Notes: generated by a model not told the origin, from the letters alone. DNA of 55,492 bases from Octopus bimaculoides (GCF_001194135.2 NC_068999.1:33102412-33157903), one strand, 5' to 3'; counted from the first letter of the stretch, positions 1 to 55,492 are shown. Made by a program: numbers and translations.

Positions 1-77
1 TTTCTTTTAGTACTTTTAGTAACTGTTACGTACCTAATTAATAAGTAGCTTTCTCCATTATAATATAGATATTGTTA

Positions 78-283
78 TGACGGTGCCATGTAAAAGCACT
101 CATGCCTGTGTCGCATAAAAGCACCTGGTACACTCTGCAAAATGGTTGGCATTAGGAAGAGCATCCATCTGTAAAAACCAGACAAATGGAACCAGGGCAC
201 CCCTCCAGCTGGCCAACTCATGTGAAACTGTCCACCCATGTGAGCATGGGGTACTGACTTTAAAAGATGATGATGATGATGAT
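78..283 (+). mobile_element. 5'-truncated RTE-type LINE 3' tail ending in (GAT)n
   Basis: GGTTGGCATTAGGAAGAGCATCC...CCCATG...GATGATGAT, the same tail that directly follows RTE coding sequence at 52070-52475. Confidence 0.75.
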
Positions 284-456
284 ATTTTCCTCAAACACTC
301 TCTCTAATTCTTTTCTCTTATCACAAACACATACTCTCTTCCATCTCAGACTTTCAGTGGATATTATAATATTAATCAGTCAGTTACTCCTTGCTGAAGG
401 TATATTAGTACAAGGCCACCCTTATTTCACTACCATCTTCTCATCTGTATTTACAG

Positions 457-629
457 ATACTACCCGACAACGGAGAGAGAACGAAGTTGATGCCCGTGAC
501 TACCATTTTGTTGCATCTCGAGAGCAAATGGAGCGAGACATTCAAAACCATCTTTTCATTGAAGCTGGCCAGTACAATGACAATCTTTACGGAACTAGTG
601 TTGCATCAGTGAAGGAAGTTGCAGAAAAG
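457..629 (+). CDS. dlg1: Discs large (MAGUK) GUK-domain exon, first of four visible; upstream exons lie outside the window
   Basis: TTACAG acceptor and AAG|GTAGGC donor. Reads (H)[57 protein letters not shown], which closely matches the Dlg GUK GMP-binding subdomain. Confidence 0.97.
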
Positions 630-1179
630 GTAGGCTACTCTCCACATTTATTTACACTTTTCCTTCTATGATGCGTATTTTTCATCAACACTATTCTTCC
701 TATCTCTACTGGGTATAAACTGGATGTTTGGTTAGTTACACTTGAATAATGTTTGCCGATATACCCCAGTTACCATATTTGGGTATGATTAAAATGTTGT
801 GCCTCTGTTTTTAAATTTAATGCTTAATCTTATGAAAACAGTCACTGTATATACTCCTTCAAAGGTTTAGATTCACGAGTCAGATGGCCAAAATATCTCC
901 AGTCATTTTTGAACAGTGGACATAGACCTTAGGATTACACATAACGAAAAGACTTGAGCTCTGTTCACTAAAAATCATATACGTCTGATGTTTAGATTGG
1001 AGACACTATCTGTCTTTAATACTTGGGAAGTTGGCATTAGGGAAGATGGTTGAAAAACTTGAAATTTAAGTATTAGTTACCTACCCCCTCTACACACACA
1101 CAAACACATCTTCAGCTTGATAAAAATTAAACTATGGTTAATCTCCTGTTTTAAAATGTTCTGAATGTTCTTTCTTCAG

Positions 1180-1289
1180 GGCAAACACTGCATTTTGGAC
1201 GTCAGTGGTAACGCAATCAAGCGGCTACAAGTAGCAGGATTATATCCAATCGCAGTTTTCATCAAACCCAAATCCGTGGAATCTATAAT
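1180..1289 (+). CDS. dlg1: Dlg GUK-domain exon (110 nt)
   Basis: TTCTTCAG|GGC...ATAAT|GTAAGT. Encodes [36 protein letters not shown](M), in phase with the neighbouring exons. Confidence 0.97.
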
Positions 1290-1576
1290 GTAAGTTGAAT
1301 TTCTTTTTTCTTTGAGAATTAGAAGTCCTTCTTTGTGCTAATCACTCAGCTGTGAAGTGGAAGTAATTCATCCTTTTTCATCAGGTTGAAAGATGCTAAG
1401 TAATGTACTTTGTCTGAGCGGCTCAGTTCAATTCTTGCCACAGAGAATAATACATCATCTAATTATGTTAGTATAGAGCTTTTTCGATAAGGTTATAATT
1501 GGTATAATTTCTACCAAATGTCTAACAAATTAAGACTTGATCCAGTGAAAAGATGTGAGGTTACCCTCATCTTTTG

Positions 1577-1882
1577 TCTTTTACTTCAGTCATTATATTG
1601 CAACCATGCTGGGACACCAGCTTGGTACTTATTCCATCAATCTCTTTTGTCAAACCACTAAGTTATGAGGACATAAACACCAGTTGTTAAGCTGTGGTGG
1701 AGGTCAAAGGCACACATGCAATGGCCTTCTTTTCAGTTTCTGTCTATCAAATCCACTCACAAAGCTTTGGTCAGCCCAAGACTGTAGTTGGAGACACATG
1801 CACAAGGTGCCATGCAGTGGAACTGACCCAGAAATGATGTGGTTGGGAAGCAAACTTCTTACTACACAGCCATACCTGTGCC
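1577..1882 (-). mobile_element. tRNA-derived SINE, family C, in a dlg1 intron
   Basis: Reverse complement of the head GCTGTGTAGTAAGAAGTTTGCTTCCCAACCAC...GGCACCTTG..., shared with more than eight other copies in the window. Confidence 0.8.
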
Positions 1883-2296
1883 TACATAAGTTATTTTAAT
1901 ATTATTTTTACAAAATAGGTTGGATATGAAAGCTTCAGTTCACTACCGAAGGAAGTTTTTTTTTTTCCATAGTCAGGAGGTATGGCAACACCCATGATCT
2001 GTTACAGGGCCTTCAAGACTGCAGGGAGGGAGAATGGTGTCCTCAAACTGGAAATCCAGCCTGGATACTTGCAACAGAGTGGACTCTGCTAAAGTCACCT
2101 AAGGTACCAGAGAGTTGTGTTAAACTGGAAGTAAACAGTTAAGTCTGTTTATATTGTTTAGTTGGATGTCATCATGTCCTTAATTATCTACATGAATTTA
2201 CTTCCTCTTCCGTATATGTAACTATCTACATAACGCTAGTCCCCAATTGTCTGCTACCTGGTTGTAGTTAACAGATGATGTCTATTTTCATTACAG

Positions 2297-2388
2297 GGAG
2301 ATGAATAAAAGGATCACAGAGGACCAAGCTAGAAAAACTCATGAAAGAGCAATGAAACTTGAGCAAGAATTTGGAGAGTATTTCACAT
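2297..2388 (+). CDS. dlg1: Dlg GUK-domain exon (92 nt)
   Basis: TTACAG|GGAG...ACAT|GTAAGT. Encodes [30 protein letters not shown](S). Confidence 0.97.
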
Positions 2389-3464
2389 GTAAGTAGCAGT
2401 CATCTCCTACGTTGTTTAACTATTGCTGCCTCTAGTTCCAGACTGGTTTGCGACATTATTTCACTATAATGTTCTCTTTCCCAGGAAAATCAAGAATCAC
2501 GACCACTAATGTTAGTCTTTGCAGCATTTCAACTGCAATAAAAGGATTGCCAAGATGACCAGGGCTCTCAGTGGTCTGGAAAACCTAGTCAACTTGGGAT
2601 TGTCAGGGGATTTTTTTCCTAGAGCTATAATTTATTTGCAATTAGTTGTCTTCTTAAATGAATTTATAAATTCTGCATTTCATTCCATATCTACAATGGA
2701 CTTGCCATTTCTGAACTTCTGATCATTCTGTGTGGTGACATTAGTATAGACATCTTCATTAAAATAACAGATTAATGGTTCAAATTTTTGTTTTACAAAG
2801 GTATCATTATTAGATGTGGTTCAGCTGCTTGCCTGCCAGTGCAGACAGGCAGTTTTTACTTAGATGTGGTCAGTAAAGTGTGTGTTTGGTTTTGCATCAC
2901 CTCAGATTTATGACCAAGTTTTGGGAAGGAAGGGTTTTTTGCTATTATTCTTGTTAAATAACTTGGTCAGAAAAGAAGGGAGAGTGGTCATCACATTTTC
3001 AGGCTTTTCTTTCAGATTGATAAAATTGATGTAGCTTGATTCTCTACCTGAACATCAAAAAGTGGATGGCAGTGATGAGTGAATTGAAGATCTGGCCCTG
3101 ATATTTGCATCAGTGAGCTCTGCTAAAGCTACCCAAAAACCACATTGTAGAGTGAAACTGGTCAGCCTATTAAGCCGACCATCCAAGAATTTATTGTCTT
3201 ATATAGAGCATTAGACTAGCCTTGTGTTCCAACATTGAGCAATGTCCTCTTTCTTCTCTTTCTATTACAAGGATCATTCAATCACTGTGTCTAGCTACGA
3301 AACTGTCATCACACCTACCGTATTGTTCATATTTTTCCCCAATGTATTATCCCTAGAGAGTTTCATTCTTCAGGGACTCTGTTCCGATCAATTCATACTA
3401 ACCTTAGCTACTTCTATCCACTGTTTGCTGTCACTTTATGTCAACTTCTCTCCCTCTCTTTCAG

Positions 3465-3571
3465 CTGTCGTACAAGGAGACACGGCTGATGAAATCTATG
3501 CAAAGGTCAAAGAAGTGATCCGTGACCAGTCAGGACCAACAATATGGGTGCCAGCCAAGGAAAAACTCTGA
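3465..3571 (+). CDS. dlg1: Dlg terminal coding exon
   Basis: Polypyrimidine tract plus TTTCAG|CT. Encodes (S)[34 protein letters not shown], the typical Dlg C-terminus. The four exons total 482 nt: 2 nt completing an upstream codon plus 160 codons including TGA. Confidence 0.97.
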
Positions 3572-3666
3572 AATTCATCTTTTATGATTATCTAAATTGG
3601 AAAAGATTGAAAACAACATGCAAAGCAAAGCAAAATTTTCAATAACAATATACATGCATATATGTA

Positions 3667-3698
<32 letters not shown>

Positions 3699-3699
3699 C

Positions 3700-3748
<49 letters not shown>

Positions 3749-5021
3749 NNNNNNNNNNNNNNNNNNNNNNNNNNNNNNNNNNNNNNNNNNNNNNNNNNNN
3801 NNNNNNNNNNNNNNNNNNNNNNNNNNNNNNNNNNNNNNNNNNNNNNNNNNNNNNNNNNNNNNNNNNNNNNNNNNNNNNNNNNNNNNNNNNNNNNNNNNNN
3901 NNNNNNNNNNNNNNNNNNNNNNNNNNNNNNNNNNNNNNNNNNNNNNNNNNNNNNNNNNNNNNNNNNNNNNNNNNNNNNNNNNNNNNNNNNNNNNNNNNNN
4001 NNNNNNNNNNNNNNNNNNNNNNNNNNNNNNNNNNNNNNNNNNNNNNNNNNNNNNNNNNNNNNNNNNNNNNNNNNNNNNNNNNNNNNNNNNNNNNNNNNNN
4101 NNNNNNNNNNNNNNNNNNNNNNNNNNNNNNNNNNNNNNNNNNNNNNNNNNNNNNNNNNNNNNNNNNNNNNNNNNNNNNNNNNNNNNNNNNNNNNNNNNNN
4201 NNNNNNNNNNNNNNNNNNNNNNNNNNNNNNNNNNNNNNNNNNNNNNNNNCTATCGTGTCTGTAGGAAAATTCAAAAAAACACCTTTATCTCAACTTAAAA
4301 TGTCCAGTTCAGCTACTTTTTACTGCAACCCCCAGTACTTGAATGGAAGGTGGGGTCATCACAGGCAATTGTTAGTGTGGGCGGGGGTCCAAGGGCCAGC
4401 AGTTTAGAGTCAGAATCGGAAGCGCCTTGTTGTGTTGTAGTTGTTTCCTCTTTTCTCCTACCCTCTTCTTGCATCTGCTTAATAATTAACACAACCACAA
4501 CCTTCATGATGATGAGGAGGAGGAGGGGAGGAGGACAAGGAAATTTGATAAAAAAAAGCCAAATTTAATCATTACACCGTCACTAACCCCCTCCTCAACA
4601 CCATCTCCAAACACCTAATGACAAACAATCAGAAAGGGGCTGCACTAATACATTACATGTTTGGGTGACATAAATGCTACACCTCTAACTTCAACACTAC
4701 CCACTCTTCTTTTTTTAATTTTTTAAAAAATCTATTATCCGCCTCTGTGTTTCTCAGCACCCCAACTTTGATGTAGATTCTCACAACACACACACACACA
4801 CATACACACATATATAACCGCTTAGTGTTGACTGTCAGAAGAAAAAGTACTTGATACCATAGTAGAGATTAATAACATTTTTTTAATTCTATCCGTGACA
4901 CTCTTGCTACCCTAAGCTTCATGTTACACGGGGTCATCAGGCAAGTTACAACTCAAAAGACTTACTTGAAGACCTTGTGTACCTACTAGTAGCAAGAGAC
5001 TCACCAAAATAAATAAATAAA

Positions 5022-5064
<43 letters not shown>

Positions 5065-5521
5065 ACACACACCTTTCATTTTCTGCTCCTACTATCCCCA
5101 CCTCCTAATCATTTCATACCTAATTTGCCAAGATTTTTTTTTCTCTTTCATTCTGCTTTCTTTAGTGTTTTGGTATTCTAAGTGTGCCACCACCTCTACC
5201 ACATCTCTCTCTCTCTCTCTCTCTTTTTCTCTTCATATGCTCTCACTCACCATCACTACTCTCTTCTCTCTCTATCAACCACCACTGCCACCCTTCCCTT
5301 AAGTGCACATTTCTAGTTTGTGATGTCCAGTGTGCCACCAGCACCACCACTGAGATGTCCAGTTCTACCACCAGAATGGGAAGTGTTGCTCTTAGAGAGA
5401 GTGAGAGAAATAGAGAGGAGTGCTACTTCTCATTTTACGCTTCCTCAGACTTCATCATTATCATTGTGTGTCATCATTTATTCAGCATTTCTCTCTCTCT
5501 CTCTTTCTCTCTTTCTCTCTT

Positions 5522-5572
<51 letters not shown>

Positions 5573-6065
5573 GCCCTCCTCTCTTTTGTTGACACCTCAT
5601 ATTTTCTTTTCTTGTTAATTTACTGCTGAGATCTGTGGTGGCTGGCTGCTAGCTGACCCCCCCTTAATAACCCCCACCATCGTTGTTCCCTTCAATCAGA
5701 GTTGAGAGGTTCAATTCTGTGTGTTGCCATCAACAGCACACGGTTGATATCCATGGGTTCATGCCTTTACTCGATATTTCTGTGAATGAGGAAGAAGAAA
5801 ACCCGTTTACTGTAGCATCCATTGTGAGGGAGGGGGAGGGATGTTTTTGTTTATTATTATTTGTTTAAGGATATAGAACTTTTTTTATTTCTTGGGGTAA
5901 TTTTGTTTTTTTTGTCATCTGAATATAGAATGTTTTTTTTAACCTTTTATTTTATTATTTTTATTTTGCATATATTTGTAAAGAATATTGTTTATTAATT
6001 ATTTCTTAAAATTATTTCGTAAACCTTATCTTTGAAATAAAAAATTAAAAGAATTTACTTTAAAA
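3572..6065 (+). other. Probable dlg1 3' UTR containing (TA)n, (CA)n and (CT)n tracts
   Basis: Follows the stop codon. A U-rich stretch at about 5860-6090 contains AATAAA at 6036-6041 with T-rich sequence downstream. The true end is unverified. Confidence 0.4.
6036..6041 (+). promoter_or_regulatory. Candidate polyadenylation signal
   Basis: AATAAA followed by TTGTATTCTTTT; earlier AATAAA hexamers also exist (about 5008-5020). Confidence 0.3.
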
Positions 6066-6214
6066 ATTTGTATTCTTTTACTTCATATTTACTTTCTGCC
6101 AATTTAGAAGTGTGGAGGGGTGGGGCATTTGGATCTTTGTTTTGTTTGTAAGGTGGGGAATTGGCAGAATCGTTAAGGCATTGCAGAAAATGCCTTGCAG
6201 TTTTCCAGCTTGTT

Positions 6215-6595
6215 TACTTGTTTCTGTTATTAGACTGTGACCATGCTGGGGCACTGCCTTGAAGAATTTTTAGCTGAATGAATCAATCCTAGTACTTTTT
6301 TTTTATTATTCTATTATATACCTGGTACTTATTCTATCAGTTCTTTGGCTGAACTGCTAATCTACAGGGATATAAATAAACCAACACTGGTTATCAAGTG
6401 GTGATTGGGAGCAAACACAAACATACACACACATATATACAATAGGCTTCTTTCAGTTTCTTTCAATCAAATCCACTCACAAGGCTTTGGTCAGCCTGAA
6501 ATTGTAGAAGAAGACATTTGCCCAAGGTGTTATGCAGTGGTACTGAACTTGAGACCATGTGGTTGAAAAACAAATTTCTTACCACACGGCCATGC
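6215..6595 (-). mobile_element. SINE family C
   Basis: Same head, AAATCCACTCACAAGGCTTTGG block, internal (CA)n and 3' CCCCAGCATGG block as the other C copies. Confidence 0.8.
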
Positions 6596-6771
6596 TGTTT
6601 ATGCTCTGAGTTCAAATCCAACCAAGTCAACCTGGCCTTTCATTCTTTCAGGGTCAGTAAGATAAAGTACCAGTCAAGTGTTAGTCAACAGTATTAACTA
6701 ATCCCTTTGCCCAAATTTCAAACCTTCTGCCTATGTTAAAAACAATTATCTTTGTGTTTTCTTAGATAGTT

Positions 6772-7062
6772 TAGTGGTTCTCAACTGGGATTCATATAAG
6801 ATTTGGGGTAGGGTCCATGCTTGTAAAATAGTAAACTTGAGATCCACAATGTTATTTTAAAGGCCCATGAAAAGTGTTGATTTAAATGTATTATGTATTG
6901 CAAGAAACAGCTAGGTTTCTTTCTCTAACTATTTTACATAGTTCAACCTATACAAGTGAAGGAGTGAATAGCAAAATAGGAATTTTTAAAGAAGTATCTA
7001 TAAAATTAGTTTTTAAACATTGAATTGCTATGGTCCAAGTAAAAAATAGTTAAGAACCACTA
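6772..7062. mobile_element. hAT-like MITE
   Basis: TIRs TAGTGGTTCTCAACT / AGTTAAGAACCACTA; internal sequence homologous to 47883-48234. Confidence 0.75.
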
Positions 7063-8470
7063 GTTTACATGAAAAATCTCAACTAATTCATTAGAAAGAT
7101 CATATTTTTGACTTCTGACATTGATTAAAATGTTTGTAAACAGAATTTCAAATTGAGGAGCAATTGGTTAGTTCTTTAAGTAATTTCTGGATCTGTTCCA
7201 TTGCATTTATTTGTTTATGGTAAGAACTGTTTGTATCATTAGGTAAGGAGGAGAGATTAGGATTCCTGTATTACAAGGTAATATTGGTTTGGAGTTAACC
7301 TAGGATAGAGCACCGGAGACAAAAGTATTGAATCAATGTATCCAGTTGTATGATGGAGTAAACATATGGCTACAGCAGTGTTTATTTATTGATGCGATGA
7401 TGTACCTTGGTGAAGTTGCATGACAGGGTAGATAGAACACATGGAAAGAGAGAGAAAGACAACAGATGCACCCAGGTGAAGTTATATGACAGGAAAGCCT
7501 ACCATTATCTTCATTCTTGTGAAGCAGACATTTTTCTCTCAACACATCACTGTTCTATTTTAGTTCTATAAAGCAACAAACTGAAAACTCATTTCTGCTT
7601 CTTAGTATTTTTCCATGAACTATATGTGGGTGTGATATCTTTAGAATTATCTACTCTAGTGTTACCTGACATCATCATTTCATGCTGGGCGTTAACCTCC
7701 TACTCCCCTGAATATAGAAAGGGTTGCAATAGTTTAAATTCCTAATATAACCATCAAACCCTTACTCTGATTGACTATTCATTTCAGTGGGTTTTAACAT
7801 AACTCCAGAGAAATGGTTTTTGCTATTACTTTTCTAATAGTGTTGAATTTATTTCTCAAGCAATACTTGGAACCAGGCTTTTGGCTAGGGCTTGTCTTGT
7901 GTTAATACTGAAGTGATTGGTTTGGTTGTCTGTTGTTTATCAACCATTTAAATATAACATTATTTTGGAGTTGATCTAACCTTTCAACCTTCTGAAATGA
8001 GTATAATTAATACAAGTAATGTAGTGAGGGTCATTTAGATTGTCTATGCCCATGCTGTATAAATCTGAGTTAGATGTTACACCAATTATTAAAATGAATG
8101 CTTCTGTATTTGTCTCTGATATAAATTTGTCATCTCACACCCCATTGAACTGATTTTCTTAATTTTTGATGTTTTTAGGGCATTAAAATTTCCAACAATA
8201 AAGTTATCTCAGTTAAAAGTAAGATTTTTAAAAATTTTGGAAAGAAAAAGGTTATTATAATAATTTATATCCAACTTGGTGAATTATATATGAAATACCT
8301 CCAAATATTACAAATGTTGATATTTTAGATAATGCTGCCCTAACATGACTGGAACCTGTTAATGAGTCAAAATATTTTAAAATCCAGAATCCCTAAAACT
8401 GTATCTTAAAAATAAAGAATGTTTTAAAACTAGGAAAAGAAACAGAATAATTAATATCTCCAATAATGAA

Positions 8471-8683
8471 GGTGGTGAGCTGGCAAAATTGTTAGTACAC
8501 CAGGCAAAGTGCTTAGCATTTCATCCATCCTTGCGTTTTAAGTTCAAATTCTGCCAAGGTCGACTTTGCCTTTCATCCTTTTGGGCTCAATGAAATAAGC
8601 ACCAGTTGAACACTGAGGTCAATGTAATTGACTTACCCTCGCCTATGAAATTGCTGGCCTTGTGCCAAAATGTGAAACCAATA
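8471..8683 (+). mobile_element. tRNA-derived SINE, family B
   Basis: GGTGGTGAGCTGGCAAAATTGTTAG head, B-box-like AGTTCAAAT, GTCGACTTTGCCTTTCATCC body. Confidence 0.8.
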
Positions 8684-9042
8684 TCTGCAATGTCTTAAGG
8701 GCTGGTTGGCTGTAGTCTATTTTCTTTACCTCAGTACATAACTGATACTCTCAAGGATATGAATTGATTAAACTGTTGGCTGTATTACATTCAGTCAAGT
8801 GTTCTGCTGTGTTTGCCACAACAGTTCTGCTTTGAGCTGGCAGACTCATTAGAGTGACAGGTGAAAAAAGGCTTTGCAGTATTTCTTCTGACTCATTACA
8901 TTCTGAGTTAAAATTATGGTGAGGTTCACAAAATAAAGTACCAGTCAAATATTGGAGTTAATACTATTGACTAACCCCTACCTTCAAATTACTGACCTTG
9001 TACCAAAATTTGAGAGAAATGTTCTAATGTTTTAATGTTTCT

Positions 9043-9085
<43 letters not shown>

Positions 9086-10582
9086 CATCCCTCTACTGCT
9101 GACACCAAATTACTGTACACTGCTATTTTCTACAACTATGATTGTCTGCCCTTTGCATAGATGAACATTATTCATCCTGAATGAGATCTTCCCATATCTT
9201 CCTCTTTCTTTACAAGTGTATGTGAGGTGAGGGACAGAGAAGACCTGAATGTTCTATTCACCCCCACCTCAACGCCACTTGTTTGCTCATTGCTTCATCA
9301 ATTCTAGGGAGAAATGAGAAGGAAGTTATCTTTCCCAAACATGCCACCATGTTTTCCTCCCCCCATGTAGAAGCTGTTGAAATAATTCTGCTATTGCTAA
9401 TGTCCAGCTGAGTTGACTGAGTAAACATACAGTCAAAAACTGTTTTTTACACTATTGACTCCTGGTTCTTTAGTTGATACATTCTCCCAGTACTGGTCTT
9501 CTGTCCATCTGAGGCACAACGATTGATTCTCACATGTTAACCAGTAATAAACTGGTGTCATATCCAGGATGAAGATTCCTCTTTCAACAACTTCCTACTC
9601 TGAAGTACTAAGCTAAGACAGCATATTTATGACAACACCCTATCCCCTGCTCATTATATATCACAACTACTGTCATTTCTACAACCACCACCATCAGTTC
9701 TATTACCACCTCTATCAGTTCTCTCATAACTTACTCTGTTTAATATCCATGTATACTGGTTGATTTGTTTTGTAACCATTTCTCCTTTTTTCCCCATGGA
9801 ACAGCGCTCCCACTGGAACCTTTAATATTTCTTTTCATATACCATGGCTGGTGGTTGACTTCATGTTTTATTCCTGTCATGTCTCAGTGTTTCCTCATAT
9901 AAATCCAAATAAATTTGGAGAAATATTAAATGAACCATTCTTTTTGTGTTGTTATATTTTTGTTACTTGTTCATTTTAATCATAATTTAAATTGTTTTTT
10001 TTTAATTTTCTTATATACAAATATTTATTTCAACTTGTGTGAGGGGTCAGTGGTTTGTTTGTATAGGATCCATAATTTTAGTATACCACACAACAGACAT
10101 TGAGTTCTTCAACAAGATACTCCACTGGTTATTATTTTGACAAGAGATATACATACATTCAGTCAAGACAAAACATGGAATCGAAGCTTTACTGCTGTTA
10201 CAACTGACTTGTAACTGCAAGTCAATGTTGTTTTATAGTGAAGCCCATACCAGCCATGATCACTTTATTTTTGTTTTAAGATATAATACATCTGAGACAG
10301 GTTCTTTCATGTCCTTCCAATGGTGGTTTAACTGGTACCTATTGTCAACAATATCTCCAACAGTGGTGGAAGTGCTAGTATGTGATAAGCCACTTGAGAC
10401 AGATGTGATCTCTTATTTGTGTCTTCTTCAGATCCTAAAGGGGTGAGAAAATACCCTGTGATTTCTTTTTCTTTTTTACCCAACTAAGTATAACTACAAT
10501 TAAAAGAAGGCCATGACAATGAATTAAAACCCCCCAATATTCAATGGCATGAAAATGTTGCAGACAAGTGTCTTGTAATTGT

Positions 10583-10800
10583 TTAACCCTTCAGTATTCA
10601 GATTACTTTTGTCAAGTGATAGGTTTTACATATTCATATTGCTTTAAATTAATCAAATGTTATCACATAGCTTTGAGATTTTGATAATGTACTAGTTTAT
10701 TTTTAAAATGGTATTGTTGGGTAGGCATGAGAGTCTAGATCAAGCCAGTTTGAACATAAAACAGGGCCCGATATGGCCAGTTTGAATGCTAAAGGGTTAA
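10583..10800. mobile_element. piggyBac-like MITE
   Basis: TTAA target sites on both sides; TIRs CCCTTCAGTATTCA / TGAATGCTAAAGGG (12 of 14 match). Further copies at 22480-22710 and, partially, 36340-36452. Confidence 0.7.
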
Positions 10801-12049
10801 TAGTTATATGGTGCATCGATATTTTACCAATATGGAAAGAAGGTATGTAAAATAAACATAGAAAGAGACAAGTGATCATGGTGGTTGTTTATGTTTATCA
10901 AATTTAATAATCTACTTAAAACAAAAGTAATTTAACAATAGTTGGGGTAGAAAGAGCAGTAAAAATAAACACTACAAAATATAAGAAAGCAACAAACAAA
11001 AATTTAATATATAATGTGTGACATTGGCATTAAATATATATACATATGTGTGTTTCTATTGAAACGTATGAGAATTAGGGGTAACCACTGGAACCTAACT
11101 ACTTTCTGCCCCTGATGAACTAACTGCCTTAACACACTTTGTTTTATCTTAAAAACAAAACCAGTGGAGGCTTAACACTTCCATCTGCATTGAAGAATAT
11201 TTACCCAATGGGTAAAACGTTTCATACACTCACACACCTACCCCCTACAATATAAACTATATTAATCAAATAATTCTGCTTTGTTTTAATTATTTCACTG
11301 CCAGGATGATATATGGTCCATGTTATAATTTAATTAGAAATGAAGCCTGGAAAATCTAGGAAGGGAGAAGCTGGAAGTTGTATCATTCATGCCTTTCCTA
11401 AAGTGTTAGTGACATAAGCATCACCAGTCTACTAGGTCAACTGGAGATTTACATCCCCAAAAAGTTATCAGAGTTGATTTCTTACTTTGGTACATTTCCA
11501 GATTTCTAAAAGCTACTGAGTGGAATGTGAATTTGTTACATTCATGCTTTTCTCAGGAGTACAAGAGGTATATAAGGGAAATAAAAGTGATCTAAGTGGG
11601 AATTAAAACCAATGTATGGTCTTAGATCAGTTAAATTTTGCCTCTACTTTAGTGTGTTAACTGTAATGTTGCTATGAAAACCTACCTAATCCATGCCAAC
11701 ACGGAAACTGAATACAAAATTACTGTTGTTGTCAATGTTGATGAATTCAAAATTTTGATCCTAAAGAAGTATATTGTCCAAACCTTCATCTTCAGAGAAT
11801 ACTTTCACAAGTTATGGCTGGTAATGAGTTGATTTGGGTCATCCTTACATACTTCCAGGCCTCTCCACTGGGGTGCGTATTGTCAGACCTATTTTACTTT
11901 ACCTGATAAACAGTTCTATAGTTGAAGAATTTGTCTTAAAAAGAAAACATCCCTAATTGTTTCTTGAAAGACATTTTGCCCAAAGAATTACACAACTTAT
12001 TCCAGTGAAGTTGATGGGAAAACACTTTAAATACACACACACACACACA

Positions 12050-12098
<49 letters not shown>

Positions 12099-13025
12099 TG
12101 AGACCTTCCCCTTATTGTTTTCTAAAATATCAATTCCAGGGATTGAATTACTTAAATTATTCCAAACCAAACTAATAGTGATTATAATGATTACTGTTTT
12201 CAAATTAACAGAATCTCACAGGGGAACGTCTGCAACTGGAACATTTTCCTTCTGTTGGAGAAGCTTCAAAAGGTTTCTTTTGGTAGCATTCTCTAGTGTG
12301 AAATCTACTAAATTATCATGGTGTCTCTAGAGAAGACTTACAAGAATGGTTTCTTGTTGCCTTCTCTAGGTAGTTATGAAATTTTAAGCGTTTAATAATG
12401 ACATAATGATTATCACAATGTCTATACTTTGTTCAGGTGCATGAAAAGTTATGATATTTACCCAGTGGAAACAACCCATGTCTACATTGTGACACTTGAC
12501 TATATTACCGTTGTTTAAATCTTGCTAGATGCCAGTAAATCTTGGCAGGATTTGAACCTAGTAATATATGTTCTAGAATAAAAGCTCACAATATCATTTA
12601 CCTCTTCATTGTACCTATTTACACCTACACAGATTGAGCCAGTGAGGGTTAAGTGTTTTAACATGTACCATCAACTTTTTTGTTTTATAATACTTATCTC
12701 CATCATCTTCCGCTTGTCATCATATTATTACGGATCTACAAGAAAGAGGAAGTGGGGTTTCAAATCAGTGGCATGGTGATTTTAATTCTTAGCTGAAATG
12801 ATTTCACTCGAGTCCCTCATCATACGATTCCATTCCATCCTGAAAATCTGTGGAATTAGGTGAAGTAATAAATTCTTAGCAATAATTACTCACTGTGTGT
12901 ATGTGTGCTGCACCGTGCCTAGCAACACCACATTTGGTTTGTTATCCACCATTTTGAAACATATCAACAAGAATTCTTCATTCCACTTGAGATTCATGCT
13001 GGAAATAACAAATTATTATTATTCA

Positions 13026-13720
13026 GGCAGCAAGCTGGCAGAATCATTAGCCTGCCGGGTGAAATGCTTGGCAGCATTTTGTCCGTCTTCACATTCTAAG
13101 TTCTAATTCTGCCGAAATCAACTTTGCCTTTCATCCTTTCGGGGTCAATAAAAATAAGAACCAATTGAACACTAGGGTTGATGTAATCGGCCCACCTCTT
13201 TCCCCAAAATTGCTGGCCTTGTGCCAAATTTTGAAACCATTATGATTATTATTATCATTATTATTTAGGCAGTGAGCTGGCAAAAACAATAGTGCACTGG
13301 GCATTTTACTTTGTGGCATTTTGTCTGCCTTTACGTTCTGAGTTCAAATTCCACCAAGGTTGACTTTACTGTTCAACCTTTCAGCATCGATTAAGAAAGT
13401 ATCAGTTGAGCATGGGTCAATGTACTTGACTTACCCACCTTCTGAACTTGCTGGCTTCATGCCTAAATTTCAAACCACTATTAACATTATTGAGGCAGCG
13501 AGCTGACAGAATTGATTGCACACCAGGCAAAATGCTTTGTGGCATTTGGTCTGTCTTTACGTTCTGTGTTCAAATTGCACCAAGGTTGACTTTGCCTTTC
13601 ATCCTTTCTGCGTTGATAAAATAAGTATCAGTTGAACTCCGAGGTCGATGTGATCGACTTATTCTATCCCTGAAATTGCTGACCTTGTGCCCATAGTAGA
13701 AAGGATTATTATTATTATTT
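13026..13720 (+). mobile_element. Three head-to-tail family B SINEs separated by ATT-rich tails
   Basis: Heads at about 13026, 13268 and 13494, each followed by the same body and an ATT-rich tail. Confidence 0.85.
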
Positions 13721-14382
13721 AGTTACTTTCAATTCAGACAATTTCATTTTCAATGACAAAATAATGGAAACAACATGACTGTAATAACTTCTTATACCAA
13801 CTCCAACAAAATTTTCAAGTTAAACATTAGAAGTTATTGGAGAAGGATGGTAGAGTTTCAGATAAGAAAGCTATATGGTGTTCAGTTATGTCCCTTTTTC
13901 GTTTTTTAATTCAGATCCAGTAAAGGTCAACTTGGCCTTTCATCTTGCTAGATTCAGCCACTTAAATACACAGGTCAATTTAATTGGCACCTTGGGCAAG
14001 TGCATTCTAAGATAGCCTTGGCCCAACCAATGTTGCAAGTGAAATTGGTGGATGGAAACTATACAGAAGCCCATCAAATGTGTTAGTATGGATGTTTATT
14101 TTCAGTTTTCTTTTGAAATCTCTGGAATAATGATGTCATGTTTATATCTTTGTAAACAATACATCATGTGACTCTGGTTTCAAAATGTGAAGCCCATTGG
14201 AAAAAAGTACCTTACTTCAAAAGCAGATAAGAGTTAGCAACAGGAAGGGCATCCAGTTGTAGGAAGTCTTGTCCAATCCATGCCAGTTTTGAAAAAGGTG
14301 ACTTCAAAATGCTGATTGTTAAGATGATGGTGTGGCAGTAGATACCAGAGAAATGCTTAACATTATTTAGTTATAACTTTAA

Positions 14383-14660
14383 GGCAGCAATCTGGCAGAA
14401 TCGTTAGCATGCTGGATAAAATGCTTTGCAGCATTTCATTCTGAGTTCAAATTCTGCTGAGGTTGACTTTGCCTTTTGTCCTTTTGAGGTCAAAAAAATA
14501 AATACCAGTCAAGAACTGGGGTTGATGTAATCAACTTACTCCCTCCACAAAAATTGCTGGCCTTATGCCAAAATTTGAAACCATTATTTAGCTATAACTT
14601 CTAACTTTCTAAGTTCAAATCCTGCCAAGGTAGACTTTGCCTTTCAGCCTTCTGAGGCTG
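14383..14660 (+). mobile_element. SINE family B plus a second partial copy
   Basis: GGCAGCAATCTGGCAGAATCGTTAGC head; partial repeat from about 14608. Confidence 0.75.
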
Positions 14661-16013
14661 ATGAAATTTATATATTGAGGTAAATACCACACCATTATAA
14701 ATTTGTGCAATGTTATAAATTATTGTCACATTGACTGAGAAACCCGAATACTGCTCTAAGTAACAACTTCAGATTAATTTAATCATATTCAGTTTCCTCT
14801 CACTATGGTTGTGGGAAATCAAGATTTTTATTTGTATTGCTTATGTCATTTAATACTTTCAGATAAGGCATGAACCTCACACATTCCCAGTTCCCCTGTC
14901 CTATTAAATTGAAAGTATTTTTGTGGTCTGTGTAGGAAATCCTCATAATTGTTGTGGTGGTGAAAAGCTGGTCAGATTTTAAGAAGCAAAGTCAGTAATC
15001 CAAGTTAAAGTCATTGACAAAGCAGTAACCCTAGATCTCTGAAAAGCAATGAATATTGCTTCTCATAACTCGAGAACTTGAAGAATTTCAAACGATTATG
15101 AGTTTCCACAAACAATTATGTATGAAAGAAACCATTATTATTCTTATTAAATGCAGTGAATAGCAGAATTGAGAATGTTAGACAAAATGCCTTGCAATAT
15201 TTAGGGGTCAAATTTGCCTTTCATTTTTCTGGGGGTTGATAAAATAAGTACCATTGAAGTACTGGCAGTTGGTTTAATCTGTTATTATACCCTTCACCTA
15301 CAAACTTCTGGCCCTGCACCAGAGTTAGAAATCATTCCCCTTCATCCAGTGGCAAATAAAACAAATCATTACCCTGATTACTATTATTATTATTATCATT
15401 ATCTATTATTATAATTATTGATCTTTCCATGAGAATATTAACTTACCTCAAGGTAATATTTACACTTTTGAAAAATCCCCTAATCTTCATTCTATTACTC
15501 TTTATCTATCTATCAACCTATCACTCAATATCTATTTATCTATCTATCAGTCTATCTACCTATCTTTCTCACTCACTTTCCCATTATTTTGGCCATTAAA
15601 CACCATCTATTTATTGATTCTTCATCCCTTTCTATCATTTTTCTCTTCTTTTACTCCTATTTTGGCCACCTTTCATACTTTTTATATATTAATACTTATA
15701 AATGCTCACACACACATACACACTTAAATACATATAAAAGTTTATTATATTTAAAGATAAACAAGATTATATATCCAGACTGAAATGTTTTGTACAATCA
15801 ACCGTATGGTCGATTATGTTGAGAATTAAAAATCCACAGATGAATTGTCAGCTATATCAATTGGACAAAACATTTAAGTCCAAATATATAAACCCTGTTT
15901 ACATTACAAATATATACATATATATATATATATATATATGACATTCTACACACTTCTAACACAAGGGTGTATTGTAAAGTATTTTGTTTTTGTACCACAA
16001 AACAAACAAAAGC

Positions 16014-16076
<63 letters not shown>

Positions 16077-16807
16077 TATAAAACAAAAAAAGTTGCTTTT
16101 TCTTTTTTTTCTTTTCCAGTCTATTTCATCCTTTTGTAAAAATATAAACAAAACAAAAAAATTGTTGCACAACGATAAATACTTCTGAAATATTGAAAGA
16201 GAAAAGAATGAACTTTATTTAAAAAAAACAACAATTATAGAAGGAAAAAAAATGTCCTTCAAATTTTTAATTTTTTGTAAACTGTTTTTGGGTGCATTGT
16301 TTGTTCTTGTTATCTAACTGAAGCTGTCTCACCTCTCTCTCTCTCTGTCTTTCACTTTCTCTCTCTCCCTCTCTCTCTGTTTGATGTTTCTATCTTGTGT
16401 CTTTGTCTATAAATATGTGTTTGTGACTGAACGAGAGAGGTGTTTCCCTTGTCTACCCCCCTTCCTTCACCCCTACCGCCACCTTAGGGAAAACAAGGAC
16501 CAATGTTTTAATGCTGATATTAGTTACTAGAGTTGGTTTAAGATGGCCACCATAAATGTTAAGGTGAAAATATGTTGAAGTCCATGGCACCTGTTTAGAG
16601 TGTGAGCATACAACTATAGAGCTGTGTGTATGTGTATGCGCATGTTCCCATTTTCTTCACCCATTCTGTTATACATTTTAGACTGGATTCACCAAAACTG
16701 TTACAATAAATGAACGGAAGTATTAATAGGAATGTTGGTTTAAAAAAACATGAGAATGGAATAAATTAATTTTGGTTTAACAGAATAGGACTGGCAGAGA
16801 ATAGCCA

Positions 16808-17000
16808 CTTGATGGAAGAACAGTTTGGCCATCAGTAGCTGGTATGGAAGAACAGTCTAGCAGTATGCATCTGATATGAAATAACAGTTTAAAGTATGTA
16901 AAGATGGTATGGAATAACTGGTATAAGTTTAAATGTATGTAGAAGTGGTATGGAATAATGGTTTAAATGTGCGTAGAGGTGGTATGGACTATCAGTTTAA
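16808..17000. repeat. Degenerate minisatellite, 32-41 bp period
   Basis: GGTATGGA-like anchors at 16841, 16873, 16906, 16947 and 16981. Confidence 0.7.
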
Positions 17001-17306
17001 TATAATAGTATACAGAGTCATTAGACTATTAATGATGTACATCTGGTTTTATAGAGCGGTATACCATGAAGGTTTATTTCTAGCCATCAAATGAAAATTT
17101 AAAAGATCTTTTGAAATGAAAGATAGAGATACTTATTCTCCTTCCCTACTCTGCTCAATTTTCATCTTGCTAGATTTTATTTTATCTTTGCCTAATCTAC
17201 AGATTTATATAATCCTCTTCCCAATTATATGTAATCCTACATACACCCATGTGTGTGTGTGTGTATGCATGCGCGCATGTGTGTGTGCATATATGTATAT
17301 ACACAT

Positions 17307-17377
17307 ATATATTTGCACAAATGTGTACAGGCATGACATGTGTATGTATAGAAACATAAATGTATATGTGTATATAT

Positions 17378-17417
<40 letters not shown>

Positions 17418-17464
17418 TTCTATACATACACATGTCATGCCTGCACATATGTGCAAATATATAT
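17307..17464. repeat. Inverted repeat with about 47-bp arms around a (CA)n loop
   Basis: 17307-17354 is the reverse complement of 17417-17464 apart from one mismatch and a 2-nt indel. Confidence 0.85.
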
Positions 17465-17495
17465 ACACACACATATATATGTGTGTTTATGTGTG

Positions 17496-17540
<45 letters not shown>

Positions 17541-17959
17541 CAACCGCATCCATAACTATATTTAAGAAGAAGGAAAAATGAGAAAGAAATAAAATCCCTG
17601 GTTTGCTTTCTTCTACAACTTCTTACGTGGTGCAACAGAACTTCACACCTGGTGATAGAGAAAGAGAGCGAGAGAGAGAGAGAAAGAGAGACATGTTGCA
17701 ATCTCTCTTCTGTCATCTTCTCCTCTTGAAATGCCGAAAGTTCCCAAAATTCGGCATTTACATCTGCCGTAGTAAATTGCTTCGTAGGTCGATTTTACTC
17801 TTCTTAATCATCTTTTTTTTGTCTTCGTTTTTATCTTTATCAGTGAAAGTGAAATTATATAAAATAAAAATTTAAAAAAATAAAAATTTACTAAAAAATA
17901 TTAAAAATAATTATATTGATAATAATAATATTATAATAATTATAATTAATAATAATAAT

Positions 17960-17992
<33 letters not shown>

Positions 17993-20400
17993 GCCTTACT
18001 AGTGGAGATGAAAGGAGTGGATGCTTTAATTATTTTATTAACTATTTTATTTATTTATTTAATTATTTCTTCTTTACTTTAGTACGTTTAGAAAATGGTC
18101 AGTTACCGAATGGAAGCCTTTAAAAAAAATGTATTTATTAATTTGGTGAAGTGCTGAAGTTCCAAATTACTGATCTCTTCTGTAAATGGGTCTTTGAAAA
18201 ACATTTAGTAGAATGTTAGATGTTAGCTACTGATCTTACTCATGCATGCTTGTATGTATGCACTCATTTTCTCACACACAGATACATACATATATATACA
18301 TACATACACACACACACTTACACAGACATGCGTGCATATCTATGTATGTATATGTATGTGCAGGTATATGTATGTATAATGTGTGTAGGTATATATGTTT
18401 ATGTAATGCTTATGCACATCCACAAAACTACAATCTTGGAAGCAAGAATAATATTATTAAGAACTCTACAAAAATGACGTATTTTCCTAATCTTCATGGA
18501 ACATTTCCAACTGTCCAAGCTTTATATAAACAATGGGTTTCATTTCTAATCAATTCTGCAACAAATATTGTAATGATAAGCGAAGCGTAACAAACTTTTC
18601 AAATTGTTGTTATTCCCATGGTTGAGTCATCTTCGGGCTAATATGTTGCCTTTGTATACAGAAAAACCAACATGTACATGATTTAAAAAGGAAGAAAAAG
18701 AAATAAAAACAATGATAAGAAGAAAAAGAATCATCTTTTTTTTAATAAGGTATTTGCTGTATTTTGTTTCATCTGTTGCATGTTTGGAAGAATTTTGAAG
18801 ATTATTGTGTTGGCGATGAGCCATGTTTTAGATTTTGAAAAATATTTAAGAAATTGTTCTAATGTATTGAACTATCTTTCTTCTCTACCTGTGTGTGTGT
18901 GTGTGCGCATGTGTGTGTGTGTGAAAGTGCACATAAAGGTGTGCAAGTGTTCATGCATGCCTGCATGCATTGGATGTTCTTGTTGTGATTCTTGTTATAT
19001 TGAATCCATTGTAAACTTCTTCCGTGTAACAAATTCTTTGGATTAAGAATATCTTTAATGTTCTGTCCAAGTTAGCTAAACCTAAATCTCCAGATTTGAT
19101 TTGAAGTGGGTATTATGAAAGATATTTTCTTCTTACTGAAGTTATATCGAAGGCGCTAACCATAAACATGGAAATTTAAGAAGCAGAAATTGTGATGTTG
19201 CTAAGTATTTGTGTGTGTTTCTGTAACAGAGAAATGCAGCTCTGTGTAAAAGTCTGTGGAGATGAAGCAAGACTAATTACAGGAAGTGTTGCCATAGCAA
19301 TGACAAAAGAGTCTTTCCTCTATTTGTAGGAAACATGATATTTTATAAGAGATCCCAAAACCAAATCCATATACCATAAAAACCAATGAGTAAGCTTCTA
19401 TGAAACCACTTAATCTGCTAGAAATAGCAGCCAAATCTCCTTCAAATCATACCTTCTTATCTTAAAATTGGAAAGTTACATTGAAAGATATTCTTGATAT
19501 ACATAAGACAGAATGTTCATTGCTGGAAGATCTCTAATCATAGGATTAAGCTTGACTGGGGTTATTCAACTAGTTAACAAGGATCTAATCACACACAGTA
19601 CTATATTTTATGAAGTTACTAGCCTTCCATAAATAGGAATCTGCAGTGAAAGCTGATTGGCTAATATTGAATATATATCAACATTACGGATTGGAAATGG
19701 AAGCAATAACAACAACCAATAAATAAAATTTATTTTCTAAATTACTCTAAATTCCCGATTATTTTGAAAATTAATATTCATAACCATTCTACTTTTGATA
19801 CAAATTTGTTGACAAACAGAAGCAGTTTACTGATGGTTATAAGACAGATCATTGCTTTATTTATAACATTTAGCTTGGAGGCATTATTTTAATTCATAAA
19901 TAAGTGAAGACTTCACCAAATACCAGAAAAAAATATTCCCTTTTTCATTTAAAATTCTATCAACTGGTTTTTAGCTAACACAGATCATTACTAGTTTCTT
20001 CAGTCTAGTTTTTGTTATTGAGATAATATAAGTTCATGAAATCCTGAACGAATTGTGAGGAGGATATGAATATCTCGTAACTGATTCAATGAGTACTGGA
20101 GTTTGCCCTCAGGTCAGCTTTGTCTTTTTAAAACTACGACCATCTCATCCTTGTGTCACACATTGCATATTTATCATCAAAGATGTCCCTTTCTTTTCAA
20201 GACATTAGGGTGTAAATTGAGGAAGATTTGATTGAGTTTCTAGTACACCAAGTGATCATACAGAGAGTCCCTTGTTGGTTCAACACGTTCCTTGATTTAC
20301 TGAGAAATATATTCATAGTCATATGAGGTGAGGAAATAACAATTAATGTACTTTGCAGATAAGATTTCACAAAGAATCAATTTCATATATATATATATAT

Positions 20401-20530
20401 GTAGAAACTCTGCCAAATTAGATTGGAGCCTGGTGTTGCCATCCGGTTTCACCAGTCCTCAGTCAAATCGTCCAACCCATGCTAGCATGGAAAGCGGACG
20501 TTAAACGATGATGATGATGATGATGATGAT
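20401..20530 (+). mobile_element. Short RTE 3' tail insertion with (GAT)n, inside (TA)n
   Basis: GTAGAAACTCTGCC...CCCATGCTAGCATGGAAAGCGGACGTTAAACGATGATG, flanked by ATATAT on both sides. Confidence 0.85.
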
Positions 20531-20639
20531 ATATATAAAGCAATTAGATATGTGGTATACATTTATAAAGTAATTACTGATATATATGTCTATAAGATGA
20601 CTACAGATATAATGTTCATAAAGTAATTATAGATATGAT

Positions 20640-21092
20640 ATGATAAAGATGTTGGGCATATGAGGAATTATATGCAGTGTGCAAGAGAGGAGACTGCACT
20701 GTTTTGGTCATGGATGAAGATAGTTGCATAAAGAAGTAACAATCACTTAAAGTGGAGAGAAGTTGTGGAAGGCCCAGGAAGATATGAAATGAAGTATTGA
20801 AGGCTGCTCTCAAAACAGTGAGCTTTACAAAGGAGATGACAGAGGATTGGGATATGTGATGCATTGCTGTACTCAAGAAGTTGAAATCTGAAAACCAAGG
20901 TGCCACATGAAAAGCACCCTGTACACTCTGTAAAGTGGTTGGTGTTAGGAAGGGCATCCAGCTGTAAAAACGAAGCCAAAACAGACTATGGAACCTGGTA
21001 CAACCCCTGGACAGTTAGTTCCTGTCAAGCTATCCAACCCATACTAGAATGGAAAACAGACAGTAAATGTTGTTGATTATGATGATGATGAT
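20640..21092 (+). mobile_element. Degraded RTE-type LINE 3' end (RT C-terminus plus tail)
   Basis: Decayed VQERRLHCFGH...CGRPRK motifs, then the AGGAAGGGCATCCAGC tail and (GAT)n. Confidence 0.75.
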
Positions 21093-21418
21093 GAAATCAA
21101 ATATAGAAATGATTCAAATGAAGCATCAAGCTAACAAAACCATCATGTTGATAAATTTGAGTAGCAAATAAACTAAAGTAGCTTTGATGAATATTTCTAA
21201 AAATGTTAAATTTGAAAATTCATCTTTTATACAGAAAGCATCCATTACTATGTGGTAAGGGTGAGCCAAGAAGGTGGAGGGGGCATTAAAAGTGATACAA
21301 AATTGAAATACATGATATTATGTCAAAGCTATATTAACATGATATAAGGATGATTCAATTACATATCAAAAAATATCAAACAGGGCTTCATTCCTTACTT
21401 AAATATAAATTTATTCAT

Positions 21419-21797
21419 GGCACTCCATCGGTTACGACAACGAGGGTTCCAGTTGATCTGATCAATGGAAGAGCCAGCTCATGAAATTAATGTGCAAATG
21501 GCTGAGCATTCCACAGACACATGTACCCGTAATGTAGTTCTCAGGGAGATTCAGAATGACACAGAGTGTGACAATGCTGGCCCTTTTAAATACAGGTACA
21601 ACAGAAACAGGAAGGAAAAGTGAGAGAAAGTTGTGGTGAAAGAGTACAGCAGGGTTCGCCACCACCCCCTGCCAGAGCCTCATGGAGCTTTAGGTGTTTT
21701 CACTCAATAATCACTCTCAGCGCCCAGTCTGGGAATCAAAACCGCAATCTTACGACCATGAGTCCACTGCCCTAACCACTGGGCTATTGTACCTCCA
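21419..21797 (-). mobile_element. tRNA-derived SINE, family D
   Basis: Reverse complement ends ...GGAACCCTCGTTGTCGTAACCGATGGAGTGCC; tRNA-like head at the high-coordinate end; homologous to 37635-37935 and 50835-51145. Confidence 0.8.
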
Positions 21798-21822
21798 AAC
21801 AAATTTATAATGAATGTGTGAA

Positions 21823-22112
21823 GGCATGTGGCCTAGTAGTTAGGGTATTGTATTCACAAACACTAGATCATGGGTTTGATCCCTGGATCAGGCAGCACAT
21901 CATGTCCTTAAGCAAAACACTTCATTTCACATTACTCCTGTCCACTCAGTTGTAAATGAATAACCCTGCAATGAACTAACCTTCCGATCAGGGGTAAACA
22001 TCAGTCTGCTCATCAAGCCAGCAGGGTGGCTCCATTCAAAAGCTAAAACAATCCAAAGCACATTGTGACCAGCAATGTATAACAACATCCAACAGTCTGG
22101 CCAATACCATGA
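21823..22112 (+). mobile_element. tRNA-derived SINE, family D-related, diverging from the previous copy
   Basis: A-box-like TGGCCTAGTAGTTAG, B-box-like GGTTTGATCCC, then CCTTAAGCAAAACACTT...CCACTCAG central block. Confidence 0.7.
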
Positions 22113-23039
22113 TAACGAATGTAAAGGAAATTATAAAATCATGTTTTTCTTGAAGCAACAGATTGAACATAAGGCCAGCAATAGCAAATTTACACTTGAC
22201 TCACAAACAAGACATCACAGTTATTTTGAGATGAGAGCTGAAACGTAAACAAACAACTATAATGTAATGTGGTTCAATGAGCTACAGAACAGGTACTGTG
22301 CAATGGTTTCTTCTAAAACATATCATATTACCATGTGCTTCTGTATAAGTTACACACAAGTTGCTTGAATATATTCCTTCAGTATCACTGTTAAACCCAC
22401 AATATGATGATTGATGAGCAGGCAGGAAGAAAGAAGATCTGGGTCTGTGTCCAACAGCTCCTCACCAACAAAGTTGTCCTGAACCCTTTAACACTCCGAT
22501 TATTCTGTCAAATATAATGCTTATTTATTTACGTTTTTTTTTTAAATTAATCATATATTATCTTATAGCTTAGAGATTTCAAAGAGCTGATTGTTTATTT
22601 TTAGAATGACAATAGAAGGTAGGTGTGAGATGCTGAATCTGGCCAGTTTGAGCATAAAGCAGGTAGAATATCTGGGCTGGATATGACTGGTTTAAATGTC
22701 AAAGGATTAAGGAAATGGCTAAACTTTAAGATGTGTTGTCTCTGTCCTTCATTCATGGAAGTTAGGGTCACTATATCTTGCCAAGGTTCCAACTGCTGTA
22801 GTTAATGCTATTAGGAGACTGACAATATCATGGTCCATAGAACTGTTGCTACAACAGGGGAAGCCAAGAAGATGGAGGGGGCATTAAAAGTGGTACAAAA
22901 TTGAAATACATGATATTATGTCCAACCTATATTAACATGATATAAGGATGATTCAATTACATATCTAAAACAATTGGGCTATCCATAGAAATTTTTCAGG
23001 TTGACTGTTTATCTGTAATGTTTTTCATTTTGGCAGTGA

Positions 23040-23990
23040 AAACTCCTTGTCAGCCCTGTTAGAGAAATACAAAGGCTACAGGATAAGATCTTTTGGGGAG
23101 AGAAAAATTCTTGTTTTCACTTTTTTTGTTGGTGACCTTAACCTTTACTTGAGTAATATTCAGAACACCAAGAGACAATTGGTTGCAGTGTTCTCACAAG
23201 ACATAGGAATGGAATTTAGCCAGGATATGTGTTCATACTTGGTTGTCAAATGAGGAAAGATTGTTGAACAGACAAGAAATTTGGCTATTGTTAGCCTGTC
23301 TTCTTTATCTCCAGTGGTGAATTTTGCAAATATATCAGAAATGATGGGAACATTGCATACATTGGTACTGTGGGTAAAGCTAGAGTGACAAAAGAATACT
23401 TAAGCTGACTGGGCAAGATACAGAAGTCAGGGCTGTCTGAATTCAATAGAACTATATCTCACAATGCTTTTGTAATGCCAGTACTAGTACCCACATCTGA
23501 GATACTAGACTGGACACTTGAAGACATCAGGACTAAGATAAATAGCAATGACTGGTAATTCAACAGTGACAGGACCTAGGTTGATTGGTTGGTTGGTTGG
23601 TTGGTCGGTCGGTTGGTTGGTTGGTCGGTCGGTTGGTTGGTTGGTTAGTTGGTTGGTTGGTTGGTTGGTTGGTCGGATGGTTGGTTGGTTGGTTGGTTGG
23701 AGAGATGGACAGACAGTCTTTGAGTGCTGCATCATAGCACTTAGACAAAACTTGCTGAAAAGAAAGGCTATGCATTTGCTGTCCATGTACAAGTGATAGT
23801 TACTAAATATTTATTTGATCAAGAAAGATAAAGGTGACTCTAGGCTTTCACATTGCAATAGAAAATGTTGATTGTACCATACAATATCTGTATGAGAAAT
23901 GACATTGTTGCATACACTATCTAAAGATTGTTCTGATGGCCATACCAAAAACACACGAGGACCAGAATGTTTAAAAATAAAGAACACTGG
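23040..23990 (+). mobile_element. Highly decayed R4/Dong-like non-LTR retrotransposon fragment, split by (GGTT)n
   Basis: Relic motifs FFVGDLNLY (ancestral FxDDLKLY), FSQDIGMEF, HNAFVMPVL..EILDWT, then [17 protein letters not shown] and MRNDIVA (zinc knuckle/RHD relic). Confidence 0.65.
23579..23700. repeat. (GGTT)n microsatellite with GGTC variants
   Basis: Directly visible. Confidence 0.95.
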
Positions 23991-24651
23991 TGGAACATTC
24001 CAATAAAAGAGCAACACTGTGTCAGCACAATAAGTCAGACATCATGACATGGGAAATGGAGCGAAACTCTTGTACTGTTGTAGAGATAAACTATTTTGAC
24101 AAAAATTGGAGAAAAGGAGTAAATCTATGGAGAGTTAATGAGAAGCTTTCAGCTTGTTTTATTTAAGGCCACAAATTTTCATTTGTATCTATTATGATAG
24201 GTGCACAGGGTTATGTAACAACAGATTTGCACAAAAGTCTCTAGGATTTCCCAAAAAGAACAAAGGAAACTAATTCACATTCTCCAAATACAGTTGCTTA
24301 AGGGTAAAGTTAGAATCTGTAAAATGTTCCTGGGATTCTCCATTTAAGGTTCCTGGGTTGAACACCAAAAACAGTCACTTGTACAATGCAAAATACACAC
24401 ACACACACATAAGCAGTAATGAAGTACATACACTTATGTACTAAATTGACATACACACTCACTACATGAGCACAAGTTTATACATATACACATGCGTTAT
24501 CATACATATAAGAATACAACAACCAGTGGTCTTCTCATAAACAAAAGAGTTTTGTCACTGTGTTGTTAGTGACCAGCCTGAATTTGGCAAAGATAAAGTT
24601 AATTTCACCAAAATTTGCATACACACATAAACATACATACGCATACATATA

Positions 24652-25933
24652 TATCAGGTTAAGTAAAAAGTAAACAACGTTTTGAACCATGAAGAATTTG
24701 TACCAGATTCTTGCAGAGTTTTGAATTTTTTTAACATATTTTTGCAATTGTCTGATAATACAGACATAAACTTGCCCAGCAGCATCAATAAATTAAAATT
24801 GATATTATTTTCACCATTGTTATAATAATCTGAAATGAAATTGTCAAAGCGCAATATTTGAGCAATTTTGCTATTCAACTTCAAAAGAAGGACATAAAGC
24901 AGCTGAAACTGCTTGCAATATCAATGAAATGTTTGGTGAGGAAATGACCAGTGGGTGTTCAGCTCAAAAATGGTTTAAATGATTTTACAGTGGAGATCTG
25001 AGCCTTAAAGATTCTGAGTAAAGTGGATGCTCATCTGTCATCGATGACGGTCAATTAAAGACCGTCATTGAGAAAGATCCACATAAAACCACTCAAGAAC
25101 TGGCAAAAATCTTCAGGTTAGCCAGAAAACTGCCTGCAACCATTTGCGTGCAATTGAAAAATCAAAAAATCTCAACAAATGGGTACCATACGATTTGAAT
25201 GAAAATCAGAAAATGCACAGATATGAAATTTGCTTGTCACTTCTTCTCTGTAACCAGGCTGATCCATTTTCAACTGTATTGTAACTTGCAATGGAAAGTG
25301 GATTCTGTGCAATAATAAAAAAACATCCTTTGCAGTGATTGGACCAAAATGGAGCACTGAAAACCTTCCCTAAACCTGAGCCCTTCAAAAAGAAGGTTAT
25401 GGTGACTGTTTGGCGGTGTACTGTTGGACTCATCCACTAAAACTTCTTAAAACCCAGATAAACCATTACTGAAGAAACCTATTGCCATGAAATTGCCAAA
25501 ATGAACAAAAAACTGCTACTCCTCCTTCCCAGACTGGTTAACAGAAGAGGGCCAATCATTCTTCATAACAATGCTTGCCCACATGTTTCACTAATAATGC
25601 TCCAGAGGTTGATGGATCTTGGCTACAAAGTTCTTCCCCACCCAGCTTATTCCCCAGACCTTTCTCCTACCGACTACCATATTTTCAAGCACCTTGATGG
25701 TTTCCTGCAAAAGAAGGAGTTCAAAAATCAAACCGATGCTGAAAATGCATTCAAAGAGTTCATCAGCTCCAGAACTCCAGATTTTTGTTACCAGAATAAA
25801 CAAACTTGTAACTCATTGACAAAAATGTATTGGTTGTAATGGTACTTAGATAAATAAAATTTCCGCATTGTTAAAATATATTGTGATGAATTTCATGTTT
25901 CAAAACATTGCTTACTTTTCACTCAGACTGACA
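24652..25933 (+). mobile_element. Full-length mariner transposon relic (about 1.28 kb)
   Basis: Ends 24650-24693 and 25892-25935 are reverse complements (36 of 44 match, including the flanking TA dinucleotides); contains a decayed transposase. Confidence 0.92.
24835..25855 (+). pseudogene. Mariner DD34D transposase pseudogene
   Basis: ATG at 24835; motifs WVPYDL, TCNGKW (from TGDEKW), LHNNA (from LHDNA) and HPAYSPDLSPTDYH; several stops and frameshifts. Confidence 0.93.
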
Positions 25934-27429
25934 TAATTACGTAATTTGTGAGACATTCCAGAGATTCTCCATCTGAGATTCTTTAAATGTATAAAAGCAG
26001 ACACACACACACTCATACACTAACAGCTAAGCACTAAAGAGATACATTCACATAAAACATAAGTGCTGGTATATACATCTACAAATATACACACACTTAC
26101 TCAACTACATATTTACAAACCCAAGGAACTGTTTTATGTCAAAAAGTCTTGTTACTTTGCTAGTGACCAGCTTGTACTCCATTAAGAACTTAAATAAATC
26201 TCAAACAAAAGCATGCATACATATGACCAAATGTGCCTAATGCAACACTAATGCCTGTTGCCTACAGAAGCATACAGACCAACAAAGAGATGTATATATG
26301 TCTATACAAGTGAATTGCTAAAAACTTCAGTATTCAACAGGCAGCCATGAGAATCATTCCTAAAGCTGAGTTTAAAGGAAACAATGGCTTATTGAAGGAG
26401 AAAAAAATTTAGGACTCCAAGCAATTAGACTTTGGTTATAGTAGAGAAATGGAAACCAAAGTGAATTTTTAAGAAACACAACTTTTTTTAATATTTTTTA
26501 AATTTGTTTACTTAATAAAAACCCTAATTGAAAGCTTAAGATGGATTTTCAGAATTCACAAACGCAAGCACATGTATTGTTACTCCACCACCATCATCAC
26601 TACCTGAAAATTTCTTTGAATTTGTTTGTTTTAAACATNNNNNNNNNNNNNNNNNNNNNNNNNNNNNNNNNNNNNNNNNNNNNNNNNNNNNNNNNNNNNN
26701 NNNNNNNNNNNNNNNNNNNNNNNNNNNNNNNNNNNNNNNNNNNNNNNNNNTTCTCCATTTTATAGTACACAACCAACAGTAACATCTTTAATTTTGACCT
26801 TTTTTTGTATTGTTTTTCTTAATTCTGTTTAGAATATAAGAAAATATAATTCTACGAAAAAAAAAAATTTGCAAAATCAATATTTTGTTACAAGAATAAT
26901 TATTTTGAAACAGAGAAACTTTAGTTATATCAACAAATTTAGGAAATATTTCTAGTAAGCAGCAACTAAAATAATTACTTAAAAAAAACCCAAAGAAATC
27001 TGATTTAAAATAAGAACATAGTTAATCGGTTTTTACATTTTCCAGAGAACATTGTTTGTGCACACCCCACAAACTATAATCTTCTAATATTTCGTGAATG
27101 AACATTTCTATCGAACAGGAAGACAAAATTTAATAAGGTACTTTGCTGTTAGATCCTTTATGCAAACATTATAACAGCAAAACTCAGAATCCATTTCATT
27201 TTCAGAATATATTGTTAATAACAGATAATCAACAACTTCAAGACATGCCATTACAACAAAAAATGGAAAGAACACTGATAGACAAGTACACATGCTTAAT
27301 TTGTGAAGCAAACATCACTGTGCCTGACACAGTGGGAGAGAAACTTATTAATCCTATGAGCAAAACGTCACATCATAGTTTCTTTACAATTCAGTAATCA
27401 ACATCATCCATGTCATATAACTGGTACCT

Positions 27430-27625
27430 GTGCTGGTAGCACGTAAAGGGCACCCATTAGACTCTTGAAGTGGTTGGCATTAGGAAGAGCATCCAGGTGT
27501 AGAAACCATGCCAAATCAAATTAGAACCTGGTGTAGCCCTACAGCTTATCAGTTTCAGTCAAACCATCTAACCCATGCCAGCATGAAAAGCAGATGTTAA
27601 ATGATGACGATGATAATGATGATGA
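27430..27625 (+). mobile_element. RTE 3' tail fragment
   Basis: GGTTGGCATTAGGAAGAGCATCC...CCCATGCCAGCATG...GATGATGAT. Confidence 0.75.
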
Positions 27626-29025
27626 TTTTCCATGCTTGCTGTGTACCCTTCCTGTCACCACTCCTCACCCGCTTCCAAAATAGGTAATATTTCTTCATGC
27701 AATGTGACCACTAAACACCATCCACAGTTCCATCAGCGGGCTAAGATGGTTGTGATGACCAACCAGCAAACCGACATGGCTGTCTCCTTGGTGATTTGGC
27801 TTACAAAGCTGGAGAGCTTTACCTACCCTGGAGTTGCCAGAACTGAGTCAAAGAGGGCACTGAGGGATGCCACTCCTTGATTTACTGTCAAGCTTGAATC
27901 CCCTCACTCTTTTCCTTTCGTGAGGTACTCACAAGACAGTGAGGCTTTGTGCAGGGAGTTTCTTCCATAACATGCTAATTAACCCATAACTGGGACACTG
28001 ACAGATGCTATTTCTCTAGGTCAGAGTTGAACTGAGAACAATAATCACTAAGATGTGGTTCCACACTTGTCAAAACCCTGAAATTCCTGAGCCACCCACT
28101 TCCCCCACTCCTGACTGGCTGCAGTTTAAAATTATATCTGGGTATGACTTATAGTATTTACTTACTGATAGCAAACCAAAATATACATAGATTAGAATCG
28201 AGTCCCTAAACTCATGCAGCCTCTTGGCAACTGCTTGGTGTACCCATACCTTATAACAGCACAGTACACATGTTTTTATATTGCAATTGTGTTTAGTGGT
28301 TGCATCGCTAAAAACATGTTTAAAATGTTGCTATTGCAACATAAAACTCGGAAAGAAAAATATTTCTAAATTATAAAAACAAAAGAAAAAAATGTTGAGA
28401 GTTTATCATTTAAGAACTTGTATCATTTTCTACAGACAACATGACAAACAGGATACTACGTAGATAGTAATAGAAAATTTATTAAGTTTTGAAAAGAAGG
28501 GATCTCAAGTTTCCCAAATTTAATTCATATCATTGTAATGTCTGTATGTTCTGTGAAAAGCCAACTAAAATGCAAAAAGGGTTATTAATCTAGTATTAAA
28601 AAGTGTAAATTTGATCAGATCAAGCCTTTCAAGTGCTACCTAGTAAGACATTTTTCTAGAAAACACCAGTTCTAATGGAATTTCTCTACAACATACTGAA
28701 GGTTGTAATTAAATATAGGAAAGGTGTTAAAAAGATTCTTTAAGCTTTTACCTGTAATCAAATCTTTATTGACTGAAAGAGGTGATAGCAAGTGGGGAAA
28801 TTAATGATATAAACTAGTTATTAGATTTAATTTTGTAACAGATGTGGTAATAATGTTAAACTAAACATCTGTTCACAAGGTGAACATATAAATGTAATGT
28901 AGATAATAAGTTTTGCAAATACTTTCAAAACAAAATTTCAGTCATTTTCTGATTTAAAAAACAACAAAACAACTAAACAAATGAAATTACCATACATATA
29001 ACAATTGAACAGTTATTTTTTTTTA

Positions 29026-29064
<39 letters not shown>

Positions 29065-29089
29065 GTAGTAGTAGTAGTAGTAGTAGTAA

Positions 29090-29506
29090 GGTAGCAAGCT
29101 GGCAGAATCATTAGCACACCAGGCAAAATGCTTAGTGGCATTTCATCTAACTTTATGTTCTGAGTTCAAATTCCACCAAGGTTGACTTTGGCTTTTATCC
29201 TCTTGGGGTTTGTGAAATAAGTACCAGTAAAGCACTGGGATCAATGTAATCAACTTATCCTCTCCCCTAAAATTGCTGGCCTTATGCTAAAATTTGAAAT
29301 CATTGACAGAATTGTTAGCACACCAGGCAAAACTCTTAGCAGCATTTCATCCATCTTTACATTCTGAGTTCAAATTCCACTGAGGTCAACTTTGCTTTTA
29401 TCCTTTCAGGGCCAATGAAATAAGTATCAGTTATGCACTGGAGTTGATGTAATCAACTTAGTCCCTTCACCAAAAAATTTCAGGCCTTGTGCCTTTAGTA
29501 GAAAGA

Positions 29507-29545
<39 letters not shown>

Positions 29546-29546
29546 G
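29090..29546 (+). mobile_element. Two tandem family B SINEs between (ATT)n/(AGT)n tracts
   Basis: Heads at about 29090 and 29305; (ATT)n tail to about 29546. Confidence 0.8.
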
Positions 29547-30499
29547 GTATCTCAAGTCGTCATCATGTAGTTTTTGCTCTGTAAATTTTGTTGATGTTCA
29601 CTTGTTTGCATAACATTCTTTAACATTTTTGCAACAAACTGTAAACAGAGTGCCATACATTGCCCACTGAAAAGGTGACCCCATGCCCATAACTAAGTGG
29701 ACAGCACTGCCCCCCTCACTATTAAATGGTGCACCCTTAGTTTTAGAAAATACAGTTTACAAAAATTTTCCTGCAATATATTTCTTGAAGCCTGACTAAC
29801 TTTTTTCATCTTAAACCAGAGCAAAAGATAATTTTAAAACAATAAACCAGATGAACCAAAGAGACTGGTCAAAAATTCTCCAGGGAAATCATAAAATTGA
29901 AGAAGAGATACTGAATGAAAGAAAAAAATTATTTGGAAATTATAAACAGAAACAAATGGCAGATTCAGACTGTCTGTATTCTAAAATTATGATTAAAAAA
30001 AATTTTTTATAGAGCCAAAATTTTAGGATTTACGGGTGGCGGTGGGGGTGGATGTGTGAATTAATTAAAAAATATGTTTTGCATAATTATACGAGATACA
30101 GCATGTAGAACACAAATTGGCAATAATTTTCTGAAAATACCAAAACATGACAAAATTATGGTGTGCTTCAATCAGAAGTCTACCAATTGATGAAATTGTC
30201 ACATAATTTTACAGTTATACTTTTTCTAACCTTCACTTGAACATTATTACAAATTAGTGCCCATCCAGAATGTTCTGAAATACTCCCAGGCACCAAAGTC
30301 TGGTGATGTGCCTGTTTGGGCCATAGGCCCAAATACTGCAATTCTAGTTTCAAAGTTCACCCATAAAAATCCTAAAAAAAGAAAAGAAGAAAGGAAGCAA
30401 ACAGCCCCCTCCCTCCCCTTTCAGAGAACAGAAGAATGAAAACAATAATCCACATGGAAAAAAAACATGCAAATTTCTGTCAATAACAGCCAGCGACAT

Positions 30500-31385
30500 A
30501 TAAATAAGAATACAAAGCTGGCTCTTTATAAATCATTTGTCTTACCATCCTTATTGTATTCCTGTGAAACTTGGACTACTTATGAAAGGCATTTTAAATT
30601 GTTAGAACAATTCCACCAAAAATGCCTTCATCACATTTAAAAAATTAAATGGAGTTCTTTTACTCTAAACTCAGATGTCCTTGCATCTGCAGGCATCTCA
30701 ACAATTAAAGCTATGATTTTGAGGAACCAAATGAGATGGTGTGACCATATTGTTCGAATGGTAGATGAACGCATGCTGAAACAACTGTTTTATAGTGAGT
30801 TTGCAGAGGGAAATGCTAGGTTTAAGGATGGCATAAGGATTACTATGAAGTCACTTGGAATGGATCCAAAAGACATAGAAATCCTTGCTTCAGATCGAGT
30901 TGGATGGTGAACAAAAGTGAGGAGTGGAGTGAAAGCATTTGAAGAGGCCAGGGTAATGTATGTAAGACTCAAAAGAGATCTAAGGAACAATGTCCTGATG
31001 GAGAAGGTGAATGACAATGACTTTTTTGTGTGCACAGTTTGTGACAGACCATGCTTGACTTTTACTGGGCTCAGATCTCATCTGCCAACCCATGGAAAAT
31101 GAACCGACACCAATTATCCTGCCTATATGTCTGTGCACACCTTTGAATGCAGTGTATGCCAGAAGGTCTGCAAATCTAACAGAGGCCTCAAAAGACATTT
31201 TAAGATCCACAAAGGTCAGAACTTAACTGCAGCTCTTGGTGATCTAAATCGGACGTGCAATCTGTGTGGGTGTCTTTTCGAAACATTGTCTGGTTTAAAA
31301 AGCTACATCAGATGCCATGATGGTGCTAAGGTGTAGGTACAGGAGGTGGTCAAACTCTGCATAAGGAGTAGACAACCACCCTATG
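30500..31385 (+). mobile_element. 5'-truncated RTE (BovB-like) LINE 3' end with three C2H2 zinc fingers
   Basis: LLYSCETWTTYERH..LEQFHQKCL, MRWCDHIVRMVDERMLKQLFYSE. ORFs 30713, 30917 and 31127 share one frame broken by two TGA codons. Fingers at 31031-31093, 31148-31210 and 31256-31318. Confidence 0.88.
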
Positions 31386-31625
31386 TGTGTATGTATATAT
31401 ATATATATATGTATATATATATGTATATATATACATATATATATACATATATATATATATATACATACACACATAGGGTGGTTGTCTACTCCTTATGCAG
31501 AGTTTGACNNNNNNNNNNNNNNNNNNNNNNNNNNNNNNNNNNNNNNNNNNNNNNNNNNNNNNNNNNNNNNNNNNNNNNNNNNNNNNNNNNNNNNNNNNNN
31601 NNNNNNNNNNNNNNNNNNNNNNNNN

Positions 31626-31670
<45 letters not shown>

Positions 31671-31710
31671 ATATACATGTATATAAATGTATAGATATGT
31701 ATATATTTAT

Positions 31711-32383
31711 ATATAAAAAATACAAAAATGGGACAAGAACACAAAACATCCAGACAGACGATACAAAGAAAACAAGGACGGGTCATTCGGAGTTTTCTTT
31801 GCTCACTCGAGTTCCAGTTTATCTTTGCAATTAAACTCGAGATTGCTCCAATCTGGCCAGCCTCAAGGAAAAAGTAAGCTAAGAGTACTAGATTCCCTGG
31901 AAGAAAGCAGCGATTCTCTACGAAACAAGAATGGAAAAAAATGGAGAAATGGTACACAAATACAAATAACAGGGCATTAACAATGGGTGTCTTTTGACTA
32001 AGGACGAATTAAATTAAGCTTGCGTATATGGAAGTAAAGCCTTATGGCAGGGACATAAGATTTGACAGGCACAGGGAGGAATATAGATGCTGCATGGATG
32101 GTAGTTGAACCATGAATGAAAGGTCAGGCTTGGCTGAACACCGGTCACGTGGGGAGAGAAGAGAGAGAGAGGTAGAGGCAGAGGGATAGAAGAATTAAGG
32201 AGGGGCAAGAAAAAATTGAAAGAGACAGAGTGAAGTGAAAGAGGAAGGTGTAACCAGCCGAAATTGCAAAGATAATCTGGAACTTGTCTGAGGAAAGAAA
32301 ACTCCAAATGATCCATCCTTGTTTTCTTTGTATCGCCTGCCTGGATGTTTTGTGTTCTTGTCCCATTTTTGTATTTTTAATAT
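31711..32383 (-). mobile_element. Foldback element with about 122-bp inverted ends; possibly a Penelope-like 3' end with an inverted pLTR piece
   Basis: 31711-31832 is the approximate reverse complement of 32262-32383; CT-rich interior on the minus strand. Classification is inference. Confidence 0.6.
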
Positions 32384-32429
32384 ATAAAAATATAGCGGCA
32401 TACGTACACTTTGGTCTCTTATATGTAAG

Positions 32430-32519
<90 letters not shown>

Positions 32520-32914
32520 CCCTTAGGGGTCAGCCACATTTAAGTGGCAAATATACTTCACTTTGTCGTGCAGTTACTGTTAATACCTCGTTCAGAGATT
32601 TAACATTGCTTGTTTTCACTTTTTCAAGATCAGTGAATAATTTCACTGGAAAAGGCTATGTATATTTGCAAAGAAATATCTTTCGCATTGAAGGTCGGCG
32701 ATTGTCGTACGCTGAGGACGGGAAAATACCCAGAAACTCGAGTCCGTACGTATCGCAGATCAAGATGGGAAAGATAACTTCCCTTTGCAAATATAGACAG
32801 GACACAGATGTGTGTCGATAGCCAGCTGGAGGGGATGTTCTCCTGGGACTAAAAGCAACAGTAACACCCACCCATAGGGTCAGCCACATTTAAGTTGCAA
32901 ATATACTTCACTTT
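32520..32914 (+). mobile_element. 350-bp hammerhead-containing repeat unit (about 1.1 copies; retrozyme-like)
   Basis: GGTCAGCCACATTTAAG recurs at a 350-bp interval (32531 vs 32881), giving about 45-bp terminal redundancy; flanked by TA-rich microsatellite. Confidence 0.75.
32698..32756 (+). ncRNA. Type I hammerhead ribozyme
   Basis: gcgat-tgt-cgtacg CTGAGGA c-ggg-aaaata-ccc-a GAAA ctcgag TC cgtacg-t-atcgc. Core 32712-32718, GAAA 32733-32736, GUC triplet 32742-32744; predicted cut after 32744. Confidence 0.85.
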
Positions 32915-32948
32915 ATATATATTTGTATATGGATATATATGTATGTAT

Positions 32949-33291
32949 AAGCAATGTTAATTCTCTAAATGAAGTATTAACAGTAACTGCACGATAAAGT
33001 GTAGTATATTGCCACTTAAGTGTGGCTGACCCCTAGGGGTGGATGTTACTGTTGCTTTTAGCCCCAGGAGGACATCTCCTCCAGCTGGCTTATCGACACA
33101 CGACTGTGTCCTGTTTGCCAAGGGAAGTTATCCCTCTCACCACGATCTGCAGCACGAACGGATCCGGATTTCAGGGTTATTTCCCTTCGTCGGCGTTTGA
33201 TAGCTGCTGACCTTGGTGAGAGAGACAAAAACCTGGCAATCTTATATCTACTTTTCCAGTGAAATTCTTCACTGATATCGAAAAGGTGAAA
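32949..33291 (-). mobile_element. Diverged, circularly permuted copy of the 350-bp unit, running into a gap
   Basis: On minus it starts mid-unit (TTTCACCTTTTCGATATCAGTG, equivalent to about 32613), crosses the unit junction (CCCCTAGGGGTCAGCC) and ends at AACATTGCTT (equivalent to about 32611). Confidence 0.75.
33149..33207 (-). ncRNA. Type I hammerhead ribozyme (U4C core variant)
   Basis: Minus strand reads gcagc-tatca-aacg CCGACGA aggg-aaataa-ccct GAAA tccgga TC cgtt-cgt-gctgc; AUC triplet at plus 33161-33163. Confidence 0.8.
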
Positions 33292-33780
33292 NNNNNNNNN
33301 NNNNNNNNNNNNNNNNNNNNNNNNNNNNNNNNNNNNNNNNNNNNNNNNNNNNNNNNNNNNNNNNNNNNNNNNNNNNNNNNNNNNNNNNNNNNNNNNNNNN
33401 NNNNNNNNNNNNNNNNNNNNNNNNNNNNNNNNNNNNNNNNNNNNNNNNNNNNNNNNNNNNNNNNNNNNNNNNNNNNNNNNNNNNNNNNNNNNNNNNNNNN
33501 NNNNNNNNNNNNNNNNNNNNNNNNNNNNNNNNNNNNNNNNNNNNNNNNNNNNNNNNNNNNNNNNNNNNNNNNNNNNNNNNNNNNNNNNNNNNNNNNNNNN
33601 NNNNNNNNNNNNNNNNNNNNNNNNNNNNNNNNNNNNNNNNNNNNNNNNNNNNNNNNNNNNNNNNNNNNNCTAAAAGCAACAGTAACACCCACCCATAGGG
33701 TCAGCCACATTTAAGTTGCAAATATACTTCACTTTATATATATTTGTATATGGATATATATGTATGTATGTATATATATG

Positions 33781-34994
33781 ACACTTCCACACTCGTTTGT
33801 CTGGCTGAACTTGTCCTCTCACTCAAATGCTTCTTGTTCGCTGATGATTTTTACCAGCATTTATCGGGAGTGGCCATGGGAACGAGAATGGGCCCCAACT
33901 ATGTGAACCTGTTCGTTGGCTACGTTGAGGCCCAAATATTCTCAAGTTTCACTAGTCCCACTCCCGAACTATATGGCCGTTATATTGACAACTGAATTGG
34001 TGCGACCTCACTCTCCCACGAACATCTAGACTCCTTCCTCTCTTTTGTCCAATCTTTCCATCCTGCCCTCCACTTCTCCTGCTGTATCTCTGAAACCTCT
34101 GTCTCCTTTCTTGACATTTCGGTCAGCATTCATCACTCCACTCTCACCACCTCCATCCACTACAAACACACAGACTTACACTCATACCACAACTTCTCCT
34201 CCTCCCATCCTAAACACACCAAGCTTTCCATCCCCTATTCCCAATTCCTCTGTCTACACAGGCTCTGTAGTGACGATCATGACTGTGAGACTCAATCTCA
34301 ACTCATGGCTCGTCACTTCATCCTACGTGGATATCCTCTCACCACTATCCACACTGCCCTTGCCAGAGCACGTTCCATGGACCATGCATCTGCTCTCTCC
34401 CTGCTCTCCTGCCCACGCTGCTGCACTTGGCCTTACCTCTCCAATACGACCTCCGCACCGGTACCCAGCATCACCGACTCTTTCACCTGCACTTCTACCA
34501 ATGTCATCTACTGCATCTGTTCTCTCTGCCCTTCTCTATACATTGGGCAAACGGGACACCGCTTGGATGACCGGTTTGTGGAACACCTCCAAGACATCCG
34601 ACTCGGCAATGACACCCCAGTCTCACGCCATTTCTGCTCTACCGGTCAATATTTGCAACACCTGTCTGTGTGCGGATTGTCCTTGCACAGGGACCACCCG
34701 GACTCCCGTTTGCGCCGTGAACAGGGATTAATCTTCTTTCTTTGCTCCTTTGCACCACACGGGCTCAACTCTCCTCTCCTCTCTCCTTCTCCTCTCCCCC
34801 CCTCACACCTACTTCCTTCCACCCACCCACCTCTCCTCTCTTGCTCCAACTCCTACTTCTCTTCACTCCTACTCTCCTTCTCTCTTCTCTTCACTCTTAC
34901 CCACCCTCTCCTTCCTCTTCATCGTCACCCCTCCCTCATAACCCAACCCCACCCCTACACAATCCAACCCCACCTTCTCTATCTATCCCATCCC
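33781..34994 (+). mobile_element. 5'-truncated Penelope-like element (RT plus GIY-YIG endonuclease), Neptune-like
   Basis: One frame with one stop (33993-33995): GVAMGTRMGP, RYIDN (from YIDD), FLDISV, HPKHTK..IPYSQF, then SCPRCCTWP, CTSTNVIYCI..C..LYIGQTGHRLDDRFVEHL, SRHF, R..E..LIF...PHGLN; CT-rich tail runs into a gap. Confidence 0.93.
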
Positions 34995-35762
34995 NNNNNN
35001 NNNNNNNNNNNNNNNNNNNNNNNNNNNNNNNNNNNNNNNNNNNNNNNNNNNNNNNNNNNNNNNNNNNNNNNNNNNNNNNNNNNNNNNNNNNNNNNNNNNN
35101 NNNNNNNNNNNNNNNNNNNNNNNNNNNNNNNNNNNNNNNNNNNNNNNNNNNNNNNNNNNNNNNNNNNNNNNNNNNNNNNNNNNNNNNNNNNNNNNNNNNN
35201 NNNNNNNNNNNNNNNNNNNNNNNNNNNNNNNNNNNNNNNNNNNNNNNNNNNNNNNNNNNNNNNNNNNNNNNNNNNNNNNNNNNNNNNNNNNNNNNNNNNN
35301 NNNNNNNNNNNNNNNNNNNNNNNNNNNNNNNNNNNNNNNNNNNNNNNNNNNNNNNNNNNNNNNNNNNNNNNNNNNNNNNNNNNNNNNNNNNNNNNNNNNN
35401 NNNNNNNNNNNNNNNNNNNNNNNNNNNNNNNNNNNNNNNNNNNNNNNNNNNNNNNNNNNNNNNNNNNNNNNNNNNNNNNNNNNNNNNNNNNNNNNNNNNN
35501 NNNNNNNNNNNNNNNNNNNNNNNNNNNNNNNNNNNNNNNNNNNNNNNNNNNNNNNNNNNNNNNNNNNNNNNNNNNNNNNNNNNNNNNNNNNNNNNNNNNN
35601 NNNNNNNNNNNNNNNNNNNNNNNNNNNNNNNNNNNNNNNNNNNNNNNNNNNNNNNNNNNNNNNNNNNNNNNNNNNNNNNNNNNNNNNNNNNNNNNNNNNN
35701 NNNNNNNNNNNNNNNNNNNNNNNNNNNNNNNNNNNNNNNNNNNNNNNNNNNNNNNNNNNNNN

Positions 35763-35811
<49 letters not shown>

Positions 35812-36288
35812 AGAAGCAGATGTACAAAGTGCAGGACAAATGACCATATAAGATTGAAGCTCAGAATTCAAGTCATGTTAAACTTCCTCATCTGTCTGAT
35901 GCAGTTAGTGAGTTAGTGACATATCAATGCTGTTAGGGCCTTTACTAAGTGGGAGGAGCCACAAAGTGTTTAAAAGAATAATCAGAAAGTAGATTGTTAG
36001 TGTTTCAATCATCTTATTATGATCATTTCAGTACCAAAAATCAATAATCAATAATTAGAACATATATTTATAATCAACCACTTTATCATCTATGGCATTG
36101 TAAAAAAGCATGATCTTTCAATATGCCAACTGCTAAGGTGGTTCATTATCAATATAATATGTAGTAATTATGGATTACTGAGAATTGATTAAACGAAACG
36201 GACATAATAGAATAATTGAAACATCAAGAATCTGCTTCCAGGTTCTTTTAAACTCTATTTATATCTATCTCTCTCACACGCATGCACG

Positions 36289-36325
<37 letters not shown>

Positions 36326-37634
36326 GCGTGTGTGTGATTGTTTATTTTTTGAATGACATTGTAGAGTAGGTGTGAAATGTCAGATCTGGCTAATCTGAAC
36401 ATAAAACAGAATATTTTGGCCTAATATGGCTGGTTTAAATGCTAAAAGGTTAGTGGATGACTGAGCTAACCATACATACCTGGTCAAGTGAGCAAGTATC
36501 TGGGTTTCTGAAGTTTGCAGTTTGGACTAAGCATTTTGCTTGGATTAAGTGAAACAATCTTTTTCATTCTTGGGTTTCTACAGCAGTAAACTTTTGTCTA
36601 TTGAAGATTTTCTTAAATACATCATCATCACCATCATTGTCATCATCATTTATCATCTTCATTTATCCATCCATTTTTCATGCTTGCATGGGTTGGACAG
36701 GTCTTCTCCAACTCAGCATCTTGGCACTTCTTTTATCATCTCCTTTGTGAAGTTCAACAGCCATGAGATCAGTTTTGCTTATGTCTCCAACTCGGATCTC
36801 CTGGCACTATCTTTTCTCAACTGTCATCATCCAAATCCACTATAATTTCATAAAAACACAGTACTGGTGGTAACGGTGCTAGTGGTGATGTTATTGTTGA
36901 TGGTGGTGGTGTTGGTGGTAATTGTGGTGGTGGTGGCAGTGGCAGTAGTGATGATGATGATGGTGATGATGCATCTTAATGAAATCAGTGACAAAAACTA
37001 AATTGCTCATGGTCATCTACTTAAAAGTCATTAATGTCCACAGAACTACTGACCAGTCAAATGTTCTGCTGGTCATTATTGATACATAAAAACTGATTCA
37101 ATCAACAAATTATTAAATCTTTATAAATAAGCTTCTTTAAATAGCCACCCACTCCTACATGCCATTCATTAACTGCTCCTTGCTATTTAGTGGTCAAGCT
37201 TACTGATTAAGTATTCACTGTGACAATTCATTAGCCATATTGCGATGATTACTTACTTAAGTTCACTTCTGTGGTCAATAATAACAAAGTAATCACCTTA
37301 AATGTCAGTAATTAACATATACTAATTAACAGTTTATGAAGGTCAGTGACCAACATATTCTCCTTTTTAAAGCCAGTGGTCTATAATCACTGCTAATTAA
37401 CAAATACGATGTAGAGATTAACTCCCTCTAATTAACAATTGTGGAATCAGAGGTTTAATTAGCAATTTTTATCTTTTACTTGTTTCACTCATTAGACTGC
37501 AGCTATACTGGGGCACCCCTTGAAGGGTTTAGTAAAAAAAAAAATCAACCCCAGGACTTATTTTAATGTCTGGTACTTATTCTATTAATCTCTTTTTTCT
37601 GAACTGCTAAGTTATGGGGGACGTAAGCAAATCA

Positions 37635-37935
37635 ATGTGGCTTAGTGGCTAGGGTATTCTGCTCACGCTTGCAATATCATGTGTTCAATTCCCAGCAACA
37701 TGTTGTGTCCTTGAGCAAGACACTTTATTTCACATTGTTCCAGTCCACTCAGCTGGCAAAAATGAGTAGTACCTGTATTTCAAAGGGACCAGCCTTGTCA
37801 CATACTGTATCTCCCTCAGAACGACCTTAAGGGTATGCATGTCTATGCAGCGCTCAGCCACTTGCATGTTAATTTTACGAGCAGGCTGTTCCGTTGATCG
37901 GATCGACTGGAACCCTCATTATCGACGGAGTGAAA
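37635..37935 (+). mobile_element. SINE family D
   Basis: TGGCTTAGTGG A box, GTTCAATTCC B box, CCTTGAGCAAGACACTT...CCACTCAGCTG central block, GGAACCCTC...GGAGTG tail. Confidence 0.85.
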
Positions 37936-38134
37936 CAAACCAACATTGGTTGCCAAATAGTAGGGAAACAAACACAAACATGGACACATCACTACAATGC
38001 TATCACCCCCTCCCCTTTGTCATCACCATGGTCAGCAGCTCACTGCCATCTACATGCCGTCATCATAAAGCTCTCTACATTGTCATCATTACACTATCAT
38101 TACTGTTATCACTGCTATCATTGCTACCAACTAC

Positions 38135-38215
38135 TTGATCACTCAACCTGCTAGAAATAACAGCCACACTTCTCTCAAAATACACACCCTACTGTCTTAA
38201 AAAGAGAAGAAACAC
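38135..38215 (+). repeat. Interspersed repeat, family E (unclassified)
   Basis: CTGCTAGAAATAACAGCCA...CTCAAAATACACACC motif; related pieces at about 19410-19580, 40020-40210 and 51860-52010. Confidence 0.6.
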
Positions 38216-38319
38216 AATCCGTGCAGTGACCTGAAAAGATGGAACGTCTTTAATTTTGGGTTTGTTGGATTAGTGCTGACAAGATCAATGACAGGATTGT
38301 CATCGCTGGAATACCTTGA

Positions 38320-38412
38320 TGATGATGAGGATGGTGGTGGTGGTGGTGGTGGTGGTGGTGGTGGTGGTGATGAGGATGATGACAATGATGCCTACAATGA
38401 TGAGGACGATGG

Positions 38413-38444
<32 letters not shown>

Positions 38445-38700
38445 ACACTGATAATGATGATGACAATGAGGAAGTGGACAATGATGATGGTGATGATAAT
38501 AATGACGATGATTAGGAGTAGCATGATGGCAGTGGTGGATGTGATGAAGGGATAGAGGAGAAATGATGATGATGATGATGATAAGTGTGACGGGGACGAG
38601 GGTGGTGGTGGTGGTAATGATGATGATGATGATAAAGAGGAGGAGGATGACAGCAGTGGCAGTGATGGTGGTGGTGGTGGTGGTGGTGGGTGATGTTTAG
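38320..38700. repeat. Compound (GGT)n/(GAT)n trinucleotide microsatellite
   Basis: Directly visible; source of the poly-D/G/H/P ORFs in the track. Confidence 0.9.
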
Positions 38701-39183
38701 CGGAAATGTACAACAATAAAACACCATTTATCGTTGCATCAAAAATCTCAAAGAAAGACCCATTAATTCCTCAGTTTCAATTTAATAAGACTTTTAAACA
38801 GACGCCATTCATTTGGTTGTCGACTGAAGAAGAAATTTGGATAAAATGTGAGGTCAGAGGTGAGATACATTTACGAAATTACAGTGCAACATTGAATAGA
38901 TATCGCTAAACTTTTCATTAATGAGAAACATGTGACAAATATGAGAATTAATCTTTCCCCCAGTTAATTTACTTCATTAATTGTTAATGTCTGACCTACA
39001 GCCACATGAAATCGCCTGTTTATATAATTCTAGACTAAAATTAGCTCCACATCAGACTCATTATATAACTTTGACATTTAAATTACACCTCTTCTTACTT
39101 TTTTACCTCATTCCTTTCACCTCAAGCACATTCTCCTTCTACTACTGCTGCTGCTGTTGCACCTCCTCCTCCTCCTCCTCCTC

Positions 39184-39216
<33 letters not shown>

Positions 39217-39556
39217 TAAGCAGCGTAGGTTTTGATACTGGATAAGGAAAATAATGTTTCTTATCATGATGTTTGCAGATTTCAGACAGACAAATACTTC
39301 TCTTGATACAAATGAAAGAGTTGGATGAAGATGCAATGTAGATAATCGATCTGCTAGAAATAAAAGGCTTACTTCCTTCAAATTACACTCTACTGGATAA
39401 CTGTTGTTGTATATAACATTAAATCTAAATCTAAATGTATATAGCAGTTCTTTACCAATATAAGTTCCCTAATAGGGAGAAGGAGCAAGACTCCCTAAGG
39501 CAATATGAGGGGAAACCTCATAAAAATGCTAAGATTACTCAGTCACAATGTATATT

Positions 39557-39915
39557 CATCATCATCATCATTTAATGTCCATTTTCCATGCTAGCATGGG
39601 TTGGAGGGTTTGACAGGAGCTGGCCAGCTGGGGAGCTGTCCAAACTCCAATTGTCTGTTACAGCATGGTTTCTATGGCTGGATGCCCTTCTTAATTCCAC
39701 CCACTAAACAGAGTGTGCTGGGTACATTTTATGTGCCACCAGCACAAATGCATTTATGCAATACTGACGTGAATGCATTTTACATGGCACCGGCACCAGC
39801 AAAGGACAAGCCTGTATGTATGGATGACTGCAATTTTACTTAGCTTGACAAATCTTTTCAAGTACGACAAATCACCAATTTCCCTGTCCCTTGTCATTTC
39901 TTCAGTGAGTCCCAA
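39557..39915 (-). mobile_element. RTE 3' end (coding relic plus tail)
   Basis: Minus strand reads LGLTEEMTRDRE..., then the AGGGCATCCAGC tail and (GAT)n. Confidence 0.8.
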
Positions 39916-40894
39916 ATGTAAGATGGAATGGTCAAGGATAAAACAGTTTTTATTGTAAGCTGGATGAAATCAGTGTCAACCTTGAGCTAAAAACAATGTC
40001 TCAGTACAAGCCACAAAAGGACTTACATGGTCACTCAAACTTATAGTTATGACAACTAAACCTTCCTCAAATCACACCACCAAACACCTTAAGAAGTGAA
40101 TGACACTTTGCATAATGAAACACAAGTCAGTCAAATCTGGAACACCTTTGAGCATAGATCCATTCATCTTGGGGCTGACCTGGGGCTGACCTGGGGCTAA
40201 ACAATACAACATAGCAACCACTTTCCTTGAAATATGAACAGTTCCAACCAATGAACCCTTATGTCAGGTTATTATGGTTTAATTGGTTGATTAACAGTGA
40301 TTGCCCTGTCTTTGTGTGTTGCTTTGTCATTCATGGAGAACTTTACTGGTGCATATTCAAACCATCTCTTTTCTCTTGTATTACTGGCATTACTTCCAGC
40401 AATATAAGTCCCAACTCTCTCACGCCTGTAGATGTATTCTTTCTTGGTTGAGATTGGATTACCAAGATAGTCATCACAGTCATTTTAGTGTTCACTTTTC
40501 CATGCTTGTATACCTCAAATTTTATTGAGGCAGATTTTCTATGGCCAGGTGTCCTTCCTGTTGCCAACTTTTACTTGTTTTCAAGGAAGATTATAGTTAT
40601 CTATGGCCAGACATGTTTGCACATAATATTAGGAAGGAATGACATTCGTTTACAATATTTGTGCGATGTAAAGACAAGAAAAATCACACACACATGGTGG
40701 GGTTCTTTCAGTTTTCATCTGCCAAATCCACTCAGAAGGTTTTGGTCAGCCCAGGGCTATATTAGAAGACACACGAGAAGACACTTTACTCAATATATCA
40801 CACAATCAGATTGAACCAAAAACCATGTGGTTGGGAAACAAAATTCTTAACCACAGAGCCATGCCTGTGCCAAGATGGTTATTTCTTCCCAATT

Positions 40895-41270
40895 TCTTTT
40901 ATTCCTTTTACTTGTTTCAGTCATTGGACTGCGGCCATGCTGGGGCATAGCCTTGAGGTATTTTAGTCAAATGAATCAACTTCAGTACTTATTCTATCGG
41001 TCTGCTTTGCCAAACCATTAAGTTACAGGAATGAAAACACAGCAATACCAGTTGTGAAGTGTTGCGGGGAGGGACAAACACTGGTACAAAGACATGCATG
41101 CACGCACACACACACACACATGACAAGCTGGGGGCCTACTAAATCCATTCACAAGGCTTTGGTTGGCCCATGGCTATAGTAGAAGACACTTGTCCAATGT
41201 GCCACACAGTGGAACTGAACCCAGAACCATGTGATTGGAAAGCAAACTTCTTACCAGACAGCCACACTTG
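40895..41270 (-). mobile_element. SINE family C (a further partial copy at about 40690-40870)
   Basis: Family C head, body and (CA)n. Confidence 0.75.
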
Positions 41271-41678
41271 GGCCTATAGACTATGATTACTGTATTCTGA
41301 TTCATTACATGCCCTTGTGATCTCTTGTGTGAAGGCTTTGATCCTGTGTCAATAAAAGATCTTTCAGTTTGAGGTTTGAGTCTTGTGCTTCTCAAACAGT
41401 AAATTTTTGCTTGTCTATTTCTCACTCAGTTCAATTTTTCATGCATTGATCATGAGTGAGCTTTCTTGCCATCACTTTATTATGCTGCTCTGTAGTTCCA
41501 ATTTTAGCTTTGTCTGTCATTAAAGCCTCTGCTTGTTTATTTGTTGGCTTCTATGAAGACAGAAACAGTGTATTTTTCTTTGTTCATGTTTCATAACTAT
41601 ACATATTAGCTTTCCATTATTCTTTACCAGATGATAGGTGCAAGCATGGCTTTCTAGGCACAGTGTGTGACTTTTATG

Positions 41679-42076
41679 GCACAGGTGTGTCTGTGTGGCA
41701 AGAAGGCGGCGAGCTGGTAGAAACGTTAGCACGCCAGAAGAAATGCTTAGCGGTATTTCGTCTGCTGCTACGTTCTGAGTTCAAATTCAGCCAAGGTCGA
41801 CTTTGCCTTTCATTCTTTCGGGGTCGATTAAATAAGTACCAGTCACGCACTGGGGTCGATATAATTGACTTAATTTGTTTGTCTGTCTTTGTTTGTCCCG
41901 TCTGTGTGTAGCCCCTTGTGGGCAGTGAAGAAATAAGAAGCTTGCTTCCCAATCACATGTTCCCTAGTTCAGTCCCACTGCTTGACACTATGGACAAGTG
42001 TCATCTACTATAACCTCGGGCCAACCAAAGCCTTGAGAGAGGATGTGGTTGGTAGACGGAAACTGAATGAAGCCTG

Positions 42077-42114
<38 letters not shown>

Positions 42115-42370
42115 ATGTGCAAACGCATGTGTGCATGTGACAGTATGCATGCATGTGTGCATTTGTGTCTGTGTTTGTCCCTTCCACTGATTGTCAATTG
42201 GTGTTGGTGTGTCTACACTCCCTGTAACCTACCAGTTCAGCAAAAGATACTGATGGAATAAGTACCAGGTTTAAAAAGAAAATAAGTACTTGGGTCAATT
42301 AGTTTAACTAAAATTCTCCAAGGTGGTGCCCCAGTATGGCCACAGTCTAATGACTAAAACAAGCAAAAGA
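41679..42370 (+). mobile_element. SINE family C interrupted by a family B SINE
   Basis: C head GCACAGGTGTGTCTGTGTGGCAAGAA (41679-41704) resumes at 41935 with AAGAAGCTTGCTTCCC. Confidence 0.85.
41705..41934 (+). mobile_element. SINE family B (CpG-rich, apparently young), nested
   Basis: GGCGGCGAGCTGG head; AAGAA duplicated at 41700-41704 and 41935-41939. Confidence 0.9.
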
Positions 42371-42926
42371 TAAAATATATTTTATAGTTCTTCAGTGGAT
42401 ATTTAATAATAGCTTTCTGGTCACATGATGTCCATCCCACCTTGTATTTGTGCTAAATACAATCTTTTTACATCAGATTTTCAGCAGTACATTCTAAATC
42501 TAGTAATTATTTTTCTTTTTCTCTTTAGACTTGCGTACAATTGAGAATATTATGACTGTGACTTATTGCTGGAACGTCTGGAGTATTAATGCCTATTACT
42601 TTATTGTTTGCATTCACCTGATTGTCATTTATGTCTGTTGTATATTGTATAGTCCATTGATTCCTAAGTGTGTGTCTGTGTTTGAATTTATTCTCTTGTC
42701 GTAGTTTGTTTCTCTAGCATGATATTAGTGTCCTTAATTAATGTTCCTCTCATCAAAGTTGTCCAACGTTTTTCTCATTTGAATCTCATAAATTTCTCTG
42801 GCAAATCATATTCTGCATGCAATTGTGTTTCTGCGTGTTCATCATTTGCAGCATACAACTTAAGAACATCTATGTGCAAAAGACATATGATTATTATTAT
42901 TACTGTTGTTGTTATTGTAGCAGCAC

Positions 42927-42971
<45 letters not shown>

Positions 42972-42973
<2 letters not shown>

Positions 42974-43513
42974 GCCCTGATGCAGTACCAGGCAGCGGCT
43001 TTCATGGTTTCTCATCTTACTTAACTGATTGGAGGTGTTATCATGTACACTGTTTTGTCTTGGTATAAAAGATGGGCTACAGCAAATATTCAGCTCAATA
43101 CCACAGATTTGTGTGTTAGTTGTTTGACCGTAACCAGTTGAGCATGTCCCTTGGTGGCTGATGATATTTGCATCTCTGATCATGAGCAGAAGTAGTGGAG
43201 AAACATCATAACCATGTGTTGAGAGGAATTCTTTGGGGTTTGAATAATTCACCTCTGGAAACATGAGTGTTTCGTTCAACATTTTTAAACAACCCTTATT
43301 CAAAGACCATTTGAGTGAGATGGGCTAATCGACCTGAAGAACATTCTAACAGGTTCATGCGCTGTTTATCTTGATATGAGATCACCATGTCGTACACATT
43401 TGTAATGCATGTGCCTGGTGTACCCTTATCAGATGGGTAGTCATGATGTCTATATTGGGCTTTGTATATTTTACCCTAGTGCCACTTTGATGGCATGCAC
43501 TGCTCTTTCACTC
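42972..43513. mobile_element. About 540-bp non-coding element bounded on both sides by (TAA)n
   Basis: (TAA)n at 42927-42971 and 43514-43593 with sharp boundaries; no convincing ORF; class unassigned. Confidence 0.6.
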
Positions 43514-43540
43514 AATAATAATGATAATAATAATAATAAC

Positions 43541-43587
<47 letters not shown>

Positions 43588-43593
43588 TAATAA

Positions 43594-45660
43594 GACTCAA
43601 GGAGATAATAGTTACAAGAACAGAGATGAAGCCAGTGAATTTGAGAAGCTTTGACTGTAACAATGTGAAATGTATGACCCAAAAGATTGATGAGATTCTG
43701 AAATACATTCTAACAAAAGATCTAACAGAAACAAGGGACTTAATCAGATCTGCTTCAATTTTAGTAGGTGAACTGGTTGCAAAGAAAGAGAGGAAAGCAG
43801 ATGGACGGAAGGAACCATGGTGGAAGTGAAGAATTGAAGGTGATATTAAAACTTTGCATAAAGATTTGAGTTGCATAGAGGAATGATCCAAAGGGCCATA
43901 GAAAAATGCTAAAAAAGGTGCAAGGGCATAAAAGAAAAAGTCCAAAACTGTTTTCAAAATCCTAAAACAACATGTGCGGATAAAATCATTATAGGTGCAA
44001 CGTTACACTAATCACATATCAGAGTTCCAGCAAAACAGGTTATTCTCAAATAATCAGAGGCAGTTTTTTAAGGGCTTAGGAGGAAATACAGAAAATTATA
44101 TACCTCCTGAAGCAGAGGAAACCTGCCAATTTTGGAATAACATCTAGGGGCAAGAAGTTTCCCACAACCACAGTTCTGAGTGGATTCATTTCATGAGATC
44201 AGAACTCCATCACCAGGAGGATCCACAACAGGACCATGTACACACAACAATGGAAGACGTAATTGCACAAGTATCAAAACTGCCAAACTAGAAAGCGGCT
44301 TGACCAGATGGAATTCAAGGCTACTGACTCAAGTGGTTTTGGTCAACACACAAATGAATTGCGTTGGAATTAGGCAATTGCCTACAGAGTGGTACAGTTC
44401 TGGAGTGAATTGTAAAGGGAAAGACAATATTGCTGATGAAAGATCGGTCCAAGGGCAATGAGGTTGACAATTATTGACCCATTGCTTATCTTAACCTCTT
44501 ATGGAAAGTATTAACAGGCATCCTCACAAGGAAAGTTTATACATTCCTTGCAGCAAACAATCTACTTCAAGTAAAACAAAAGAGATGCTGAAAAGAATAT
44601 AAAGGCAACAAGGACCACCTTGTGAAAGACAAAGTTGTCATCAGGAACTGCAAACAAAACCATAAAAACTTGTGCATGGCTTTGATAGATTTTAGAAAGG
44701 CTTACAACATGTTGCTGCATTTGTGGATTTTGGTAACACTCGACATGTGTGGAATAGCAAAGAACATGTGTGCACTGATTAAGGACAGCAAGCCTAGTGG
44801 AAAATACATCTTTTCTGTAACAACCAGCACTTAGCCAAGGTAACAATCAAAAAGAGGTATCTTCCAGAGAGACTCTTGTTCCCCTTTGTTATTTGTTATA
44901 ACCTTGATCCCACTTTCTGTAGTCCTACACAAAGTCAATGCACACTATGAGCTGAGAAAGAATGGACCTTGTCTCAACCACCTTCTCTTCATGGATGATT
45001 TAAAACTGTTTGCAAAAACAGACCCTGAAATAGAGAGGCTGGTTGAGTGTACAGATGTGCAGCAAGGATATAGGAATGGAATTTAGTATTTTGAAGTGTG
45101 CAGTGATCACTTTGAAATGGNNNNNNNNNNNNNNNNNNNNNNNNNNNNNNNNNNNNNNNNNNNNNNNNNNNNNNNNNNNNNNNNNNNNNNNGGGGGGGGG
45201 GGAGCATCTTGTAAGGGCATAGAATTGCCAAATGGAGAGACAATGGACAACCCAAATGATGATAGGTACAAGTACCTTGGGATCCTGGAGCTGGACAATA
45301 TCTTGCACAGAGAAATGAAAGACAAGGTCATCACTGCATATTTGTAGCACCTCAAACTTCTCCTGAAATCAAAACTCAACTCAAGGAACCTTATCACTGC
45401 CATCAACACATGGGCTGTTGCTGTAGTCTGTTAGAGTACACCCGTCCTGAAATGGACATGAGCAGAGATTAACCAGCTTGATCACACTACTCAAAAGACG
45501 ATGACAATGCATGGTGCCCTCCATGTTAAGGCAAATGTATATAGGCTCTACATGAAGAGGTGTAAAGGTGGATGTTGGCTGTTTAGTGTACGGGAGTGCA
45601 TCGACAGTGAAAGAAGAAACATGGCAGAATATTTAGTAAATAGCAAACAAGACCTCTCTA
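43594..45660 (+). mobile_element. R4/Dong-like non-LTR retrotransposon relic (RT region; both ends truncated)
   Basis: KEPWWK*RIE, KAA*PDGIQGY*LK, IDFRKAYN, GIFQRDSCSPLLF, HLLFMDDLKLF, YKYLGI, KSKLNSRNLITAINTWAV; many stops and frameshifts. Confidence 0.9.
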
Positions 45661-45689
45661 AAAGGATTTTTGTCTTGCAAGTTACTTGG

Positions 45690-45945
45690 TGACCCTGCCA
45701 GTGCTGATGCTACACTTTAAACTGGTTGGCATTTAGAAGGGCATCTAGCTGTAAACACCATGCTAAAACTGACCTCACCTGTGCTTGTGAAATGTAAAAA
45801 GCATTCAGTCCACTCTGCTGAGTGGTTGCTGTTAGGAAGAGCATCCAGCCATAAAAAATCCCTGCCAAAACAGACACAGAAATCTGGTGCAGGCTCCTGC
45901 CAGGCTGGCCCCTGTCAAACCTTCCAACCCATGCATTTAAGGCAT
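45690..45945 (+). mobile_element. RTE 3' tail fragments
   Basis: Two AGGGCATC(T/C)AGC blocks and CCAACCCATGC. Confidence 0.65.
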
Positions 45946-46236
45946 CAAAATGGCCTTTCCCCTGTTCTTTCCTCCTCCATTTAAGCTGTTCTTACCTAAG
46001 TTAACTCATTTCTACAGCTGAGTGAATAGGAGCAATGCAAAATAAAGTGTCTTGCTCAAGAACAACACACAGCCCAGTCCAGGAATCAAACTCACTAACT
46101 CATGATTGTGAGCCCAATGCTCTAACCAGTGAGCCATGCACCTTCACAGATACTTTTTAATCAGCTCTATAAACACCCTGTACCATCCACAAGAACTGGG
46201 TTGAACTGTATCCAAAATATTCAGACCAGTAATCCT

Positions 46237-46433
46237 TTCTGCTATAAGCACAAGGCTTGAAATCTTTAGGGGAGGAGGCTAACCAATTACATCAACTCCA
46301 GTACGCAACTGGTACTTACCTTATTGACACCAAAATGATGAAGGACAGAATTTGAACTCAGAATGTAAAACCGGAAGAAATGCTATGAAGTATTTTGTCC
46401 GGCATGCTAGTGATTCTGTGAGTTTTCTACCTT
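46237..46433 (-). mobile_element. SINE family B
   Basis: Reverse complement of the B head and body (ATTTGAACTCAGAATGTAAA...). Confidence 0.75.
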
Positions 46434-46624
46434 ATATTCAGATCAATAATGATCAATACTTAGTAAAAATTGACAACCAATTGGCTTTATTATTGATTTA
46501 ACAGTAGGAATATACCAAGTTTTGGTCAATAAATGACACTGAATTCTCCTTCAATAACCAATATTTCTTCATATTGGAATCAACTGAGATTATGGGACAG
46601 ATTATAAGAGGATGGCAGCTAGTA

Positions 46625-46655
<31 letters not shown>

Positions 46656-46684
46656 AAGACAGAGAGAGAAAGAGAGAGAGGGAA

Positions 46685-46716
<32 letters not shown>

Positions 46717-47009
46717 GGGAGGAGATTATCTTTCACAGAATGGATTAATAATAATGTATTTCTTTCATTCATTCATTTTCTTCATAGCATTCCTTCCTCT
46801 TTCTTTCTTTCTTTCTTTCTTTGCTTCTTTCTGAAATTCACTTTTTCCTTCCATGTTTCTTTCTTACCACTTTTCCTCACCTCCATCAACCTATAATATC
46901 ATATATATATATATATATATATATNNNNNNNNNNNNNNNNNNNNNNNNNNNNNNNNNNNNNNNNNNNNNNNNNNNNNNNNNNNATCATCATCATCATCTT
47001 CCATATATT

Positions 47010-47410
47010 CTTTTATTTTTTTATCTGTTTCAGTCAGTTGATTGTGGCCATGCTGGAGCACTGCCTTGAAGGCTTTTAGTTGAATAAATTGACCCCAAGA
47101 TATATTTTTTAAAGTCTAGTACTTATTCTATTGGTCTCTTTTGCTGAACCGCTACATTAAAGGGACATAAATACACCAACACTGATTGTCAAGCTGTAAG
47201 GGGACACAAACACAGGCACAAAGATACACATGCACACACACACACACACACACACACGGTGAGCTTTTTTTAGTTTCCATCTACCAAATCCACTCACAAG
47301 GCTTTGGTCAGCCTGAGTAGAAGACACCTGCCCAAGGTGCCAAGGTGGGACTGAACCCAGAACCATGTGGGTGGGAAGCAAGTTTCTTACCACACATCCA
47401 TGCCTGTACC
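47010..47410 (-). mobile_element. SINE family C
   Basis: Family C blocks with internal (CA)n. Confidence 0.8.
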
Positions 47411-47882
47411 TATATCTATATACATCTTTTTTCTTCCTTTTTCCCTTCCGCCTCTATATGTATTGATTTTTTTTTTTTTTACCAATATTAAGATTTCTGG
47501 TGTTGTTCAAAGACAAACTAGCCATTTATATTGTTAGTAGTATTTACTGGTTTGGTGGTGCTGACGGTTTTAGAAACAACCCTTTTGTGACAGTAGCTAA
47601 CCCCAGCTGACCTCAGCTGGCCCACAGGTAACCTTTAACAATACATGTTGTGTGTAAAATATACTTTGTCTGAAAAAAATGGCCCAGTTTTGATAACATT
47701 GAACAAAACTAATGTCTGAGAGCATAAATAACATCCTAGAAGTTAGTACAAGTCGACTGATCATTCAAAAGATAGTTTATAAAAATAGTCCGTTTATTCC
47801 TGTCGGTTTTTCAACATGTTTATTGTTTTCGGTTGTTGGTTTTTGAGACCAAACCCACTCCACTCCACAGTTTTGTTTATAG

Positions 47883-48234
47883 CAATGGGTTCTCAACCAG
47901 GGTCCAGATGACCCTGGGGGTTCATGTAAGGGTTTTGTGGGTCCATGCAAGCAAAATAGTAAATTGGGGAGTCACAGTTGTATATTAAGGGCCCTTGAAA
48001 AAAATTTTGATTTAGATGTATGTATTGGTATGTATTACAAGAAACAGTTAGGTTTCTTTCCCCGACATTTTGCATAGTTCAACCTAAACAAGTCAATGTG
48101 TGAAAAACAAAATAGGAATTTTGAAAGAAGTTTCTATAAAACTAGTTTTTAAACATCGAATGGTTGTGGGGTTCCACCAGAATAAGATAGTAAACGAGTG
48201 GGTCCACAGGTGAAAAAATGTTTGAGAGTCATTA
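47883..48234. mobile_element. hAT-like MITE with 8-bp TSD
   Basis: TIRs CAATGGGTTCTCAAC / GTTTGAGAGTCATTA; flanks GTTTATAG (47875-47882) and GTTGATAG (48235-48242), 7 of 8 identical. Confidence 0.85.
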
Positions 48235-48389
48235 GTTGATAGTGTACAGAAGATTCACTCAGTTGAGCATTTCAGAGTTGTGTCCCTTGGTTGTCATTTT
48301 TACGTTTTAAAAATCGTTGGAAGGCATTTCTATGTCTGATAGTAATGACTTAGATAATCTTTTATCAATTATTTTTTTCCATCACTGGA

Positions 48390-48591
48390 TTATGGCTACT
48401 GTGGGGCATCGCCTGAAAGTGTTTAGTCAAATAAATCGATCCCAGTACTTATTGTTTAATCTGATACTTCTCTGATACGTCCCTTTGACCAAACTGCTAA
48501 GTTATGCGAATGTAAAATAAATCAACATTGGTTGTCAAGTGGGGGGTGGGGACAAACAAACACAACGATGCACACACACACACACAACGAT

Positions 48592-48636
<45 letters not shown>

Positions 48637-48858
48637 CATATATACACATGATGGGCTCCAACACAGTTTGCATCTACCAAATTTACGCACAAAGCATTGN
48701 NNNNNNNNNNNNNNNNNNNNNNNNNNNNNNNNNNNNNNNNNNNNNNNNNNNNNNNNNNNNNNNNNNNNNNNNNNNNNNNNNNNNNNNNNNNNNNNGACTG
48801 AACCTGAAACTGTGTGGTGGCAAAGCAAGCTCCTTAACCACACAACCATGCCTGTGTA
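48390..48858 (-). mobile_element. SINE family C (spans a gap)
   Basis: Family C blocks; head at the high-coordinate end. Confidence 0.75.
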
Positions 48859-48919
48859 TCGTCTCAAATAAATTTCTTCAATTTGCAAGGTTCTATTAAA
48901 TTTGTAATTTGTAAGTACA

Positions 48920-49077
48920 GACATAGTGCAGGCATAGTAGGAAGCTTGCTTTCCAACCACAATGGTTCCAGGTTCATTCCCACTGCATGGCACCAGGGGC
49001 AAGTGCCTTCTACTACAGCCTTGGGCCAACCAAAGCCTTGAGAATGGATATGGTAGACAGAAACTGAATGAAGCCCA

Positions 49078-49119
<42 letters not shown>

Positions 49120-49290
49120 TCATAGCTTGACAACTGGTGTTGGTGTGTTTACGTCCACCCAACTTAGTTGTAACTTGCCAATAAAGTAAATCTTAGGATT
49201 GATTTGTTCAGCAAATTACCCTTCAAGAAGAATGGTGCCCCAGCATAGCCACAGTCAAATAACTGAAATAAATAAAGGTAAAAGATAAAA
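48920..49290 (+). mobile_element. SINE family C
   Basis: AAGCTTGCTTTCCAACCAC...GGTTCATTCCC...GAAGCCCATCG(TG)n...CCCCAGCAT. Confidence 0.8.
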
Positions 49291-50271
49291 GATAGTTGTA
49301 TGGTTAGGATGCCTCCTGGATAGGATGCCAGTTTGCTGCAGGATTACTCATTTTTGCCAGTTTTGCTCAAGAACACCATGCATCACCCAGTCCAGGAATT
49401 GAAACCACAATCTTACAGTCTAACCACTAAGTCACATGCCTGCAATGTGTGTGTAAACTCAATGTGTTTTCATTAACACCAGCTGAGCAAAAAAACGGTG
49501 ACATTATTTACGTTGTCCAGTAAACGGATGTCTTGTAGTTCAGTAGACATATTAAGATGCGAAGAATGAGAAATATGTTAACTTGAAAACTAAGTGGAGG
49601 ATGGTAACTGGAAGAGTAACCAGCTGAAGAAAATCTGGCACAGTAATTTTCGTCAAACTCATGCCACAATGAAAACAGATGGATGTATAACAATGACAAC
49701 AACAATGATGATGACGACAATGATGATGATGATGATGACGATGATGATGACGACAGTGATGATGATGGTAGTGGTGTTGATGATGATGATGATGATAATG
49801 ATGATGATGCAGAATGCTTTCCTCGGGTATTTTCTCTCATACATCACTGAATTCTCTCTTTGACTTCCTTTTCTTTTTCATCCTCATTCATATCCTCCTC
49901 TCTGCTAGAATTCCTTATATTGATCTCTCCGGTTATCCCTCTCTACACAGAACATCCCTGATTCCCCACCCCCGTCCTCTTACTCCTCCACCTCTTCCTC
50001 TTTTATCAGTCCTTCTCTCCCCCCTCTTCTACCCACCACCACCTCTAACTCCCTCGCCCCTCTCTAATCCCTAACTTCTCCCTTTTCATTTTGATCTTCC
50101 CAACTTACACCTTCAAGGGCAATAACTCCTTCTCAGATCTACATACACCTCCGACAGACCCACCACCAACCCTATTTGAATACCTCAATTCCAGATCTGA
50201 TTCTGCCACCTCAACCTCATCCCTACCATCACTACTGAAATAAGAGATCACCAAACCTAATTCCTTATCGG

Positions 50272-50750
50272 TGCAGGTATGGTTGTGTAGTAAGAAGCTT
50301 TCTTCCTATCCACATGTGTGACATCTTGGGCAAGTGTCTTCTACTATAGCCTCAGGCCAACAAAAGCCTTATGAGTGGATTTGGTCAATGGAAACTGAAA
50401 GAAGCCCATCGTATATATAAATATATATATATNNNNNNNNNNNNNNNNNNNNNNNNNNNNNNNNNNNNNNNNNNNNNNNNNNNNNNNNNNNNNNNNNNNN
50501 NNNNNNNNNNNNNNNNNNNNNNNNNNNNNNNNNNNNNNNNNNNNNNNNNNNNNNNNNNNNNNNNNNNNNNNNNNNNNNNNNNNNNNNNNNNNNNNNNNNN
50601 NNNNNNNNNNNNNNNNNNNNNNNNNNNNNNATAGAATAAGTATTAGACTTACAAAGAATAAGTTCTGGGGTCGATTTCTTCGACTAAAACCCGTTAAGGT
50701 GGTGCTCCAGCATGGCTGCAGTCAAATGACTGACACATGTAAAAGAATAC
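50272..50750 (+). mobile_element. SINE family C (spans a gap)
   Basis: Family C head, then the 3' block after the gap. Confidence 0.75.
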
Positions 50751-50834
50751 ACATATATGTCATAATGCATCCAAAACATCAGCCTGGTTGCATGCCAACC
50801 CTCTTTCAAGAGGCACCTTACCATTTAAACTGGT

Positions 50835-51145
50835 ACTCCATCAGTTATGAGGACGAGGGTCCCAGGTGATCTGATCAATTGAACAACCTGCTCATGAAAT
50901 TAACATGCAAGTGGCTGAGCACTCTGCAGACACATGGTCCCTTAACACAGTTCTCAGGGAGATTCAGCATGACAAAGAATGTGACAAGGCTGGCCCTTTG
51001 GATTACAGGTACTACTAATTTTTGCCAGCTGAATGGACTGGAACAATGGGAAATAAAGTGTCTTGCTCAAGGGCACAACGCATTGCTGGAAATTGAACCT
51101 TACAATCATGAGCCGAATACTCTAACCATTAAACCACACACCTTC
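50835..51145 (-). mobile_element. SINE family D
   Basis: Homologous to 21419-21797. Confidence 0.75.
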
Positions 51146-51179
51146 ACTTACCATTTAAACAAAAAAAACAAACCAGGTG

Positions 51180-51740
51180 TTGTTGTGTAGTAAGCAGTTT
51201 GCTTCCCAACAACATGGCTCCAGGTTCAGTCCCACTGTGTAGCACCTTGGGCAAACATCTTCTACTATAGCCTCAGGGCAAGAAAGACCGTGTGAGTGGA
51301 TTTGGTAGATGGAAACTGAAAGAAGCCCATCTTACGTGTGTGTGTGTGTGTGTGTGTGTGCCCCACCACCACTTGACAACTGGTGTTNNNNNNNNNNNNN
51401 NNNNNNNNNNNNNNNNNNNNNNNNNNNNNNNNNNNNNNNNNNNNNNNNNNNNNNNNNNNNNNNNNNNNNNNNNNNNNNNNNNNNNNNNNNNNNNNNNNNN
51501 NNNNNNNNNNNNNNNNNNNNNCGTGTGTGTGTGTGTGTGTGTGTGTGCCCCACCACCACTTGACAACTGGTGTTGGTGTGCTTATGTCTCTGCAGCTTAG
51601 TGGTTTGGTAGAAGAGAGTGATGTAATAAATACCAGGTTTTTTAAAAAAAAAGTACTGGGGTCGATTCATTTGACTAAACAAATTCTCCAAGGCAGTGCT
51701 CCAGCATGACCACAGTCTAGTGACTGAAACAAGTGAAAGA
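51180..51740 (+). mobile_element. SINE family C (spans a gap)
   Basis: Family C head, body, (TG)n and 3' block. Confidence 0.8.
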
Positions 51741-52069
51741 TGACAGATAAAAGAATGTAGTTCTAGATACATTATGTTTGAATAAAAGATTGGATGGTCA
51801 TAACAGGCATGTCTTTGGTTATTGATCTGTTGGATCAATACTGAATTGAGCCCATGAAGAAATTGCTGCATGGTCTCTAGATCTGCTAGACATAACAGCC
51901 ACATTTTCAAATGACATTCCAGCATCAAAAAAAATAAGAAAGCACGCTTACATAATGTAGTCTTTGATAATTTGAAAGACAAGACAGTCATGGCTGAAAT
52001 ACCTTTTCATCAAGGTTGGCCTGTAGCTCCAACAACGATTTTCCAGAACCTCTGCTTCCAAAGCCTTTA

Positions 52070-52475
52070 TGGAATGGAGAGAACCTGTGGAAGAAGTAGA
52101 CCCAGGAAGACATGAGACAAGATGGTGAAATGTGATCTTTGGATGTTGAGTCTCACAGAGGTGATGACAAGTGACCGAGACTCCTGGTGAATTGCTGTGC
52201 TGGAGAAGACATCAAGCTAAATAAACCGTGGTTGTGGCCAGCACTGGTGACACATGAAAGGCACCTGTACCAGTGACTCATAAAAGGTACCTGTGCCAGT
52301 GATATGTAAAAGACACCCAGTATACGCTGTGGAGTGGTGGTGTTAGGAAGGGCACTCAGCCATAGAAACCAAACCAAAACAGACTGGAGTCTGTTGCAGT
52401 TCTCTGACTTACCAGCTTGTGTCAAACCGTCTATCCCATGCCAGCATGGAAAACGGACGTTAAATGATGATGATG
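52070..52475 (+). mobile_element. RTE 3' end: coding relic joined to the (GAT)n tail
   Basis: MERTCGRSRPRKT*DKMVKCDL..LSLTEVMTSDRDSW*IAVLEK, then tail to AAACGGACGTTAAATGATGATG. Another tail piece at about 52670-52835. Confidence 0.85.
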
Positions 52476-52884
52476 GACTTCCTTATACCTTTAGGGTACG
52501 CTCTGGCACATCACTACCACCTTCTCTCTCTGATTGGGGTGATCATATATCTTCTCTTCAGCAAGACACTTGTTTCTGTCCCTCCATCATAGTTTAAACT
52601 CTTATCACCTGATACAAGGCCACCTTCCAATATTACTCCCCATCTCAATTGAGGAGTCTTTGTCTTGCAAACTACTTGGTGACCTCACCAGTGTTGGTGC
52701 CATGTAAGAAGCCCCCGGTACACTCTGTTAAATGGTTGGCGTTAGGAAGGGCATCCAGCCATAGAAACACCAGCTCATATCAAATTGCCCAACCTACACC
52801 AGTATGGAAAACGAAACTTAAAGCGATGATGGTGATATATATAATATAATACAATACAATATCATTAAAATACAATACAATAAG

Positions 52885-53222
52885 TGAAGGTGCATGGCTC
52901 AGTGGTTAGAGTGTCGGGCTCACAATCATGTGGTTGCAAGTTCGATTCTTGGACTAAGCTGTGTGTTGTGTTCTTGAGCAAGGCACTTAATTTCATGTTG
53001 TTCCAGTTCACACAGCCGTAGAAATGAGTTGCAGCGTTACTGGTGCCAAGCTGTATCGGCCTTTCTCTTGGATAACATCAATGGTGTGGAGAGGGGATGT
53101 TGGTATGCATGAGGACTGCTGGTCTGCCATAAAAAAAACAACAACCTTGTCTGAACTTGTGTCTCAGAAGGTAATTTTCTAGATGCAATCCCATGGTCAT
53201 TCATGATCGAAGGGTTTTTTTT
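52885..53222 (+). mobile_element. tRNA-derived SINE, family D-related
   Basis: TGGCTCAGTGG A box, GTTCGATTC B box, CTTGAGCAAGGCACTT central block. Confidence 0.85.
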
Positions 53223-54767
53223 ACAATATAATACAAAACAAAGAAAGACATTGCATTCTATCCGCCCGTATCTAATGCCTCTTTACTGTGACCCTTCTTT
53301 TTTGCTAGCCATCTGTGTGAATGTATATGTGTGTCTCCTTCTCAATTATACTTAAAAAACCTGTAATCAAAGGTTTTTTTTTTTGTCGCGAGCATTATAT
53401 CACTTTGTGTATCAGGGCAACAGTGTTAAATATGTCCTATACTTAACACGTTAAGATATGATTTGATGGATATCTGGCTGCTACTTCAAACACATCGAAT
53501 AACCAACCACGTAGCAATTCTCATCAATACAAAACTATTATTTCAGACGGAGTTATGTCCCTTGAATTTTCCTTGGTGAGGGAGAAATCTCTGATCTAAG
53601 GGAAATAACTCTTTTGTCCCAACTATCGCATAGCCATTCAGCTCAATCACTTTTGTAAAATTTGCTCAATTCATTAGCAATGATAATCATTTGTTTCAGT
53701 GAGGAGTTTTTTTCTTAACTCTTCCTTCTGCTTTACTTTGTTTTTCCTAAAATCTTTATCTAAAGAAAAAAATGTCATCAGGTTTTATTTGTTATTCAGA
53801 ATCTGTAAGAAGGAAAAGGTAGAGAAGTGGGTGCAAAATTGGTAACTGGGGTAGAATGAGTAATTTCTGATTTCTTTTCTTCCTACCTATTTGAAATCAT
53901 TACTTTGCAAATATTGCGCCTTAATTTTTTACAGTTGTATTATCTTTAGGAGTAAAGATTGGTCACAATAGTTGTTGTTGTTGATGAAGTTGAGGGAGTC
54001 CAAAATATATTCAGGTGTCAGGTACTTTTCCCTCAACTTTGACCTGCTTGTAATTGAGGCTGCTAATAAAACATCTGGATAATTTTTGGTGTCTAACAAT
54101 CAATATTCTTTTCTCTGTTGGATTCCAAGTCAATTTTTCCCCCCACTAATGTCCAGTTTGATAATTTTCAATTCCCAAAACAATTTCCAAAACTGGGGCA
54201 AAATGAGTAATGATTAATTTTAATTTATCTTTAACTGCATAGTATGTAAATATATCATGAAGCAAGCTACTCAGGCAGATTGTGAAGAAGCTGTAGAGAA
54301 TATTTTATGGTGGGTTTGTATATCTAGTTGAGTTCCGTTCATTTCGTATTATGTGCCATTTTGCCATGATCCTTTTTCATTTTTGTTGCATTTCTGATCC
54401 TTCTGACGTCTAAGAATGGATATTGACGGGAATGAGTTTTCTCTCAAATGTAATCCTGGAGAATCGAAGAGGCAAATTTGCCTTATCTTGTCTTATTCAT
54501 TTTTACCCAGCTAAATTTGTCTTTTATATGCTCAAAGAGGATAGCAATAATTTTGTGAAATAGTGGTCACATTATGTTATAGTGTTTTTAATGCATCAAA
54601 GAGAAGGCCATTTCCTTAGTGATATAGTTTTTACTCATTCTGTCCCACCCCACTACATTAAGCAATATAAAATGTACATTATTTCAAAAAATAGAAAGAA
54701 GATAATTGGGCATCTCAATTCAATACTTTGTAAATTTGTTTATAAATCTATTAATTATACCGATAAA

Positions 54768-54965
54768 GGATGGTAAGCTGGAAGTATTATTGGCATGTCA
54801 GACAAAATGCTTAGCGCATTTCTTCTGGCTCTATGTTCAAATGTCGCCATGGTTGACTTTGCTTTTCATCTTTTCAGAATCAATAAAATAAGTTCCAGTT
54901 GAGTATTGTGATCAATGTAATTGACTTCTCCTTAAAATTGTTGGCCTTTTGCCAAGAATTTTAAA
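54768..54965 (+). mobile_element. SINE family B
   Basis: Diverged B head and body. Confidence 0.7.
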
Positions 54966-55103
54966 AAATTAATTACATAAAGAATTAATGCATTAAGAAT
55001 TAATTATATCTATAAGGAACACAAGTATTCTGCAGTGGGGGCACACCTACAGACATGTGCCACTTATCCAACTATGTTTCCTCATAACTTTCAGAAAAAT
55101 GGA

Positions 55104-55492
55104 TATCAGGTCATCCCATAAGTTCTGTCCGAATTTTGAATAAAGAAAACAAGTGATCAAATGTTATATTTAAATGAAATTTAATCAACAATGTACTTTC
55201 CCTGATTATCTATGACTTCCTTCCATCTATTTACAAGCTTTTTAATCCCATCAATGTAAAACTCTTTTGGTTTCAAAGCGAAGAACTCTGAAGTGTCAGT
55301 TTCAACCTCCTCCTGGCTTGCGAAAGTTATGTCCCCAAAATGATTCTGTAAACAACGAAACAAATGGTAGTTTGAAGGAGCAAGGTCAGGAAAATAAGGT
55401 GGATGAGCAATTTTTTTCCCAGCCAAGCTCTTTGATCTTCTGTGATGTGATCTTTGCAGTGTGAGGTCGCGCATTGTCCTGATGAAACATCA
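55104..55492 (-). mobile_element. Mariner transposon 3' end (continues beyond the window)
   Basis: Minus ORF HPPYFPDLAPSNYHLFRCLQN...GIKKLVNRWKEVIDNQGKYIVD* (stop at 55181-55183); TA plus TIR-like TCAGGTCATCCCATAAGTTCTGTCCG at 55104-55135. Confidence 0.9.

Follow-up and report, generated by a model that had tools for sequence, protein, structure and literature searches.

The canonical type I hammerhead ribozyme of metazoan genomes is active as a dimer and is built from helices of 6 bp (helix I), 4 bp (helix II) and 1-2 bp (helix III), the last of which ends in a small palindromic loop (PMC4209133). In the minimal hammerheads (min-HHRs) from the pseudo-LTRs of Penelope-like elements (PLEs), helix I is short, helix II comprises 6-8 bp, A9 is followed by one additional nucleotide, and helix III is 2 nt long or absent (PMC4209133). 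Hammerhead families rich in covariation have already been described in animal genomes, including pairs on opposite strands at distances of 100-700 bp (PMC4209133). In animals, canonical type I hammerheads are located in non-LTR retrozymes (PMC7229834). These are self-paired elements of about 150-450 bp with a GC content below 45% that are found together with PLEs (PMC7229834; bioRxiv 10.64898/2026.07.22.740005), and they give rise to circular RNAs (PMC7229834). A 2026 preprint argues that retrozymes are non-autonomous PLE derivatives and related to pseudo-LTRs (bioRxiv 10.64898/2026.07.22.740005). PLE insertions are truncated at the 5' end and partially tandem, frequently have an inverted copy next to them and are biased towards microsatellites; they break assemblies, and they carry a 'tail' extension of 30-40 bp (PMC8557442).

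Here, we analyzed a stretch of 55,492 nt from Octopus bimaculoides (in the following, the window), for which a preliminary description had proposed two hammerhead ribozymes on opposite strands. At both sites the sequence reads as described, and the RNA 5' ends predicted earlier match ours (Table 1). Our findings suggest, with a probability of about 0.72, that the two sites belong to diverged and decayed copies of a non-autonomous retroelement of about 350 nt, of the kind of the animal non-LTR retrozymes; both copies would have entered a TA/TG microsatellite, in opposite orientation and next to a 5'-truncated PLE.

Table 1 Coordinates of the hammerhead-bearing repeat, its motifs and the associated PLE features. 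Positions are those of the window unless a contig (L002 to L031) is named.
Feature	Position	Strand	Remarks
(TA)n(TG)n(TA)n microsatellite	32424-32519		abuts the 5' end of the (+) copy
(+) copy of the ~350-nt hammerhead-bearing repeat	32520-32914	+	1.13 units; TA/TG microsatellite on both flanks
Rod-like helix I extension	32654-32823	+	MFE -90.3 kcal/mol, z -7.3
Rod helices, (+) copy	32654-32659/32818-32823, 32661-32673/32783-32795, 32677-32684/32769-32776, 32686-32689/32764-32767, 32693-32696/32758-32761		
(+) hammerhead domain, type I	32698-32756	+	cleavage predicted 32744|32745; predicted 5' end 32745
(+) distal helix I, GCGAU/AUCGC	32698-32702/32752-32756	+	
(+) proximal helix I, CGUACG/CGUACG	32706-32711/32745-32750	+	
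(+) core, CUGAGGA	32712-32718	+	
(+) helix II, CGGG-AAAAUA-CCCA	32719-32732 (pairs 32719-32722/32729-32732)	+	C·A at base
(+) GAA (G12-A14)	32733-32735	+	
(+) palindromic helix III, ACUCGAGU	32736-32743	+	C17 at 32744
TA-rich spacer between the facing 3' ends	32915-32948 (34 nt)		copies tail to tail
(-) copy of the repeat	32949-33291	-	5' part enters assembly gap 33292-33669
(-) hammerhead domain	33207-33149	-	cleavage predicted 33161|33160; predicted 5' end 33160
(-) helix I, distal GCAGC/GCUGC, proximal CAAACG/CGUUCG		-	one A·C at 33198·33156 (proximal)
(-) core, CCGACGA	33193-33187	-	U4C at 33192
(-) helix II, AGGG-AAAUAA-CCCU, then GAA		-	
(-) helix III, AUCCGGAU	33169-33162	-	C17 at 33161
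Exact 100-nt duplicate of 32849-32948 (end of the (+) copy and TA-rich tract)	33670-33769	+	directly after the 378-N gap
5'-truncated PLE	33781-34769	+	C-terminal part of the RT, CxxC linker, GIY-YIG endonuclease
34-nt minimal hammerhead, identical in three contigs	L002 7436-7469, L026 4263-4296, L027 3671-3704	-	different ENA samples
34-nt minimal hammerhead, second site in these contigs	L002 13497-13530, L026 6213-6246, L027 6290-6323	+	
Minimal hammerhead variant	L029 3772-3805	-	
Minimal hammerhead variant	L031 1899-1932	+	

Read in 5' to 3' direction, the (+) motif is GCGAU-UGU-CGUACG-CUGAGGA-CGGG-AAAAUA-CCCA-GAA-ACUCGAGU-C-CGUACG-U-AUCGC, and the (-) motif is GCAGC-UAU-CAAACG-CCGACGA-AGGG-AAAUAA-CCCU-GAA-AUCCGGAU-C-CGUUCG-U-GCUGC. 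Both have a 6-bp helix I with an internal loop, beyond which the helix adds another 5 bp (6+5 bp), a 4-bp helix II and an 8-nt palindromic helix III. The three helices surround the core, and helix I is the open one, where the 5' and 3' ends lie. The (+) copy matches every position of the conserved core (C3 U4 G5 A6 N7 G8 A9, G12 A13 A14, A15.1-U16.1, H17), and the (-) copy meets all of them except U4, which is a C. The G10.1-C11.1 pair is absent from both copies, its place being taken by C·A in the (+) copy (32719·32732) and by A-U in the (-) copy (33186·33173); this closing pair of helix II is a usual, not an absolute, feature of hammerheads. The internal loop UGU/U, after 6 bp of helix I, and the 6-nt loop 2 are at the right positions for contacts between loop 1 and loop 2. 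Judged by its sequence, this architecture is that of the canonical metazoan type I hammerhead of non-LTR retrozymes, for which cleavage would be expected in the dimer.

The preliminary description had assigned one defect to each copy. This holds for the (+) copy, which has the C·A at 10.1/11.1 and a complete core, but the (-) copy has two defects, U4C and the A·C in proximal helix I. The defects of each copy fall where the other one is intact. A single CpG-to-CpA change may account for the C·A, and another one for the A·C, and the defects of both copies look like decay after insertion. The best reading remains that of decayed members of a once-active family, much as the preliminary description had proposed.

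A structural descriptor identified only these two sites in the 55 kb, compared to 0.033 expected per dinucleotide shuffle of the window, and the bare core pattern with this spacing occurred once in the window compared to 0.01 expected. Rfam gave no match over the whole window at gathering thresholds. When the 77 nt of the (+) copy were searched alone, the best match among 4227 Rfam families was RF00163 (Hammerhead_1), the family of newt satellite 2, Schistosoma Sm-alpha and the cricket hammerhead, with 20.0 bits against a gathering score of 34 and an E-value of 0.0056, which refers to this small 77-nt search. All 45 positions of the model are aligned, among them the zero-loop 8-nt helix III that the RF00163 consensus shares in shape with the motifs of the window, and helix II is left unscored by the model. 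For the (-) copy, Rfam returned no hammerhead match. The comparison with Hammerhead_1 that had been put forward earlier thus recovered the (+) copy below threshold, and neither the (-) copy nor the scan of the whole window at gathering thresholds yielded a match. As a calibration, we used hammerhead motifs from PLE loci: a 34-nt motif located about 100 nt after a PLE reading frame (L026, L027), which we found with a descriptor of our own, gave no Rfam hammerhead match, and another one beside a related PLE scored 29.8 bits versus 52 in Rfam. Because Rfam misses or under-scores hammerhead motifs beside related PLEs, the sub-threshold result is weak evidence against the motifs of the window.

Further copies were sought in several ways. 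A covariance model built from the two copies detected no additional one in the window or in eight PLE loci. A scan of JGI metagenomes with a pattern of core and helix II returned three GC-rich chance matches, none of which was a hammerhead; two scans of viral contigs for family members gave no match, and a scan of prokaryotic genomes with an 18-mer resulted in 20 chance matches without wider similarity. No match was obtained in a protein search with a spurious reading frame across the unit, by which called ORFs in other copies were sought.

The two hammerhead copies have equal lengths, and their gap-free alignment of 59 columns contains 20 differences. When the hammerhead structure with its 19 pairs was imposed on both, 94.7% of the cells were paired. 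In six of the 19 pairs both partners are different and pairing is nonetheless retained; distal helix I contributes three of these pairs, helix III two and proximal helix I one, and together they account for 12 of the 20 differences. None of the six slid controls contained such a compensated pair. In simulations with 20 random substitutions on the 59 nt of the (+) copy, at least six compensated pairs arose with P of about 2-3e-5 (2-3 per 100,000 trials), with or without transitions being favored. The unpaired core positions are identical between the copies save U4 and the free N7. The covariation, which had been noticed in the preliminary description, is far beyond chance, and it rests on two homologous copies within the window; since only two (perhaps three) such copies are at hand, it is a single pairwise comparison and not a family alignment.

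Both hammerheads are situated in the arms of an inverted repeat that is built from two copies, about 77% identical, of one unit of about 350 nt with a GC content of 42.3%. Two hammerheads are present, as had been claimed, but they are not independent: being homologous and forming the two arms of one inverted repeat, they represent two sightings of a single family. The last 44-45 nt of the (+) copy repeat its first 45 nt, which gives a direct repeat (32527-32564/32877-32914) with a spacing of 350 nt. The microsatellite that abuts its 5' end is the likely insertion target of this copy. ARAGORN found no tRNA-like part in the unit, and a SINE or tRNA-derived origin is thus without support. No two hammerheads occur in tandem on one strand within the window; the (+) copy contains one, and a further (+) copy may be located inside the gap 33292-33669. 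In the absence of a same-strand pair, the tandem arrangement that defines retrozymes is only hinted at by the copy of 1.13 units. The 100-nt duplicate behind the gap is either a third (+) copy or assembly redundancy. It is exact, while the true copies of the repeat are only about 77% alike, which suggests redundancy or a misjoin in the assembly around the inverted repeat, or else a very recent duplication. As the inverted junction borders both the gap and this exact duplicate, the local arrangement may partly be an assembly artefact.

The surrounding sequence has a GC content of 36.6% over the window and contains ten runs of N, abundant TA/TG microsatellites and transposon debris. Simple repeats of TA, TG and TC are unusually frequent in it, and most of the assembly gaps adjoin them; a (GGTT)n microsatellite of about 30 copies is found at 23579-23700. 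A second inverted repeat is located upstream of the hammerhead copies, with arms of 133 nt (31700-31832/32262-32394) that are 91% complementary and 429 nt apart. It is bounded by TA/TG microsatellite, contains no hammerhead and resembles an insertion of the foldback or MITE-like type, or else a further pair of inverted retroelements. At 267-671 (+), the window harbors a guanylate-kinase exon of a DLG/MAGUK protein (Pfam PF00625, E 2.9e-22), which we take to be nearly identical to insect Dlg1, a hint of an arthropod or another protostome as host. The best matches of this exon in a protein search were short ORFs with identities of up to 97%. An open reading frame at 25501-25839 (+), for which Pfam gave no match at E<=0.01, ends in ...PHPAYSPDLSPTDYHIFKHLDGFLQKK..., presumably resembling the C-terminal part of mariner/Tc1 transposases.

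In RNA folding, each copy forms a long rod with imperfect pairing, which carries the hammerhead at the tip (z -7.3 for the (+) copy and -5.8 for the (-) copy). The homologous rod helices are kept in the (-) copy with different sequence, and compensated changes also occur in the rod outside the hammerhead (UUGCAAAG/CUUUGCAA versus UUGCCAGG/CUUGGCAA; CAUU/GAUG versus CACCA/UGGUG). A GGUC/GAUC helix with a G·U pair is conserved, which points to the sense RNA as the folded strand. The 350-nt monomer folded as a circle has 63% of its bases paired (z -5.5), and its lowest-energy fold pairs part of the core (CUGAG). In a cofold of the homodimer, the core is free, helix II is formed and the palindromes make an 8-bp helix III, with -41.5 compared to 2 x -18.7 kcal/mol. 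This double-hammerhead logic is known for the hammerheads of newt and avocado viroid, and a double hammerhead via the palindromic helix III is predicted by the cofold for the copies of the window. The span of 772 nt with both copies folds into one long hairpin (-408 kcal/mol, z -26.6); according to this model, a transcript running through both copies would form a hairpin of about 300 bp in which both ribozymes would be buried. A search of 691 nt against Rfam at E<=10 yielded only sub-threshold matches to long-hairpin miRNA families of plants and animals at 32851-33060 (MIR6217 with 62.6 bits versus 110, MIR4208, MIR530), which are due to the inverted repeat and not to homology.

The adjacent PLE fragment is located about 600 nt from the hammerhead copies and starts, in the same orientation, 46 nt after the duplicated end of the (+) copy. 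Its coding homology extends over 33822-34769 with an in-frame stop at 33993-33995, and its 3' tail falls in the gap 34995-35762. As Pfam detected no family at E<=1 in the fragment itself, the identification rests on homologues: proteins carrying RVT_1, HTH_animal and GIY-YIG are matched with E 1e-93, and the identity to the homologue P0016 is 48% over the whole fragment. No stop is present where the relatives end, about 6 aa after PHGLN, and the frame continues through a CT-rich tract into the gap. The CxxC motif of the linker is CPRC, as in Neptune/Nematis-type linkers, which are mentioned with a CxxC in PMC8557442.

For seven of the PLE relatives contigs were used, and that of an eighth (P0023) is only 1.4 kb long. 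A descriptor scan revealed the minimal hammerhead GCUCUGACGAAGGGCUAACGCUCGAAACGUCAGC or a close variant in five of these contigs. It has the form CUGACGA-A-GGGC..GCUC-GAAACGUC with a 4-bp helix II and is positioned 100-800 nt after the reading frame (about 100-280 nt in L026, L027 and L031). L002, L026 and L027 possess a second copy on the opposite strand, and in the variant of L031 helix I is kept by a compensated change from GCU/AGC to UCU/AGA. The minimal hammerhead is absent from the window, and the model from the window's two copies matches none of the PLE-relative loci. The hammerheads of the window are therefore of the canonical (retrozyme) type and not of the minimal type of this PLE lineage, with the reservation that the tail of the window's own PLE lies in a gap. 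The earlier proposal that the motifs resemble Penelope-associated or retrozyme type I hammerheads with a small palindromic helix III agrees with the end-to-end alignment to RF00163, with the self-paired, low-GC repeat of about 350 nt, with the proximity of the PLE fragment and with the literature (PMC4209133, PMC7229834). The characteristics of PLE insertions (5' truncation, partial tandems, inverted neighbors, microsatellites and problems with assemblies; PMC8557442) can likewise all be seen at the locus.

The proximity of the PLE raises another explanation, according to which the units, rather than being an independent retrozyme, represent a pseudo-LTR or 3' tail left by extreme 5' truncation of a PLE, and the hammerhead serves the PLE itself by processing its transcript. 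Such an origin would fit the position and common orientation of the PLE fragment just behind the duplicated (+) copy end, and typical PLE insertions are in fact heavily 5'-truncated, partially tandem or inverted and targeted to microsatellites (PMC8557442); the 30-40 bp 'tail' extension (PMC8557442) may then correspond to the terminal repeat of 44 nt in the (+) copy. Hammerhead motifs do follow the reading frame in the relatives of this PLE, whose own tail is hidden in the gap, and retrozymes and pseudo-LTRs have been reported as related (bioRxiv 10.64898/2026.07.22.740005). However, the period of the unit is 350 nt as compared to 3-4 kb for a PLE, and no PLE coding sequence adjoins either copy. 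Since the PLE fragment is itself 5'-truncated and a microsatellite lies in between, unit and PLE look like separate insertions. In addition, the five PLE-relative loci carry a different, minimal hammerhead, and none like it occurs in the window, where the motif has the canonical retrozyme architecture without the long helix II and short helix I of the PLE minimal hammerheads (PMC4209133). We regard the origin from a PLE tail as unlikely, if quite conceivable.

It is very improbable that the motifs are no ribozymes at all, the rod hairpin being conserved for another function (for instance, to stabilize the RNA or to package a SINE-like repeat) and the core being coincidental. Such a coincidence would be in line with the sub-threshold or missing Rfam matches, with a non-canonical 10.1-11.1 pair in either copy, with the loss of U4 from one of them and with the lowest-energy rod of the monomer, which pairs part of the core. 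A coincidence would, however, leave unexplained that 12 helix positions changed in pairs when the unpaired core, U4 and the free N7 excepted, stayed the same, and chance would provide only 0.01 (core pattern) or 0.033 (full descriptor) occurrences per window. In its helix lengths and its palindromic helix III, the motif corresponds exactly to the known metazoan type (PMC4209133), a tRNA-like part was not found in the unit, and the silence of Rfam extends to hammerhead motifs beside related PLEs. Least probable of all, and hardly credible to us, is that the inverted pair is the functional unit, a read-through hairpin of about 300 bp feeding small-RNA pathways (hairpin RNA or miRNA-like) with the hammerheads as passengers. 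The 772-nt span does fold into one very stable hairpin with matches to long-hairpin miRNA families, but these matches are far below their gathering scores and fit any long inverted repeat. Moreover, an identity of only 77% between the arms is what would be expected of two old insertions that are independent of each other, an assembly gap lies directly at the inverted arrangement, and the compensatory changes within each arm would not be accounted for.

The retrozyme reading implies a life cycle that we adopt from the literature on retrozymes. Tandem or multimeric copies would be transcribed, and two hammerhead domains may then pair by their 8-nt palindromic helix III into a double hammerhead that would cut after GUC or AUC (32744|32745 in the (+) copy). 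A host ligase would circularise the unit-length RNA, a PLE reverse transcriptase may copy the circle, more than once around, and the GIY-YIG nuclease of the PLE would integrate the copy, preferably into microsatellites. Selection on transcribed master copies could have kept hammerhead and rod while the two lineages diverged by about 23%, and the two copies would have decayed after their insertion. At the locus itself, no self-processing is expected, because neither copy has a partner on the same strand. A more far-reaching version, in which the unit belongs to a still-active retrozyme family that is mobilised by the neighboring CxxC-linker PLE lineage and aimed at TA microsatellites, the hammerhead perhaps works without G10.1-C11.1 and inverted pairs perhaps give rise to silencing dsRNA, appears improbable to us. 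If it were true, a natural trio of ribozyme circle, autonomous partner and host defence would be present in one genome.

Taken as decayed retrozyme copies, the pair illustrates cleanly, with two copies, how compensatory change maintains helices. The locus opens no new question. Rfam gathering thresholds miss this class of hammerheads, and descriptor-based scans or custom models are needed for annotation. Such copies cluster with PLEs in microsatellites and coincide with assembly gaps.

Among the known systems, Schistosoma Sm-alpha differs from the unit of the window in that no SINE-like or tRNA-like part was found in the latter. With the PLE pseudo-LTR min-HHRs (PMC4209133), the motifs share the association with PLEs, a palindromic helix III that would imply dimeric cleavage, families rich in compensatory changes and pairs on opposite strands a few hundred bases apart. 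They differ from them by the 4-bp helix II, the helix I of 6+5 bp and the 8-nt helix III. PLE pseudo-LTR hammerheads sit in the terminal repeat or tail of an element with RT and GIY-YIG; the units of the window adjoin a 5'-truncated PLE fragment with a microsatellite between, and the tail of this PLE falls in a gap. In comparison to the metazoan non-LTR retrozymes of coral, mussel and axolotl (PMC7229834), the window shows solo or partial copies without a multimeric tandem array, and both copies have core or helix defects, with C·A or A-U instead of G-C at 10.1-11.1. These retrozymes and the window have in common that a loop follows the 6-bp helix I, that helix II has 4 bp and that helix III consists of 2 bp and a palindromic tetraloop, equal to an 8-nt palindrome; they likewise share a unit of about 350 nt (42% GC here) forming a strongly self-paired rod, a genomic copy of more than unit length and PLEs in the same genome. 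The element is another lineage-specific family in the large, already described set of hammerhead-bearing retroelements of animals.
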